Positions 1 to 64,000 of a stretch of DNA of 64,000 nucleotides are shown here, piece by piece. The stretch is from the IMG/VR virus record IMGVR_UViG_3300046744_000223, positions 32,001-96,000 of that record; one strand, written 5' to 3'. Source of the DNA: a virus. The notes under the pieces are model-generated. The model was not told the DNA's origin. It did not search any database and worked only from the letters and a program-made list of their open reading frames with translations. Position 1 is the first letter of the stretch; every line of letters begins with the position of its first letter. Both the position numbers and the translations under genes were made by a program.

Positions 1-3000
1 TTTAAAGTAAAGTCTTCTACGTCAATCACAACATCACTACCACTTAATAATGCAGCTGAACCGGTTATCTGACCATTACTTCTTAAAATAAGATTATTGT
101 TTGATGATGATATTGTAGTGGCGTTTATACCAAACCCACCGATTTCACCAAAGGTTGCAATGATACCACCTTGAAGGAATACATTATCAGTAGCTAAACC
201 AAAACCAGGAGTATTATTACCCAATACCATATTACTACCGGCTAACCCACTAAGGTCACCCAAACGTGCTTTAAGGTCTACATCATATAAACCACTACCC
301 GTTCTTTCTACAATATCAATATATGGTGTAGATGGGTCATTTGGATTTGCGTTAATTCTAATGTAACCACTTCCAATTTTACCAGTAGATACCAAAACCT
401 GACCAGTATCGTATTCTTGTGCTACCGATGCAATATCCCCAAGTGAGGCAGTATCTCCGGTCGTACCACTACCATATGAACGTGTAACGTCTAATATACC
501 TGTTAGGTCGGTATCACTACCACCATCCAATCGTGATGAACTATGTACTCTAACGTACTCAGTTGTAAATCCAGTATTATTTACTTTTTTTAAAGTTAGT
601 ATTTCACCTTCTGCAAAGCCTGTTACATTTTCTACTATAAATCTACTTGCAGATGGTGATATGTTATCATAAATAAATTGTGTTGTTGTGGATGTACCAG
701 CGTTTATAGTTCGTGTGTCGGATAACGATTGTGAATATTTACCAGATGCGGCTACAAACGACGCGCTGGTATTTGGTTTATGTGATGATGTGTCTATTCT
801 TAGTTGTGTATTACTAACACGCTCGAGGATATCGAATGTATGACTACCACCACCATCGTCAAATGTAATCTCCCCATCATCTACAATTGAAGTTGGCCAG
901 GTTCCAACTTGCTTATGAACAATATTAGTTGCTTGGGCTTCAGTTACACTCGTAGAGTTTGTAAATGATAATGCGAATTCTAAAGTTTGACCACCATAAG
1001 CTCCATTAAATGAAACCCCACTTAAAAGTGTCATCTCAGTTGGAGGGCCTAACGAGGTCAACATAGCGGTGGCTGTATCACTACTATTACTAAATACGAT
1101 TGCCCCATTCACTTCCGTAATGGTACATATTATATTTTGGAAATGGGCTTCTTCACCCGCTGGTGGTGTCGGCGTTTGTACAACAAAGCTAGTGTATTCA
1201 AAGCTACTCTGACCATTACTAACAGGAGTCCGATTTTGGAACGATGCTGAATATGGTATTGTTGTACTTACTGTAACTTCTTCACTTGCCGAGACTTGTG
1301 AACCAAATGCGTTACTTGAACTATAATACAAATATGCAGTACCACCATCTGCGAAGATTGGTGTATCAATAGTAAACTTTGTGGAATCTTCAACAGATAC
1401 TAATTGATATGGAGTAAATTGTGGAAATTCAATCTTATCCGTACTATTATCACCAAACTCAGTTGGTAGTGATGTAGACGATGTTACCCCACTCGAAGGT
1501 ACTGGCGTTATACTTGAACTATATGACCCACTCAAAGTAGTAGAATTAGCAACATATAGCTGACCACCTACTGCGTTTACACTTTCCTTCTCAAAAGTTG
1601 TAGTTGCAAGAGTACCACGAATCTTAACATTAGCGAATTCAGCTATACCAGTCTCGTCAATCAACCACCCCTTAGTGTCTGATATGTAATCTCTCGTTTT
1701 TATCTTACCTGTTGAATTTATCTCTAAATTATCACTAAAGATTGAACCAGTGTCTACATTCCAACCACCAATACTTGCGGATACAAATCGAGCGAATCCA
1801 TCTTGTGTTATAGATGAACTTGCATTTAGGTCGGTGGATTGGTTACCACCAATTGTTGCAGGAGTACGAATATTGTTTGCCGATAAGTCTGCTTCTATAA
1901 TAGCGTCAGCGCCAATTACTAATCGGTCATTCTTGGGGTCTAAGTGAAATAGTGACGAACTGATTTCTATATTAGAATCAGACCCACTTATAAATTGAGT
2001 GTTGGTTGTACCAATAAAAAACTTATCAGTTTTGACATCCAACAACCCACCATCGGCTGTTGTAAATATTAAGTGTCTATCGTCATTGTCACCAACAAAC
2101 TGCATACCAACACCACGTAGTACATCACTACCCATTTGTAATGCGTTACTACCACTATATAGTATGAACCCACCAGGTCCTTTACCTTCCGATGCCGAAA
2201 TTTGACCATCGTACCCTACTGATTTTAGAAAACCACTGGAATGACCACCTATTTCTAAACCACTACCAATAGCGTTGGATACGAATATAGAACCAGTAAT
2301 TATGGATTCGGACCCACCTATATAAACGTTACCACCCTCAAATATAACACCTTCAATTAGTATTTCAGTATTAGATACATTACCATTCTTATTTAAGAAT
2401 TGAATCTTTAAAGTTTTAGGGTCGTTTAATTGTTCTGTTGGTATTACAACTTTATATGAAATATCAGGTTCGTTTGGAACGTCAGTATTTGATATTATCT
2501 CAAAATCAGAGTTTGGTAACCCTTGTGATTTAATCAAGGTATTTACAGAGCTAATTCTACCCGATACCGGATTTACATTTGATAATGTAATATTTGCAAC
2601 TGCTACTTGATTTTGAGTTGTATTTAACGAACCAGTTGACTGATATCGTATTGTGCCGGTTATGGTGTCGTTGGAATATTCATATGTATGAATTGAACCA
2701 TCACTACGATTATCACTTGATGTTATTGGTAATTTTACTCTAAATATACTATCACTTATAATTTCAGTAATACTTGAAGTAACTTTAGTTGGTTGTAGTT
2801 GACCACCAGTCAGTCGTGGGAATAGAGTGGTAGATGATAAATCTAATTCAAGAGTACCATCCAACATTTCACCATTTATAGTTGTAGATGGTATAAGCGT
2901 AGAGGACGCACTTACAAATTCAAAACTTTGTGGAGATAGTTGTGATACTAATTGGTAACTAATAGTAGAACCATCCACAGATGAGTCTATTGTATACCCA

Positions 3001-3824
3001 CTAGCTAATGTAAGTAGGTTAGTATCAAACGTATCTATTAAAGCGGTTCTTAGTAATACACCACCTTGTCTAAATGTCTGAGTGTTTGAATAAATGTAAA
3101 CTGACCCAGTGTTTTCGTAAAAGTTAGGCCATGGTGACGAGTTGTCAATAAGATTTGATGGTGTGAGTGGTATCGTAGTACTACCACCAGTCAATGCATT
3201 CGATGTAAAAGACGCACTAACAGTTGTATTACTTATAGATTCACTCAACCCTACCTCAAACGAAACATCGTCACCATATATAGACTTTTTATATGTAAAC
3301 TCACCATTTACTGAAACCTTTGATAGTACACCATTTGTTTGGGGTAGTTCTGTAAATGAATCAACTGAGGCTGATACATCTCCATTCGGAGTATCTACGA
3401 AAACAATATCAGATATTGATTTTTGATTTTTTACAACATTTACTTCACGAGTGTATCTGATAGGACCTTCCGTGGTATTTGCTACGATTGTTACCGTACA
3501 TATTCCATCAGGAGTATGATACCTATCGTTATCGTCAGAGTAAACCCAAACAGTAATCAGTTGAGATTTATCGTCATCCTTATACTTGGGAGCTTCCCAA
3601 TATATCGTATTACCATTACTATCCAATACCTCAACGTCAATTTGAGTATTAGTAACAATCGAACGTGGTTGTGGTTTTATTCTAAACGAGTTCTTACCCT
3701 CTCCAAAAAATTCTGGAAAGTTTCTGATACCAAATACCCTAACTGCTTCTTTATCATCTAAATCAAGAGCGTTTGATATTTTACTTAAAAATTGCTTAGA
3801 CCTTCGTTTTAGTTCTAATCCCAT
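1..3824 (-). CDS. Large virion structural/tail fibre-like protein (partial, runs off window start, >1270 aa)
   Basis: ATG at 3824 (MGLELKRRSKQF...), same frame is open at the window start (...QITGSAALLSGSDVVIDVEDFTL); absent from the ORF track because no stop is reached; S/G/T-rich beta-type sequence; TATTTATA motif 22 nt upstream. Confidence 0.65.
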   Translation of the reverse strand, partial: MGLELKRRSKQFLSKISNALDLDDKEAVRVFGIRNFPEFFGEGKNSFRIKPQPRSIVTNTQIDVEVLDSNGNTIYWEAPKYKDDDKSQLITVWVYSDDNDRYHTPDGICTVTIVANTTEGPIRYTREVNVVKNQKSISDIVFVDTPNGDVSASVDSFTELPQTNGVLSKVSVNGEFTYKKSIYGDDVSFEVGLSESISNTTVSASFTSNALTGGSTTIPLTPSNLIDNSSPWPNFYENTGSVYIYSNTQTFRQGGVLLRTALIDTFDTNLLTLASGYTIDSSVDGSTISYQLVSQLSPQSFEFVSASSTLIPSTTINGEMLDGTLELDLSSTTLFPRLTGGQLQPTKVTSSITEIISDSIFRVKLPITSSDNRSDGSIHTYEYSNDTITGTIRYQSTGSLNTTQNQVAVANITLSNVNPVSGRISSVNTLIKSQGLPNSDFEIISNTDVPNEPDISYKVVIPTEQLNDPKTLKIQFLNKNGNVSNTEILIEGVIFEGGNVYIGGSESIITGSIFVSNAIGSGLEIGGHSSGFLKSVGYDGQISASEGKGPGGFILYSGSNALQMGSDVLRGVGMQFVGDNDDRHLIFTTADGGLLDVKTDKFFIGTTNTQFISGSDSNIEISSSLFHLDPKNDRLVIGADAIIEADLSANNIRTPATIGGNQSTDLNASSSITQDGFARFVSASIGGWNVDTGSIFSDNLEINSTGKIKTRDYISDTKGWLIDETGIAEFANVKIRGTLATTTFEKESVNAVGGQLYVANSTTLSGSYSSSITPVPSSGVTSSTSLPTEFGDNSTDKIEFPQFTPYQLVSVEDSTKFTIDTPIFADGGTAYLYYSSSNAFGSQVSASEEVTVSTTIPYSASFQNRTPVSNGQSSFEYTSFVVQTPTPPAGEEAHFQNIICTITEVNGAIVFSNSSDTATAMLTSLGPPTEMTLLSGVSFNGAYGGQTLEFALSFTNSTSVTEAQATNIVHKQVGTWPTSIVDDGEITFDDGGGSHTFDILERVSNTQLRIDTSSHKPNTSASFVAASGKYSQSLSDTRTINAGTSTTTQFIYDNISPSASRFIVENVTGFAEGEILTLKKVNNTGFTTEYVRVHSSSRLDGGSDTDLTGILDVTRSYGSGTTGDTASLGDIASVAQEYDTGQVLVSTGKIGSGYIRINANPNDPSTPYIDIVERTGSGLYDVDLKARLGDLSGLAGSNMVLGNNTPGFGLATDNVFLQGGIIATFGEIGGFGINATTISSSNNNLILRSNGQITGSAALLSGSDVVIDVEDFTL

Positions 3825-3844
3825 TAACGGACTCCATTACTTTC

Positions 3845-6800
3845 TTATAAATATGACACCTTAGAGAATCCCCTAACTTTATTGATATCAATTATCTGGT
3901 CAACCATATCTCTGGTCTTATCAATGTGTGATATTGTTATGATAAAATCAAATTGTGTCTTTAGGTAGTCAAATAATAAATATAAAGAATTAAAGTTATC
4001 CGTGTCTAATGAACCAAATCCCTCATCAATAGCGATGAAGTTTGGTCTTGGTAGATTCGATACATTAATCAATGCGGTTCTAATTGCAATTGACGATATG
4101 AACTTTTCCATACCACTTGTAAGTTCTAATGGCCAGTATTCCTCAGTACCATATGCAATGTATGAGTTGATATTCTTACCATCAGTATTTAGTAGTACTT
4201 GAAAGTCTACTATTGGTTGTAGTATGTTGTTAATCTCAACCTCTAACTTAGGTAAGACATCTGAAATAAGATTATATGGTATACCATCTCTCTTTACACA
4301 TTTAAGATAATATTCATAACCATCAAAACGAACTTCCATATCACGAAGTTTATCGATTGACGTATTTACCATATCTATTGTTTTTTCGGCTAACTTAATA
4401 TCCGAATTAACATCCATAATCTCGGTGGTAATATCACGAATCTCATCTTTAAGTTTATCTCGTGTGATTTTAAAAGATTTTACCTTTTCTTGTATTTGAG
4501 CATTATGGGTTACAGCTTCTTGTTGATTTTTAGCACGAGTTACCTTTTCTTTTAAAGATTCCATCTCTAAGGTCATATTATCAACACGAAGAATACACCC
4601 ATCATACTCAGATTCATACTTACTTAACTTACTATGTAACTCTTTAGAATCTAATACTAACTCATTATATACTTTTAATTTGTCCGATACATTGTGGGTA
4701 TCTCGTTCAGTCATTACATCTAACCTACTTGAAACTAACGTTGAGTATTCTTTACCTAATCGTTCTAACCCAACCTCAAGTGTTTGTGCTTGTTTAGCAA
4801 ACGGAGTGTTTTGATTTTTTACACAATGTTCACAAGTTTCATCAAAGGTCAATGACCCAATACCATCTAAGTGTTTTTTTGAATGAACCATTTCTGATTC
4901 TAATTTGGTTAACTCAACACCCATCTGATTAAATTTATTATCGAGTATCTTGTATTGTTTATCTGACTCAATTAATTCACTCTCGTTAAACTTAGATAGT
5001 TTAGACTGAATATTCTTTATATCAGTATTTGTTTTTTTAATAGATACCGATACCCCATCACATGACATTTGTTGTTTGTTAATGTACTCTTGTTGTAGTT
5101 CGAGCTTATCTTCTAAATCAGAAACATCACCTAAATCTTCAACAGGCTTGAGTGCGCCCATTTCAAATTCTATTTTAATGTTTGTGTTATCACATTTTGT
5201 CTCCAACTCCGAACGTCTATCTTGTAAGTCGGTCAATGAGCCAGTAATTGATGTCAGTGTATCTTCTGCCTCTGCAAGTTGTGTTGGTAGGTCTTGGTTT
5301 TTGTAATCTTTTAAAAGAGCTGATAATTCTTTAATCTCCTCACTTGCGATTTGGTATAACCCTTCAAAGACATCCATGTCCAAGAATTGGGCGAGGAGTT
5401 CTTTTCGTTCCTTCTGAGACTTTTCGATGAACCCACTATTGTTCGATTGGGTTGACATGGCTGTAAGGATGAAATCCTCGTATGTTCCAACATATTCTCT
5501 TATATTTACATTTGTATCTCTACGTTGTTCACCATTTAAAGATTCTTTCTGACCATCTATAATTCTATAAAAGTCAGTATTAACCTTCACAGTACCACGC
5601 TTTGGTGATTTTTTTGCGGTACGTTCAATTGTGTAATCAACACCATTTAATTCAAAAGTAAATGAACAATTAAATGACATCTTAGAATAGTTCATAACGT
5701 CTTCTGCTTTAGAAGTACGAGAACATTTATCGAATATACAAAATGAAAGAGCATCCCATAAGGTTGATTTACCACTTGCGTTTGGGGCAAAGATACCATA
5801 TGCTCCTTTCATTTGACTAAAGTCTACAACATTGTTAGGGCCATACGAGAACATATTCGAGAATTCAAACTTCTTTGGTATCCAAGTGGTGTTGGTAATT
5901 GCTCGGTGGATTCCCAACTTTGAGTTGATGTCGTTATTAATACCTTTAACGACTTCAAGTTGTTGTTCGGTGAGGTGTTCGTTTTCATTTAAGAAATCTT
6001 CAATCAATTTATTTTGGAAAGCAGTATCACGTACATTCTGAAGAACAATCTTTTCACTATCACTACCACTTTTACGAGTAATTACTTTTTGTATCGTTAA
6101 TTCTTGAACCTGCCTACCCTTCTTTAACTCTGCTATAATCTTGTTTAGTTCAGATGCCTTAGTATCTTTTACACGAACTCTCATTCGTGGTTTTTGAGGA
6201 ATTGGCATACTTGATACAATCTTACCCTCTTCAATATCAACGGTTACATAACCATAGTCATTTGGAATTCTTACAAACTCACTTGTACGAGTTAGAACAT
6301 CCCAAACTAAAATACCATGGTCTGGATATTTTGCCTCACCATGATTCTGAACTATAAGTGAACCCGCGTACTTTATTGTATCAACACCTTGAACTGCATT
6401 ATTTGGTTTATGGATATCACCCAACATCACCATATCATACCCATCAAAGTTTCCTACGTTGATATTCTTATTCTCTATTGCAAACCCATGTTCAGTCTCA
6501 ATCTTATCAACAGGTCCGTGAAATACACCAATCTTAGTATCACCTTTGTAATCAGCCGATGGTGGAAATCCTGGAGACTTATCCCAAACTGATTGGTGTA
6601 CTATTGTGAGGTCACCCAATGACCAAGCACCTGTATCTTTTAGGTAGAATAGGTTTGGGTGTTTCAATGCGTTAATAATTGGTGACAATGCATCTAACCT
6701 TGACGTGTTGTTTAGATTAGCATCGTGATTACCAGGAATGACAATTGTTGGTAGTAAGTCTGCTAATCGAGTAAAGAACTCTTGAGTCAAGTCTACCACT

Positions 6801-7012
6801 TCGGGTGACATATCAGTCTTAGCATGAACGATATCACCTGCAATGTATATGATGTCATTTTCATCCATTGTGGATAGAATATACCCATAAAGTTGGGAAA
6901 ATACATCACGATACTCTTTGTGTCGCTTGAGGTTTCTTATATGTACATCTGCGATATGATAAACTTTGTTTACCTTTTCTATACCGACTTTAATTTTTTT
7001 GAGTCGTTTCAT
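3845..7012 (-). CDS. Fused SbcD/Mre11 nuclease - SbcC/Rad50 ATPase (T4 gp47-gp46-like)
   Basis: Metallophosphoesterase motifs HIADVH, GD, PGNHD, GDIH; Walker A APNASGKST; coiled coil with CEHC zinc hook; LTSGMEK signature; Walker B/D-loop IDEGFGSLD. Confidence 0.93.
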   Translation of the reverse strand: MKRLKKIKVGIEKVNKVYHIADVHIRNLKRHKEYRDVFSQLYGYILSTMDENDIIYIAGDIVHAKTDMSPEVVDLTQEFFTRLADLLPTIVIPGNHDANLNNTSRLDALSPIINALKHPNLFYLKDTGAWSLGDLTIVHQSVWDKSPGFPPSADYKGDTKIGVFHGPVDKIETEHGFAIENKNINVGNFDGYDMVMLGDIHKPNNAVQGVDTIKYAGSLIVQNHGEAKYPDHGILVWDVLTRTSEFVRIPNDYGYVTVDIEEGKIVSSMPIPQKPRMRVRVKDTKASELNKIIAELKKGRQVQELTIQKVITRKSGSDSEKIVLQNVRDTAFQNKLIEDFLNENEHLTEQQLEVVKGINNDINSKLGIHRAITNTTWIPKKFEFSNMFSYGPNNVVDFSQMKGAYGIFAPNASGKSTLWDALSFCIFDKCSRTSKAEDVMNYSKMSFNCSFTFELNGVDYTIERTAKKSPKRGTVKVNTDFYRIIDGQKESLNGEQRRDTNVNIREYVGTYEDFILTAMSTQSNNSGFIEKSQKERKELLAQFLDMDVFEGLYQIASEEIKELSALLKDYKNQDLPTQLAEAEDTLTSITGSLTDLQDRRSELETKCDNTNIKIEFEMGALKPVEDLGDVSDLEDKLELQQEYINKQQMSCDGVSVSIKKTNTDIKNIQSKLSKFNESELIESDKQYKILDNKFNQMGVELTKLESEMVHSKKHLDGIGSLTFDETCEHCVKNQNTPFAKQAQTLEVGLERLGKEYSTLVSSRLDVMTERDTHNVSDKLKVYNELVLDSKELHSKLSKYESEYDGCILRVDNMTLEMESLKEKVTRAKNQQEAVTHNAQIQEKVKSFKITRDKLKDEIRDITTEIMDVNSDIKLAEKTIDMVNTSIDKLRDMEVRFDGYEYYLKCVKRDGIPYNLISDVLPKLEVEINNILQPIVDFQVLLNTDGKNINSYIAYGTEEYWPLELTSGMEKFISSIAIRTALINVSNLPRPNFIAIDEGFGSLDTDNFNSLYLLFDYLKTQFDFIITISHIDKTRDMVDQIIDINKVRGFSKVSYL

Positions 7013-7944
7013 ACTCTATACAATTCATACTCAACCAACTTTCTAAGGTCCATTGGTGGAGTATTATAAATTAATTCATTAACATTTTCATAGCCCATAT
7101 CTGATGGGTCTTGGTCACCTAAGTCTACAAGGTGAGTCTCAATTCCATACGACATAAACTTCTTTGTAAGACGCAGAGCATTCTTTATAGCATCTGAATC
7201 TAATACAATATACAACTTTTTTACGGAATTTCCAATTATTTTCTTCTCTAATTCAGATTGTATAGCTTTACCAAATAATGGTATTGCGTTTCTTCGTATT
7301 GATAATGCATCAAATGCACCTTCACATAACACCAGTGGTGTATCCCAATTGATAAGTAATTCAAAACCCACAATGTCCTTAGATACCTTTGGGTTTTTAT
7401 GTTTGTATTGAGTCTGATAGAATGACCTACCAACAAAGAAGTTTAATTTACCACGTTCATCATACGATGGAATTATAATCTTATCTCTATATTCACCCTC
7501 ATCACAAAACCCAATATTATACTTTACAATGTCTTCAGGCCTAACACCACGACCTAACAAATAGTTTAGTGCGTGTTTCCTTTTGTAAGAGTTTGATGGG
7601 TTATAAAGTGGTTGGAATTCTTTGGGAAGCTCTACTTGCTCTACAACGTCTATATTATCGTATTCACTTCTATAACGATTTACCTTACTGAATATCGAGT
7701 TGTACTCATCCCAAGTTGACTTGGATACGCGAAGTTTCTTGAAGAGTGTCTTGATACTTCTACCCTTCTCATCAGAAATCCAACAATGCCACGGGTTGTT
7801 TCCTTTAGAATTAATCCGTATATTAATCTCTAACTTTGGTTTGTAATGGTCAACAAATGGTGAATAGAATGCATAATTATCCCCACTCGTTTTCTTGGAT
7901 GACCCAAGTACGGACTCTAATAATTCAAGTAGTCTTTCTTCCAT
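7009..7944 (-). CDS. DNA primase (DnaG/TOPRIM type)
   Basis: Degenerate Zn-binding N-terminus (WHCW), YLLGRG, IIIP...FFVGR, TOPRIM CEGAFDA and DSD. Confidence 0.85.
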   Translation of the reverse strand: MEERLLELLESVLGSSKKTSGDNYAFYSPFVDHYKPKLEINIRINSKGNNPWHCWISDEKGRSIKTLFKKLRVSKSTWDEYNSIFSKVNRYRSEYDNIDVVEQVELPKEFQPLYNPSNSYKRKHALNYLLGRGVRPEDIVKYNIGFCDEGEYRDKIIIPSYDERGKLNFFVGRSFYQTQYKHKNPKVSKDIVGFELLINWDTPLVLCEGAFDALSIRRNAIPLFGKAIQSELEKKIIGNSVKKLYIVLDSDAIKNALRLTKKFMSYGIETHLVDLGDQDPSDMGYENVNELIYNTPPMDLRKLVEYELYRV

Positions 7945-7949
7945 AACTA

Positions 7950-7980
7950 CTAATATACGAAATTATTTTGAATAATCAAA
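7950..7980 (-). promoter_or_regulatory. Promoter of the primase/SbcDC operon
   Basis: TTTG...TATATTAG, 5 nt before the ATG. Confidence 0.65.
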
Positions 7981-8394
7981 GAAATCAGCGGAAGGTTTTT
8001 CATCAATCCACTCTTGGGGTATTTCTTTCTTGGCCCATTTGAATCCATTCTTCTCACACCATTGTGCGTAAGTGGTCTTTGAACCTTTGTAAATTTTACC
8101 ATTGGGAGATTGTAAAACGAATCGTAAATCAACGTTAGGATTTTGCTCTTTGATTAAAAGATGTTTCTTCCTATCATCGGGCAAGAACCACCCCTTCGAC
8201 TCTATGAATATACCATTAGGTAATCTAAAGTCTGGTTTGTAAGTATGATTAGTTGCTGGAATTGTATATCCGAATTCATGCTTCTCGTACTCACCATCAA
8301 TACCTTGTAATTTAAGTTGCTCATCTATACGAGTCTCCAAACCACTTTTATGACCCTTCATCTTTTGGATGTGGGACCAATTTCCTTTTGCCAT
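7963..8394 (-). CDS. Endonuclease I-like Holliday junction resolvase (T7 gp3 family)
   Basis: KSGLE, YKPDF, IESKG, DRKKHLLIKEQNP, TTYAQWCEKNGF. Confidence 0.88.
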   Translation of the reverse strand: MAKGNWSHIQKMKGHKSGLETRIDEQLKLQGIDGEYEKHEFGYTIPATNHTYKPDFRLPNGIFIESKGWFLPDDRKKHLLIKEQNPNVDLRFVLQSPNGKIYKGSKTTYAQWCEKNGFKWAKKEIPQEWIDEKPSADFFDYSK

Positions 8395-8400
8395 AACTTT

Positions 8401-9864
8401 TTAGTCTATATCAAATTTAACGTTGATTGTCACGTCAACGTCTTTTCTCTTTTTCAATGGTGAACCTAACTTTGCTATTGCTAATAAATCACCAGTGTCG
8501 TTATATAATCCAAGCTGAGTAATGTATGGTCTAAAGTCTGAACCTGTGACCATATTTATTAATCGGTTATCATCAGCGGTGCCGCCAATTCGAAGCGATG
8601 GGTTTGATGACACATTGTATTCGTTTCTATTTATCTCACATAATACAGAAACTTCTTCGATTGTTTTAGTAGACCTATACTTTAATTCATAATCACGATT
8701 TGTATAATCACCATTGTTATTTCCTAAAAATATATTCTGATATCTATACCTTGGGTCTGACGTAATAATCATACCTTGTTTATAAAATACATAACCCACT
8801 TCTTTTCTTTGTAGAGCAGACCCACTTGGAGAAGTATCTGCTAGCGATATTATATTATCATCAGTTAATGCGGTTTTTGATATTCTAAATTGTGATATAG
8901 AACCACTAAAGTTTGCTTCAGTATTTTCAACATTACGACTACCTATGAGTATATCCCTATCATTGTTTACATTTGTCTTAAACGAATAAGATGCTGATGT
9001 GTCAACAATACCATCAACGTATAAGTAGATGAGGTCGTCTTTTTTATTGAGTACATATTTGTGATGTGTTCCATCAGCGTATGCTGTGGATGAGGAAAAG
9101 TTCATTGTAATATTACCATCTGAGGCTTTTACAAATATATGACCAGGACTTGTTGGGTGGTTTTCTGAGTAGAATGATATGTCAAATGGGTACTGACCAG
9201 ACCCATCGGCTTTTGTGGTCTCTAATCCATCATCACCTATGGTGGATAGTGTATTTCGTTTTTGAACTAAGCTAAACTCTCGTCTACCTGCAATTGATTG
9301 TGATGGTGGGATGGTTGCTCCAAATGAAACTGCCCAATCATCATTTTTATTTAATATATTAAAATGACTTTGATGTTTGATTTGAATACTACGTGTTTGT
9401 TCAAAGTTATATGTGTTACCAATACCAGATACCGGATTTGACGAGATAGCCGAATCACTACCAGCTCCAATAGAATCTCCATCGGATGGTGGGTTTGATG
9501 ATAATGATATTGCACCACCACTTAAAGTTAGGTTTAATGTTACTCCAGGCTCAATTTGGTGAATACCATCAACTCGTATAGACCCATTTACCATAGATAC
9601 TGACAATGATGTATTGCCAGAACTATATACAGAACCATTACTTGCGGCTGTATAACCAGTACCACCAATTGTATAGGTTAAGTCGGTGAAGTTGTCAAAG
9701 TAGTAATCTGAATTTGGGTGAATGTAAAATGTCAGATATAATATAGTACCATTGATACCATTTGATACCTCTTTGGTTACTATCGCAGATGTAAAAGGGC
9801 TTGCTCCAGTTGTAACTTTGGTATTAGCTGAATCATTTGTTATGTTTATTTTAAATACACCCAT
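8401..9864 (-). CDS. Virion structural protein with LamG-like domain and baseplate/tail-type C-terminus
   Basis: LamG-like YLYVDG...ILIG...FSGSISQFRI; C-terminal YITQLGLYNDTGDLLAIAKL. Confidence 0.7.
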   Translation of the reverse strand: MGVFKINITNDSANTKVTTGASPFTSAIVTKEVSNGINGTILYLTFYIHPNSDYYFDNFTDLTYTIGGTGYTAASNGSVYSSGNTSLSVSMVNGSIRVDGIHQIEPGVTLNLTLSGGAISLSSNPPSDGDSIGAGSDSAISSNPVSGIGNTYNFEQTRSIQIKHQSHFNILNKNDDWAVSFGATIPPSQSIAGRREFSLVQKRNTLSTIGDDGLETTKADGSGQYPFDISFYSENHPTSPGHIFVKASDGNITMNFSSSTAYADGTHHKYVLNKKDDLIYLYVDGIVDTSASYSFKTNVNNDRDILIGSRNVENTEANFSGSISQFRISKTALTDDNIISLADTSPSGSALQRKEVGYVFYKQGMIITSDPRYRYQNIFLGNNNGDYTNRDYELKYRSTKTIEEVSVLCEINRNEYNVSSNPSLRIGGTADDNRLINMVTGSDFRPYITQLGLYNDTGDLLAIAKLGSPLKKRKDVDVTINVKFDID

Positions 9865-10430
9865 TACACAATTCTATTTACAAAGTTAGATTTATCACTT
9901 GTGTCTGATTCAAAATCCAAATAAACTAAAGTATCGGTTGATTTAATATATGACGATCCAGTTTGTTCACTTGCGATTAGTAATCCATATTCATCATCAA
10001 CTTTTTGGTCATAAAGTCGTATAGCCGATGCTGGGTAATTTGAGTTGTCAATAATAGAAATAGAACCCGGCTTTATACCATCACCAAATTTATTTTGTGG
10101 AATCGATACTATTGAAGCTGTATCGTATAGTTTAATATCAGTTCTTCTTTTAAAGAATGTGGAGTTTATTGAATTCCATACAATATATTGTGGTATAGAA
10201 TTTAATTCATCAGTTACACCATGAGATGATGTCAAAAATGTATCTACACCAATTTCACCCGACACTGACGTTGATACTTCGGTTAATGTACCATTATCCG
10301 AAATACCCCTAAGTACAGAAATCTCAAAAGATGATGAGTGGTTTACATTCGTAACTTCATATCTTTTATGAGCTTTAAATGGTCTTCTCTGAATACCACC
10401 ATTGAATATTTTTTTTAATGCTATTCCCAT
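9864..10430 (-). CDS. Virion structural protein (N-terminal part of a split paralogue of 10443..11681)
   Basis: SIPQNKFGDGIKPGS parallels TINRARIKDKLDPGN; located in the tail module. Confidence 0.55.
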   Translation of the reverse strand: MGIALKKIFNGGIQRRPFKAHKRYEVTNVNHSSSFEISVLRGISDNGTLTEVSTSVSGEIGVDTFLTSSHGVTDELNSIPQYIVWNSINSTFFKRRTDIKLYDTASIVSIPQNKFGDGIKPGSISIIDNSNYPASAIRLYDQKVDDEYGLLIASEQTGSSYIKSTDTLVYLDFESDTSDKSNFVNRIV

Positions 10431-10442
10431 GAGTGACCATCG

Positions 10443-11681
10443 TTAAAAGTCTAGCTTAACCTTAATAAGAATTTCATTAGAGAATGATTTCAATAAAGGT
10501 TTAGATAACTTTGCAATTGCTAAAAGTTCATTGTCATTGTTATACAACCCAACTGAAGTAATGTATGACTTAGGGTCACCTACAAATGTTTGTTGTCTTA
10601 ACTTACCAACTGAACCCGTAACATACGATGGGTTGTTTGAGTAATTATATTCACCATTTTTAGCTCTAACAAAGAAGAATGTTGATTTAACTTCTTCTTC
10701 ACTTCTAGCTTGGAATCCGTTTGCTGAATTCTCAAATGCAGCTCCACTAATTGCTGTAAACAATTTATTATGGTTTTGTGCATCAGTGTTAGTTGTTCTG
10801 ATAGTACCAAATGATGCTGAAGCGTCTAATGCTGCAGCTGATAATACAATTACACCAAATTGAGGATATACTTCTCCAAAGACCTCATCCTCGGTAAGTA
10901 CACCATCAGTTAAAGAACCCGATACGATGTTGTATTTATTTTTGTTTGAGTTTCCTAATTGATTAGTGTCACCACTATTATCAATAAGTCTAAGGGTCTC
11001 ACCATTAGAACCCGATAATACAAGTTCCCAATTTCCAGGATCTAATTTATCTTTAATTCTGGCTCTATTAATTGTTAGGATGTAAACGTCATCTTGAGTT
11101 ACATCGTTAAATGTAAATCGTGTTTGGTTAGATGGTAACAATACTTGTTGAAATTGTGAGTACATTGCGTTTGATGGTGAATCTTCATTAGAACCATCAT
11201 TAGATGAACCACTACCAGCGTAGTGCCCATATGCAACTGAGAACTGAGATTCTTTCGTTGAATCCGTTGGGTCTCCATTATATATCTCATGGTAGTATTG
11301 TTTTTGAGTATCCGATTGAAACGATGAGGTAGCGAATGTTATTAGTTCACCGACCTTACCACTCCATAAACCACGTGTGATTCTTTGTGTATTTCCCTCT
11401 ACAATGTCTTCGACAGTAAAAGCAGTATATACTTTACCACTACCATAATCATATGCACCTGCAGGGATTACCGGAGTTTGGTTTTCTACTGTATCTATTG
11501 CTTGAATTTGAGCAAGAGTTTCTGCTTGAGCAAGACCAGGAAGATTTCCCCTACTAATAGAAGGTCTTTGAGAACCACCCCTATTACCACCTGATGTACC
11601 GCTTGGGCCAGCAGATGGTCCTTGGTTTCCTCGGTTGCCACCACCTCCACCACCTGTATTACCTATCGATTGTACTGCCAT
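10443..11681 (-). CDS. Virion baseplate/tail structural protein
   Basis: C-terminal YITSVGLYNNDNELLAIAKLSKP shared with 8401..9864; Gly-rich N-terminus. Confidence 0.65.
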   Translation of the reverse strand: MAVQSIGNTGGGGGGNRGNQGPSAGPSGTSGGNRGGSQRPSISRGNLPGLAQAETLAQIQAIDTVENQTPVIPAGAYDYGSGKVYTAFTVEDIVEGNTQRITRGLWSGKVGELITFATSSFQSDTQKQYYHEIYNGDPTDSTKESQFSVAYGHYAGSGSSNDGSNEDSPSNAMYSQFQQVLLPSNQTRFTFNDVTQDDVYILTINRARIKDKLDPGNWELVLSGSNGETLRLIDNSGDTNQLGNSNKNKYNIVSGSLTDGVLTEDEVFGEVYPQFGVIVLSAAALDASASFGTIRTTNTDAQNHNKLFTAISGAAFENSANGFQARSEEEVKSTFFFVRAKNGEYNYSNNPSYVTGSVGKLRQQTFVGDPKSYITSVGLYNNDNELLAIAKLSKPLLKSFSNEILIKVKLDF

Positions 11682-11697
11682 TTTATTATCCTATTTT

Positions 11698-12375
11698 TTA
11701 AGCTAAATTATTATTTACAACCACTACTGCTGTTTGTGCGTCAGTCACCGGATTAACAGTTATGTCAATCTCAGTTCTACCACCAGTTTCATTACCTATG
11801 ATAACTACACGAGTTGAAATTGCGGTATCGTTTGGTAGATTAGCCGCCGATTGGAATGTAAATTGATTTTTACCCACAACAGTTTGTGATTGATTGGTAT
11901 TGTATGTACCAACATTTATGATTGGAGTTATGTTTCCAGGAACACCAGCATTACCACTAATACTACCAGCATCTTTGTTAAGTAGAATTGCTGTATAACC
12001 TAAGTTTTCGTTACCACCATTTTTAGTTACCACCGACATGATAGTATTGTTTACACCTTCATCTAAAGTGATAGTTGATGGTGACACTGATATAAATGGT
12101 AACCTTGTGGTCGTTTTTGGTAATGAAAGTAATTTGTATTTCATTGCATAGTTTTCATCAGTGATTGCCTCTATTACAGGCATATTCTCAATGATGATAC
12201 CGTAGTAGTCAGAACCCAACGAGTGTGCTGGATTCCATAGTTCGTAATCAACCTCATCATCCGCTAATGCGAATTGGGTGATTTGGAACTTGTCACGTCC
12301 CTCTGCTAATAACTCTCTACCCTTTTTGGTCAGAATAGCGTCTACTGTTACTGATGAATTGTCTAAAAATCCCAT
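11698..12375 (-). CDS. Virion structural protein (tail collar/baseplate-like)
   Basis: N-terminal ILTKKGRELLA...ITQFALADDEVDY resembles tail-collar/fibre N-domains; late-type motif upstream. Confidence 0.6.
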   Translation of the reverse strand: MGFLDNSSVTVDAILTKKGRELLAEGRDKFQITQFALADDEVDYELWNPAHSLGSDYYGIIIENMPVIEAITDENYAMKYKLLSLPKTTTRLPFISVSPSTITLDEGVNNTIMSVVTKNGGNENLGYTAILLNKDAGSISGNAGVPGNITPIINVGTYNTNQSQTVVGKNQFTFQSAANLPNDTAISTRVVIIGNETGGRTEIDITVNPVTDAQTAVVVVNNNLA

Positions 12376-12430
12376 GTTCTCTTTCCTATTATTTGTATAT
12401 AAATATGGTTTTTTATTTTATTTAACCATA

Positions 12431-15400
12431 TCATCTCCGATTAAACCTTTTTAGTATACCTTTTAGTAATTTATTTTCTGTATTTTCTTTAAATCTAAAC
12501 TTAGGTTTTGGCAATTTCACTACAAATGGTAGTGGTTTTAACGATTGCCTTTCAAGGTCAGCGGATGGTAATTGTCGTTTTAGTTTATCGTTTTCTTTTT
12601 TAACCGAAATCAATGCGTCAGCCGGCATGATACTAACTAATTTTGGTTTTGTTTTTTGTTCGTTAGCTAACACATCTCCAGTTTGACCAGAGAATACTAT
12701 AACGTTCGGGTCTACTTTTGTTATTTCAACTACCGGCCCACCATCGGGTGTGTCTTGTGAATCAGTGGTTAACGAATCACTACTTACCTTACACCCATTA
12801 TAAAATAGGTTTTCAAATGAAAGTGGTAGCCTAGTATCTTGTACATCCGTATAATGAAACGAAGTTGAATTCGGTGTCATTGTCACAGCGTCTTCATTAG
12901 TAGCGAAGAAGTATTTTGGTTCTAAATATATTTTAGAAGGTCGAGCCTCTAAAATAGTGGAACCGGTTGGGGAGTACTCCCAATAACCATTATATCGTGT
13001 TACGTAGGTATCCCCACTCAAGGTAGCAATGTCAAATTTATAAGTAGATGGTTCGTAATCATATAGACTCACAACCCCATCTGGACGAGATGACCCACTA
13101 CTTAAACCATAATCGTTTCTACTTGCTGTAATTATACCATCACCTACTGATATAGTACCTTCATAATAATGGCTAGATATAGACACACCACGTTCTCTCT
13201 GAAACTTATTACGTTCAAACACATGAGGTTCTATCAATATACCCTTATGCCAATCCACGCGTGCTGGAATTAGTTGTTTTATTTGGTCGAATACAGACAT
13301 ATCATAACGAGATAACATATCCATAATCAAATCTAATGAAGTACCCGTAGTGTATTTTTGGAAATAATTCTTAGCTCTATACTTTAGTAATGGGTAATCC
13401 TCATTATATCTCTTATCAGTATCACCCACCCAATCATCAGCTTCGAAATATCCCTCAGAATTATATATGTCCGAGTTTACAGTGTCGGTTGTTGAGAAGT
13501 AAGTACCTAATAAATTAGAATCAACTGGAGCATAATCGAACTGAGATATCTCATTTGATTTATCTATACTCAATGGACCTTTTAATGAAGATGATTCGAT
13601 TCTAATTTTGTTGTTCATCAGATTTAATGCACCCATTGATGGTATGGTAACATACTGAGTATCAACTTCACCAACTAAATCAGATGGCTTCATATTTACT
13701 AATGATGCTGACAACACTAATCCAGTATCAGATGATGTAAATCTTTGATTTGGGTGTATGGAGCTTATAGAACCACTATTGGTTTTGAATCCACTATCTG
13801 GAAATATTCGATACATCAACTTATCGAATGAAGTATCAATATCTAAATCAGTTGTGTTGTCATCACTAAAATATGCTTCTCTATTCTTAGCGTGTTCGGT
13901 TATGATTTCATTTGAGATAGTATCTCTGAAATATCTAATCTCTTGAATACTTGCGGTCTCATATGAGTTTACATTTGTATCCGTTGTAGGACCAGGTACT
14001 TGAACTGTTCCCGTTGAGGTCCACACACTATTGAATGTTGAGTTACCACCACTTAATGTTGCTGTTGGGTTTGCGAGTAGTTCACCCCAATCATCAACCC
14101 ACGCAGCGTTGATGTCAATTGAACTTGAATTCAAAGATATCGCAACTTCTCTACGTTCTTTATAAGGAACATATGATGATGATATGATATCAGTACTATT
14201 TACACGTAACCTAAGCCTTGCGGTTTCATTTAAGTAGTCCCAAAATAAATCTACATTATCAGAGGTATCACTCAATCGTAAGATATGATAATTACCTTTA
14301 GGCATTTTACCAATAACCTCAATTGAGTTTGGTCTATCAGACTGTATATCATCCCATGGATTTGAAATATATTTAGATGGTGACGCTTGTAGTTTGTTTA
14401 CAAATCGCTCTTGCTCATAAACACTTTTACGAGTGGATATCGTAGGACCACCCCACTCACGAATCTTCAAGAATGCCTGTGGAATTCCGTATGTGGATAG
14501 TAGTGCTTTAATTGAACGAGCAGTCCCCTTCGTCTTGTACAACATGGGAATTGTATTTACAATACGTCTCCAAATCTCATGTGTTATTTGCTCACGTGGC
14601 TTAGATTCCAACGTACCGGTTTGTGATTTAGTTCCATCCGCATTAACACCCAATGCATATTTCCAAAGAGATACGTCTGAATATCCTGTTGACAATTTCC
14701 ACCCAAGAGAGTCTGCTACTGACTTTAGTACCTCATCAGGCATACCATCATTGAAGTGTTCTTCTCGTTCATTTATACTCGTTAATGCGTTGATATATGT
14801 CCACTGAATATCAAAGTGTTGGCCAATCATATCTACGAATGTGATATACTCTGTATTACGAGGGTCTGCTTTTAGGTAAATTGGTATCGAATTTCTAAGA
14901 GAAGCATCATTAAATTCATCAAACAACGATGCGCTAGCGTATGTGTTTTGATACCAAGTTGTACCTTCAACAGATGTAGTTGGTTTTAACACATGAGGAA
15001 ATGTTGATTGTTTAGGGTATGGTTTAATAGTATATATTGATGACGACCAGTGGGTATAGTTACTTTGTTGTTCAGAATAATACAAGTGGTTTTCAAATCC
15101 ATCGAAACCACCAATCAACGTATCTCTTCGGACCATTGATTGAGATATATTGGTTATAGCTTCAGAACCACTAACGTTAAGTAATGTGTTTATTCGTGAA
15201 TCGTAAGCTTCGATTTGTTGTAATTTGTATAAGAAATTATCTACACGTTCAGTTGCGGATGAAAAATGTACATAATTTTTAAAATCAGAATAGTCTATGT
15301 TTAAGTCAATAGAACCCAACGACCCACTAAAATATTTATTTATTAATTGTTGTGACGTTGTTGCGTTTACGTCTAACAACGAGTTCCAATTCTGCCATTC

Positions 15401-16771
15401 TGTACCACCCGCGCTTTTAGCATCAGACATATCTAACTCAAAGTTGGGTTGTGAAAAGTTAGGTCTATTTACATTAGCTATACTTGGAAATATAACTAAC
15501 TTCTCTACCCAACTTTCTTTAATACGTGCATCTAATTCTACTAAATTATTAACAACTATATTATCGGGTAATGGTGATGCTAACTTAACAACAATATCCT
15601 TCACATCAAATGCAAAATCGGTATTATATTTTTTGTATGTTAAATATAGTTTACTTAAATCAGTATTAGTTTTTTTGCCAGTTTCAATAACCCTTACACT
15701 TCGGGCTTGGGTTACTGCCGGTAAATTAGAGTCACCTTGATTGATGTCAAATGTTCTAGCCCCATTCCATTGAAGTTGATTATCGTCATCATAGTATAGT
15801 GAAAATCTTCTCCATCGACCTGTCATACGTCCAGCAGCATTGAATAAATTTCCGTTTTCATCAGTCACCTTGGTTGGTTCACCGATAGCTGGTGTGTATA
15901 TTTCTAAAAATTCAGTAAATACACCTAACTTTTCTGATAGTCTATCGAATGGTACATACGTGGTTGAAATCAAACCACCACCATCGTGGTTATATCTACC
16001 ACCACGATTTGGATATGATTTCTCAGTCAACTCTAACCCTACACGTGCTTGGTCAAAATACACACTTGCAATATCAATTATATTGTTATCACCTAAGTTC
16101 AGTACAAAGTCAGGTCTATTTTGTGTAAAGGTAGAATCAGTGTTTGCTCGCTGGAAGTATAAGTCTTTTAGTGTTTCAAAATCACGAGGAAGTGGATTGG
16201 GGTTGATATTAATAGGTCCGGAGGGTAACTGAAACGCGGTCATGAGTGATTTCGCTGACAATGTATTGGCAACCATCGGATTTCCATTAGAAGTGATAAC
16301 TGGCTTGTTAACACTTGAACCCACACCCCCATTAATGATAGACGCTTCCGAAATTTGGTATGGGTCTTTTACAGTAAGTAATACTTCAGTCCTATCACCA
16401 CCAATAGCTTTAACTTTTACACCATCATTTAATTTATGCATGAAGTTGTAAACTATACTATAAACTCCTTGTAAGTATCCATCATCACGGATATCTTTCT
16501 CAGGCTGTAATGTTATTAGTGGATACGTGTTACCATTTTCAGAATATGGTATTGGTAGTTTGTATGTTGACTTTAATAAGTTTTCACCAGAATATACATG
16601 ACGTTCCATGTTGGGTCTGAGTTTTGATAAAACTCCGGGCGCAAGTGTACCATCAACATCATTTACAGTTAATGGTCTCAGAGTACCATCGACACCATCG
16701 TTAAATGTGTTTCCATAGGTTGGAACGAACCCAACAACTTCTTCTTTATTTTTAAATCTATCCAATGACAT
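12431..16771 (-). CDS. Large baseplate wedge-like structural protein
   Basis: 1446 aa; LYKTKGTARSIKALLSTYG motif of baseplate wedge/P2 gpI-like proteins; gene context. Confidence 0.65.
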   Translation of the reverse strand: MSLDRFKNKEEVVGFVPTYGNTFNDGVDGTLRPLTVNDVDGTLAPGVLSKLRPNMERHVYSGENLLKSTYKLPIPYSENGNTYPLITLQPEKDIRDDGYLQGVYSIVYNFMHKLNDGVKVKAIGGDRTEVLLTVKDPYQISEASIINGGVGSSVNKPVITSNGNPMVANTLSAKSLMTAFQLPSGPININPNPLPRDFETLKDLYFQRANTDSTFTQNRPDFVLNLGDNNIIDIASVYFDQARVGLELTEKSYPNRGGRYNHDGGGLISTTYVPFDRLSEKLGVFTEFLEIYTPAIGEPTKVTDENGNLFNAAGRMTGRWRRFSLYYDDDNQLQWNGARTFDINQGDSNLPAVTQARSVRVIETGKKTNTDLSKLYLTYKKYNTDFAFDVKDIVVKLASPLPDNIVVNNLVELDARIKESWVEKLVIFPSIANVNRPNFSQPNFELDMSDAKSAGGTEWQNWNSLLDVNATTSQQLINKYFSGSLGSIDLNIDYSDFKNYVHFSSATERVDNFLYKLQQIEAYDSRINTLLNVSGSEAITNISQSMVRRDTLIGGFDGFENHLYYSEQQSNYTHWSSSIYTIKPYPKQSTFPHVLKPTTSVEGTTWYQNTYASASLFDEFNDASLRNSIPIYLKADPRNTEYITFVDMIGQHFDIQWTYINALTSINEREEHFNDGMPDEVLKSVADSLGWKLSTGYSDVSLWKYALGVNADGTKSQTGTLESKPREQITHEIWRRIVNTIPMLYKTKGTARSIKALLSTYGIPQAFLKIREWGGPTISTRKSVYEQERFVNKLQASPSKYISNPWDDIQSDRPNSIEVIGKMPKGNYHILRLSDTSDNVDLFWDYLNETARLRLRVNSTDIISSSYVPYKERREVAISLNSSSIDINAAWVDDWGELLANPTATLSGGNSTFNSVWTSTGTVQVPGPTTDTNVNSYETASIQEIRYFRDTISNEIITEHAKNREAYFSDDNTTDLDIDTSFDKLMYRIFPDSGFKTNSGSISSIHPNQRFTSSDTGLVLSASLVNMKPSDLVGEVDTQYVTIPSMGALNLMNNKIRIESSSLKGPLSIDKSNEISQFDYAPVDSNLLGTYFSTTDTVNSDIYNSEGYFEADDWVGDTDKRYNEDYPLLKYRAKNYFQKYTTGTSLDLIMDMLSRYDMSVFDQIKQLIPARVDWHKGILIEPHVFERNKFQRERGVSISSHYYEGTISVGDGIITASRNDYGLSSGSSRPDGVVSLYDYEPSTYKFDIATLSGDTYVTRYNGYWEYSPTGSTILEARPSKIYLEPKYFFATNEDAVTMTPNSTSFHYTDVQDTRLPLSFENLFYNGCKVSSDSLTTDSQDTPDGGPVVEITKVDPNVIVFSGQTGDVLANEQKTKPKLVSIMPADALISVKKENDKLKRQLPSADLERQSLKPLPFVVKLPKPKFRFKENTENKLLKGILKRFNRR

Positions 16772-16774
16772 ATA

Positions 16775-17281
16775 TTATAGTCCGCCTTTAAATCCACCAC
16801 CTGAAGGTCCGCTTGGTGACGGTGTTGGGGATGGTCGGCCTGGACCGGTTGAGCCAAAACCTGTCGTTGGAGTTGTTGAACCAAAACCTGTTGTTGGACC
16901 TGTCGTACCTTGTGGGCCGGTTGGACCTGCCGTTGGGCCTACCGCACCTTGATTTATATTTCTTACTAAAGATTGGAACGTAAATACAGCAAACACATCA
17001 CGTGGTTCCTTAATATCTACTTCATTTATAAACTCATCAGAAAATTCAACATCAGTATACGTTTCATACGAAACAGATATTGGTTGCTGGTCTGAATTAA
17101 AAAATGGCCGACTTGACCTTTGTATCAAGTCATGCTTTATAGTACTACTATAATTATTATCATCCGATGCAAGTGTAACATCACCATATATTTGTGAATC
17201 TACATTAGAATCGGATGCTCCATCAATCTCGTATGAGATTATCTGACCTCTACCATTACGTCTTACGCCACGTTTATTCAT
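16775..17281 (-). CDS. Hypothetical virion protein with G/P/T low-complexity tail
   Basis: ORF in tail module; GPT and TTGFGST repeats. Confidence 0.5.
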   Translation of the reverse strand: MNKRGVRRNGRGQIISYEIDGASDSNVDSQIYGDVTLASDDNNYSSTIKHDLIQRSSRPFFNSDQQPISVSYETYTDVEFSDEFINEVDIKEPRDVFAVFTFQSLVRNINQGAVGPTAGPTGPQGTTGPTTGFGSTTPTTGFGSTGPGRPSPTPSPSGPSGGGFKGGL

Positions 17282-19371
17282 TATCTAACCACCTTAAAAT
17301 AGAAGTTATCATCATAATATTTTGTTGTACTATTCTGGTCTACCCTAAATATAAACTTATAGAATCGTTCCGGTTGAAGTCCATTAAACCAAAAGTTAAA
17401 ATAGTTACCTTCGGAGTCACAACCCACCTTAGTATAAGTAGTGTCGAACGGAATAATTACCTGTTCTGTTTCAGCATCAACTACCGAGTAGTATGAGGTA
17501 GCTGGTAGGTATTTAACCAATTTGTAATTTGATGTTGATGAAAATGTACGTGCCGGAAAACGTTCTCTACCATAGACTCTAATCTTGGCTTTGGAACTTT
17601 CTTTATACTCAGTTGACAAATTCTTAACATATAGTATGATATCATCACCACTCAGCGCGGATAGTGCACCCGTATCGAATGAATCACCATCCCATCTTAC
17701 TTCTAATACCGGTGGATATATTGTATTGGTATCTGACGAGAAGAATTTGATTGAACCAAACTTAGTTGTTGATTGTTCATCCGTTTTAGATTTTTTAACA
17801 ATGAAACCATTATTGGCTCGTGTACCATCCAACCAATCATTTACATAATCAGTTACTTCGACATCCAAATTAGACGTGTACTTATCAAAAGATTGGTAGT
17901 AATGTTTACCTGTGTTGAATGATGAAGTAAACCATGTACCACCACCTTGATTAGAAATCCAGTGCGCATCGTATTTAAAATCAGTATAATATGAAGACGT
18001 TAATACATTTGGGGTTTTGAGTGAGAAAGTATCTAAAGACCCACTAAAATCACCACTACCACTACCAAAGAATGTAAATCTAAAGTTGTGATTCCCATCC
18101 TGCTGTGCTTTAAAAAATACCGTGACATCGTTTGATGATGTTAAGTTTGATACATATGAGTTTTGTAAATATTCAGACGAGTCTAAAAGCCTACCATCAG
18201 GTTCTTGAATACTAAATACAATACCGGATGGAGACCCATCAGCTGAACTTGTATGTATTGTTCCTGGATCTATACTAAAACTTGCTGTGTATATTAGTGT
18301 GTCTTGTAATGTTGCTTTACGATTTAATGTAGCACCACCGTAATTTGACGCTGACATTATCAGTACACCATCTTTAATAGTGGTGATTTGTTTAGACTGT
18401 TGTTCACTTAAAATAATGTCATTTACAACATACGTAGATGGTAGGTCACCATCTATATTGAATTGGTCAAGAAATATTACATCATTCTCTACATTACTGT
18501 ATACGAAGAAGTTATCAAGCTGACCATCCGACCCGTTACTACCATTATCATCAAAGAATGTAAATAAGACTTTATGTATCTTATTACCATTTACAGCAGC
18601 CGAGCCTGTGAATGACATCTCATATGATTTACTACCCACTAATGAATCAAAATAACCACTAACTTCACTATCATCATAATATGAACCATCTGGCTTATAT
18701 ACTCTAAAATCAATTCCAGATAACGATAATTGTTTTGCGTCAAATGCTATTGTGTAGACTGTACCTTCATCCAATGATGAGGATAGAGCGGCAGTTCCAC
18801 CACCATAGTTGGATGCCGATAACACCAATGCCCCATCGATTGCTTGTAATGATGGTGAACTACCATCAGTACCAAGTATTGGTTCAATTAACTCAAAGTT
18901 ACCTGCATTTGAATTAAAGTTGTAGTAAGTTTCAAGTGCTGGAATTAATGATGGGTCAACTGGCTTACCAACTGTGGAATTCAATATATCCCACCCTTCT
19001 GATAAACTTCGTGTTACCCAAGTAACATCTGATTCATTGTGTGGCGTGTCAGCTTGAGAACCAAGTCCTTCGGTAAACCCCTCATATAACGGATATACAA
19101 ATAAGTCGTATTCAGATTGAATTTCACGACTTTCAATATTCTCAACTCTCAATCTATATTGTGGTGATGTGATGTCTCCATTGGCTATTGAAGATGATAT
19201 TTCTTTTAAATCAAATTCAATGAGTGCTCTACTATTACCCAACAAAGAGGTGTTATCAGTATCGTAAAACTTACCGATTTCAAGAATCTCATCCTTACCC
19301 GTGTTTTGATTTTTACGAGCGGAGTCTTCGTATATGGTTGCGTCTTTTTTTGGATATATTCTATAAATCAT
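17281..19371 (-). CDS. Virion structural protein with internal duplicated beta-sandwich domain
   Basis: N-terminal DATIYE...NTG...SRALIEFD and C-terminal DVTDYV..W...NNGFIVK...PVLEVRW (DNRLRE-like); two SASNYGG repeats. Confidence 0.6.
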   Translation of the reverse strand: MIYRIYPKKDATIYEDSARKNQNTGKDEILEIGKFYDTDNTSLLGNSRALIEFDLKEISSSIANGDITSPQYRLRVENIESREIQSEYDLFVYPLYEGFTEGLGSQADTPHNESDVTWVTRSLSEGWDILNSTVGKPVDPSLIPALETYYNFNSNAGNFELIEPILGTDGSSPSLQAIDGALVLSASNYGGGTAALSSSLDEGTVYTIAFDAKQLSLSGIDFRVYKPDGSYYDDSEVSGYFDSLVGSKSYEMSFTGSAAVNGNKIHKVLFTFFDDNGSNGSDGQLDNFFVYSNVENDVIFLDQFNIDGDLPSTYVVNDIILSEQQSKQITTIKDGVLIMSASNYGGATLNRKATLQDTLIYTASFSIDPGTIHTSSADGSPSGIVFSIQEPDGRLLDSSEYLQNSYVSNLTSSNDVTVFFKAQQDGNHNFRFTFFGSGSGDFSGSLDTFSLKTPNVLTSSYYTDFKYDAHWISNQGGGTWFTSSFNTGKHYYQSFDKYTSNLDVEVTDYVNDWLDGTRANNGFIVKKSKTDEQSTTKFGSIKFFSSDTNTIYPPVLEVRWDGDSFDTGALSALSGDDIILYVKNLSTEYKESSKAKIRVYGRERFPARTFSSTSNYKLVKYLPATSYYSVVDAETEQVIIPFDTTYTKVGCDSEGNYFNFWFNGLQPERFYKFIFRVDQNSTTKYYDDNFYFKVVR

Positions 19372-19381
19372 CTTCTACCTT

Positions 19382-21292
19382 TTAAAATAATGATACAACT
19401 TTACCTACGATGTCTACGTCAGGATATTTTATTTCAAAACAAGTTGGGTCTTTTGGTGGATACACTATACCATTTCTGGTAGCTTCTTTTGTACTATATT
19501 TATTATCAGAATAAGTTCCGCCAAATTTATTTATAATTTGTAACCCACCCTCATCTTCTTTATTAGGTCTGACTACCGATTGAACACCATCAACTCCATC
19601 CAAACTAACATATAAGTCAGTTAGATTTATCGGTTTGTTAATAGCCATACGTTCGATTTTGAATAATTCTTTTAATGTGTTGATACATTTTAAGAGAACC
19701 TCATTTGAATTGTAATTTGGTAATACTATTATTTCGAAGTTGATACCAATATTTACGATGTATGCATTTTTAATATTTACAGCATCAGTTAATATACGAT
19801 AGTAAGATAAATAGTTTTGTAAGTTTTGCTTTGTAGCATTGTTTAACTGAGTAAGCTTTTTGTTAGAATCATATCCTAATGTATAGAAGTTAATTGCTAA
19901 TGGATTTGGAATTGGGTCCGGACCATCATCCAATAAAGTATTGATTTGGAAGTCAGGTGCAGCATATGCTTTTGCTACCGAGCCAAATTGTGGTGGTAAT
20001 GCGTACGCTCTAAGTAAGTAGTCTTCTCTGGTTACGGCTCTATTTTGTGCTCTAAAATATGCAAGAGCGTTGTTACGTACCTGCTCAATCTCTTCTTCAA
20101 ATTGGGCGCCGGTTGCTGCTACTTCGTTCGTTACTGCTATTGAGTTTTTAACTACATTAAAAACATCATCAACCAACCTACTACCATCAGTTTCAATTAC
20201 ACGTTCTACAATCGTTGTTAAATCAGAAGATGGGACGTTATCAGAAACACCATTACCTATTCGGTATGTAACAGTTAATTCGGTATTAGCTGGAGCTACA
20301 CCATATGTTTTAGCGTACATAAAGTTTGATGGGTCAACCCCTTGGTCAAGGTCACCACTTGCAGGATATAGTGCGGAGCCAACGTTATCCGGATTTGGAA
20401 GTATCTCTTCGTCTGAATTTGATGATACCCCTGCTCCAAATTGAATGTCGAGTGTACCATCGTCAGTTATACGTGTAATGTAACGTTTGGGTACTCTTTT
20501 TAGTTTAAGTAATGATGGTGTCTCATTTGCGTAAGCAGCCATGGCTAATGAGTAATCGGTAGTGTTTGGTAATTCTTCAAACACAGTGTCTTGTGCTAGA
20601 TACTCAACCTTAGTCCACTCATCACCATCATCATCCATGATGCTTATTACATCAATCAAACCATCCGCTTCTATTTTTATTTTATCGTAAGGTTTTGGAG
20701 AACCAAAGTTAAATGTAGATGTTTCACTTTTACCACTAACTGCTTTAACATATTTTTTTAATAAATAATAGATAGGTTCGTTTGTTGTTTCGTCAATTTG
20801 ATAAACCGAAACGTCAGTGGGGTCGAATGAAGATGATTGTGCAAATCTTACTTTATTTATAGTAGTGAATTCAACGTTGGGACTTTCAGTTGAACCAATG
20901 ACCATACCTTCTTTTAAGGTTAATGCGTAGTCAAAGTTTGGTTTAACATCATCACCACTACCCATCGCTGGTAATATCTGATACACAGTCATATTGGTTG
21001 TTGCTGGTACATTTAACTTTGGCTTGTACCCAAATGATTGTGCTATTGTAAATACATTAGACTTTTCTTGAGCTTCTTCTAAAACAGATTCTCTTAATTG
21101 AACATCGGTGTAATATGAAAGTACATCACCCACATATGCCGCCATTTCCATAAACATCATACCAGGAGATGATTCATTAAAATCATTATAGGTATTTGGG
21201 AAATATGTTTTAGTAAAGTCAATTAGATTCTTACGGATATCACCGAAGTCTCTACCTATTAAATTTACATCTTTTTTTATTTTATCAGCCAT
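19382..21292 (-). CDS. Baseplate wedge subunit (T4 gp6/baseplate J-like)
   Basis: RDFGDIRKNL, DFNESSPGMM, AQSFGYKP, AQNRAVTREDY. Confidence 0.88.
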   Translation of the reverse strand: MADKIKKDVNLIGRDFGDIRKNLIDFTKTYFPNTYNDFNESSPGMMFMEMAAYVGDVLSYYTDVQLRESVLEEAQEKSNVFTIAQSFGYKPKLNVPATTNMTVYQILPAMGSGDDVKPNFDYALTLKEGMVIGSTESPNVEFTTINKVRFAQSSSFDPTDVSVYQIDETTNEPIYYLLKKYVKAVSGKSETSTFNFGSPKPYDKIKIEADGLIDVISIMDDDGDEWTKVEYLAQDTVFEELPNTTDYSLAMAAYANETPSLLKLKRVPKRYITRITDDGTLDIQFGAGVSSNSDEEILPNPDNVGSALYPASGDLDQGVDPSNFMYAKTYGVAPANTELTVTYRIGNGVSDNVPSSDLTTIVERVIETDGSRLVDDVFNVVKNSIAVTNEVAATGAQFEEEIEQVRNNALAYFRAQNRAVTREDYLLRAYALPPQFGSVAKAYAAPDFQINTLLDDGPDPIPNPLAINFYTLGYDSNKKLTQLNNATKQNLQNYLSYYRILTDAVNIKNAYIVNIGINFEIIVLPNYNSNEVLLKCINTLKELFKIERMAINKPINLTDLYVSLDGVDGVQSVVRPNKEDEGGLQIINKFGGTYSDNKYSTKEATRNGIVYPPKDPTCFEIKYPDVDIVGKVVSLF

Positions 21293-21301
21293 GTCTTATC
21301 C

Positions 21302-21736
21302 TTAAACAATAGATATATTACCTTGCTCTGAAACAAGAATTGTTATTTTTGTGTTTGCCCCACGGTCAGTTACCTTAACTACTAAATTTATGTTTACTCT
21401 ATTATTATCTTCGTTGGTAATTACTCGTATACTATCTATAATAATATATGGAAGCCAGAATTTAATATCATCTCGTAGTGAACTTTCCAAATCATCTGCT
21501 AAGTCTTCTGTCATTTGTTCAAATAACAATGAGTATACATCGGAACCAAATGTTGGTTGAAGATGACGTTCACCCTTTCTTGTTAAAATCAAGTTTTTAA
21601 GATTAGATATAGCCTGCTCTTCAGTTGTATATGATAGTTTAAATAATGGACTACCACCCAATGGTAACAAAACTCCAACTGCCTTATTCCTTTTTAAGTC
21701 TAAAGGATTGATACTAAATTCATTACGGGATGCCAT
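21302..21736 (-). CDS. Baseplate wedge/sheath initiator (gp25-like)
   Basis: NLKNLILTRKGER..PTFGS..LLFE motif. Confidence 0.88.
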   Translation of the reverse strand: MASRNEFSINPLDLKRNKAVGVLLPLGGSPLFKLSYTTEEQAISNLKNLILTRKGERHLQPTFGSDVYSLLFEQMTEDLADDLESSLRDDIKFWLPYIIIDSIRVITNEDNNRVNINLVVKVTDRGANTKITILVSEQGNISIV

Positions 21737-22218
21737 TAGCTACCCTTCTTATTATTTATATGTTTCATTAAACCTGAGTAGTCACGTGTTAGTGCGTCAA
21801 CTACCGCTTTACCTGCGTCAGTTTGTTGTAGCTGATTAGTTGGTATTGTTCTACCATCTGCGTTTTGTAACACTTGTGGTTGTTGACCCATACCACCAGC
21901 GAACGCCTGTGCTTGTGATGCATCAAACATACCACCACCAACTCCATTTGAATTAATACTTCTCCACTCACCACTATCAGCGGTTTCGTTTAACATATCA
22001 TTTAACGTTGCGTTGCCGGTAAATGATTTATTTATTTTAGTATTAGATTCAAATACGTGGTCTACATCAAGCGGGTCTTTCTCAACAACGTTTGGCTGTG
22101 ATTGCTTCATCTCTTTTATAATAGAAGCTCGTAAAGACTTCTCACGTTTAGAGACTTCCTTCTTTACCTCTTCTTTAATGATGAGTTGAATTGCCTTAAT
22201 TAGTTTCTTTGTATCCAT
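21736..22218 (-). CDS. Hypothetical phage protein
   Basis: 160-aa ORF coupled to the gp25-like gene. Confidence 0.6.
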   Translation of the reverse strand: MDTKKLIKAIQLIIKEEVKKEVSKREKSLRASIIKEMKQSQPNVVEKDPLDVDHVFESNTKINKSFTGNATLNDMLNETADSGEWRSINSNGVGGGMFDASQAQAFAGGMGQQPQVLQNADGRTIPTNQLQQTDAGKAVVDALTRDYSGLMKHINNKKGS

Positions 22219-22242
22219 GATAATAAATATGTTTATATATAA

Positions 22243-23241
22243 TTATTGTTTCATTAATGTTAACTGAGTTTTTACTTGAGTAATCGTAGATAACAATTGA
22301 GGACCACCGGCCGTTAGTGATGGGACTGGCCCACCAGTATTGGCAGCCGCAGTTAGTTGGGGTGCTAACTGTAATAGTGCATCGGTGATTGATTCCAACT
22401 GACTGAATATGACATCCATATCAGCTTTCCAATTGGACGTTGATACATTTACCGATTTAGCACCACTGATTAGAACTGAGTCTTTTTTTGAATTTAGAAC
22501 GAGTCGGTCCGAGTTTAATACTATTTGTGGTTTAGTATATAGAGATGTGGGTGTAACTCCTAACGTAAAGTTATTTGACGACTTAATTCCAACCTTTTGT
22601 TTAGAAGCTAAGTATATAGATGAGTCGTCATCATTGATATCTTCTATAACAAATTTATTATACCCATTTGAGTTACCAGCGCCATTACGAATAATAGTGA
22701 TTGGTGATTCGGGTGTAGTTGAGGTCCAAGATGGTTTAATCTTAGAATCTGAATTTTGTGGAGTATACCCAAATCGAATTGATTGGCCAAACCTACCCTC
22801 ATGTATAATATCACCTGAGTATGGTTGTAGTTGTGATAGGTCTGATACTATTTTGAACTCTTTATTCTTAGGGTCGGATTTAGAAGGGCCTGATGTGTTC
22901 GGAACTCCGGCTGAGGTAATATTATAATCACCACCAATCGTACTTCCTTCAAGTCTGGTTGCGTTTTCTAATATATTATTATTTACATTACCTTGTAATG
23001 AAACCGGATGTGAGTAATAAAATACAGTAGCACCACCACCCGTAGCAGATATGAAATCAGAAGGTGCTTTTTGTATACATACATACTCACCAACAACAGG
23101 AATAGTTTTACTAAGTATACTTAATGGCTTAGCTAAAATACGTTTACTTGTATTTGATTCTTTTAGAGAAGCTTGTATTGAGTAGGGTCCGTTGGGGTTA
23201 TCATCATCTAAATATACTTCTAATACTTGTGCATATTTCAT
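22243..23241 (-). CDS. Baseplate hub/central spike-like protein (gp5-like)
   Basis: OB-fold-like IPVVGEYV; GDIIHEGRFGQSIRFG; QIVLNSDRLVLNSK beta repeats. Confidence 0.65.
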   Translation of the reverse strand: MKYAQVLEVYLDDDNPNGPYSIQASLKESNTSKRILAKPLSILSKTIPVVGEYVCIQKAPSDFISATGGGATVFYYSHPVSLQGNVNNNILENATRLEGSTIGGDYNITSAGVPNTSGPSKSDPKNKEFKIVSDLSQLQPYSGDIIHEGRFGQSIRFGYTPQNSDSKIKPSWTSTTPESPITIIRNGAGNSNGYNKFVIEDINDDDSSIYLASKQKVGIKSSNNFTLGVTPTSLYTKPQIVLNSDRLVLNSKKDSVLISGAKSVNVSTSNWKADMDVIFSQLESITDALLQLAPQLTAAANTGGPVPSLTAGGPQLLSTITQVKTQLTLMKQ

Positions 23242-23600
23242 TCATCACCCCCATCGTCTTTAGGTAGGTCTTTCTCAACCTCATCAATAGCATCCATCAA
23301 TTGTCTCTTCTCCTCTGGTGATAATAACATACCACCATCTGAGCCTGAATTGTTGTCCTTCATCATACGTTGGACGATTGCTGCTAATTTAATTAAAGCA
23401 TCGTCATTACGAACTGATATATCTAAGTATTCTTTTATCAAAGGTACAACTACTGATGCATCACCCAAACTCTTAACCATTGGTTCGAGTTGAGCAATCA
23501 GTAGTTTGATTTGGCGGTCTTTCTTTTTTTGATTGGAATATATGTCTGACATAATATCCGAGAAAGACTTACCTTTAAATAATTCAGTATCCTTATCCAT
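23238..23600 (-). CDS. Hypothetical phage protein (helical)
   Basis: 120-aa ORF overlapping its neighbours. Confidence 0.6.
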   Translation of the reverse strand: MDKDTELFKGKSFSDIMSDIYSNQKKKDRQIKLLIAQLEPMVKSLGDASVVVPLIKEYLDISVRNDDALIKLAAIVQRMMKDNNSGSDGGMLLSPEEKRQLMDAIDEVEKDLPKDDGGDE

Positions 23601-24309
23601 TAAATTCCTCCACTCGATGTGTTACTGGTAATATATCACCTTTCATAAAATCGATATATAGTTCTTTGTATATAACCTTCATCTTACCTACCACACGTGT
23701 GATGTATTGAGTCTGAACTCCAGTTCTCTCCCTAATAAGTATATAGAGAGCCTTTTTATTGTAAGAATATAGGTTATCACGTGTTCTAAATAATTCAGTA
23801 AGCGAATCTGCTATCTTTTGGTCCCGTTCTTTATTGAATATTGTAAGAATATTACTATCCATGTACATTACATAGTAATCCATGAAATCTTTTAGAGCTT
23901 CCATTTGTCGTTTATCGAATACCTCATTTACAATATCACGTGACGAGTCTATGACTTCAACACCATCTCTCATTTTCATACGAGCATAATTAGCATTGTT
24001 TTCATTGAACAAATAGTTACGTGCTATTACAGTAAAGTATGAGAACGCTCTACCATTGTCTCCATTGAACTTATGAATCTTCTCATTTAAGAATGCTACT
24101 ACATTTGCTTTAACATCTTCGTATGGAACTTCAAAATAATAAGTCTTGTAAGTATGTATTACATTCTCTGCAAGTTTATCAAATGGGTAATGAATAAACC
24201 GATTGTATATTTTATTCTTTAGTCGCTGGTCATCACAATTGTTATATGCGTTGATTGCAATCTCATTTATTTTATTAAAATATCTTTTATTCTTCCTCTT
24301 TCGACCCAT
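23593..24309 (-). CDS. Phage sigma factor, gp55-like (late transcription)
   Basis: Sigma region-2-like KIHKFN...AFSYFTVIARNYL; basic N-terminus with YF. Confidence 0.65.
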   Translation of the reverse strand: MGRKRKNKRYFNKINEIAINAYNNCDDQRLKNKIYNRFIHYPFDKLAENVIHTYKTYYFEVPYEDVKANVVAFLNEKIHKFNGDNGRAFSYFTVIARNYLFNENNANYARMKMRDGVEVIDSSRDIVNEVFDKRQMEALKDFMDYYVMYMDSNILTIFNKERDQKIADSLTELFRTRDNLYSYNKKALYILIRERTGVQTQYITRVVGKMKVIYKELYIDFMKGDILPVTHRVEEFNG

Positions 24310-24568
24310 AGTACTTTTCTAATTGTTCAATTACTTCATACAAATTCTTAAAGATAAATCCAGTCTCATCATCTGCTTCAAAAGAACCTAACTTATCAAT
24401 CTCTTTCATCTTAGCCATAGAATCATCAATTCTATTTGCGGTGTCTGATATTACTATCTCCTGCTCTTCCACAACATCTTCGTATGCTTCGTTCTTACGA
24501 AGAAGGTTTATCGTACTAAATAAAAATACGATTGTTGTTATTGATAATATAATAATTGTTATAATCAT
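24287..24568 (-). CDS. Small membrane-anchored coiled-coil protein
   Basis: N-terminal hydrophobic helix. Confidence 0.6.
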   Translation of the reverse strand: MIITIIILSITTIVFLFSTINLLRKNEAYEDVVEEQEIVISDTANRIDDSMAKMKEIDKLGSFEADDETGFIFKNLYEVIEQLEKYYGSKEEE

Positions 24569-24569
24569 A

Positions 24570-25349
24570 TTACTCCTCTATAATTCCTTTAAATGCGTCG
24601 AATACACTTTTAGTATCAGTATTACTATTAGTAAAAGCGTCACCTAAATTCCCCTTCTTAGGTCTACCAATAGTTGACTTCCGTGTAGACTTTATTGGAT
24701 TCATTTCTTTCATCCATCTCTCATTCTCGTATCTTGCAGCGAATAAGTCAGCGGTATGCATTACGTATGGCATCGATGTTTTTAATGCGTCATCTTTATT
24801 GTACTTGATAAAATACTCTTTGTTATTCTCGTCATACAATCCATCAGTAAGTTTAATACCAATCCATTCTTCTTGGGTACATTGAATACCAAAGTAGTTT
24901 AGTAGATAGAATGTTCTATCGTTTAGATTCATCCAATGGATGTCTGAATTTGTTTTATAAATCTTACCTTGATTCTTTATATGCCATTCGGAATCATTCT
25001 TAACATAGTAATCCAACTCAGGCGTACCCAACTTACCAAGGTCGTGGTGTAGTGCTGTGAATATTAGACTCTCTCTACTATAATCACCAACACCACCCAA
25101 CTCAGAATAAAGGTCGTATACTTTTAAAGCATTACGCGTTACCCTAAGAACGTGGTCGATGTATCCACCTGGAAATGCATTGTGGTAATGTTCTACCGAA
25201 GATGCTGGTGTATAAATCATACGTTCTTCGAAGTGGTCGTACATTTTATTAAGTGCTTCTAATCGGTCACCTTCAAATGTTTTGTTAATTAGTTTACGGA
25301 ACTTCTCGTAGTTCTCTACGAGTTCTTCTGCTGTGAAAAAGTCTAACAT
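24570..25349 (-). CDS. HD-domain phosphohydrolase (YhaM-like)
   Basis: PASS..HYHNAFPGGYIDHVL and ALHHDLGK. Confidence 0.85.
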   Translation of the reverse strand: MLDFFTAEELVENYEKFRKLINKTFEGDRLEALNKMYDHFEERMIYTPASSVEHYHNAFPGGYIDHVLRVTRNALKVYDLYSELGGVGDYSRESLIFTALHHDLGKLGTPELDYYVKNDSEWHIKNQGKIYKTNSDIHWMNLNDRTFYLLNYFGIQCTQEEWIGIKLTDGLYDENNKEYFIKYNKDDALKTSMPYVMHTADLFAARYENERWMKEMNPIKSTRKSTIGRPKKGNLGDAFTNSNTDTKSVFDAFKGIIEE

Positions 25350-25355
25350 ATTATT

Positions 25356-25985
25356 TTAAATTATTTTATCGATGATACCACACTCAAGTGCTTTTTCTGC
25401 TGACATAAAGTAGTCTGAAGAAGATATACCTTCCCAATACTCTTTGTCCATTTTAGAATTTTCAGCCATAAGTTGATTACAATCATTCTCTAACTCTTCA
25501 GAGAATCGTGCGTTTGATTTAACATCACTCAACTTACCTACTGCGACTGTTGATAATTGATGTACCATAATCTTAGAGTGTTTAGATGCAGCCCGTAGAC
25601 CAGTACCACAAGTAAGTAGAAGTGCTGCTGCTGACATAGCTGACCCTCTTACAATGATATTAAACTTAATACCTTGAGCTTCTTGAGACTTCATGTAATC
25701 TATCAAAGCTAAAGTTTCGATTACATCCCCACCAGGAGAGTTGAGTAATATATTAATAGTATTGATATCACCATTTATCTTCAGAAGTAATCTGACCTTA
25801 GATACAATGTCAAATGTTAACCCACTTGATATTTCATCTTGTATTAAGATAACATTGTCCGTGGTGTCTATACCATAATCGAATTCACGATAAAAACTTC
25901 TATGGTCATCTTTAGAGTTATCCGTATCATGATAACTTAAACTAACTCCAGCAGAGGTTGGTGTTGTGTTGTATAGTTCATCCAT
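25356..25985 (-). CDS. clpP: ClpP-like protease
   Basis: LNSPGGDV, AMSAAALL (catalytic Ser), IMVHQ (His), DYFMSAEKALECGIIDKI. Confidence 0.88.
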   Translation of the reverse strand: MDELYNTTPTSAGVSLSYHDTDNSKDDHRSFYREFDYGIDTTDNVILIQDEISSGLTFDIVSKVRLLLKINGDINTINILLNSPGGDVIETLALIDYMKSQEAQGIKFNIIVRGSAMSAAALLLTCGTGLRAASKHSKIMVHQLSTVAVGKLSDVKSNARFSEELENDCNQLMAENSKMDKEYWEGISSSDYFMSAEKALECGIIDKII

Positions 25986-26043
25986 TAGTTTATAACTTGT
26001 TTATTTATATACAATATACAAAAAAATATTGACATACACAAAT

Positions 26044-27075
26044 TTATTTAGTAGATGCGTTTTTGTATATATGTTTAGTCTTTGAATTAGATTTACGATT
26101 CTCACCATATAATTTTCTAGCATCATCATCCGTTGGGATAAATGTTACATCTTCCTTTTCAATTGGTTCAGTCTTTGGTACAACTGGTACTTTGGTAAGT
26201 TCTGGCACAATAACATCATCGATAACTTCGTCTGACTCTTCCTCTTCAGAGATTGGTAGTTTTACATCAGTAGGTTTAGATGTTAACTTGTTTAATGCTA
26301 TTACCATTGAAATAGCAAGTGGGTCAAATACAAATACTATAAGTAATGTAAACCAATTAACAATCACATTCATAGGTCGGCCGGTGATTTCGGACATATA
26401 TCTCAATGGCCCAACTTCGGCGGCTACTTCGTTATTAGATTCTAAATCCAATACTTTTAAATCGAGTGATGTAATTGAATCGGTCAATACCTCAATTTTT
26501 ATTGATATACCATCACGTGATTCAACTGCTGATGTTAATTGACGTTCCAAAGCTCTACGTTGAGATGATGACGTTGTTGTTATAATCTGACCAGTTTCTT
26601 TGTCACGATATTGTACTACATTATTAGATAGCCCATTACGTAGTTCCGTAATTGATTCCGATAACTGATTCTTTTCTATATTAAAGTAATCCAATTGTTC
26701 TTGGAATCTTCCCTTCTTTAAATCAATTACTTGAACTTGTTTATCCAACACACCTAATTGGTCAGCAGTCTTTTGATATGCTGATGTTAAGAATCCATAG
26801 ATACCTGCTGAGGTGATTACCATTAATACACCAACTGCTAAGGTAAGATACCACTTCATCCAACCAGCAGTCTTCCAATTGTTATGTAAGTATGATGCTA
26901 TTATAAGTTTAGAAAATTCTAATGAACCAGCCATTATTATTACCTCAGTTCTAGCACCAGCAAACAGTGAACTTAATCCAAATACTGAATAATATGCAGC
27001 TGAAATAGCTAACCCTAATGTACTGATAGTCATTAGGAGTATGAACATATTCTTCCTATTAAAAAGTTTTTTCAT
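26044..27075 (-). CDS. Membrane protein with long coiled coil
   Basis: Three N-terminal TM helices, a coiled coil and a C-terminal TM (VFVFDPLAI). Confidence 0.7.
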   Translation of the reverse strand: MKKLFNRKNMFILLMTISTLGLAISAAYYSVFGLSSLFAGARTEVIIMAGSLEFSKLIIASYLHNNWKTAGWMKWYLTLAVGVLMVITSAGIYGFLTSAYQKTADQLGVLDKQVQVIDLKKGRFQEQLDYFNIEKNQLSESITELRNGLSNNVVQYRDKETGQIITTTSSSQRRALERQLTSAVESRDGISIKIEVLTDSITSLDLKVLDLESNNEVAAEVGPLRYMSEITGRPMNVIVNWFTLLIVFVFDPLAISMVIALNKLTSKPTDVKLPISEEEESDEVIDDVIVPELTKVPVVPKTEPIEKEDVTFIPTDDDARKLYGENRKSNSKTKHIYKNASTK

Positions 27076-27212
27076 TTATTTTTCCACAAATTGGTTTTAC
27101 TAACTTCAGGAGTTGTACTTATTATTAAACTACGTTTTCGCTAAGCAGCTCAAGCCAAGTTAACCACCTGATAGGTATAAATATCAGGAAAATAATTAAT
27201 AAATTAATTAAA

Positions 27213-28142
27213 TCAAGCTTTCCCCATACTATGCCCTTTTGGATGTGTACCAAAATTGGAAAGATAATCTAACACAGTCAACTCCTTCATCTTAGCCTCG
27301 ACCTCAATGTCTAAAGAATGACCATATGTATTGATTTCAGAATAGATAAAATCAGAATGTGCTTGTGCTTTTACACCTTCTTGTTCCAATAGACGTGATT
27401 CAGAGTAATGGACTAAGGGTTTGTAGTCACCCCACGTTGACATAGCTAACTCAAGTGCTTCTTGTTCAGACAACCCACCGGTATTGAATTTGTGGTGGTG
27501 ATAGTCAAACGTAATCGGAATACCAATATGTTCGTGTAGATACATAAGGTCTTTGACTGAGTACATACTTGCTTTGTCATCGTTCTCAACAACCAATCGT
27601 GATTGGACTGACTCAGGCAATCTCTTGAAGTTCTTGATGAATCTATTCATAGCAGACATCTTATCACCATAGACACCATTACAATGGATGTTAATGGGGT
27701 TCTGATGACTTCTCTCTAACCCCATAAGGTCAAAGTGTTCTCCGTGGATTGAAAGGTCTCTAATCGTATTATCTACAACTCTATCGTTAGGTGACACCAA
27801 GACATTGAATGGGCCAGGATGTGAAGTGATACGTTGACCATACGACTTAGCTAAAGTACCTGCACCCTTGAGTACATTACTAAACTTAGTATAGTCTGGC
27901 ATATCTGATAACTTGAACTCACTAGCCCATGGAACTAAGTCAGACGACATACGGAATAGTTTGAAACCATTACGTTCGTTCCATTTGATAATCTCTACAA
28001 GGTCTTTAGCATTTTGTAATGCAAGGTCTGATGACCTACTGATACCTTCTTTAAGGAATGTTTTTTTAATCATACTACGATTGGTAGTAATCTTGTCCTT
28101 ACGAAGGGTCATGTTGATACAGCAATATCCGAGGTTTGTCAT
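27213..28142 (-). CDS. uvsE: UV damage endonuclease UvsE/UVDE
   Basis: LGYCCIN, FRMSSD, HPGPF, VENDDK, FDYHHH, VHYSES, AHSD, EAKMKE; start moved to ATG 28142, downstream of the promoter. Confidence 0.93.
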   Translation of the reverse strand: MTNLGYCCINMTLRKDKITTNRSMIKKTFLKEGISRSSDLALQNAKDLVEIIKWNERNGFKLFRMSSDLVPWASEFKLSDMPDYTKFSNVLKGAGTLAKSYGQRITSHPGPFNVLVSPNDRVVDNTIRDLSIHGEHFDLMGLERSHQNPINIHCNGVYGDKMSAMNRFIKNFKRLPESVQSRLVVENDDKASMYSVKDLMYLHEHIGIPITFDYHHHKFNTGGLSEQEALELAMSTWGDYKPLVHYSESRLLEQEGVKAQAHSDFIYSEINTYGHSLDIEVEAKMKELTVLDYLSNFGTHPKGHSMGKA

Positions 28143-28170
28143 ATGTTTCTTATTTACTATGTAAATGTAC

Positions 28171-28199
28171 AAAAAAAAAGGGGACTATACAAGCCCCCT
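28171..28199 (-). terminator. Rho-independent terminator overlapping the uvsE promoter
   Basis: AGGGGGCT-TGTAT-AGTCCCCT followed by a T run. Confidence 0.8.
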
Positions 28200-28200
28200 A

Positions 28201-28217
28201 TGTTAAATTTATGTTAA
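28201..28217 (-). promoter_or_regulatory. TTAACA-N5-TTAACA box (uvsE)
   Basis: 7 bp upstream of -33 CTTG. Confidence 0.7.
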
Positions 28218-28406
28218 TTCTTCAAAGTCAATTGAAGGAATTTCCTCACAAAACCAATAGTATCCATCTCTTTTTAAAACAGTATCAGCGTTAAGGTGTT
28301 CCTTCCATACATCAATTATCGGATTTCGGTCAATTTTAATCTTTTTAACCACGATGAACAACTTATCATTAAACGTAACTTTTTGCGACCTGAAGAATCT
28401 ATACAC
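28209..28406 (-). CDS. Hypothetical protein
   Basis: 65-aa ORF coupled to hsp20. Confidence 0.55.
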   Translation of the reverse strand: MYRFFRSQKVTFNDKLFIVVKKIKIDRNPIIDVWKEHLNADTVLKRDGYYWFCEEIPSIDFEELT

Positions 28407-28750
28407 TATTTAACTTTTACTTTTATCGATTTAGCCTTACGGTCCTCATACTTAGGTATTGATACAATAAGTAACCCATCCTTAGCAACAGCAGATGTTT
28501 TATTTATATCAAACGCATCATGTATCTTGTATCTCTTTTCCAATTTACGATGTTCCTTTTCAGCTTTGATTTCAATCATTCGGTCAGCAACAATAACATC
28601 GATGTCTTCATTGGACAATCCAGGCACTGCGAATTCCATAGTTAGTACATCATCTTTTAAAAAAGCAGTATTTGAATTAAGGCCTGCTTCATTCCCCCAC
28701 TCCCCCAACATAAAGTCGGAGACCATTGTGTTTAGTCTATTAAACGTCAT
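28406..28750 (-). CDS. Small heat-shock protein (Hsp20/alpha-crystallin)
   Basis: AVPGLSNEDIDV and A..KDGLLIVSIPK. Confidence 0.88.
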   Translation of the reverse strand: MTFNRLNTMVSDFMLGEWGNEAGLNSNTAFLKDDVLTMEFAVPGLSNEDIDVIVADRMIEIKAEKEHRKLEKRYKIHDAFDINKTSAVAKDGLLIVSIPKYEDRKAKSIKVKVK

Positions 28751-28830
28751 ATTATATTCCTTTTATTAATTTATTAATACATTAACAATAGAACAATATG
28801 TAGACCAATTGATTATTTCATGACACGATG

Positions 28831-29190
28831 TCAGTTTACCGATAGTGGTTGTGACATTCCTATACATTTATAGAAATAAGTGTCACCTTTTTTCTTATCA
28901 AACGTCAATATATAACCATCCATTTGAAACGTGCTTATTGTTTTCATAGCTATATCATAGTCATTACACGTTAAAAGAAAATGTGTATCGGTAATAACTA
29001 CATCAATAGACGTAGCTGATGTATGTTCATCGTCAATGTCAAATTCATCGTCAACCTCAAACTCAAAAAGAACGTCATCCGATATATTAAAGTAATCGTA
29101 TACGTATTCTAATTTGGCTACAACCCCAAGTGACATAAAGAAGTTATATTCAGATTCATCCCAATGCCATTCTCCAAAATAATTTTCCAT
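28831..29190 (-). CDS. Hypothetical acidic protein
   Basis: ORF track; co-oriented. Confidence 0.55.
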   Translation of the reverse strand: MENYFGEWHWDESEYNFFMSLGVVAKLEYVYDYFNISDDVLFEFEVDDEFDIDDEHTSATSIDVVITDTHFLLTCNDYDIAMKTISTFQMDGYILTFDKKKGDTYFYKCIGMSQPLSVN

Positions 29191-29222
29191 AATAACACCA
29201 ATATCCCTTCCGTTTACTATAA

Positions 29223-29591
29223 CTATCTATTAATTGAGTTATGTATCTCATTTAATAAAATTAAAGCCTCTCGTGTTATTATATTTTTATCCCTAGCACA
29301 CTCTAAACAAATTTCAACAAATACCAAATCCATTGTTTGGTCCGCTATGTAAGACTCCAATCTAAGTAGACTCTTAATCATTTTGTTAGTGTAATCTACT
29401 GAGGGGGATTCGTCCGCAAAGGTAATGAGTTGTTTTATCTTTTGCTTAGCTATGGTGAAGTAAGGGTCTTTACGTTCCGTTAAGATTGTAGAGACCCCAT
29501 CATCTAAAAATAATGCTAATTCAGAAACATCTCCATGGTCAGTGGTATCCAACGTTGAAGTTAGTATCCTTGAAATTACATCATCACCCAC
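29223..29591 (-). CDS. Hypothetical protein
   Basis: ORF track; co-oriented. Confidence 0.5.
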   Translation of the reverse strand: MGDDVISRILTSTLDTTDHGDVSELALFLDDGVSTILTERKDPYFTIAKQKIKQLITFADESPSVDYTNKMIKSLLRLESYIADQTMDLVFVEICLECARDKNIITREALILLNEIHNSINR

Positions 29592-29600
29592 TTTTAAATT

Positions 29601-29900
29601 TTAGTTTAAAATACCTAACCGATATCGTTGTTGAGTCGAAGATATAGCAGTTTCCAATGTTTGAATAATCTTCGTTGCTTCCGACTTTGTTAATTCAATT
29701 TCATGGTTACCCACTATTAACGACCCAAGCTCCATACGATTTTTTATAGGAAAATCTTCCTTTGTTAAATCAGGATTAAAAGCGAAGTCTATTGAACTAT
29801 AATTTTTACCATAAGCTTTGGCCTGTCGAACGACCTCACTTTCTGTAACTCCATAAGATTGGTTTACAAACCCACGTTGTTTATTGTTGTGCTTTTTCAT
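29601..29900 (-). CDS. Hypothetical protein
   Basis: ORF with TATTTATA motif 23 nt upstream. Confidence 0.6.
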   Translation of the reverse strand: MKKHNNKQRGFVNQSYGVTESEVVRQAKAYGKNYSSIDFAFNPDLTKEDFPIKNRMELGSLIVGNHEIELTKSEATKIIQTLETAISSTQQRYRLGILN

Positions 29901-29951
29901 TATATAGAAATTGTTTATTTACTATAAATAGTTTTCACAACTTTAATAAAA

Positions 29952-30248
29952 TCACTTTCTGCGATTTCTACGAGAAACTCTATTAAACTTTTTCTCGTTA
30001 AAACTCATAGCACTTCGTATGGGGTGTGTTCTATTAATATTTTGCTTATACCTAACACACTCTGCTGCCCAAAACCATGCCATACTAACACTGTCTTGTG
30101 GTGGTATCATAAACTCTAAACCAATAGAACCACCATTTCCATTTGATATCGTAAAACGACCATCAGTGGTCATTTCAGTTTTAGCGGATGGGTACTTCTT
30201 TAAGACCTTACGTTTTAAAGATTTAAATTTCTTAACATCAATTACCAT
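29952..30248 (-). CDS. Hypothetical basic protein
   Basis: ORF track; overlaps the upstream gene. Confidence 0.55.
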   Translation of the reverse strand: MVIDVKKFKSLKRKVLKKYPSAKTEMTTDGRFTISNGNGGSIGLEFMIPPQDSVSMAWFWAAECVRYKQNINRTHPIRSAMSFNEKKFNRVSRRNRRK

Positions 30249-30450
30249 TATTAAATATCTTTGTAAGTGTACGACTTATGTGATACGTTGTCAACTCTTT
30301 GTTAACCGAACATGATTCAAGCGTCTTTCCATTTTCCAAATGTACTGAATAGACCCACCCCTTTTTAAGCTTTTTAGCAATCGTGACGGCACCAACTCGG
30401 TTAGTGCCGTTCACGTTTACTACTACATTATCACCTACTGAGTATATCAT
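30238..30450 (-). CDS. Hypothetical small protein (SH3/KOW-like)
   Basis: YSVGDNVVV...G.V...YSV pattern. Confidence 0.5.
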   Translation of the reverse strand: MIYSVGDNVVVNVNGTNRVGAVTIAKKLKKGWVYSVHLENGKTLESCSVNKELTTYHISRTLTKIFNNGN

Positions 30451-30647
30451 TGTATAACACTGATAATTTTAGTGTCAACGACAGCAGTTACCTCGAACTC
30501 TAAATTACTTCCTTCGAATTCAGCAACAACCTTAGTTTCAGCATCCGTTACAGATATGGCTTGAACTAAATATTGTTCAGTTACTTTTTTAACTCTTCCT
30601 TTGTCATCTTCATGATGAACCTTTACTTTTGCAATGTAATAACTCAT
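30447..30647 (-). CDS. DUF4494-like protein (Bacteroidota-type)
   Basis: KVK...GRVKKVTEQYLVQAISVTDAETKV. Confidence 0.7.
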   Translation of the reverse strand: MSYYIAKVKVHHEDDKGRVKKVTEQYLVQAISVTDAETKVVAEFEGSNLEFEVTAVVDTKIISVIQ

Positions 30648-30660
30648 AATTTACTTTTAT

Positions 30661-31290
30661 TTAATATTGATTATAATTATTGTTTAACATATCGTAGAGC
30701 TGAACCTCGTCTACTAACTCATACTGACCATTAGGGCCAGGATCATTATAATGAGTGAAAATTGTATGATAGAATTCAACGAACTCTTCACCATCGTGTT
30801 GTCTTCCAGCGGGGATAACAATGAACTCAAAGTTATCTCCATGGTCAACAAATTTTAATGCATCATCAGCACCAGTTACTCTAAATATTTCAGGTGAATA
30901 TTTTAAATCCATAATATAGTCTGTTTGACTATCTTCTCTATAATCCATATGACTTGCCATAGATTGAATATAGTCATTGAGTTCTACACCATCGTCAGTT
31001 GCTTCGTAAGCCAACTTACCATCCGCACGTAATACCATCCGTACCAACCCCTTGTCTGATAATTCAGATAATGCGTTATCAGTCTCCCACATTTCATATG
31101 TCCTAAAAGTTTTCATAAGAACATCGGACAATAAGTCATCGTCATTGGAATTGGACAAGTCATCTCTTAAATACTCAAGGAACTTCTCAATGTGTTCAAT
31201 ATTCATTAAATGAAAAAAATCGTCTTTATATAGTTGCTTTCTAACTTCGGAAAACAAATCTTCGAAGTCACCTTTATTGTCCCAATTCAT
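30661..31290 (-). CDS. Hypothetical acidic protein
   Basis: 209-aa ORF. Confidence 0.6.
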   Translation of the reverse strand: MNWDNKGDFEDLFSEVRKQLYKDDFFHLMNIEHIEKFLEYLRDDLSNSNDDDLLSDVLMKTFRTYEMWETDNALSELSDKGLVRMVLRADGKLAYEATDDGVELNDYIQSMASHMDYREDSQTDYIMDLKYSPEIFRVTGADDALKFVDHGDNFEFIVIPAGRQHDGEEFVEFYHTIFTHYNDPGPNGQYELVDEVQLYDMLNNNYNQY

Positions 31291-31456
31291 ACTCTCTTAT
31301 TATAGTTTGTAAATAAGCCATAGCTTCAGAATTACCCATTAACATATCTGCGTTTTTATATCTAAGTACAACCTCTTCAGTTCCATAGTCATAAACCATA
31401 CTCTGAAGTTTCTCCTTACTTGGTAATGTTTTTTTATTAAATCCCATACTAATCAA
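31274..31456 (-). CDS. Hypothetical protein
   Basis: MGFNKK.LP motif; overlaps its neighbours. Confidence 0.5.
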   Translation of the reverse strand: MISMGFNKKTLPSKEKLQSMVYDYGTEEVVLRYKNADMLMGNSEAMAYLQTIIREYELGQ

Positions 31457-31775
31457 ACCACTCTGACCTATTAGTCTTTACGTTATCAACGTTGTTATAC
31501 TTAGGGTCACCACCCAATTTAGAAGCGGCCTCAGCAATCTTTTCGTTAACTTCATTGTCACCTAACTGACCAATTTCTTTTGCTCTCTTCAACTCCTTAG
31601 TTGTCAACTTATCACCTTTACTTAATGCTGCATACATCTTAGTATGATACTGACCCAATGGCCGTGTCTTTGTTTTAAGATACTCTGCTTTGGTATCTAA
31701 ATACTCGAAGAATGCATCTTCACTCAATTGAGTTATCTCTTCTTCGGTTAATTCATTATTAGGGTCGTAAATCAT
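31449..31775 (-). CDS. Hypothetical protein
   Basis: Directly follows a consensus promoter. Confidence 0.6.
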   Translation of the reverse strand: MIYDPNNELTEEEITQLSEDAFFEYLDTKAEYLKTKTRPLGQYHTKMYAALSKGDKLTTKELKRAKEIGQLGDNEVNEKIAEAASKLGGDPKYNNVDNVKTNRSEWFD

Positions 31776-31780
31776 ATATA

Positions 31781-31812
31781 CAAATATACAAAAAAAATAT
31801 TAAACATCCAAA
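31781..31812 (-). promoter_or_regulatory. Consensus Bacteroidota primary-sigma promoter
   Basis: TTTG-N20-TATATTTG; about 20 variant copies (TATATTAG/TATATTTA/TATCTTAG etc.) occur elsewhere in the window. Confidence 0.8.
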
Positions 31813-32213
31813 CCATTTCGTCTCATTTGTTCGTGACAATAGTAATTATACAACTCCTCAAGGTCCATTGCTTTTTTACTCATCATCTCATCCCACAAAC
31901 AAAATCCAAACTTCTCTCTTAATTCAATCTTCAAATCACGTAATAACTTTTGTTCATCCTTAAACGCTTCTTCGTCAAGCTTCAAAGCCTTTACGTTTTT
32001 CATCTTAGCAGCAGTTCTAGCCATAGCGTAGTCGCCGGTCTCATCCATTGTCTTTTGGAAGATGGAAGAGTACTCTTTACGAGCACTCTCCGCTTCCGTG
32101 TAATAGTGAGAATAATTGAAGTCCCCATTCTTAATCTTGTCAAACAAGTGAGCGTTAATGGGTAAACGCTTTTTCTTTCCTTTAGTATACCATCTGAACG
32201 GATTATATCCCAT
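31800..32213 (-). CDS. Hypothetical protein
   Basis: 137-aa ORF downstream of the MoxR gene. Confidence 0.6.
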   Translation of the reverse strand: MGYNPFRWYTKGKKKRLPINAHLFDKIKNGDFNYSHYYTEAESARKEYSSIFQKTMDETGDYAMARTAAKMKNVKALKLDEEAFKDEQKLLRDLKIELREKFGFCLWDEMMSKKAMDLEELYNYYCHEQMRRNGLDV

Positions 32214-32215
32214 GA

Positions 32216-33481
32216 TTAAAACGGATTAGAAATATCTTCGGTTTCAACATTGAACAAGTTATCATCTTGAGGAATTTCACCTAAGAACTTCTGAACATAT
32301 TGTTTCATATAAACTCTTTCAGATTCAGCCCCACCACTTTGGTCGAACATTGGATAAACAGCCAACTCTGCAGCCTCACTTAGTGAGAACCCATCGTAGA
32401 GTAGAGACCCAATCTCAACTGCGGTCCGTGTAGATAGTGCGTTAGATAACTTTGGAGACTCAGACATCAACTCGTTACGAGTCATGGAAGTCACCTCAGC
32501 AACATTATTTAGAATCTCAATATCAACCGATGGGTACATCATTTGAAGTAGTTGAGTTTCCTCATCACGAGTCAAAGTATCCATTTCAATTGGAATGAAT
32601 CGGTCAAGAATTGCCCGGTCAAGAGAACGTGTAGCGGTGTACTCATTACCAATGTTAGCAGAGGCGATGAACGAAACACCATCGGCGACCTTAACAACAG
32701 GAGCGTCAGCAGCCTCATCGAGACGTAAGTAACGTTGACCTTGGTCAAGGACGGTCATTAGAATGTTGTGAGCCTCAGGATGGGCCCGAGTCAACTCATC
32801 AAGAACAACCACGGTATTTGGAGTGGATATCGCCTTGACAAATGGTGATGGGTTAAACACCGTACCTTTCTTGGTTTCAAACTGAGTGTTCCCAATCAAT
32901 GTGGTTCGTGGGTCTTGGGTAGCTCCCAAGTTAATTACAAAGGTGTTGTAACCTTCAATTGAATTGGCAGCAGCCTTAGCAGCCATAGTCTTACCACAAC
33001 CGGCTGGACCAGTCATCATAATATTCTTACCACGAATGATGTTACGAATAAGAAGTTTCCACTTCAAAGGATTCATGAACAACATCTGAGGTTTAAGACC
33101 TTCAGACTCCTCGTGAATAAACTTGAGGACATCATCTGACATCTCAACTGAAATTGGTGTTGATTGTGATTTTGGTTTATACTCCAATGATAACAACCCA
33201 CCATTTGGATTGTTGAAGTTACCAACAGGCTCAAGGTTATCTTCAACCTTTGATGATGGAACACGTGTATGTCCTAACTCACCATCGGACAATCGACCAA
33301 CGACACGAACCTTCCATCCCCACTTAGCAGGATTGTTGGCGGCCGCTCTGGCACGTTTGTAAAGAGAAGAACCCTTCTCGTTTAATTCCTCAATAAGGAA
33401 GTTAACTCCATTGGAGTCTTGAAACATTAGTTGATTGTCTACTTCTACAATCTTACCGAAAACTGATTTTTGTGACTTCAT
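32216..33481 (-). CDS. MoxR/CbbQ/NorQ-type AAA+ ATPase
   Basis: Walker A GPAGCGKT, Walker B VVLDELTR, SANIG, LDRAILDRF, STR; start moved to ATG 33481. Confidence 0.9.
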   Translation of the reverse strand: MKSQKSVFGKIVEVDNQLMFQDSNGVNFLIEELNEKGSSLYKRARAAANNPAKWGWKVRVVGRLSDGELGHTRVPSSKVEDNLEPVGNFNNPNGGLLSLEYKPKSQSTPISVEMSDDVLKFIHEESEGLKPQMLFMNPLKWKLLIRNIIRGKNIMMTGPAGCGKTMAAKAAANSIEGYNTFVINLGATQDPRTTLIGNTQFETKKGTVFNPSPFVKAISTPNTVVVLDELTRAHPEAHNILMTVLDQGQRYLRLDEAADAPVVKVADGVSFIASANIGNEYTATRSLDRAILDRFIPIEMDTLTRDEETQLLQMMYPSVDIEILNNVAEVTSMTRNELMSESPKLSNALSTRTAVEIGSLLYDGFSLSEAAELAVYPMFDQSGGAESERVYMKQYVQKFLGEIPQDDNLFNVETEDISNPF

Positions 33482-33535
33482 ATTTTTATATTTCTCAATT
33501 ATTACTCTGTAAATATAGTGATTTAGGTTCACAAC

Positions 33536-33855
33536 TCCAAACTTTTAATGTTAAGTTTATGTTAACTTTTCATATGATAAAACCGATTGTAATAACCAAC
33601 CTCACCTACATTAACATCATTCAATGGGGTGTACCCATTATACTGATTGGTATCATACAACATTCGTTCAATCATTGTACACATACCTGCTTTGAACTTA
33701 TCATCGCAATACTCATCGGTACGTTGGAGTTGGTTGTTAACGTAATCTAAAACTTTTTTTACTTCAATTGTCTTTCTCATATCTCTCAATCTTACAGTAC
33801 TAAAGTACGACATTTATTTTATAAATCCAAACTTTTAATGTTAAGTTTATGTTAA
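33536..33855. repeat. Exact 30-bp direct repeat TCCAAACTTTTAATGTTAAGTTTATGTTAA
   Basis: Copies at 33536-33565 and 33826-33855 flank one small ORF. Confidence 0.9.
33562..33780 (-). CDS. Hypothetical protein flanked by identical 30-bp promoter repeats
   Basis: ATG 33780 follows the GAGAGAT leader. Confidence 0.6.
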   Translation of the reverse strand: MRKTIEVKKVLDYVNNQLQRTDEYCDDKFKAGMCTMIERMLYDTNQYNGYTPLNDVNVGEVGYYNRFYHMKS

Positions 33856-33866
33856 AGTTATCAACA

Positions 33867-35972
33867 TTAAATAGCAACTTCAAACTTCTTATTTAAGGTC
33901 TTAGCCAGTTGGGTCATATTATTGGTGTCAATAAATTCAGCATCGTTTCCATACATTTGTTTAAACCCATCAGTACCATGCCCCTCCCATTCGGATATGA
34001 AATATGACAACACCTTAACTCCAGCCTTTCTCATTTTAGACACTTGCTCTGCCGTATGTTTTCTGGCGGCTTGACCCCCATAAGAAATCTCTTGGTTATC
34101 AAAACCAGGGAAACCATCTGAGAAGTTTATTAGGTATGTGTCCACACCTGATTTGGTTTTAGTAATCTCATTCATCACAGCCTCATAACACAACCCCTCA
34201 GGAGTAGTACCATCGGATTGAATGTGTTTAAATAATTGTTGAATCTTTGAGAACTTATCTTTACGACTATCATATGCAATCAACATTAGTGGTTGACACT
34301 TACTCCAATTGCCTGGTGAGTAGTAGATACCTCGGTACGAAATAACAACATCAATGTTGTCAGTCATCGAAGCCGCCTTAGCAATAGCCACAGCAGCGGT
34401 TTGTGTACTATTCCATTTTGACCCATTCATTGATGAACTCGCGTCAATTGAAATATGTAATACAATCGGTGTAGTGTTACTTATTAAAGTTTGTTCAAAG
34501 ATATCGAAGTTACCAAACCCAATCTCATGAATCATACGACTACTCAACTTACCACTCTTCATTCGTGGGGTAGTGAGGACACGTTCCTCATTACGAGTCT
34601 TGAGTTTCTTACCAAGAATAGTACCCAACTGAATACCCTTCTTGATATACTTATCACTACTGCTGGTTCTGTATTCCGAATTAGTCAACATACCCACCAT
34701 ATCCGAATCAATTAACCCACGGGTTAAATTGTTAATAATGTAGGTTTGAACTCCATTGGAACCAACCGACCAATTACTTTTGGCGAATCCCTTACCAGTA
34801 ACCTCAGACTTGATATCAGCCTTATCTAATTGGTCAATCTTATTCTTGTCAGACTTGGAAATCTTCTTCTTCTTAACATCACCTTCTTGAAACTCTTTTT
34901 GTTTTTCAATAGCGTTATCCAACATTTTCTTTTGGCGGTCTGAGAGTGGTTCATATTGACCACCAGCTCCATTAGGATTACCTTCACCACTTGGAGACCC
35001 ACCTTGTGTAGACTCATCATCTGAATCTGAACCATCATCGGAGTCACTTGGTGATGTTTCACCATTTCCATTAGAACTCATACCATCATCAGAAGTGGGG
35101 TTATTCTCAGTGTCACCACTCATAGGTGACTCACCATTTTCACTATCACCACCTTGTGGTTCACCATCACCATTAGACGATGAGCCAGTATCACTACCGG
35201 CAACCTCAAGTTGTTTTTCAACAATCATAAGAATCTCACCAGCCACATCCATAGCTTCCCACGATGATTTTAGTCGTGATATGTTACGTAGATTAAGTAC
35301 ATTCCAAATCTCACGAAGACCTTTAAGAGCATCGAGGTCACGATTCTCGTTAGTCAAGTTGATGATACGGAACATATAAGAATCCCAATCCTCAGTACGA
35401 TACTCAGAAGACTCAAGACCTTTGTCAATTACCTTAGAGTGAAAGTACTTATCGTACATAGACTCGTAGTAACCACGATAGCCAGGCGCCGTAGTGTAAA
35501 CGTGATTATCAATACGTCTATCTTCAACGTAGTTAAGAAGTGATTTTAGATTGTTACTAACTATGTGACTAAGTTCATCAGTCTCACATTGGTAACGATT
35601 AGCCATCCACTCTTTATCAATAGTAGTGGGTAGGTAACCACGATTCATTTCCGTAAGTGTTGTAAAGTCAGTCAGTGCGATGTGAGAACCCTCGTGGAGA
35701 GCCAGACCAACAACAGGGTCGAACTCTTTATCATCTAACTTAGCCGATATAACAACCTCAGTACCATCAGTATAGGATTGGTCTCCACGACCATCAAAGG
35801 TCACAGGAATTGACTTGCCAGTTACGATGGAAACGAAGTTAGCGATACTACGTTTGTAAGACATTAACTTCATTAAGTCATTTGACTTCTTTTCTACTGA
35901 AGAAATCTCAGTATCATCGAAGATTGACTCATCAAGCCAGAACGATGAATAGGATAGATTATTTTTTGACAT
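33867..35972 (-). CDS. VWA-domain protein with N-terminal HEXXH metallopeptidase-like domain (CobT-like MoxR partner)
   Basis: LALHEGSH, NYVEDRRID, acidic S/G/D linker, MIDAS IDASSSM...GTTPE...FSDG. Confidence 0.85.
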   Translation of the reverse strand: MSKNNLSYSSFWLDESIFDDTEISSVEKKSNDLMKLMSYKRSIANFVSIVTGKSIPVTFDGRGDQSYTDGTEVVISAKLDDKEFDPVVGLALHEGSHIALTDFTTLTEMNRGYLPTTIDKEWMANRYQCETDELSHIVSNNLKSLLNYVEDRRIDNHVYTTAPGYRGYYESMYDKYFHSKVIDKGLESSEYRTEDWDSYMFRIINLTNENRDLDALKGLREIWNVLNLRNISRLKSSWEAMDVAGEILMIVEKQLEVAGSDTGSSSNGDGEPQGGDSENGESPMSGDTENNPTSDDGMSSNGNGETSPSDSDDGSDSDDESTQGGSPSGEGNPNGAGGQYEPLSDRQKKMLDNAIEKQKEFQEGDVKKKKISKSDKNKIDQLDKADIKSEVTGKGFAKSNWSVGSNGVQTYIINNLTRGLIDSDMVGMLTNSEYRTSSSDKYIKKGIQLGTILGKKLKTRNEERVLTTPRMKSGKLSSRMIHEIGFGNFDIFEQTLISNTTPIVLHISIDASSSMNGSKWNSTQTAAVAIAKAASMTDNIDVVISYRGIYYSPGNWSKCQPLMLIAYDSRKDKFSKIQQLFKHIQSDGTTPEGLCYEAVMNEITKTKSGVDTYLINFSDGFPGFDNQEISYGGQAARKHTAEQVSKMRKAGVKVLSYFISEWEGHGTDGFKQMYGNDAEFIDTNNMTQLAKTLNKKFEVAI

Positions 35973-36034
35973 ACTTCTCATTTCTTATTACTATACTAAA
36001 GTAGTGAATATATTCGATATAAACAAGTTCCTAA

Positions 36035-36051
36035 TGTTAAGAAATTGTTAA
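36035..36051 (-). promoter_or_regulatory. TTAACA-N5-TTAACA box (VWA gene)
   Basis: 7 bp upstream of -33 CTTG. Confidence 0.7.
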
Positions 36052-36068
36052 AGTTTTCTGAAACCATT

Positions 36069-36254
36069 TTACTTGCGAGAGTAAGGACCATTGTATTCAT
36101 ACATTAGACCCATTGTAGGGTGGTTAATTGTATTACCTTTGACGATAGACTCTGAGAGTTTAGCTCCCAATCTCGACATTTTCAAACCGGTGATATATAA
36201 CTTACCACCTAACATTTTTGAATTCTCTTGACTTACGTTGATTGATTTTTTCAT
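36069..36254 (-). CDS. Hypothetical protein
   Basis: Own promoter at 36288-36320. Confidence 0.55.
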   Translation of the reverse strand: MKKSINVSQENSKMLGGKLYITGLKMSRLGAKLSESIVKGNTINHPTMGLMYEYNGPYSRK

Positions 36255-36361
36255 TTTTTATTCTTTATTAATTATCTCTCTTTACTATGTAAAGATACGA
36301 ATAAAAATCCGAAATGCCAAGAAGTATTTGAATTAATCTTAAATTTAGAACGAATCTAAAT

Positions 36362-36391
36362 AAGAAAGTTAGTGACTTAGAAATCACTAAC
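36362..36391 (-). terminator. Probable rho-independent terminator
   Basis: GTTAGTGA...TCACTAAC followed by TTTCTTA. Confidence 0.6.
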
Positions 36392-36404
36392 GATGTAACG
36401 CAAA

Positions 36405-36539
36405 CTATAAGTTTTTCTTATGTTTAGCCTTACGCGTATATTGTTTTTTACTTTTATGTACATTACCACGCATAGCCTGCCATATCTCTTGAATGGTAAA
36501 CTCTTTTTTTTGTAATGTGTCTTTTGTTTTTTTCATCAT
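36405..36539 (-). CDS. Small basic protein (44 aa), ArfA-like C-terminal motif
   Basis: Manual translation MMKKTKDTLQKKEFTIQEIWQAMRGNVHKSKKQYTRKAKHKKNL; followed by a terminator; below the ORF-track cutoff. Confidence 0.5.
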   Translation of the reverse strand: MMKKTKDTLQKKEFTIQEIWQAMRGNVHKSKKQYTRKAKHKKNL

Positions 36540-36575
36540 GTATAAATACTAAGTTATCCACAAAGTTATCAACAT

Positions 36576-36962
36576 CTATTTTTTAAATTTACCACGAACT
36601 CTATCCGATATAGGTATTGAATCACCATTTTCATCTACCCTTACGAATTTTATGTTTGTAGATAGTATAACTGATTGATTACCTGAGTATACGTTATGTG
36701 CTCTTGCTTCCATATACAATGTAACCGAAGTGGTCCCTATCTCAGCAACACTACCATATATCTTAATTAACTGACCCTCACGTGCTGGTCGTTTAAATAA
36801 ACACTCGTCTATCTTAATAGTAACGACTCGTGGAGTGTCACATACTTGAGATGCAAACGCAGCCCCAGCTGCATCTAACCAAGCAAGTAACTTACCACCA
36901 AATAGATTAGCATGAAATCCTAAATCAGATTTCTTAACTGGATGTGTTGATATTAATTCCAT
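36576..36962 (-). CDS. Acyl-CoA thioesterase (hotdog fold)
   Basis: DLGFHANLFGGKLLAWLD, F..P...G, GTTSVT, FVRVDENG. Confidence 0.88.
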   Translation of the reverse strand: MELISTHPVKKSDLGFHANLFGGKLLAWLDAAGAAFASQVCDTPRVVTIKIDECLFKRPAREGQLIKIYGSVAEIGTTSVTLYMEARAHNVYSGNQSVILSTNIKFVRVDENGDSIPISDRVRGKFKK

Positions 36963-37312
36963 TATAACTTACCATCTTTTTTCATTTGTTCTCGAATCTT
37001 AGTAGCTGATATGTCGGATACCTCTTGTGGTGGCACGTGTTCATTTATGTCATAACCCACACCTCTACCATAGTTAACCGATTGTATGTCAGGAATAATA
37101 ACAGTTTTAATTCTACCTTGAGTTATCAAGTCGTAGTGAATGTGACCCAATCTCATTTGTATACGTTTAGCGGTCCATGGGTTATTCTCATCAACCTCCA
37201 CATCTCGTATAGCAAGACAAACGTTATTACCTTTATTTAACTCTTGGTCAATTAACCATTGATGACCTTCGTGCCATGGTTGCCACCTACCTATGAATAG
37301 TGAATACTTCAT
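36962..37312 (-). CDS. Small HIGH-family nucleotidyltransferase (cytidylyltransferase-like)
   Basis: IGRWQPWHEGH and ISATKIR. Confidence 0.85.
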   Translation of the reverse strand: MKYSLFIGRWQPWHEGHQWLIDQELNKGNNVCLAIRDVEVDENNPWTAKRIQMRLGHIHYDLITQGRIKTVIIPDIQSVNYGRGVGYDINEHVPPQEVSDISATKIREQMKKDGKL

Positions 37313-37721
37313 TTAATGATTCAGTAACTGATTTGTTTGTTGTGTTAATTTTAATATCAGAGTCGTTGAATTCAAAATCAGACGCAAAGTAATCTTCACG
37401 ACCCCTCGTTTCAGTTGTATGTACGTAATAGTAATTAATATCTAAATCCCTTAGCTCATCACGTATATCATTGTAAGGAGCAACAACTGATACGAATACA
37501 TCGTACCCTTTGTATTCTAAGAATCTTGCTATATTATTAACATTACGTAAGTTATTCAACCTACCTTCTTTTGAGTAATCTTTATTATTAAAGATAGTTC
37601 TCATTTCATCACCATCAATATGTATGTGTTTCTTAAACTCCAATTGAGGTGAGTTACTTATCATAGCTTTAGCCAGTGTGGTCTTACCACTCCCTGGCTG
37701 TCCATAAAACCAATGTATCAT
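37287..37721 (-). CDS. cysC: Adenylylsulfate (APS) kinase-like
   Basis: WFYGQPGSGKTT, IDGDEMR, YSKEGR..N, VSVVAPY...R. Confidence 0.82.
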   Translation of the reverse strand: MIHWFYGQPGSGKTTLAKAMISNSPQLEFKKHIHIDGDEMRTIFNNKDYSKEGRLNNLRNVNNIARFLEYKGYDVFVSVVAPYNDIRDELRDLDINYYYVHTTETRGREDYFASDFEFNDSDIKINTTNKSVTESLNEVFTIHR

Positions 37722-37728
37722 ATTCTTA

Positions 37729-38013
37729 TTAAAGTGGTGGTCCTAATAACCACTCTTTTATTTCTTCTCTTGCTGAGTTATCTATTTGGTCTTCCCAAGC
37801 ATCACTCCATTCTTTGTGTAAGTAATCTCTATGATGTGATAACAAGTCATCACCCCTATCAGTGTATGCAATTATACCCTTCAATACAGCGTATGACTTC
37901 TTCTTCTCAGTTACATCCCAATCAGTATTTTCTATAAGAGTATACATCATCAGAATTATATCAGATACGTCTTTCTTATTCCAAAGTTTAGATATGTGTT
38001 CTTGCTTGTTCAT
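37729..38013 (-). CDS. Hypothetical protein
   Basis: Start moved to ATG 38013 to avoid overlap with tRNA-Gly. Confidence 0.55.
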   Translation of the reverse strand: MNKQEHISKLWNKKDVSDIILMMYTLIENTDWDVTEKKKSYAVLKGIIAYTDRGDDLLSHHRDYLHKEWSDAWEDQIDNSAREEIKEWLLGPPL

Positions 38014-38025
38014 TAAGAATCTTAG

Positions 38026-38098
38026 AGCGAAAGACGAGATTCGAACTCGCGACCCCCACCTTGGCAAGGTGATGCTCTACCAGCTGAGCTACTTTCGC
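38026..38098 (-). tRNA. tRNA-Gly(GCC), canonical
   Basis: GCGAAAG TA GCTC AGCTGGTA GAGC A TCACC TTGCCAA GGTGG GGGTC GCGAG TTCGAAT CTCGT CTTTCGC T; CCA not encoded. Confidence 0.96.
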
Positions 38099-38104
38099 TT
38101 ATTG

Positions 38105-38176
38105 AGCGGAAGGGTGGCTCCGCCCCACCATCTTTGAACTGGATGTTCAACGAGTTTCTCTTAACTCCTCTTCCGC
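38105..38176 (-). tRNA. Non-canonical tRNA-Gly(TCC)-like RNA, copy 1
   Basis: GCGGAAG AG GAGT TAAGAGAA ACTC G TTGAA CATCCAG TTCAA AGAT GGTGG GGCGGAG CCACC CTTCCGC T; perfect cloverleaf with atypical loops. Confidence 0.85.
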
Positions 38177-38244
38177 ATTATAGAGAATGATAACCCGTAG
38201 CTTAAATTGAGCGGCCTTATCCCAATCTTTAACCATTCTCTTTG

Positions 38245-38316
38245 AGCGGGAGGTTGGTACTGCCCCAACACCTTCTATCTGGATGATAGACGACTTTCTT
38301 TTAAGTCTTCTCCCGC
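38245..38316 (-). tRNA. Non-canonical tRNA-Gly(TCC)-like RNA, copy 2
   Basis: GCGGGAG AA GACT TAAAAGAA AGTC G TCTAT CATCCAG ATAGA AGGT GTTGG GGCAGTA CCAAC CTCCCGC T; perfect cloverleaf with atypical loops. Confidence 0.85.
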
Positions 38317-38327
38317 GTTATTGTTTA

Positions 38328-38361
38328 TACAATATACAACAATTTTTTGAATAAAACAAAT
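38328..38361 (-). promoter_or_regulatory. Bacteroidota-type promoter driving the three Gly tRNA genes
   Basis: TTTG...TATATTGT immediately upstream of 38316. Confidence 0.65.
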
Positions 38362-38389
38362 AAAATATAAAATACTTGACTGCGAATTG

Positions 38390-38474
38390 CGGAAGATATA
38401 GGATTCGAACCTATGGTACATTGCTGTACGCTGGTTTTCAAGACCAGTGCATTCGACCACTCTGCCAATCTTCC
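38390..38474 (-). tRNA. tRNA-Ser(TGA)
   Basis: GGAAGAT acceptor, CTGGT CTTGAAA ACCAG anticodon arm, long variable arm, GGTTCGAATCC. Confidence 0.95.
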
Positions 38475-38483
38475 TAACGGATA

Positions 38484-38741
38484 TTATCCCTTTAATACTT
38501 GTTTGTCGTTATCATCAAACTCACCATACTCTTGGCCAAAGTTATCACGTAGTGTAGATAGTTTATCAGTAGCATCAGTCAATTGTGATACTAACAAATC
38601 AATCTCTTCAGTATGTTGTGGGTGTTCTCCGATAGCTACCGGATTTTCAAAGTAGATAGAGATACGTGCTCTTGAATCCATAATCTCTGCCGTGTACTTT
38701 GATTCCAATGCTTGGAATAATCTTCTTGAAATTTTACTCAT
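38484..38741 (-). CDS. Hypothetical phage protein
   Basis: ENPVAIGEHP motif of a small family common in large phages; TATTTATA upstream. Confidence 0.65.
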   Translation of the reverse strand: MSKISRRLFQALESKYTAEIMDSRARISIYFENPVAIGEHPQHTEEIDLLVSQLTDATDKLSTLRDNFGQEYGEFDDNDKQVLKG

Positions 38742-38795
38742 AACGTTTCTTTTTTAATCTTATATAAATAGTCTACCCAATTTTAGTAAACTTAG

Positions 38796-38866
38796 TTATC
38801 CGACAAGGACTCGAACCTTGAATGTCTGTACCAAAAACAGAAGTGTTGCCATTACACCATCGGACA
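38796..38866 (-). tRNA. tRNA-Gln(TTG)
   Basis: TGTCCGA...TCTGT TTTTGGT ACAGA...CAAGG TTCGAGT CCTTG TCGGATA A. Confidence 0.93.
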
Positions 38867-38870
38867 ATTG

Positions 38871-38942
38871 TACTCGGTAGGGGAATCGAACCCCTCTTTT
38901 ATGGATGAAAACCATAGGTCCTAACCGATAGACGAACCGAGC
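38871..38942 (-). tRNA. tRNA-Glu(TTC)
   Basis: GCTCGGT...TATGG TTTTCAT CCATA...AGGGG TTCGATT CCCCT ACCGAGT A. Confidence 0.94.
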
Positions 38943-38947
38943 AAATA

Positions 38948-39031
38948 AGAGTAGTCGTTAGGATACGGAGTCCTATTAATAGTAACTTACATTTACCCCT
39001 GCAGAGGTGTACTAAACTTTTTACCCACTCT
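38948..39031 (-). ncRNA. Putative structured RNA / degenerate tRNA-like element
   Basis: Terminal 7-bp stem AGAGTGG/CTACTCT; internal hairpins ACCTC-TGCA-GGGGT and TAGGA-CTCCGTA-TCCTA; fills the gap between two tRNAs. Confidence 0.4.
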
Positions 39032-39034
39032 ATG

Positions 39035-39108
39035 TGAACCCGACAGGATTCGAACCTGTGACCGTCTGCTTAGAAGGCAGATGCTCTATCCAACTGAGCT
39101 ACGAGTCC
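39035..39108 (-). tRNA. tRNA-Arg(TCT)
   Basis: GGACTCG TA GCTC AGTTGGATA GAGC A TCTGC CTTCTAA GCAGA...ACAGG TTCGAAT CCTGT CGGGTTC A. Confidence 0.96.
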
Positions 39109-39115
39109 CCTTTAA

Positions 39116-39490
39116 TTAATATTCGTATTCTCCATGGGCCAATGCTTGAAATCCACCGGTCTTTGTCCACTCTTCATTTGGTACACCTACTTGTAGTGAT
39201 TCATCACACCCCTTAGTACGAGAATCGAAGAACTCATTCTCAACATAAGCCTCTTCCATACATAATTCATAGACCGCATCCTCACCATAGGCTTCAATGT
39301 TGGTTTTGTTATCATAGAATTCGTACTCATTCCACACTTCGTTTTGTAGATAGTTTACCAATTCTTGCTCTGAATCACCTTCATATGGTGGTTCACATTT
39401 TCTTAACGCTTCTACGTTAACTTCAATAGGTTCACTTGCAGATGAGATTGTCCAAGTCTCTACTTTACGGACATAAATCTTTTCAGACAT
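39116..39490 (-). CDS. Hypothetical acidic protein
   Basis: ORF track. Confidence 0.6.
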   Translation of the reverse strand: MSEKIYVRKVETWTISSASEPIEVNVEALRKCEPPYEGDSEQELVNYLQNEVWNEYEFYDNKTNIEAYGEDAVYELCMEEAYVENEFFDSRTKGCDESLQVGVPNEEWTKTGGFQALAHGEYEY

Positions 39491-39493
39491 AAC

Positions 39494-39811
39494 TTAATAT
39501 TTAGATATTTGATTTTCTATTTCATGCACCAACCCACTATTACTAATATGTGGTATCACTTTTTCCAAAAGTTCTTTCATAAAATCTTTAGATTTCTTTT
39601 TTGAAATTTGTTGATTAGTATGTTCTACTTGATACAAGTGATATGCCATCTCATCAATTGACTTTAACTTGTTGTAGTACTTATCCAATCGTTGGTCTAA
39701 CTTACGACTACGACTCAAATCAGTTACAGTTGGTATTGCTTTATGTAGTTCATCAATACGACCTTTGAGGTATTGAATCTCTAATAGTTTGTGTAGTTCT
39801 TGTTCATTCAT
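39494..39811 (-). CDS. Hypothetical protein
   Basis: ORF track. Confidence 0.6.
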   Translation of the reverse strand: MNEQELHKLLEIQYLKGRIDELHKAIPTVTDLSRSRKLDQRLDKYYNKLKSIDEMAYHLYQVEHTNQQISKKKSKDFMKELLEKVIPHISNSGLVHEIENQISKY

Positions 39812-39814
39812 AAT

Positions 39815-40570
39815 TTAATAATCTATACCTTCAATTGGTTCGGTTAATGAGTTGCCGGCTGATTCAAATCGAGTTTGACCAACTAAACTCACCTTGTGTG
39901 CGATAGCGTTCATATTACGTTTAAACATAGTACGCATATCTTGTCTTGGGTGATAGGTGTATGTAGATGGTAAGAATTCATCTGATACTATTATATTATT
40001 TTTTAATGTATCTAAATTATATTCTATAATCTTACGTAGTCCTTCACGTGTAATTACATATGAATGTGTGTTATATGAATAACCAGGACTTACCCAATTG
40101 GCCAACCCCACATTACTATCACTAACCCCATCCATATTAGGTACTAACGTTCTTGATAAGAAAGCTAAATCCCAATCATAGTCTTGGAGTTCATCAAATG
40201 ATTCCCATGGAAACTCCGTAATGGGTTCGAAGTCATCTTCTAATATCAGTATAGTTTCATGTCCGTTCTTATATGCATCTTCCCATACTCTTATATGAGA
40301 ACACATACCACCAGCTTCACCAACAGTAACATTTCTATTGTAAAATAAATTACCATTTGATTCAGAATTAGCAACCCAATCTTTATAGAAACTCACACCA
40401 TGACTATCTCTAAGTTCATCGGTAGATAATTCTTCACGACCATTTACACCATCAATTATATGGTACGTTGTGTGATTAGGTAAGGATAACGCGTTCAATC
40501 TTTTTAAGATACTATTATAATTATCAGCGGATTGGTCAATTGTAATTATATAGACTTTATCTATCGTCAT
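39815..40570 (-). CDS. Glycosyltransferase family 25
   Basis: KVYII, IDGVNG, GEAGGMCSHIRVW, LILEDDF, THSYVITREG; likely start ATG 40570. Confidence 0.85.
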   Translation of the reverse strand: MTIDKVYIITIDQSADNYNSILKRLNALSLPNHTTYHIIDGVNGREELSTDELRDSHGVSFYKDWVANSESNGNLFYNRNVTVGEAGGMCSHIRVWEDAYKNGHETILILEDDFEPITEFPWESFDELQDYDWDLAFLSRTLVPNMDGVSDSNVGLANWVSPGYSYNTHSYVITREGLRKIIEYNLDTLKNNIIVSDEFLPSTYTYHPRQDMRTMFKRNMNAIAHKVSLVGQTRFESAGNSLTEPIEGIDY

Positions 40571-40734
40571 ACTATCCACACTTTTTAACTGAGTACAATT
40601 TATCAAAAACCTCTAATTCCAATAACTTACCTTTGGCAAATAAACTTCGTGCTTCTTCTAATGAGGATGCGTCACACGTATAAATTGATTCTTTAGTCGA
40701 ATCGTTAATTGAATAAAATGAATACTTACTCATA

Positions 40735-41064
40735 TTAGTTTTTCTTTTTAAGTTCAGTTATTAAATCAATGACAAAATCACCAGCATATGTTTTACCACC
40801 AACGTTCCAATCAGAGTTCATAGTAGTAGTGTATTCGGTATCATACGTCTTCCAATCGTAGATAGTAAATATTTCACCATCTGAGGTACGTTGGAATACC
40901 CATTCTTTTTGAATCTTACCATCACCACTTTCGTTTGAGAATGTTGGGTCACCAAAGGTGGCAACGAGTTGTTTGTAGTTCCAACCAATTAATCGGTCCT
41001 TTAGAGAAGTGTTACCAACTAATTTAAGTGCTGATTTTTCATTTGTGATTTTATTATATTTCAT
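40735..41064 (-). CDS. Hypothetical phage protein
   Basis: Y.QLV.TFG.P, DGK..KEW, FTIYDWK, WNVGG; under a TTAACA-repeat promoter. Confidence 0.65.
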   Translation of the reverse strand: MKYNKITNEKSALKLVGNTSLKDRLIGWNYKQLVATFGDPTFSNESGDGKIQKEWVFQRTSDGEIFTIYDWKTYDTEYTTTMNSDWNVGGKTYAGDFVIDLITELKKKN

Positions 41065-41124
41065 ATTTCTCCAATGTTTATCCCTACCAATATACGAATA
41101 ATATTTTAAACTGCAAAATTAGAT

Positions 41125-41141
41125 TGTTACTAAATTGTTAA
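41125..41141 (-). promoter_or_regulatory. TTAACA-N5-GTAACA box
   Basis: 7 bp upstream of -33 TTTG. Confidence 0.65.
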
Positions 41142-41677
41142 AGTTTTATAGCGTACCAATTACGTTCATCAATCTCCACGTGATACCCATTGACTTTTAA
41201 TAACTCCATTATATCAGCTTCCCATCCATTTAAAACAAGATGTTCGGATTCAAACTTTATGTATTTAGGTTTACATCGGTGCCATGGGAACATACGTAGT
41301 ACTTCACCATCATAACCCTCAGTATCTATTTTTAGATAATCAATTTCATCAATATTGGTTAATTTAAACAATGTATCAAAGCACATGGTTCTAACCTCAA
41401 TCGGTATAGTAAGATTTACATTAGAGTTTTCGAGTAAGGTACTCATACCTTTGAAGTCTGAATCTTTTTCTATAACCTCATCGCTAGCCATATACATAGT
41501 AGCCAACCCATCAGTTGGGTATATTGCTGCATTTACATAGTGTATGTTTTCTTCGAACTTTATATTGTTAAAGTATTTTGGTATAGGTTCCATGACCACA
41601 CCATGCCAACCATGGAACGACATATATGATAGTGTATCAAAATCACATGAACCTATTTCTAAAAAAGTCTTAGTCAT
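41138..41677 (-). CDS. FkbM-family methyltransferase
   Basis: FLEIGS, GW.GVVMEP, IDYLKIDTEGYD. Confidence 0.88.
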   Translation of the reverse strand: MTKTFLEIGSCDFDTLSYMSFHGWHGVVMEPIPKYFNNIKFEENIHYVNAAIYPTDGLATMYMASDEVIEKDSDFKGMSTLLENSNVNLTIPIEVRTMCFDTLFKLTNIDEIDYLKIDTEGYDGEVLRMFPWHRCKPKYIKFESEHLVLNGWEADIMELLKVNGYHVEIDERNWYAIKL

Positions 41678-41915
41678 CTTTTTTCGTAAATGATTTTATA
41701 AAATTATACCAGAATATGGTAGAGTAAACTGGCCAACCACAAAGTATAACCACTCGTTCAAGATTGCTCAAACCAACTGTACCTCGTATCTCAGATACTT
41801 TATTGGTAAAGAAATCAATTATAGCTAAATTGATAACACCAACTATGACATACCATTTTAATAAACTAAGAAACATATGTACTATTGTATATAGACTCCC
41901 AATTCTCTTTTTCAA
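41670..41915 (-). CDS. Small membrane protein
   Basis: Two hydrophobic segments; start may be 41876. Confidence 0.5.
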   Translation of the reverse strand: MKKRIGSLYTIVHMFLSLLKWYVIVGVINLAIIDFFTNKVSEIRGTVGLSNLERVVILCGWPVYSTIFWYNFIKSFTKKDD

Positions 41916-42180
41916 TTATATCAACCTGCTCCCATTCGGAATCCCAATCAATTCCAAATATGTTAGATTGTTGTTGGTGTTCAGTGAACTCATTTAAGTA
42001 ATTCGTATTATTGTACCATTCACGTAACACTTCCTCAAGACTACCATAATCATCTACTACCTCATCTACATTATTATATCCATAGTCCATATAATACGAC
42101 ATAAGTTGTGACTCGGTTGGTCTTATAAGTTCAGCTTTACGAACTTTAACAACAGCATAGTATTTCTTTTCGCTAGTCAT
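41866..42180 (-). CDS. Hypothetical protein
   Basis: ORF track. Confidence 0.55.
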   Translation of the reverse strand: MTSEKKYYAVVKVRKAELIRPTESQLMSYYMDYGYNNVDEVVDDYGSLEEVLREWYNNTNYLNEFTEHQQQSNIFGIDWDSEWEQVDIIEKENWESIYNSTYVS

Positions 42181-42376
42181 GAGTTATTTCTTTATTCAGT
42201 ATCTCTTCTTGCCAAGGTTGTAGTTTAGGTAATTCAGCTGAGTTCGTTGGTGTATCAACCCATCCGTTTTCTTCCAACAACACTTCGGCTATAATTTCTT
42301 GATTTTCATCATCTACTATAAACAAGTCAATGTTATCTCTATCCAATAGAGACTTTCTATAACCAAATTCTTCCAT
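42173..42376 (-). CDS. Hypothetical acidic protein
   Basis: ORF track. Confidence 0.5.
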   Translation of the reverse strand: MEEFGYRKSLLDRDNIDLFIVDDENQEIIAEVLLEENGWVDTPTNSAELPKLQPWQEEILNKEITHD

Positions 42377-42653
42377 TTGCTTTTCTTTAGTTATTACAAC
42401 TATCTTTATAATCTAAATACATTTGATATCCTCCTATCAAACCAATTGTAATCATCGGGATAAATATTGCGTATTCTAACATCTTATTTACAAAATTCTA
42501 AGTATCCTTGATGGTATGCATCAACTCTACTTAATTTATGATTCGCTTCCATTTCCTTTTTAGCCCATTCCATTACCTCATCCCTCATACCATGGGCGTG
42601 GGCCTCGATTAAGATTTCTTCAATTTCTTGTTCGTGTGTCATATCTATTTTAC

Positions 42654-43532
42654 TTAATTACTTAATGGAGCTTTAATAGGTGGATGTGATTCATATCCGA
42701 TAACTTCATAATCGAACTCACCATTTAGAATATCTACATTACTCAACTTTAACTTTGGTATACTCATATCATCTCTTTGAATTAAAGTCTTAGCGGCATC
42801 TATATGATTTTTATATAAATGTACATCCCCAAGATTACCAATCAAATCACCTGGCTTGTATCCAGTCTCTTCACATAGTAGTAGGAGTAATGTGCCATAT
42901 GATGCAATGTTGAATGGTAGACCGAGGAATGTATCCACACTTCTCTGATTCCACATCAAGGATAGTTTACCTTCTGATACATAACATTGGAATCCATAAT
43001 GACAAGGTGGAAGAATCACATCATCCAACTCACCTACGTTCCAAGCAGAAACCATATGTCTACGAGAATTAGGATTTGTTTTTAGGTTGTGTATCAACTC
43101 TTTAATTTGGTCTTTACCATTCCAATCTCTCCATTGCTTTCCATAGATAGGACCTAACTCACCCCACTTCATAGCAAATTCATCATCGGTTTTGATTCGT
43201 TCAATAAACTCATCCATAGTATCAGGCCAATTACCTTTATACTCATTAGTTTTACTAATATAGTTTTTGAAAGCATCACCATTCCAAATGTTACATCCGT
43301 TGTCCACCAAGTACTTGATGTTGGTATCTCCTTTTAAGAACCACTTCAATTCAGTCATCATTGTTTTGACTGCCATCTTCTTTGTGGTTAGGAGTGGGAA
43401 TCCATTACACATACAATATCTAATTTGTTCACCAAATATAGATATGGTACCAGTGCCAGTTCTATCATCACGTTCAATACCATCATACATGATATCAACT
43501 AAAAGGTTTTTATAAGTAGTGTCTATACTCAT
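42654..43532 (-). CDS. thyA: Thymidylate synthase
   Basis: DRTGTGT, FPLLTTKK, ELKWFL, LGPIYGKQWR, SRR, LPPCH, QRSVD, GLPFNIASY, HLY. Confidence 0.97.
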   Translation of the reverse strand: MSIDTTYKNLLVDIMYDGIERDDRTGTGTISIFGEQIRYCMCNGFPLLTTKKMAVKTMMTELKWFLKGDTNIKYLVDNGCNIWNGDAFKNYISKTNEYKGNWPDTMDEFIERIKTDDEFAMKWGELGPIYGKQWRDWNGKDQIKELIHNLKTNPNSRRHMVSAWNVGELDDVILPPCHYGFQCYVSEGKLSLMWNQRSVDTFLGLPFNIASYGTLLLLLCEETGYKPGDLIGNLGDVHLYKNHIDAAKTLIQRDDMSIPKLKLSNVDILNGEFDYEVIGYESHPPIKAPLSN

Positions 43533-43756
43533 CTCTCTTTGGTGTTAAAGAATTCAGATAAGTCATCATATAAAGATATAATTTTATTATCATTTAGTTC
43601 ACTAACTTTCTTCATTAATGAAGCTCTTAACATCTCTGTTTCTTCCTCTTTCTTAAGCATTGATTCAATCTTCTGCTCAATCATTTGTGGTGTGTCTAAA
43701 TCCATTGGTAGGGTTGCTCTAACCCATTCCAATAGTTCTTGCATTGGTGTTTTCAT
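43529..43756 (-). CDS. Hypothetical protein
   Basis: ORF track. Confidence 0.55.
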   Translation of the reverse strand: MKTPMQELLEWVRATLPMDLDTPQMIEQKIESMLKKEEETEMLRASLMKKVSELNDNKIISLYDDLSEFFNTKER

Positions 43757-43762
43757 CTCTTG

Positions 43763-43984
43763 TTATTCGAAATTTAATCCGTTTTCAAACATAATCTCTC
43801 TGAGTTGGTCTCTTACCTCTTGTAATAGTTTAAGGTCCTCAAAGCTTCTATCATCACTATATTTGAGTTCATTACGAAGGTATTGGTCCATCTCCCAAAG
43901 AGCCGATTGTGCTTTAGTACCATTGACTGCTAAGTCAAAGTCGTGTTGGTCTTCTGGTAAGTTAAACTCTAATGTTGCTTTCAT
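43763..43984 (-). CDS. Hypothetical phage protein
   Basis: MKATLEFNLPED...ALWEMDQYLR..LKY, a small-family motif. Confidence 0.65.
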   Translation of the reverse strand: MKATLEFNLPEDQHDFDLAVNGTKAQSALWEMDQYLRNELKYSDDRSFEDLKLLQEVRDQLREIMFENGLNFE

Positions 43985-44391
43985 TTCTCTACAACTATTT
44001 CGTACCCATCTTCATTGGGGATGAATCCATTTACTTTACCTTCCATGCCAAATAAAGACATATCTACTCCATTACCAATGTATGGACCACCACTTGGGTC
44101 TACCATTGTAATGGTATTCCAATCAGAGTATACCAACTCACCATATGATTGACCGATACGACTTGGAGAAACATAGTCACCATTCTCATCTCTAATTATG
44201 TCGTGTACTTCATTAATGAATTCCTTCATAGATAGTGTACCACCATCCCTCTTGTATTCATTGTATGCATCATTATACACATTAGCGACTCCAAAACGAC
44301 AATGTTTGAAGTTACCACTCCATTGGATGTTACCTTTCTCATTGTATTCAAATGTGAATACATCATTGTATCGGTTGATAAACTCTTTCAT
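43981..44391 (-). CDS. Hypothetical protein
   Basis: NRYND..TF and VDPSGGPYI motifs; start moved to 44391 after the promoter. Confidence 0.6.
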   Translation of the reverse strand: MKEFINRYNDVFTFEYNEKGNIQWSGNFKHCRFGVANVYNDAYNEYKRDGGTLSMKEFINEVHDIIRDENGDYVSPSRIGQSYGELVYSDWNTITMVDPSGGPYIGNGVDMSLFGMEGKVNGFIPNEDGYEIVVEK

Positions 44392-44596
44392 AATATTACA
44401 ATATACAAAATTATTTTGACATTTCCAAATTATTTCTTCGGAATCCGATTGGTGGTTTCTCTTCACCTACCAATTCAACCTTACGATTTCTAATAAACAT
44501 AGTAGTAGCTTGTAGAGTCTCGACATCAGTCTCAGTCTTTACCCATTCCATAAACCACTTTGTTAACAATTTCTTCTTTAACTTGTTCATAACTTT

Positions 44597-44929
44597 TTAT
44601 TTTAGATATAAAGGACCATAAGGACCATACATTGCACTTCCTTCAATTACATTACCACGAGAATGTTTTGCAGCAGCCGACCAACCGGCAGGTTTCATCA
44701 AGTCACCTTTCTTTAGTTGGACACCCTTGTGTACAAATGGGATACGAGCAATGAACCCCCATACCGAAGTTCCTACGATAACCTTGTAGAACTTAGACCC
44801 CTTATTGATTTTGATTTCGGGAGTCGAAACGTAATTATACTTTTTGTAATGCTCAGTCAATTGGTTAACTAACTGATTCTCAAACTCTTCAATCGAGTTT
44901 ACTGGTTTGGTGTTTTCAAATACTGACAT
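44597..44929 (-). CDS. Hypothetical phage protein
   Basis: GSKFYKV, SVWGFI, GDLMKPAGWSAAAKHSRGN. Confidence 0.7.
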   Translation of the reverse strand: MSVFENTKPVNSIEEFENQLVNQLTEHYKKYNYVSTPEIKINKGSKFYKVIVGTSVWGFIARIPFVHKGVQLKKGDLMKPAGWSAAAKHSRGNVIEGSAMYGPYGPLYLK

Positions 44930-44933
44930 AACT

Positions 44934-45146
44934 TTATTTATTCAATTTAGAACTCAACTCAACATTCAACCGAGTTTCATACTTCAAATCTTCTTGAAGT
45001 TCCATCATTTGTATGATAAGGGCTTGAATACTCTTCTCTTTATTGTTTAACATTGAAATCTTTTCTTCCAATGCCAGTTCCATCTTATAAACTTTGTTCA
45101 TAAGTTTGATTGATTGCTTTAGGGTAAGTTGTTTAATATTCTTCAT
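44934..45146 (-). CDS. Hypothetical coiled-coil protein
   Basis: ATG follows GAGAGAT leader and a TTAACA-repeat promoter. Confidence 0.55.
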   Translation of the reverse strand: MKNIKQLTLKQSIKLMNKVYKMELALEEKISMLNNKEKSIQALIIQMMELQEDLKYETRLNVELSSKLNK

Positions 45147-45204
45147 ATCTCTCATTATTACATAGTAAATATAAGGAGAAATGTCGTGATTACCAAACGA
45201 TGTA

Positions 45205-45221
45205 TGTTAAATAAATGTTAA
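45205..45221 (-). promoter_or_regulatory. TTAACA-N5-TTAACA box
   Basis: 7 bp upstream of -33 TTTG. Confidence 0.7.
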
Positions 45222-45225
45222 ATGT

Positions 45226-45753
45226 TTAGTCGAGGTGAATTCCCCAAGAGTATCCGATAAATAGAAACTTACGTTTCAATCCATATTGTAAGTGTACTCC
45301 GATATCAAGATGAGCAGGGGATGCGTCTATGGCTCTATAATAATTTGACATCTTAATCATAGAATCATCATCAGCGTATCCGTATTGTAAAATACCTCTA
45401 TAACGTTTGAATTGATGAGCGTATCCAACTGAATAGTAAAATTCTTTATATCGTGGTGTTCCTTTATATCCAATCGGTTCTTCCATATTGTTTACCAACC
45501 AAGCTAGTGTACCAGCTCGTTGTTGGACAGTTTGATTAAAACCAATATCAATCTTGGTAGGTAGGTCTAACATACCTAACTCAAAGTATAACCCACTACG
45601 TAGTGCCACACCCACTTGTGTGTATGGGTATGTGAAGTTATGGTCGGTGTAAACCCCGTGTTCGATTGATTTGATTTGGTTGACATAACTTTGAGATTTC
45701 ATAGAGAAGGGAATACACAACACAAGTAGAGTTATGTATAGTAATCGTTTCAC
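45226..45753 (-). CDS. Secreted/outer-membrane beta-rich protein
   Basis: Signal peptide MKRLLYITLLVLCIPFSMKSQ; alternating aromatic beta strands. Confidence 0.55.
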   Translation of the reverse strand: MKRLLYITLLVLCIPFSMKSQSYVNQIKSIEHGVYTDHNFTYPYTQVGVALRSGLYFELGMLDLPTKIDIGFNQTVQQRAGTLAWLVNNMEEPIGYKGTPRYKEFYYSVGYAHQFKRYRGILQYGYADDDSMIKMSNYYRAIDASPAHLDIGVHLQYGLKRKFLFIGYSWGIHLD

Positions 45754-45933
45754 TTATATAAATATAATGTGATTCGAAGATACCCTCAGTTTCTAACCAA
45801 AACTTTGTTCACTTATTTCGTTTACGTTTTATATACTTCCTTAGATTGGATATTAGATGAATAGCACTATAACCAAATAACGTAAGTTCCATTATCATAG
45901 TTAACCCACGAAGGGTGTTATCTAAAATGTATA

Positions 45934-46155
45934 TCAGAACGCCTCGTCCCACGATGCCGGTATTAGTGGTTTGATAACTCGGCCGGGATGGTCGTGGTGT
46001 TCGTCTTCAATAACTTTGGTTGTTTTCTTTTTACGAGGAGTCCGCTCACGTAACATCTCAGGACGATTCTCTTGAACCCACCTTATATACCATGGGGCAA
46101 TTCGTCTAACTTCGTCTACCGAGTAACCTTGGTATTTTCCACTCCTAAAAATCAT
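45934..46155 (-). CDS. Hypothetical protein (exodeoxyribonuclease X C-terminal-like motif)
   Basis: F.SGKYQG....V....PWYIRWV. Confidence 0.55.
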   Translation of the reverse strand: MIFRSGKYQGYSVDEVRRIAPWYIRWVQENRPEMLRERTPRKKKTTKVIEDEHHDHPGRVIKPLIPASWDEAF

Positions 46156-46272
46156 AACAACGTGTGTTTAAAATAAATTTTCATTTATTGCCCCTATCGC
46201 TTATTTGCCCTATACCCATCTAACAATAGATTCCAATACTCAACTAATAACTTTTTAATTCTTTTCATAACT

Positions 46273-46524
46273 TTAAAATGGTAAATTATCTATGGTGATT
46301 GCATGCCACTCATCATACAACGCTTTAAGGTATGAACGTGTTCGTGAATGTAATGGAGAAGGTTCATACAATGTAGCAGTACCATAGGGTAGGATTAACT
46401 CATACCACTCCATAGTACCATTTCGTATATACTCCAACGAAACCTTACCATCCTTGGTATGGATTATCATTGGGTCTTTACCCTTAACCATTCTCTCCAA
46501 TGCTTGCCATTCTTGTGAGGTCAT
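46273..46524 (-). CDS. Hypothetical protein, paralogue of 46556..46807
   Basis: Shared MT.....AL..M ... EL..P...TL ... YL..LY.EW. Confidence 0.6.
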   Translation of the reverse strand: MTSQEWQALERMVKGKDPMIIHTKDGKVSLEYIRNGTMEWYELILPYGTATLYEPSPLHSRTRSYLKALYDEWHAITIDNLPF

Positions 46525-46555
46525 AAAAAAAGTGATGTAAAATTAAATTAGTAAA

Positions 46556-46807
46556 CTATTCTCTATTCTCTATATAGGTATTCCATTCATTATATAGAAC
46601 ACGAAGATAATTTAAGTCATATCCAGTAACACGTTTACCCCTCCGTAAGGTTACATAGTGTGTAGGGTACTCTAACTCGTAAGAGTCATTCGATAACCTA
46701 TTGACTCGAACCCTTCCAATGTCCAAGTCACAAGCCCACCAAGTAGTTCTTCTGAACATAGAACTCGATGTCATCTTCTTTAAAGCGTTCAATTGTTTAT
46801 CAGTCAT
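46556..46807 (-). CDS. Hypothetical protein, paralogue of 46273..46524
   Basis: Start moved to MTDKQ (ATGA overlap with an upstream 54-aa ORF). Confidence 0.6.
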   Translation of the reverse strand: MTDKQLNALKKMTSSSMFRRTTWWACDLDIGRVRVNRLSNDSYELEYPTHYVTLRRGKRVTGYDLNYLRVLYNEWNTYIENRE

Positions 46808-46991
46808 AGATACCCATATATAACTCTCTATCATACGTAGACACACGATAGGTTTGTAGTAAAACGCCTGAGACCTTAGTAACCTTCCATCCTAATCGTT
46901 CCATTCTAACTCTGAACAACCACGAAAAAAACACAGGCACCTTATAATACTTCCAATACTTCATAATCCAAAATTATTTAACAACCTCTAA

Positions 46992-47273
46992 TTACCAATT
47001 TGTTTTACCTGTTTCACTATATGATTTCTTCATTAAGATTCCACTCGTTGCGTACAACATAGATAGTAATTCTTTTCTATCCATACCCTCTAACCTTTCG
47101 ATTACCTCAGTCCCAAATACAACCTTCTTTAGTTCTTCACAATATCTCATAGTTCTCAACTTCGCTCTTGGGGTTTTGGCCATTGCCACTCTGATAGATG
47201 AGTGAAGTAAAACTAACTCTTCCTTTGGAAGTTCAGCGGCCGAACTCTTAAAACTTTCTTTATTATAAATCAT
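46992..47273 (-). CDS. Hypothetical protein
   Basis: Promoter at about 47320-47352. Confidence 0.55.
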   Translation of the reverse strand: MIYNKESFKSSAAELPKEELVLLHSSIRVAMAKTPRAKLRTMRYCEELKKVVFGTEVIERLEGMDRKELLSMLYATSGILMKKSYSETGKTNW

Positions 47274-47639
47274 ATCTTACTTTTTAATTGATGAGGTTAA
47301 CTCTAACCCCTTTTACTATGTAAAGATACGAAACTCGTTCCACTCTACCAAACAATACCTCTGAAAGTATCACCAAGTTATTAACAAGTATTACCCATAT
47401 ATTAACATTAGGTATTTTATTATCACCTCACTTTGGTGAATCCAAGCGTGGAGGGGACTTTATTTCCAGCCAAAAAAACCAGGCTCGATAGGAAAACCGA
47501 CCCCAGCCCCATAAAACAGCTCCATCTTTTTAGGGTTACGTTAAAATGCCCCCACCCCCCACACGAGTATCTTTCATCACCTATAATGGTTTACGGGGGT
47601 GGAACGGCTTAGATTAACTTAATTAGAGGTCTCTTCTCT

Positions 47640-47843
47640 TTATATCTGAAAGGTGGGAGCACCATTCACGCCTGGGGTGAAGGGTTGTTGATTCTCTACT
47701 ACGTACTGACGAGAAACGAAGTGGTTCATCTTCTTCATACAATACTCTACCTCTACCCAATTGTTTTGACTAATGGCATATTGTAGTTTACCATTCCAAT
47801 ACTGAATCTTTGGGATATACCCATTAGGATACTCTCTTCTCAT
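47640..47843 (-). CDS. Hypothetical protein
   Basis: ORF track. Confidence 0.55.
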   Translation of the reverse strand: MRREYPNGYIPKIQYWNGKLQYAISQNNWVEVEYCMKKMNHFVSRQYVVENQQPFTPGVNGAPTFQI

Positions 47844-47885
47844 ATACTATGTATTTAGCTATTAATTATTTACTTCACTTTTATT

Positions 47886-47981
47886 TCACGAACACAGGCA
47901 AGTGCCCCACGGGGTTTCTTCTGATATAGTGGAGTAACACTCACATAGGTCACACCAATAAACTTGCTCTTGTATATCCAT
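47886..47981 (-). CDS. Cys-rich microprotein (31 aa)
   Basis: MDIQEQVYWCDLCECYSTISEETPWGTCLCS; preceded by GAGAGAT leader and a TTAACA-repeat promoter. Confidence 0.5.
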   Translation of the reverse strand: MDIQEQVYWCDLCECYSTISEETPWGTCLCS

Positions 47982-48068
47982 ATCTCTCACTTTGAATTGG
48001 GAGAGGAATACCCCCTCACTCCTACCCTACTAATATAACACAATAAGTTGGGATTGCCAAACTATATA

Positions 48069-48085
48069 TGTTAATTAATTGTTAA
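48069..48085 (-). promoter_or_regulatory. TTAACA-N5-TTAACA box
   Basis: 7 bp upstream of -33 TTTG. Confidence 0.7.
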
Positions 48086-48096
48086 AGTTATTAACA

Positions 48097-48279
48097 TTAC
48101 ATCTTCAATATTAGCTCTTTACCATCATCAGAGAACTCACTATCCTCAGCTTCCTTACGAAACCTCCAATAGAGATACCCTATACACGTGTCTATCTCCT
48201 CATCAGTAATAGATGACTCCTTAGTAAATGAAACACTCTTTAATCTTGAATTGTATTTAACCTTTATATCTTTTAACAT
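48097..48279 (-). CDS. Hypothetical protein
   Basis: ATG 4 nt after a -7-like element. Confidence 0.5.
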   Translation of the reverse strand: MLKDIKVKYNSRLKSVSFTKESSITDEEIDTCIGYLYWRFRKEAEDSEFSDDGKELILKM

Positions 48280-48466
48280 ACTACTAAGATACAACAATAT
48301 TCTTTAATATCCAAGCCATTCACCTTATATGGAACGATTCTAAATCATTCCTTAACCCCTGTAAACACTAGGGTTGAGAGGAATTAACATTTGTTAACTA
48401 TTTTTTTTATATATACCCCCCCACTAAGATACGAAAAATAACCCATATTGCCAAATATTTAGCCAT

Positions 48467-48659
48467 AAAGTTATCCACATCCCATTGTTAATAACTTTAA
48501 TAGTTACAATTGTAACACTTTGTTTCATTTGTAAGTCGCGGCTAACCATTGTAAGTCTATTAACAAATGTTAATATATGGTCAATATTCAGGCTTGGTGG
48601 CTCGGACTACCCACATTTTACCCTAAAAAAGTTATCCACAAAGGGCTGTTAATAACTTT
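48467..48659. promoter_or_regulatory. Two DnaA-box dyads AAAGTTATCCACA-N6-TGTTAATAACTTT; candidate replication origin
   Basis: Dyads at 48467-48498 and 48628-48659; each contains a perfect TTATCCACA. Confidence 0.6.
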
Positions 48660-48968
48660 CCTGTCAGAAATTTTGCTTGCTCGCGCGAAAGACACATAAT
48701 ACCAGTCTAATTTGTGGTAGTTAAGTAATAGTACCCTTTTCTGAAAGTGTGTTTGTGTTAATTGTGGTAAAAATGAATGATTGAGGGCTGGAAGGGGTAT
48801 ATGTTACTATCCTTACATTTTGTTATAAATCTAACACATTGTTTAAAAACTACACATTTTGTTAAGTGACTGATAGAAAATGTGGTAAAGTGGGGGAAAG
48901 TGGGGGTAAATGTGTAGTTATTTTACCCTTGTACGGACCACAATAGTAATCATTACCCTTATGAGCAT

Positions 48969-48990
48969 AAAAAAACCCCTATAAAGGGGT
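48969..48990 (-). terminator. Rho-independent terminator
   Basis: ACCCCT-TTAT-AGGGGT followed by a T run. Confidence 0.8.
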
Positions 48991-49071
48991 CTCTGAATAT
49001 TTGGTGGAAATTACACTAGCACTCTCCAGCTCTGATGTCCTCTGATAAGGTACGATAACCCTACGATGACC

Positions 49072-49293
49072 TTAGTGAGCTAATATAATTCTACCATAGT
49101 TATCAGAGGTTCGATAGAACTTAAATAGGTTTAACCTTAGAAACTCCTCTACTATATCTATCATATAGGTTGAATTGCCTGTTATTATCTCCCAGCCTTC
49201 CGTATCGTGATACCCTAATAGAGACCTTTCTAAGACTTCTTCTACGTCTCCATGCCTTACTCCATGTAAGTCTATTATGTTCTTCTTATTCAT
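49072..49293 (-). CDS. Smr-domain-like small protein
   Basis: IDLHG...IITGNS...N.G. Confidence 0.7.
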   Translation of the reverse strand: MNKKNIIDLHGVRHGDVEEVLERSLLGYHDTEGWEIITGNSTYMIDIVEEFLRLNLFKFYRTSDNYGRIILAH

Positions 49294-49594
49294 TATGTGG
49301 AGAGAATCTTTTAACCTTATCCTTATAGTTGGTTATAGAGTTCCCTATACTTAAAAGGTTATCTACTATAACTTCATAATGGGGATGTTCTTTGTCTATA
49401 CTATATACATGGTTATCTTTAATAACTCTGATTCTATTATTACGTTCGTCTATTTGTATATCCATAAGATTTAGCTGATTTAGTTTTATATCACTTTTTT
49501 TAATACTCGAAGTCATCATCATGATACTCTTCCGTTGGACTTGGTGGTAAGTCATCAAAACTTTGAGATGGGGGAATCTTGTCAAGAAGGTCAT
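49286..49594 (-). CDS. Hypothetical protein (start uncertain, probably shorter)
   Basis: ORF track; overlaps 49500..49784. Confidence 0.4.
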   Translation of the reverse strand: MTFLTRFPHLKVLMTYHQVQRKSIMMMTSSIKKSDIKLNQLNLMDIQIDERNNRIRVIKDNHVYSIDKEHPHYEVIVDNLLSIGNSITNYKDKVKRFSPHNE

Positions 49595-49784
49595 ACTTTG
49601 AATTTAAGTATCTATATCCACTCAAATCTTGCAATTCCTTATATACGCTAAAATACTCCAATGACATAAACGAACCATCTCCACGTAGAGGACTATTATT
49701 CAAAAAGAATTGGATTGTCTTATTCGTGTGTATGACGTTTACCCATACCTTTGTTCTTTCTCTTGGCATTTCTTTACTCATCAT
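49500..49784 (-). CDS. Hypothetical protein
   Basis: ORF track. Confidence 0.5.
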   Translation of the reverse strand: MMSKEMPRERTKVWVNVIHTNKTIQFFLNNSPLRGDGSFMSLEYFSVYKELQDLSGYRYLNSKYDLLDKIPPSQSFDDLPPSPTEEYHDDDFEY

Positions 49785-50021
49785 GTGTTATTTTATATGT
49801 GTATATTATCAATAAACCTAATACTATTAGTGCAAACATAATTAACCTTTATAACCTGTTATCCGGATACCATTCATCTAAGTCATCTAACCCGTGTCCA
49901 AGGGTTGTGTTGAAGTCCTGTAATTCATTTAATATAGAGGGATTTGGAAGTTTATCTTCCAAATTTTTCTTAGTCACACGAAATCGTTCGTGTCCATCTC
50001 GATGTGGGTCGGTCTGGCTTT

Positions 50022-50225
50022 TCATTGGTTACTTTGGATGTCGTTATATATATCTTCTTGTGTAATATCGAATGATATATGTGGCTTCTCCGAATACTCT
50101 AATTGACGTGACCAAACCGTTGGTATATCTTCTTGGAATTCTGCGATGTGATTGATTGGGGTGTTGTTCTTGTTACCGAATGTCTTCTTTGTGAACTGAG
50201 AGATAAGTTCGTAGATGGGTTTCAT
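50022..50225 (-). CDS. Hypothetical protein
   Basis: ORF track. Confidence 0.45.
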   Translation of the reverse strand: MKPIYELISQFTKKTFGNKNNTPINHIAEFQEDIPTVWSRQLEYSEKPHISFDITQEDIYNDIQSNQ

Positions 50226-50232
50226 AATGGTG

Positions 50233-50634
50233 TTACTCCTGTGGTTTTAAAAATATGTTGTATGACCTCTTTATTATATGTAGTATTTCTTTACTTATTG
50301 GAGTCAATTTATAGTGTTTTATTTCTTTAAATTTCACGAATTTTACTGATTTGTGTTCATTTAGTGTTGGCTTCCCACTTTCATACTTCAACATATAAGG
50401 AATAACCTCTATATCATTGATAATTCTTGTAGGTAACTCATGCCATATAAAGACCTCTATATCTAATTCTTCTCTCCACTCTCGTTTGATTGACTCGTCC
50501 GTATTTAAATCAGAATCATCAACCTTCCCACCTGGCAATTCCCAATAGTCTGGATATGAGTTGTTATCTGACTTACGTTGTCCTATAAGGAATGTATCAT
50601 AATCAAATAAAAATCCAGCTACTACTTTTAACAT
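50233..50634 (-). CDS. Nudix hydrolase (MutT-like)
   Basis: WELPGGKVD...SIKREWREELDI Nudix box. Confidence 0.88.
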   Translation of the reverse strand: MLKVVAGFLFDYDTFLIGQRKSDNNSYPDYWELPGGKVDDSDLNTDESIKREWREELDIEVFIWHELPTRIINDIEVIPYMLKYESGKPTLNEHKSVKFVKFKEIKHYKLTPISKEILHIIKRSYNIFLKPQE

Positions 50635-50810
50635 CTCTCTATCCCCAATGCATTATAGTCAATTGGTAATCCATATTCGGTATATGTACTACCCATTACT
50701 TTTAATATAGACATCATTTTCTCTGGCTCGGTATTCCATAATAGAGATGCCATAAAATGCTTTCCCATCATAGAACGGGTATTTGTTTGTTCACTATCGA
50801 AGTAATACAT
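50628..50810 (-). CDS. Hypothetical protein
   Basis: Overlap-coupled on both sides. Confidence 0.45.
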   Translation of the reverse strand: MYYFDSEQTNTRSMMGKHFMASLLWNTEPEKMMSILKVMGSTYTEYGLPIDYNALGIERC

Positions 50811-51711
50811 TTATCTTCTCCATTTTACCATTACTATATCTAACTACGTATAATCCACCATTATTTAGTGTTTTTATATCACTTCCCATATAGCGACCAC
50901 TCCAATCATACACTTTATATCGTGTATCTCGATATCCGATATTTTCTTCAATATCAAGTGTGGTTTGTGTCACTACAAATGTCCATTGAATCCGTTGGCT
51001 GGTGAGTAGGTATCCACTACGATATTTATCAATCTGAAATCCATAACCCACTCTTCCTAAAGTTGTACCTACAAATGTAATTGAATCATTATTAGCTGAT
51101 ATATTAGTTGATGTCTGTGTTTGAGGTACGAATACTCCATTTGAATAGGATGAATAGAGTTCGGTCATATATAAGTTGACTGAATCATTGTCATCATGTC
51201 CAAAATAACAATTAAAGATTCCCCACACCGGCTTCATAACATTCACACTATTACTCTGAACATTAATCCACATTGGGTTTTCCATATATGGTGTTGTGTT
51301 GTTTGGAACGTGCCAATAGTCCGTTGATATGACAAACTCTGAATTAGTAGAGTTAGTTGAGTTATTTAAGATTGACCAACAGCAATTGGTATATATAAAT
51401 CTATATTTGTTCGAATCTAAATTAATATAATCACTTCCGTAGTTTGCGGTGTTAAATCCTTGATGTGTGCCATTGTTGAATTTAGTAAGTGTAATATACC
51501 CATCCAAGTCATACGACCCTTGGGAATCCATCTCCCATATTTCTAAAGTTACATATTGTGGAAGTGTTGGGAATTGGTCACCTACAATATACATCCCAAT
51601 GGAAACGGAGTCTTGACTCTTTTGAGCAACTTGGATGATACCCCCCATAAAGTGAGATGCGTTAGCAGTTATACTTACTACTAATGTAATTAAAACTATT
51701 ATGTTTTTCAT
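50794..51711 (-). CDS. Secreted protein with T9SS type-A C-terminal sorting domain-like tail
   Basis: Signal peptide ending ANA-SHFMGG; CCW motif; C-terminal YKVYDWSGRY...GGLYVVRY.NGK.EKI. Confidence 0.65.
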   Translation of the reverse strand: MKNIIVLITLVVSITANASHFMGGIIQVAQKSQDSVSIGMYIVGDQFPTLPQYVTLEIWEMDSQGSYDLDGYITLTKFNNGTHQGFNTANYGSDYINLDSNKYRFIYTNCCWSILNNSTNSTNSEFVISTDYWHVPNNTTPYMENPMWINVQSNSVNVMKPVWGIFNCYFGHDDNDSVNLYMTELYSSYSNGVFVPQTQTSTNISANNDSITFVGTTLGRVGYGFQIDKYRSGYLLTSQRIQWTFVVTQTTLDIEENIGYRDTRYKVYDWSGRYMGSDIKTLNNGGLYVVRYSNGKMEKINVLLR

Positions 51712-51941
51712 AACTTTTGGTTACTGCTTTTAAATCTAATTGATGTTGTGGTCTTCTCGTGTTTGGTTTTACGACCTTTGACCCTCTTTCTCCACATCTT
51801 AAATGATGACTCTTTCATATGAGTTCTCATTATCTTACGAACCTCATTCTCTTTGATACCAAACTGAAATTCTATGGCTTCAAAGGGAGTTCTATCTTCC
51901 CATGCCATTTCAATGATTCTATCTATGTCGTCTGATTCCAA
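51708..51941 (-). CDS. TIGR03643/DUF2805 family protein
   Basis: DRIIEMAWEDRTPFEAIEFQFG...SSFKMWRKRVKGRKTKH. Confidence 0.9.
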   Translation of the reverse strand: MESDDIDRIIEMAWEDRTPFEAIEFQFGIKENEVRKIMRTHMKESSFKMWRKRVKGRKTKHEKTTTSIRFKSSNQKL

Positions 51942-52514
51942 TTATTTTAAATCCTTCCGAATATCTTTAATAACACGTTGTAAGTAGGACTTACGTTTTT
52001 TATCTGAAACGAATGGTACTGACCAAAATTGTTTTGTTTTTAACCACCTTGATGGTGACCATCCAAATACAAATGTGTATACACCCATAACTAACCGAAG
52101 TTTAACTGAGTTCAAGTAAAGTGTAAGTACTGGAAGTGCTGGTGCTCCGTGGGTGATGTAAGTTCTAACTATCTTATCTTTTAAGAATGGTTTAGGGTAT
52201 GCGTACTTACCAATGATAGGTACAAACTTGTATGCGAATCCTGGAGAAAATACTTCATCAAAGAATACTTCCAACCTCGGAGTCAATCTAAACCACCATA
52301 CTGGCGATACAAAATAGATTCTATCAGACCACGTAACATCTTCTTTATAACGATTAATTATATCAGTTCGTGGTCTCTCGAAGTTATCAGCGTATAAATC
52401 TGCTACTCTAATTTCTTCACTTTCTACATTCAATGTCTGTAAAATAGTTTTGTAGATACCATTATAACAAAATGAATTCTTATCAGGATGTGCTATTACT
52501 ATTAAGTTTTTCAT
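51942..52514 (-). CDS. NAD(P)H-dependent oxidoreductase (flavodoxin-2 fold)
   Basis: IAHPDKNSF, DLY..NF, SPVWW...P..L..FFDEV..PGFAY. Confidence 0.88.
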   Translation of the reverse strand: MKNLIVIAHPDKNSFCYNGIYKTILQTLNVESEEIRVADLYADNFERPRTDIINRYKEDVTWSDRIYFVSPVWWFRLTPRLEVFFDEVFSPGFAYKFVPIIGKYAYPKPFLKDKIVRTYITHGAPALPVLTLYLNSVKLRLVMGVYTFVFGWSPSRWLKTKQFWSVPFVSDKKRKSYLQRVIKDIRKDLK

Positions 52515-52517
52515 GTT

Positions 52518-52754
52518 TTAACTACACTTACCCTTAATTTCATTATATAGCTCGTCTGCATACCCCACGGGATCTTCGATGTGCTGAGCAGTAGATTCCA
52601 TTTTATGAATCAAGCAATTTTTAAAATGTTTACCACTTTTACCTTTTAGTAAAGTTTCTATTGCACATGCTTTCATCCATCCTCTTGGGTCGTTCCCTTG
52701 AACAGATGTTCTTACGTTATTAATTGCTTCAATACAAACTATTGGATTTGCCAT
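52518..52754 (-). CDS. Hypothetical Cys-containing protein
   Basis: ORF track. Confidence 0.55.
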   Translation of the reverse strand: MANPIVCIEAINNVRTSVQGNDPRGWMKACAIETLLKGKSGKHFKNCLIHKMESTAQHIEDPVGYADELYNEIKGKCS

Positions 52755-52757
52755 AAT

Positions 52758-52955
52758 TTATTTGTTTTTGTTTTTCATTCCAAAGTAAGTTCCTAATATT
52801 CCTATTATACCTGTGATTGATATTTGTATCAAATGTATAATTGATTCATCTACTGACCTGTTTTCTTTTAGAGAGATAATAAAATCCCCTATTATTAACA
52901 TTCCAAGTAAAAGGATTATACCTACTGATAAAAGAAATACTATCTTATCTTTCAT
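52758..52955 (-). CDS. Small two-TM membrane protein (holin-like topology)
   Basis: Two TM helices, GTYFG and a basic C-terminus. Confidence 0.5.
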   Translation of the reverse strand: MKDKIVFLLSVGIILLLGMLIIGDFIISLKENRSVDESIIHLIQISITGIIGILGTYFGMKNKNK

Positions 52956-53239
52956 ATTATGTTCTCGTTATTCAAAACATAATTAATTACTGAGGTCGAT
53001 GCGCCTGATTTTATAAAAGGGTCTAATCTACTCATTGCATCAGTAATATCCTTAGCAATAATCTGAGTAGTCTTTAATTTACTATTATGTAAGTAAATAC
53101 ATTCGTAGATTAAATGTTCTTTGATTTTAGATGTCGTAAGAACATTTATCTCCAATACAGCAGTAGTTCGCCCATTGTCTAATAACGTTTCTATTAGCTC
53201 CGACTTATCTCGTTTGTATTTTGATTTTAAACTACCCAT
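52952..53239 (-). CDS. Hypothetical protein
   Basis: ORF track. Confidence 0.55.
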   Translation of the reverse strand: MGSLKSKYKRDKSELIETLLDNGRTTAVLEINVLTTSKIKEHLIYECIYLHNSKLKTTQIIAKDITDAMSRLDPFIKSGASTSVINYVLNNENII

Positions 53240-53241
53240 CT

Positions 53242-53976
53242 CTATAATTTATATCCCAATGTTATTGCCCAAGTTGGGAGTGTTATATAAGTACCATCTG
53301 CGCCTTGATATCCAAGTCCTACTTCACCTGATAATGTAATACCATCCCAATTGGCTTTGTAACCACCCATTAATGATAGATTACCACCATAATAGTTTCC
53401 ATTATCATAACTTCTTGCTCTAGCTCTTACACTTGCGTATCTACCAACCATACCTGTTTTAGAGTAAAACCTAAAACCAACCATACCTGATGTTGCTTGT
53501 AAATCAAATAAAGTACTTCTACCTGATGAGAAGTCAAATAAGAACGATGATTTACATGATGTACTTAATTCAAGTCCAGCGCCGTAGTAACCATTGAGTA
53601 ATGTAAATGGTCTTATGTTTAACTCAAACTCAGTAAAACATTGCTGACCCTTTCTATATCTCATTTCGTTTCTTGTAGGTGGAGTGTAATAACGACCTTC
53701 ATAAACGTTATCTACATTATTACCCCTATCGTAACGATAATAGTCTCTATTGTAATCATTCTCACGTTGTTCATCACGATAGTTTATATCCTCGACTTGA
53801 GTGTTGTTTTGAACTGGATTGCTTGGTGTAACAATCGGTGTACTATTTTGAGAATTTACAGGAGTTATTTCATTGCCTGTTGATTCAATCTTAGTATTTG
53901 GACTACTATTAGGTTTGTTCTGACCCACTACACTTAAACCCAGTCCAAGTGTTAGTAATAGTATTAAATTTCTCAT
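53242..53976 (-). CDS. Outer-membrane beta-barrel-like protein (DUF3575-like)
   Basis: Signal peptide, disordered linker, amphipathic strands, C-terminal ITLGYKL beta-signal. Confidence 0.65.
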   Translation of the reverse strand: MRNLILLLTLGLGLSVVGQNKPNSSPNTKIESTGNEITPVNSQNSTPIVTPSNPVQNNTQVEDINYRDEQRENDYNRDYYRYDRGNNVDNVYEGRYYTPPTRNEMRYRKGQQCFTEFELNIRPFTLLNGYYGAGLELSTSCKSSFLFDFSSGRSTLFDLQATSGMVGFRFYSKTGMVGRYASVRARARSYDNGNYYGGNLSLMGGYKANWDGITLSGEVGLGYQGADGTYITLPTWAITLGYKL

Positions 53977-54587
53977 TGTGCTATAATAAAGTTAAACCAA
54001 TCCTGCCCTGCTACATCCGTATTAGGAAAGTAAAATTGATATATTTTGTTATCAAATGATATGGTTTTTGTAAACCCAATAGGTATAGCAGCGCCAGCTG
54101 GTACTCTATATGGAGTCTCTCCAAAATCCACCTCAACACTAACCATTACTTCAAAGAATTTAGCAAGGTTACGTTCGAAACGTTCCAACTCTTTCCATGG
54201 ACCACGATTGAGTCCTTCATGTTGTAATGCACAATTTAGATATGAGAATGTTTTCTTTAATGTTTCTCTATCACAATTGAATGCGGCCGCGGGTGCTAAA
54301 TGACCCCTATCCCATTCATTATTTTTGTAGTCATTATTATCTGATGTATTTACTGAATCATTAGTATAGAAGTCTAACCCACCTCTACTAACACCACCTG
54401 ATGGGCATTGTACTATATACGTCAATTTAAGTGGTTGTTGATAATCTTCAGAATATACTACTGTATATATGTCACTTTTTATTGTTTTTCCAGTCTGCCC
54501 ATGTGAGGTAACCGAACCAAGCAATAGTAATAATAGTAACGATAATCGTGTCAATGATGTTTTCATAGGATTCCATTTTCTATTCAT
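53973..54587 (-). CDS. Secreted DNA/RNA non-specific endonuclease
   Basis: WDRGHLAPAA, N..LQ...LNRGPWKELE; signal peptide; start probably 54587 or 54566. Confidence 0.9.
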   Translation of the reverse strand: MNRKWNPMKTSLTRLSLLLLLLLGSVTSHGQTGKTIKSDIYTVVYSEDYQQPLKLTYIVQCPSGGVSRGGLDFYTNDSVNTSDNNDYKNNEWDRGHLAPAAAFNCDRETLKKTFSYLNCALQHEGLNRGPWKELERFERNLAKFFEVMVSVEVDFGETPYRVPAGAAIPIGFTKTISFDNKIYQFYFPNTDVAGQDWFNFIIAQ

Positions 54588-55143
54588 CTTCGTTTTCTTC
54601 AGTATATATGTAAGTTGCATCTTCAAGTGCTTCGTCACGACATGATATCATTGCATCCGATACTTGGTCGTAAAAAATGTCAAGTTCATCATCATCATCG
54701 GTTTCGGGATATTCAAGTGTAGTGTCTTGATAGTCGTATAGACCTTCTAATTTAGATATTGCTGCACCACCAACAAAGTTATATCCCTCGTCTTCATAGG
54801 TCGCAGTCAATACAACGTCTTCATCAATTTCTTTAAGAATGTCATATAAACGTTCAAATGCTCCTGATGACCAATTCCAAGCTGAAGTTGTAGACATCTC
54901 AAATTCGTCATCTTCTAAACAACTAACATCTTCAATGTAACACCATTTAGCACCCATTCTTTCGGTGAATATACCCCTATCGTAATCTTCATCCTCATGA
55001 CCAGGCCATAGTAAGTCGTGAAAGTTTATCTCTTCACTATAATTCCACTTACCTTCTGGTAGAGTGAACATTTCTTTGAGTTTTTTAAATACTTGGTCAT
55101 TTCCTTTATGAACTTGAATCCAAGTTTGAACGTGATTTGCCAT
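54580..55143 (-). CDS. Hypothetical protein (DUF1281/YubB-like)
   Basis: MANH, GAKW, TSAW, YEDEG..FVG. Confidence 0.6.
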   Translation of the reverse strand: MANHVQTWIQVHKGNDQVFKKLKEMFTLPEGKWNYSEEINFHDLLWPGHEDEDYDRGIFTERMGAKWCYIEDVSCLEDDEFEMSTTSAWNWSSGAFERLYDILKEIDEDVVLTATYEDEGYNFVGGAAISKLEGLYDYQDTTLEYPETDDDDELDIFYDQVSDAMISCRDEALEDATYIYTEENEDE

Positions 55144-55144
55144 A

Positions 55145-55342
55145 TTAGTCTTCTATTAGTTCTGGCCATTCTGAATCTTCCAAGGCCTTGTCATTTACTA
55201 ACTCAAACTCTACCTCTTCAAGAACTTCATCTTGTAGGTCTTCATCATCTGACTTCCATTTTTCTACTTGTTCGGGAGTTAATTCCTCAGTCTCTTCCCA
55301 TCTGTAATCAGTATAGGTAACCAATTTTCTTAATCTTGCCAT
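55145..55342 (-). CDS. Hypothetical acidic protein
   Basis: ORF track. Confidence 0.55.
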   Translation of the reverse strand: MARLRKLVTYTDYRWEETEELTPEQVEKWKSDDEDLQDEVLEEVEFELVNDKALEDSEWPELIED

Positions 55343-55439
55343 TTATTCTTCGTTTTTAGTTGAACTTGTTTGCTCCGTTGTGATGTCTTCATCCCAATAG
55401 AGGAATATTTGATTGGTATTCATAGTCTAATATACAACA

Positions 55440-56156
55440 TTATTTTTTATTATCCAAACTTTTCTTATCTTCTAATAAGATTTGTTCATCTTTTTTTGGT
55501 TTAAGGTCTGGTGGTAAATCCGATTCTTCAACATCCCAACCAGTTTGCTTTTTTATGGTACGTAATACGTCCAACCTATCATCACGTGTGCCCGTACCCC
55601 AATACCATGCTAATGTTGATTTTTTATGTGATATACTTTCTTCTAGCTTTTTTAGATTCTTCAAAAGAATATCTTCGTCATCATCATCAAAATCATATTC
55701 TACATCATATTTACCAGCAAAATTAAGTAAAGTAGCTAAATCTAACTCATTAAATGCGTTGGACACTCTTTGAAACTCGGATTCAGTACCACCCTTATCA
55801 GGATGTGTGGCTATTGCTACTTTTTTATATAACTTCTTAATCCTATCAGGTCTATTTTTAATCTCAACGAGTCGTTTCTTCTTTTTTTCAGATTTCTCTC
55901 GTTCTACTCGTTTATTATCCTCTGCCATATCTTCGAACGACATACTTGGGGCTTCGTGTCGAACCTCTCCAGTTTCTTCATTTACCCAAATATGTCGTTC
56001 TTTAGCAGTAGGTGTACCTTTTTTAGGTTTTTTGTAGTATTTTTCGAAATAAAATTCAAAATCTGATACATACTCATCGAAAGACTCAATGGTATCCTCT
56101 TCTTCAAGTTTTAAATACTCATACTTTAAGTTATATTTTTTAAGCTTCCGATTCAC
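55440..56156 (-). CDS. J-domain (DnaJ-like) protein
   Basis: IKKLYKKVAIATHPDKGG...FQRVSNAF. Confidence 0.8.
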   Translation of the reverse strand: MNRKLKKYNLKYEYLKLEEEDTIESFDEYVSDFEFYFEKYYKKPKKGTPTAKERHIWVNEETGEVRHEAPSMSFEDMAEDNKRVEREKSEKKKKRLVEIKNRPDRIKKLYKKVAIATHPDKGGTESEFQRVSNAFNELDLATLLNFAGKYDVEYDFDDDDEDILLKNLKKLEESISHKKSTLAWYWGTGTRDDRLDVLRTIKKQTGWDVEESDLPPDLKPKKDEQILLEDKKSLDNKK

Positions 56157-57723
56157 TATCCTCTACCTCATTGACAATCATACATTCCGTGGTTAGTAAT
56201 GTAGATGCTACTGAGACAGCTTTTTCAAGTGCGGTTCGTGTTACTTTGGTTGGGTCAATTACACCCACTTCTAACATATCACACCATTGTTCAGTCACTA
56301 CATTATAACCATAAGTAGTTTGAGTTTCACCTTCTGGTGTATAAGTTAAACCTGCATTTTCTAAAATAGAATTAAAAGGTGAGTAACAGGCAGAACATAC
56401 AATATTGAATCCAGTTTCTTGGTCGGCTGATAATCTATCAACACCCATATGTATTCTATCACTTGCATGGATTAGAGCCGAACCCCCACCTGGCACAATA
56501 CCTTCTTCAACTGCAGCTTTTGTAGCAAGTAGAGCATCATCAATTCTATCTTTCTTTTCCTTCATCTCGATTTCAGATTCAGCACCTACTCTGAGAACTG
56601 CAACACCACCACTTAATTTAGATAATCGTTTGTGTAGTTTTTCTTTCTCATAGTCTGAACTTGATTCTTCGATTTCATTCTTGATTTGGTCAATACGGAG
56701 TTTGATATCATCCGATTCACCAGCACCACCAATGATTACTGATTTAGATTTACTAACCACTACTTTGTCAGCTGACCCTAAGTCATCCATTGTGATATCT
56801 TCCAACTCTTTACCAACACCACCAAACAAAGTAGCGCCGGTTAGAGCAGACATATCTCTCAACATCTCACTACGTTCGTTACCGAAGCCAGGTGCTTTGA
56901 TAGCAACACATTTTAAGGTTTGACGTGCTGAATTAACTACCATTGTAGCTAGCGCTTGCCCATCGACTTCTTGAGCAATTACTACAATTGCCTGATTCTT
57001 ACTTGATACACCCTCAAGGATACCAACGATGTCATCCATTTCTGAAATACGACCATCGTACATAAGAATCATAGGGTCTTCTAATTCAGAAGTCAATTTG
57101 GTTTGATTGTTAATGAAATAATGTGATAGGTATCCTTGTTCAAATTCCAATCCCTCTACAATAGTCAGTTCGTCATCACTTGAATTGCCCTCTTCAACAG
57201 TAATTACCCCATCACGACCAACTTGGTCCATTGCATCGGCAATCATAGAACCAATCACCGAATCACCATTTGCTGAGATTGTTGCTACCTGTTTGATTTG
57301 GTCGTTAGTTTCTACTTTAGTTGAAATGGTTTCAACAAGATTATTAACAATACCTTTTACTGCAGTATCCATCCCACGTTTCAATTCAATTGGGTTAGCT
57401 CCCTTTTCAATTGCATCCATACCTTTTTTAAAGATATCACGTGCAAGTACAGTTGAGGTAGTTGTCCCATCACCTGCGTTGTCAGCAGTTTGTTGAGATG
57501 CTTCTTTGATTACCTTAGCACCCAAGTTTTTGGTTGGGTCTGTAAATTCAATAGACTTAGCTACTGTAACCCCATCCTTTGTAATATGTGGTGTTGTATC
57601 AGTTTCAATAATCACGTTACGACCACGTGGTCCTAATGTAACTACAACTGCATCTGCTAATGCATCTACACCTTCTAAGAGTTTCTCTCTCGATGTCTTT
57701 CCGTAAAATACTTCTTTACCCAT
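56140..57723 (-). CDS. groL: Chaperonin GroEL
   Basis: VTLGPRGRNV, ITKDGVTVA, AGDGTTT, KAPGFG, GIVPGGG, IDPTKVTR; lacks the GGM tail. Confidence 0.97.
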   Translation of the reverse strand: MGKEVFYGKTSREKLLEGVDALADAVVVTLGPRGRNVIIETDTTPHITKDGVTVAKSIEFTDPTKNLGAKVIKEASQQTADNAGDGTTTSTVLARDIFKKGMDAIEKGANPIELKRGMDTAVKGIVNNLVETISTKVETNDQIKQVATISANGDSVIGSMIADAMDQVGRDGVITVEEGNSSDDELTIVEGLEFEQGYLSHYFINNQTKLTSELEDPMILMYDGRISEMDDIVGILEGVSSKNQAIVVIAQEVDGQALATMVVNSARQTLKCVAIKAPGFGNERSEMLRDMSALTGATLFGGVGKELEDITMDDLGSADKVVVSKSKSVIIGGAGESDDIKLRIDQIKNEIEESSSDYEKEKLHKRLSKLSGGVAVLRVGAESEIEMKEKKDRIDDALLATKAAVEEGIVPGGGSALIHASDRIHMGVDRLSADQETGFNIVCSACYSPFNSILENAGLTYTPEGETQTTYGYNVVTEQWCDMLEVGVIDPTKVTRTALEKAVSVASTLLTTECMIVNEVEDSESEA

Positions 57724-57726
57724 AAC

Positions 57727-58335
57727 TTATTTGTCCTTCTTTTTTTGTTTTTTTCTTGCTTTTCTAATTTGTTCAGCTCTCCACTCAGGCTGTCTGCCTC
57801 TGATATTACCTCGGAGGTTGTGATAACAATTGTAACATAAAAATCTTATATTTTCAAGTTTATGATTTGTCCAATCATCATCCATGTGGTCTAATACTAA
57901 TGGAACGTTTCCATCCGTAATTCTACTTTCACTATACCCACAATTATGACATTCATGTGGGAACTCTGGCATATTATCTGCGTTATTGATTAATCTCTTC
58001 TTTAAGAAATGTACACCATAATCAGGATATTTACCATCCAAAATGTCTTGAAGCGCATATCTACCTTTTGAAACATTATATGGCTTCTTTACACCTTCAC
58101 CTTTTTGGTTCTTATGTAGTTCATACAAAGTTTTACCAGTATCATCGTCTTTGTATAATTTGGAATATTTCTGATAAGTAGTAAATGATACATTAAGGAA
58201 TCTTGCAGCAGATGAGTTAGATTTGGAGTTCTTCATCGCATAACGGATTTGAGCTTCAGTAAGGTTAAGTGGAGTTCTTCCTTTACCTAAAACATAACCA
58301 TTTGGAAGTTTTGTTCCTTTTTTGTAACTACTCAT
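57727..58335 (-). CDS. HNH endonuclease (free-standing, homing-type)
   Basis: CHNCG...LVLDHMDDDWTNHKLENIRFLCYNCYH; N-terminal HTH-like segment. Confidence 0.85.
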   Translation of the reverse strand: MSSYKKGTKLPNGYVLGKGRTPLNLTEAQIRYAMKNSKSNSSAARFLNVSFTTYQKYSKLYKDDDTGKTLYELHKNQKGEGVKKPYNVSKGRYALQDILDGKYPDYGVHFLKKRLINNADNMPEFPHECHNCGYSESRITDGNVPLVLDHMDDDWTNHKLENIRFLCYNCYHNLRGNIRGRQPEWRAEQIRKARKKQKKKDK

Positions 58336-58358
58336 TTGTTTCCATTTTTATATAAGTA

Positions 58359-58577
58359 TCATTGAGAATACTTATTAATCAACCTTTGTAAAAATTGAAG
58401 GTCTCTTCTTCTTAGTAATTGGCGATTTTGTTGAACTCTATCTGTAAGAGTTAGTAACTTACGTTTCTCGTTATAGGCAGTTATACCTTTTATATGAATT
58501 GGATTCGAGTATACGATTTCAGTAACTTCATTTAGAATCAACGTGTGTCTAACGAGTTCACTTTTTACTATTTCCAT
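58359..58577 (-). CDS. Hypothetical protein
   Basis: ORF track. Confidence 0.5.
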   Translation of the reverse strand: MEIVKSELVRHTLILNEVTEIVYSNPIHIKGITAYNEKRKLLTLTDRVQQNRQLLRRRDLQFLQRLINKYSQ

Positions 58578-58912
58578 AAGATTTGTATTGATACTATTGT
58601 AATTGCCAGAATTAATGATATAAGTGTTTTTAGAGTAATACCCTCATTCATAAAATACCAAGTTAGAAATGTGAATCCAAATATACCACTACCAAAAGCA
58701 ATAAACCTACCAGGCCACAATGCACCATCATAATACTCAGCTATCATACGAGTAGCCATAATAAATATGTAACTTATACCCGTACCAGCCACGATGGACA
58801 CTATCAGTGGGTTTTTTTTAAACCATGGCCATACGAATTGTCCGTTGGTTTGAAACCATATTAACGATTGTCCTATTATAAATAGAAGTGTTCCTATTAA
58901 TAGATTTCTCAT
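58568..58912 (-). CDS. Four-TM membrane protein (SMR/DMT-like topology)
   Basis: Four hydrophobic helices in 114 aa. Confidence 0.65.
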   Translation of the reverse strand: MRNLLIGTLLFIIGQSLIWFQTNGQFVWPWFKKNPLIVSIVAGTGISYIFIMATRMIAEYYDGALWPGRFIAFGSGIFGFTFLTWYFMNEGITLKTLISLILAITIVSIQILWK

Positions 58913-59055
58913 CCCTCATCTAAACCTTCAGTATTATCGTATGCGTTTGGTGATGGCATTCCCGAGTAGTAACACCATTCCCCAAAACCCTCTTCTTGAT
59001 AATCATCATCAAATCCTTGATTGTCTGGATGTAATAGGTCAATACCCTTTGACAT
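58909..59055 (-). CDS. Small acidic protein (48 aa)
   Basis: Manual translation contains WCYYSGMPSPNAY; ATGA overlap with the next gene. Confidence 0.45.
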   Translation of the reverse strand: MSKGIDLLHPDNQGFDDDYQEEGFGEWCYYSGMPSPNAYDNTEGLDEG

Positions 59056-59080
59056 TTCGTCATCAATCCAACGTTTAATC

Positions 59081-59365
59081 TTACTCATTGATTACCATTA
59101 GAATTTCTTGTTCACGATACATATTGTACTTCTCACCATCCAACTTCATTTGGATACCAGTATTTGGTACAATTACTCTATCACCTACATTTAAAACCAT
59201 AGGTATCAATGTACCATTGGCTGTGTAGATACCATTTCCAACTGATATTACTTCACCATGCATTTGTTCTTTAGAGTCTGATGGTTTGTAGAGTCCACCT
59301 TTAGTTTTCTCTTCTTCTTTGATAGTTTTGACTAACACATAGTCATTCAAAGGTTGATACTTCAT
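59081..59365 (-). CDS. groS: Co-chaperonin GroES
   Basis: PLNDYVLV, KTKGGL, GEVISVGNG, VGDRV, REQEIL; start ATG 59365. Confidence 0.93.
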   Translation of the reverse strand: MKYQPLNDYVLVKTIKEEEKTKGGLYKPSDSKEQMHGEVISVGNGIYTANGTLIPMVLNVGDRVIVPNTGIQMKLDGEKYNMYREQEILMVINE

Positions 59366-59412
59366 AACTTGTTTTCCTTTATTATTTACTAATATACAAA
59401 ATAAATCTGAGA

Positions 59413-59748
59413 TTACCAAAACTTTTCACCATTAACAAATGACTTTTGGTTAGATATAGCTTTCTTCAATTCAGATTTATTAACTTTTTTCTTAGTGGTA
59501 TGTTTATTCTTTAAACTCACCACCTTTTTAGATACTACCTTACGTTTAATACCAAAGTGTTTCTCATTATACATATCAATTAAACCTTGACCACCCATAC
59601 CCATTGCAATAATATTGGTATCATCTGGTAAGTATTTAGTTGAACGAACGTTATTAACTTTATCAATATGGTCATCGAATATATCCATTTTTGGCTTTCT
59701 ACACCGCTTTGGTATATGTACAACTATTGTTTTTAAGTTATCTCTCAT
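59413..59748 (-). CDS. Hypothetical basic protein
   Basis: ORF track. Confidence 0.55.
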   Translation of the reverse strand: MRDNLKTIVVHIPKRCRKPKMDIFDDHIDKVNNVRSTKYLPDDTNIIAMGMGGQGLIDMYNEKHFGIKRKVVSKKVVSLKNKHTTKKKVNKSELKKAISNQKSFVNGEKFW

Positions 59749-59984
59749 TACTTCATATTATTACTAAGTATCTCCTTTAGTGCCCATAAATCGTTTAGTG
59801 ACCGGAATCTGACATCTGTATCAATTATCTCGACATACATTCCTTTAGAATTCCACTCATCTGATGGATTTGTAATTAATTCAATACCATTCCATGTTGA
59901 TTCATAGTAATACCAGTCCCCAACATCCGAATCATACTCATCAAATCTATCAAATCCAAGCTCTATTAAATCTTCTTTAGTCAT
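59748..59984 (-). CDS. Hypothetical protein
   Basis: MTKEDLIELGF motif. Confidence 0.6.
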   Translation of the reverse strand: MTKEDLIELGFDRFDEYDSDVGDWYYYESTWNGIELITNPSDEWNSKGMYVEIIDTDVRFRSLNDLWALKEILSNNMK

Positions 59985-60085
59985 CCATTCTCCTTATCGT
60001 GAAGATACGATAATACACGTATCATACCATAAGTAGTAGAACCACCAAGTATTCCGATAAGTAATAGTAATAACCAATCCATAGT

Positions 60086-60274
60086 TTAGTCCATTTCATC
60101 TTTAGGGAACCTACTATAATTGCCCATCCCATCATAATCAGATGGGTTAGGTTGATTATGTCTTTGGTAGTAATCTTCTTCTTGCTTTTTAGAACCATTA
60201 TTAATGTTCCAAATAGTAAAGTACATATACAATACAAAAATTACAAAACCTACAAAATACATTGAAAAGCTCAT
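60086..60274 (-). CDS. Small membrane protein
   Basis: N-terminal TM; DYDGMGNYSRF. Confidence 0.6.
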   Translation of the reverse strand: MSFSMYFVGFVIFVLYMYFTIWNINNGSKKQEEDYYQRHNQPNPSDYDGMGNYSRFPKDEMD

Positions 60275-60474
60275 AACTATTGTATTTCCGTGTTCTTAAT
60301 TTTGTCTATTAGTAGATAGAATAGGATTAAGGTACTTGGCCAGTGTGAAGAGTATTGTGCTTCTTCAGTACGACCCATCGAACCTAACGCTACTGAATAG
60401 AGTAATGCGATTAATGCGATTAGGGCTGGTGCCCATTTGGCTAACTTTTTCATATATTTATTTGTTTTTAAGTT

Positions 60475-60828
60475 TTATAGTCCGTAACCTTCAATACCAT
60501 TGTTTTTCTGAACCTCGATAGCCGTAGCACGTTTCTCGTTCGGGTTCTTAGTACTTGTATTGTTGATTAAAATACGCTCACTACGACCAATACCCATTAC
60601 CAATTGGTGAAATGGAATTCCTAACAAGTCCATCTCTTGGATGGTAGTGTCTCTTAGTTCTTCTGGACGTGCAGTAGTCAACACAATGTGGTGACCTTCT
60701 TTGAACATCTTAGTTAGAATCTCAACAGCGCCAGGTAGTGCTTTGGAAGTGAACGGGTCAATATTTTCGAATTGTACTTGGTGAACTAAAGTCCCATCAA
60801 TATCGCTGAAAATAGTTTTTTGTTTCAT
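60475..60828 (-). CDS. HAD-superfamily phosphatase
   Basis: FSDIDGTL, LTTAR, L.MG...R.LINN. Confidence 0.8.
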   Translation of the reverse strand: MKQKTIFSDIDGTLVHQVQFENIDPFTSKALPGAVEILTKMFKEGHHIVLTTARPEELRDTTIQEMDLLGIPFHQLVMGIGRSERILINNTSTKNPNEKRATAIEVQKNNGIEGYGL

Positions 60829-60895
60829 GTTTATTATCTCTCTCTCTTATTACAGGTGTAATATACGAAATATATTCGACATACACAAGTTTTTA

Positions 60896-60912
60896 TGTTA
60901 ATTTATTGTTAA
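60896..60912 (-). promoter_or_regulatory. TTAACA-N5-TTAACA box (inside the 3' end of the SWIM gene)
   Basis: 6 bp upstream of -33 CTTG. Confidence 0.65.
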
Positions 60913-61089
60913 GTTTGACATCTTTTCTGATAGTCGTTTCATATGTTTACAAGGGGTGTATCTACGGAACTCACGTGCCGGACACTCACAATCTACAATC
61001 TTCCAGTTCTCAACTGATACATTGTAGTATTTTAATTTCTTGGTCTTCTTATCACGAGACCCCATTTCTCTATACTGCCACTTCTTCAC
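60898..61089 (-). CDS. SWIM zinc-finger protein
   Basis: CECPA...PCKHM. Confidence 0.75.
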   Translation of the reverse strand: MKKWQYREMGSRDKKTKKLKYYNVSVENWKIVDCECPAREFRRYTPCKHMKRLSEKMSNLTIN

Positions 61090-61378
61090 CTTCTGTTCGA
61101 ATTAGTTCATACAAAGATTCCGTACTCAAAACTGATGGTTCACTCCATTTAAGTTCGTGGTCACGATACTCAAACTTCTCAGCAATAGTTGATTGAGCAT
61201 CAACCAACTTTGTTAGATGTTCTTCTAACTTATCAGAATACAACAACACATCCGAATCGACATCGATTTGGAAATCATGCCCACCTTTGGGTTTCCAATG
61301 TGGAACTTCGCCGAAGCCTTCCGGACCTACGTTATAGTTTTCGTAATACTGACAACCAATTATTATTTTACAATCCAT
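61070..61378 (-). CDS. Hypothetical phage protein
   Basis: QYYENY...HWKPKGG. Confidence 0.65.
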   Translation of the reverse strand: MDCKIIIGCQYYENYNVGPEGFGEVPHWKPKGGHDFQIDVDSDVLLYSDKLEEHLTKLVDAQSTIAEKFEYRDHELKWSEPSVLSTESLYELIRTEGEEVAV

Positions 61379-61381
61379 ATT

Positions 61382-61564
61382 TTATTTTTTAATACCTAAT
61401 GCGAATAAAACACCACCGAAAAACCCTAAGAATGCAAATCCCATTTCGTTTAAGGGGTCTTGGAAGTGAACGTAGTTTTGAATGTTACCATTAAGTGTTA
61501 ATACACCCAAACTTAAAAACATTAAAGAAGCAACTAAAAACTTAAAATCAATTTTATTTATCAT
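61382..61564 (-). CDS. Small two-TM membrane protein
   Basis: Hydrophobic; follows GAGAGAT leader. Confidence 0.55.
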   Translation of the reverse strand: MINKIDFKFLVASLMFLSLGVLTLNGNIQNYVHFQDPLNEMGFAFLGFFGGVLFALGIKK

Positions 61565-61622
61565 ATCTCTCATTATTACAATACTAATATAGTGATTATT
61601 TAGTCAACCACCAAACTTTTAA

Positions 61623-61639
61623 TGTTAAGAAATTGTTAA
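61623..61639 (-). promoter_or_regulatory. TTAACA-N5-TTAACA box
   Basis: 7 bp upstream of -33 TTTG. Confidence 0.7.
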
Positions 61640-62181
61640 AGTTGAGCCACTGCTCTTTCAACAATCTTTTTGTTAGAAACGTATTGTGTAGTATCCTCAA
61701 GAGTTCTACCAAGATTCGTTACCTCATTGACAATCCACTCAACTGTTCCGAATCGTGGTGTGTTACTAACGTGGGTGTATTTACATCCACCCTCAATGTG
61801 GTTTCCGTTGTCGGTTTCGTAACTTGCGTTTCGAGTTTCGTACATATCAATCATACCATTGAAACTACCATACTTGAACATCTCAACGAAGTCTTTGATT
61901 TTCTTAAAGTCTTCTTGTGGAATTGGTGACCCATCTTTCATAGTCACATAAACATTTAGTGAGTTACCCATACTAAAGTGTTCTGCTTTGACCTTACAAA
62001 GGTAGTTCTTGTTGATGGTCTTAACGTATTGTTTAGTCATCTGACCACCCTCAGTTGGCCCAATATTCAAATACTTACTACCTTCGTTCTCACCATAGGT
62101 GTAAGTTCTTAGAGCAGTCTTACGAACGTTGTAACGGACTCCTTGGAAGTCAACTTGGATGTTTGGATTTTCTTTCTTCAT
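61636..62181 (-). CDS. LPD29-like (large polyvalent protein-associated) domain protein
   Basis: FSMGNSLNV...F.YGSFNGMIDMYE. Confidence 0.6.
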   Translation of the reverse strand: MKKENPNIQVDFQGVRYNVRKTALRTYTYGENEGSKYLNIGPTEGGQMTKQYVKTINKNYLCKVKAEHFSMGNSLNVYVTMKDGSPIPQEDFKKIKDFVEMFKYGSFNGMIDMYETRNASYETDNGNHIEGGCKYTHVSNTPRFGTVEWIVNEVTNLGRTLEDTTQYVSNKKIVERAVAQL

Positions 62182-62248
62182 AACTTTTATATCTCTTATT
62201 ATTACAGTACTAATATAGTGATAATTTTTGATATCACCAAATGTTTAA

Positions 62249-62265
62249 TGTTAAGAAATTGTTAA
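62249..62265 (-). promoter_or_regulatory. TTAACA-N5-TTAACA box
   Basis: 7 bp upstream of -33 TTTG. Confidence 0.7.
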
Positions 62266-62492
62266 GCTTTCAACCACATCTCGTAGATGGTGGTGTAACT
62301 TAATCGAAGTTGTTTTGCCAACTCTTGAAACACTCGTTCTCTGACAACAGTATCGGAGATTCCAAGAAAGTCGTAGACAGAACGTTTGGTTTGTAACATC
62401 CAAAGTAACCCAACGAAGGTTGAGTTCTCGTTAATCTCATTACCCAACTCATCACTTGGGTAGTTGTCTAAGTAAAATTCTTTAATTGTCAT
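62262..62492 (-). CDS. Hypothetical phage protein
   Basis: YPSDELG.EIN...DTVVRERVF..LA......Y..IY..WL. Confidence 0.65.
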   Translation of the reverse strand: MTIKEFYLDNYPSDELGNEINENSTFVGLLWMLQTKRSVYDFLGISDTVVRERVFQELAKQLRLSYTTIYEMWLKA

Positions 62493-62559
62493 AAGCTTTA
62501 TCTCTCTCATTATTACATAGTAAATATAGTGAAAAAGTAGTAGTTACACAAGCTTTTAA

Positions 62560-62576
62560 TGTTAAGAAATTGTTAA
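62560..62576 (-). promoter_or_regulatory. TTAACA-N5-TTAACA box
   Basis: 7 bp upstream of -33 CTTG. Confidence 0.7.
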
Positions 62577-63220
62577 ATTTTTGTTGGGAAAGTTTTGACT
62601 GACCTGATGTTTGCGTCAGTCTTTGGACTACAATCCCAAATGTGGTCGTAGTTATCCCACTTACCATATCCTAAATTATCATAGTCTTGCCTGAATCTAT
62701 CATATACCAACTCTCTGAGTTCTTCCTCATCCCAAGTTGTACCCAATGGTATTTGTGTGGGTCTTCGATTACTACGAGTGAACTTAATCTCCATATCATC
62801 ATCCACGAATGGAAGTTTACGAAGGTCGTCTTCTACTGATTCCGCGTGAATGATATAGTCAATTGGGTAATCTGATATAATTCTCCACTCGGACCAAGCC
62901 ATGCACCTCTCATCAGTAACACCCTTGAGTGCTGTTAATGGGTCTGGTGTATTGGGTTTTAATTCGGTAGTGTCGTTTAGGTCATGCTTCCAATACGAAA
63001 TCCACCTATAATATGGATGTCTGACATTAGCGATGTATAGGTAGTCACTCGGACATTCATCGGGCCATCCTTGAGTATGAGTGAATATCATATCAGGATT
63101 GTCTTTATTTGGTAGGTGAGGATTTAGGTCTGAGTGTTCTCTAAAGAAATCTGCAGTTGCCCTACTTGCTACCTTGAATGGCGCAACCCATACAAACTTA
63201 TGTTTATGTGAGTAGTTCAC
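62573..63220 (-). CDS. Sulfotransferase family 2-like protein
   Basis: 5'-PSB-like FKVASRA; 3'-PB VRHPYYRWISYW; Y..F.QDYDNLGY. Confidence 0.75.
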   Translation of the reverse strand: MNYSHKHKFVWVAPFKVASRATADFFREHSDLNPHLPNKDNPDMIFTHTQGWPDECPSDYLYIANVRHPYYRWISYWKHDLNDTTELKPNTPDPLTALKGVTDERCMAWSEWRIISDYPIDYIIHAESVEDDLRKLPFVDDDMEIKFTRSNRRPTQIPLGTTWDEEELRELVYDRFRQDYDNLGYGKWDNYDHIWDCSPKTDANIRSVKTFPTKI

Positions 63221-63804
63221 TAATATTCAGTATTGAAAAAGAATGTCTGAAATAATCTACCATCTTCTTTGTTAGTACCAAAGTAGTCTAATGATATATG
63301 AAACAAATCACCTCTATATAACACTAATCTATTATATTTATTAGCAATTCTATCTGTCATTTCCCACTTTGTCATATCTTGGGAATCCTTGTAGACTACA
63401 TTAAGTAGTTCATCGTCAATTGTACCATCTGATAACTTAGGTGACATTTCCAATCCAGTCTCTTTGTGTCTAAACAATCCAGTTCCACCACTTAATGGTG
63501 CATTTGGTGTAAGATATACTAATGCAGCCCACGTTGTTGTTTGGTCAGCATGAACCCAAGAGCGGTCTCTTTGAGTAGTATATTGATACGCGCCATTATA
63601 TTCATCGGTTGCCCAATATGTAATTTCACCTACCGTGGGTCGTATTAGTGAATTTATGTATTCCTTGATAGTATCGTTAGCAAATGACTTTGTTCTGTTG
63701 CCCGGATAATTACCGGTGATACCAAATTCTTGAGATAATGCAAAGGCTCTTACATCATCTACATTCGTATAAAAATCATCTACGATTAATGAATTTACTC
63801 TCAT
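63220..63804 (-). CDS. 2OG-Fe(II) oxygenase-like (DUF6445)
   Basis: IVDDFY, YPG.R, WVHAD, YLTP..P..GGT, YNRLVLY....FH, RLFQTFF. Confidence 0.82.
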   Translation of the reverse strand: MRVNSLIVDDFYTNVDDVRAFALSQEFGITGNYPGNRTKSFANDTIKEYINSLIRPTVGEITYWATDEYNGAYQYTTQRDRSWVHADQTTTWAALVYLTPNAPLSGGTGLFRHKETGLEMSPKLSDGTIDDELLNVVYKDSQDMTKWEMTDRIANKYNRLVLYRGDLFHISLDYFGTNKEDGRLFQTFFFNTEY

Positions 63805-63822
63805 AACTTATTTTTAGTTTTA

Positions 63823-64000
63823 TTACATATTTTTAGAAATGACTTCAGGAGCGTTATCTTTTATCCAATCAAATAGTTTGCTTTTCCAAACTTTTTCTGG
63901 TAAGATTGAACCACCTGCTTTTTTGACTGGAAGTGCAAGGAATCCTTTTACAGCACCCTTGATTGTTTTACCATCCCCATCCGTATAGAATACAGTATGT
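63823..64000 (-). CDS. Hypothetical protein, C-terminal fragment
   Basis: Open frame from the window end to TAA at 63823. Confidence 0.5.
   Translation of the reverse strand, partial: HTVFYTDGDGKTIKGAVKGFLALPVKKAGGSILPEKVWKSKLFDWIKDNAPEVISKNM

Follow-up and report, generated by a model that had tools for sequence, protein, structure and literature searches.

Paired non-canonical tRNA-Gly genes in a large marine T4-like phage: candidate glycine carriers for Mom-type DNA modification

The window analysed here, a stretch of 64,000 nucleotides, covers bases 32001-96000 of a 172,940-bp IMG/VR record (about 90% complete, 36% G+C). The source virus is a large marine T4-like myovirus, recognizable by its family B polymerase, tail sheath, portal and GroEL genes and by a nearly one-stranded gene layout; its closest isolate by DNA polymerase, Microcystis phage Mel-JY01, is only 48% identical. 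The genome is rich in glycosyltransferases and has a carbamoyltransferase, and most of its small ORFs are uncharacterised. On the minus strand lies a cluster of tRNA genes, which is syntenic in relatives and within which ARAGORN calls five canonical tRNAs only. Four of these, together with an 85-aa ORF, make up one co-oriented block (38389..39108; Ser(UGA), the ORF, Gln(UUG), Glu(UUC) and Arg(UCU), the tRNAs identified by ARAGORN and Rfam). The fifth is a canonical tRNA-Gly(GCC) at 38098-38025 (ARAGORN; 68.3 bits with Rfam), which reads the dominant glycine codon GGU: GGT accounts for 65% of the genome's Gly codons, GGA for 19%. Its T-stem contains G49-U65, C50-G64 and G51-C63, the last of which had already been read correctly in an earlier note on this DNA. 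No canonical tRNA-Gly(UCC) is found in the genome.

Between this block and tRNA-Gly(GCC) are two 72-nt elements on the same strand that the tRNA finders pass over. Copy A, the upstream paralog (38316-38245), has the T-stem GUUGG/CCAAC; copy B, the downstream paralog (38176-38105), has GGUGG/CCACC and ends 6 nt before tRNA-Gly(GCC). Both carry the anticodon loop CAUCCAG. We describe them as non-canonical tRNA-Gly copies on the basis of sequence, cloverleaf fold and their scores with a covariance model of the family, R1 (101.6 bits for copy A, 96.7 bits for copy B). The type A element stands upstream in relatives too; position 33 is U in half of the type B relatives. The two copies are separated by a structured spacer RNA, here called X (38177..38244, minus strand), which consists of a closing stem of about 10 bp, a hairpin with the loop AUAAGGCCG, and then ACGGGUUAU. 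Of the 17 loci at which homologs of X were detected, nearly all place it between the copies or immediately 5' of copy B; at two of these loci (L018 and L040) no copy B was detected downstream. Double changes occur in 7 of the 10 pairs of its closing stem, and X has no match in Rfam. The spacer is optional, as it is missing at loci where the copies are 4-5 nt apart. In many relatives a conserved motif, TGTAWAACAAW, directly adjoins copy A on its 5' side. A sigma-70 scan predicts no promoter at 38328-38361, where the earlier note had placed a dedicated one.

Copies A and B share the layout of a tRNA. The acceptor stem has 7 bp and is followed by 2 nt; the D arm has a 4-bp stem and an 8-nt loop, and 1 nt separates it from the anticodon arm (5-bp stem, 7-nt loop). 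A variable region of 4 nt leads to the T arm (5-bp stem, 7-nt loop), and the discriminator is U. For both, this cloverleaf is the minimum free energy as well as the centroid structure predicted by RNAfold, with z-scores of -3.1 and -4.7 relative to shuffled sequences. Stems of 7, 4, 5 and 5 bp at tRNA-sized length are thus the most stable predicted fold, and the family retains each of the 21 pairs. The earlier note had stated that the copies differ in all four stems and that every difference is compensatory, and direct reading of the sequence bears this out exactly. It also confirms in both copies A8, U14, A18-G19, the CAUCCAG loop, a T-loop that begins with GGC, G58, U51-A63 and U73. The T-stem of the phage RNAs is composed of G49-C65, U/G50-A/C64 and U51-A63. 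In the anticodon loop C32 and G38 are able to pair (U32 and A38 in one family sequence), and position 33 is A in both window copies, so that the U33 of a 7-nt U-turn loop is absent. The comparison with ARAGORN that had been suggested in the same note leaves copies A and B uncalled in the window and the non-canonical copies uncalled in relatives, and the Rfam tRNA model RF00005 does not match either window copy even at E<=10.

How widespread such RNAs are was examined by scanning viral contigs with degenerate patterns and then searching with the covariance model. The resulting family comprises 79 full-length copies and 47 distinct sequences from about 45-50 viral contigs, 32 of which contain two copies and one of which contains three. 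Type A (GUUGG/CCAAC) lies upstream of type B (GGUGG/CCACC), either 4-5 nt apart or split by the structured spacer. Relatives diverge by compensatory change, as the reading of two copies had led the earlier note to expect: in an alignment of 52 distinct rows, 47 of which are the non-canonical copies, 99.5% of the stem cells pair, and 13 of the 21 pairs are changed on both sides. Among 500 shuffled controls none reaches the observed covariation, and slid controls are also far below it. Pairs 4-69 to 7-66 and every pair of the anticodon stem covary freely. From these patterns of substitution we conclude that the RNA family is real and under selection. A blastn comparison of the region with 50,697 records of cultured phages yielded canonical tRNAs only; a scan of metagenomes for copies with encoded CCA returned just two short contigs of the same clade, in which the flanking ORF of 195-202 aa is not Mom.

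The covariation leaves a large invariant core. Identical in all 47 sequences are G1-C72, C2-G71, G3-C70, U73, C35, C36, A37, G10, G45, A44, G19, C56 and G53-C61. Equally invariant, yet non-canonical, are A8, U14, A18 and G55. G54 and G58 are each present in 46 of the 47 sequences, and the lone exception carries U54 together with A58, a joint change that reads as tertiary covariation. The family therefore does not have the core of a canonical elongator tRNA (U8, A14, G18-G19, U54-U55-C56, A58). A pattern scan based on the elbow alone recovered nothing beyond RNAs of glycine identity that the covariance model confirmed; as far as the scanned sequences tell, the rewired core is specific to tRNA-Gly. 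Two of the features listed in the earlier note stand only in part when the family is considered. G19 and C56, which it reported as retained, are indeed invariant (47/47), but the Levitt pair A15/U48, likewise reported as kept, is not a family feature, since position 48 is A in 19 of the 47 sequences. Similarly, A33 is present in both window copies but is not fixed: position 33 is A in 29 sequences, U in 16, and C and G in one each. Position 34 is U in 38 sequences and A in nine. The 3' trailer of the family is always C-(A/U)-A.

What distinguishes the conserved from the variable positions is their role. The experimentally defined identity and consensus elements for glycine are G1-C72, C2-G71, U73, C35, C36 and the G10-Y25:G45 triple (PMC9976931), and U73 acts in addition as an antideterminant against hydrolysis of Gly-tRNAGly by DTD (reviewed in PMC9976931). 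This full set is invariant in the 47 sequences, with position 25 being C in 46 and U in one; the elements that the earlier note had found in two copies (G1-C72, C2-G71, G3-C70, C35, C36 and U73) thus hold throughout the family. The parts that serve decoding are free to vary or damaged. In distant relatives that bear Mom genes (see below) and whose elbow is otherwise canonical, the anticodon loop has 8 nt (CAUUCCAG), 6 nt (AUUCCA, reported by ARAGORN as a two-base anticodon) or G33. Intermediate forms are found at L176, L059:5445 and L010:4964. A canonical tRNA-Gly(UCC) occurs alongside the non-canonical copies in L044, L047 and L176; judging from gene content, the non-canonical RNAs are not the sole phage reader of GGA. 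Because glycine identity is invariant and the decoding parts are not, selection appears to keep chargeability and the L-shape rather than decoding. The core proposal of the earlier note – selected, chargeable glycine donors excluded from translation – gains support from the same comparison, in which the identity set is fixed, positions 33 and 34 drift, loops of 6 and 8 nt occur and canonical UCC genes coexist. One of its arguments is weakened. U51-A63 is present as described, but the pair was inherited from a canonical phage tRNA-Gly(UCC) and is also found in the canonical tRNA-Gly(UCC) of L044, so that on its own it is no sign of EF-Tu evasion. The difference between this T-stem and that of the canonical neighbor is only suggestive with regard to EF-Tu affinity.

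The earlier note had proposed a search for a co-occurring GNAT- or Fem-like transferase; such an enzyme is indeed present, and it is of the Mom type, not the Fem type. Two tandem genes of the Mom family (PF25680) are located at G000:138780-139460 and 139546-140205 (E = 7e-50 and 3e-44), outside the window and about 68 kb from the tRNA cluster; both also match PHROG 1384. A profile built from five Mom homologs matches the structure of Mu Mom (PDB 8BV8) with E = 1.7e-29, and the catalytic equivalents, Arg of ELxR and Ser of N-x-E-S, are invariant in the five homologs. The 8BV8 chain has Ala at the Ser position; we infer that this Ala corresponds to the published S124A form, which would put R111 on the invariant Arg, with an offset in numbering. 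No FemAB (PF02388), Acetyltransf_6 (PF13480) or L/F-transferase (PF03588) domain was found in the genome. The phage genome yielded no gene for a CCA-adding enzyme or for a class IIa aminoacyl-tRNA synthetase, so we assume that host enzymes act at these steps. Among the genes neighboring the RNAs, the 85-aa ORF, a 94-aa ORF, a 4HBT thioesterase, a cytidylyltransferase-like gene and an APS-kinase-like gene were considered as partners and rejected; they are syntenic in relatives and show no functional link.

The presence of Mom tracks that of the RNAs across genomes. Each of the six RNA-bearing records with a completeness of 90% or more contains two to three Mom genes, as do records at 87% and 70%; the RNA-bearing fragments without Mom are 10-63% complete. 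Relatives chosen by their DNA polymerase, blind to both RNA and Mom, show the same association. G461 (214 kb, complete) contains two Mom genes and one RNA. G459 (181 kb, 94% complete), whose polymerase is 82% identical, has neither, and its syntenic tRNA cluster is reduced to Arg, Ala and Glu. Both are likewise missing from G462 (74% complete) and from Mel-JY01. Conversely, Mom occurs without any tRNA-Gly in G044 and G047 (both nearly complete), in Polaribacter phage P12002L, which is the closest isolate by Mom (41%), and in PA5oct, a Pseudomonas phage credited in the literature with several Mom genes. The comparison with cultured phages yielded no isolate that would be tractable. Hence, the RNA implies Mom in every informative genome, but Mom does not require the RNA. 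Copy numbers are not one-to-one either (2-3 Mom genes versus 1-3 RNAs). Because Mom lies about 68 kb from the RNAs in the T4-like genomes, the link there rests on co-occurrence among genomes that share ancestry.

One case of direct adjacency comes from outside this lineage. A search of 596 Gb of prokaryotic genomes gave a single confirmed match, L064 5197-5268, on a contig of an alphaproteobacterial metagenome-assembled genome. This RNA has the loop UGACCAA and an encoded CCA, and its sequence overlaps a 225-aa gene of the Mom family (PF25680, E = 4.5e-44) at the latter's 3' end. The Mom gene is flanked by genes for SAM synthetase and a ParB-methyltransferase, and a DnaD-type loader, a sigma factor and a recombinase are nearby; by its gene content, L064 is a phage-like contig of a type unrelated to T4. 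Mom is present in 6 of 401 alphaproteobacterial genomes. L064 is the only locus at which the RNA lies beside it, the other Mom loci being without RNA.

We consider it probable that the virus encodes the RNAs as glycyl carriers for DNA momylation and withholds them from translation; what the comparison itself establishes is the family with its covariation and conservation, and its co-occurrence and adjacency with Mom genes. According to this model, the RNAs would be transcribed as part of the tRNA cluster of the phage and then trimmed by host processing. With C-(A/U)-A as the encoded 3' trailer, they would depend on the host for CCA addition, and the host GlyRS would glycylate them, because every known glycine identity element is invariant. 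A rewired core – A8-U14, A18/G55, G54/G58 and the lack of U at positions 54, 55, 8, 16, 17 and 20 – and an altered anticodon loop, with its possible C32-G38 pair and variable position 33, would keep them from EF-Tu and the ribosome. The private pool of Gly-tRNA could then serve as co-substrate of the two phage GNAT enzymes of the Mom family, by analogy with Mu Mom. The two Mom paralogs are expected to place glycine on adenine N6 in the double-stranded DNA of the phage; a rearrangement there would yield N6-carbamoylmethyl-adenine, a modification that would block host restriction. A dedicated pool might spare translation during the mass modification of a 173-kb genome, a logic analogous to that described for Staphylococcus. 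An observation that speaks against carriers is that half of the type B copies keep U33 and UCC and could still decode. A dedicated tRNA is not required for momylation as such, given that Mu Mom takes all host isoacceptors and that G044, G047 and P12002L have no such RNA. More tentatively, and with the odds rather against it, the rewired elbow may be a private handle, each Mom paralog preferring its own RNA (A or B) over the host tRNAGly. The two would then form an orthogonal carrier-transferase pair that leads glycine from the host GlyRS to DNA and leaves the translation pool untouched; spacer X might be an accessory.

What has to be weighed against glycyl carriers for Mom is, above all, that the RNAs could be working decoders of GGA and GGG with an unusual architecture, whose elbow and positions 33 and 34 were perhaps reshaped to escape a host tRNA nuclease or toxin. 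Most copies do have the anticodon UCC, about a third have U33, the other phage tRNAs read codons ending in A or U, and the source genome lacks a canonical tRNA-Gly(UCC); variation at 33 and 34 could reflect an arms race of the kind known from other phages (PMC10264068, PMC11464382). Yet decoding would be ill served by A33, G33 or C33, by loops of 6 or 8 nt and by a possible C32-G38 pair; three contigs have canonical UCC genes alongside the RNAs, and GGA is a minor codon. Moreover, the five other phage tRNAs keep canonical elbows according to Rfam, and the link to Mom would go unexplained. We therefore regard decoding as unlikely. The same disregard for Mom, in presence as well as in position, burdens the proposal that the RNAs are decoys or sponges that donate no glycine and soak up a host factor acting on tRNA-Gly, such as a TacT-type acetyltransferase, an anticodon nuclease or GlyRS. 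That U73 and G71 are invariant would suit this proposal, because both are determinants of TacT on tRNAGly (PMC9976931), and the RNAs are genes of the abundant type found in tRNA clusters; but no such host system has been identified, and a nuclease decoy would need neither the full acceptor identity set nor C35 and C36. The sponge and nuclease-decoy options that the earlier note had listed beside its donor proposal thus gain no support, and we give them little credence.

It is also conceivable that the RNAs donate glycine to another, unrecognised aminoacyl-tRNA transferase that modifies the envelope, a virion protein or a glycan, so that the association with Mom would merely reflect shared ancestry. 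The many glycosyltransferases, the carbamoyltransferase and the wealth of uncharacterised small ORFs leave room for such an enzyme. Nevertheless, the transferase domains sought in the genome (FemAB, Acetyltransf_6 and L/F-transferase) are absent, and the adjacency seen in the unrelated contig L064 points to Mom; we judge this alternative very improbable. Finally, RNAs that tRNA finders do not call might be taken for decaying pseudogenes. This is excluded by the covariation: compensatory change has preserved each of the 21 stem pairs in 47 distinct sequences, and in addition about 30 positions, non-canonical ones included, are invariant and the paired arrangement is conserved. Decay therefore has practically no probability left.

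If the RNAs do supply glycine to Mom, the implications go beyond this phage. The use of charged tRNA by Mom has only just been established, in a study that took the tRNA to be scavenged from the host (PMC13219725); the RNAs suggest that some large environmental phages encode glycine carriers of their own. In these, known tertiary pairs were changed in a coordinated way as the core was rebuilt, and identity for the synthetase was retained. They would represent a natural tRNA orthogonal to translation, a viral counterpart of the staphylococcal cell-wall tRNAGly. For the enzymology of Mom they offer testable substrates, with respect both to the tRNA features that Mom recognises and to competition with EF-Tu. 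As standard tRNA finders miss such genes, similar dedicated carriers may hide in other genomes. Should the private-handle proposal be true, a tRNA shaped by evolution specifically for the modification of DNA would be known for the first time. We found no paper on a phage tRNA-Gly dedicated to Mom, and literature searches on momylation brought up no report beyond Silva et al.

As to their origin, comparison of the sequences indicates that the two RNAs clearly descend from a T4-type phage tRNA-Gly(UCC). They resemble the canonical representatives of this type in L044, L047 and L176 in the acceptor stem (GCGG.../...CCGCU), in the variable loop and T-stem (GAUGGUGG), in C32, the anticodon UCC and A37, and in the lack of an encoded CCA. 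The canonical form has U8, A14, G18-G19, U54-U55-C56, A58 and U33 and is called by ARAGORN, whereas the rewired form differs at these positions and is not called.

The closest functional parallel known to us from the literature is found in Staphylococcus, where the non-proteogenic tRNAGly(UCC) species NP1-3 are used by the Fem transferases FmhB, FemA and FemB (PMC7826273). These tRNAs have a T-loop with UGC or UGU instead of UUC, few modifications and a T-stem of low EF-Tu affinity, and the preference of the GNAT-fold FmhB for them depends on determinants in their D- and T-arms (PMC7826273). The phage RNAs are likewise extra UCC paralogues with GlyRS identity, with G55 in place of U55 and without the usual G18-G19 pair, and a canonical tRNA-Gly(GCC) adjoins them; the likeness to Fem-used tRNAGly without D-loop GG and TTC, which the earlier note had pointed out, is therefore borne out by G55 and A18. 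Their T-stem is also unlike the high-affinity set G49-U65 / G51-C63, and the presumed consumer would again be an aminoacyl-tRNA transferase of GNAT fold that draws on a pool apart from translation. Unlike the staphylococcal tRNAs, the phage RNAs are viral and of independent origin, their core is rewired further (the A8-U14 swap, A18, G54/G58), the anticodon loop itself is altered, and the putative acceptor is DNA adenine rather than lipid II. As the genome has no FemAB or Acetyltransf_6 and the RNAs appear to stem from a phage tRNA-Gly(UCC), they are best described as an analogue of the staphylococcal non-proteogenic tRNAGly and not as a member of that lineage.

For Mu, it has been shown that Mom transfers glycine from Gly-tRNAGly to the N6 of adenine in dsDNA (Silva et al., Nat Commun 2026, PMC13219725; bioRxiv 2023), and that an on-base rearrangement then leads to 6-NcmdA (PMC13219725). 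All three E. coli tRNAGly isoacceptors work, while mischarged tRNAAla is inactive (PMC13219725). Silva et al. treat the tRNA as a scavenged host resource and include no phage-encoded tRNAs in their discussion or metagenome mining (PMC13219725). The system proposed here agrees with Mu in the Mom-family GNAT enzyme with conserved catalytic Arg and Ser, and glycyl-tRNAGly is proposed as its source of glycine. In Mu any host isoacceptor serves and no phage tRNA has been described, whereas here one to three special tRNAGly genes accompany two to three Mom paralogs. Phage tRNAs that evade host nucleases (PMC10264068), including those that neutralise PARIS (PMC11464382), are comparable in being viral variants whose anticodon loops are unlike those of the host. 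Those tRNAs are decoders with canonical cores; in the RNAs described here the core is rewired, the changes in the loop look incompatible with normal decoding, and presence follows that of a DNA-modification enzyme.

Copies A and B, the two rewired tRNA-Gly genes of the window, are separated by a conserved structured spacer RNA (element X; window 38177-38244, minus strand). It comprises a closing stem (about 10 bp, with covariation in 7/10 pairs), a UUAAAG motif, two hairpins, one with AUAARRCCG as its loop and the other variable, and ACCGGUUAU. The CCG of the AUAARRCCG loop could form a pseudoknot by pairing with a CGG further downstream. We found element X in 17 loci, where its position is nearly always between the copies or immediately 5' of copy B, and it is missing from loci whose copies are spaced by 4-5 nt. 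A comparison of the element with Rfam gave no match. In three relatives (L036 3877-4325, L031 313-734 and L022 6350-6836), the inter-copy spacer additionally carries a small ORF and a canonical tRNA-Thr(UGU), both preceding element X; judged from its signal peptide and the Cys that follows, the ORF product looks like a lipoprotein.

The three bases past the discriminator U (window 38102-38104 and 38242-38244) are invariably C-(A/U)-A, not CCA, in all relatives as well; the sole exception is L064, an unrelated phage-like contig whose RNA gene encodes CCA. This 3' sequence suggests that the rewired tRNAs would be trimmed and then receive CCA from the host.

More distant T4-like phages that bear Mom (the family of the glycine-transferring enzyme of phage Mu) possess a tRNA-Gly with a near-canonical elbow and either an anticodon loop of 8 nt (CAUUCCAG) or 6 nt (AUUCCA), or G33 (L177, L178, L179, L180, L059:5445-5519, L176:1501-1573). 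These genes, frequently neighboured by a normal tRNA-Gly(UCC), look like stepwise intermediates on the way to the fully rewired form.

Two minus-strand ORFs without family matches border or interrupt the tRNA cluster (85 aa, window 38484-38741; 94 aa, window 37729-38013), and both are conserved in 22-23 related loci. Three small genes, whose conservation extends to 12-14 related loci, follow immediately downstream of the cluster (window 36576-37721, minus strand): one for a 128-aa 4HBT thioesterase, one for a 116-aa protein that weakly matches cytidylyltransferases, and one for a 144-aa P-loop kinase resembling APS kinase. A CobS/MoxR-like AAA+ ATPase (438 aa) and an adjoining protein of 704 aa, which faintly matches a cobalamin-biosynthesis protein (CobT-like), occupy window 32216-35981 (minus strand); their synteny extends to 17-22 loci. 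The window also encodes a GroEL-type chaperonin of 527 aa (56140-57723, minus strand; PHROG 5725, E = 3e-163).

Beyond the window, the same record contains two slightly overlapping tandem Mom-family paralogs of 264 and 253 aa (G000:C1:138780-140205; loci L082, L083), adjoined by a gene for a MazG-like pyrophosphohydrolase. In relatives, Mom genes number two or three, and a short form (about 212 aa) is among them. Among cultured phages, the closest Mom (41% identity) is that of the Polaribacter siphovirus P12002L (NC_028924.1 37305-38015; locus L276), in which no rewired tRNA-Gly was found; this proximity to a Polaribacter phage hints at marine Flavobacteriia as hosts of the uncultured T4-like clade.
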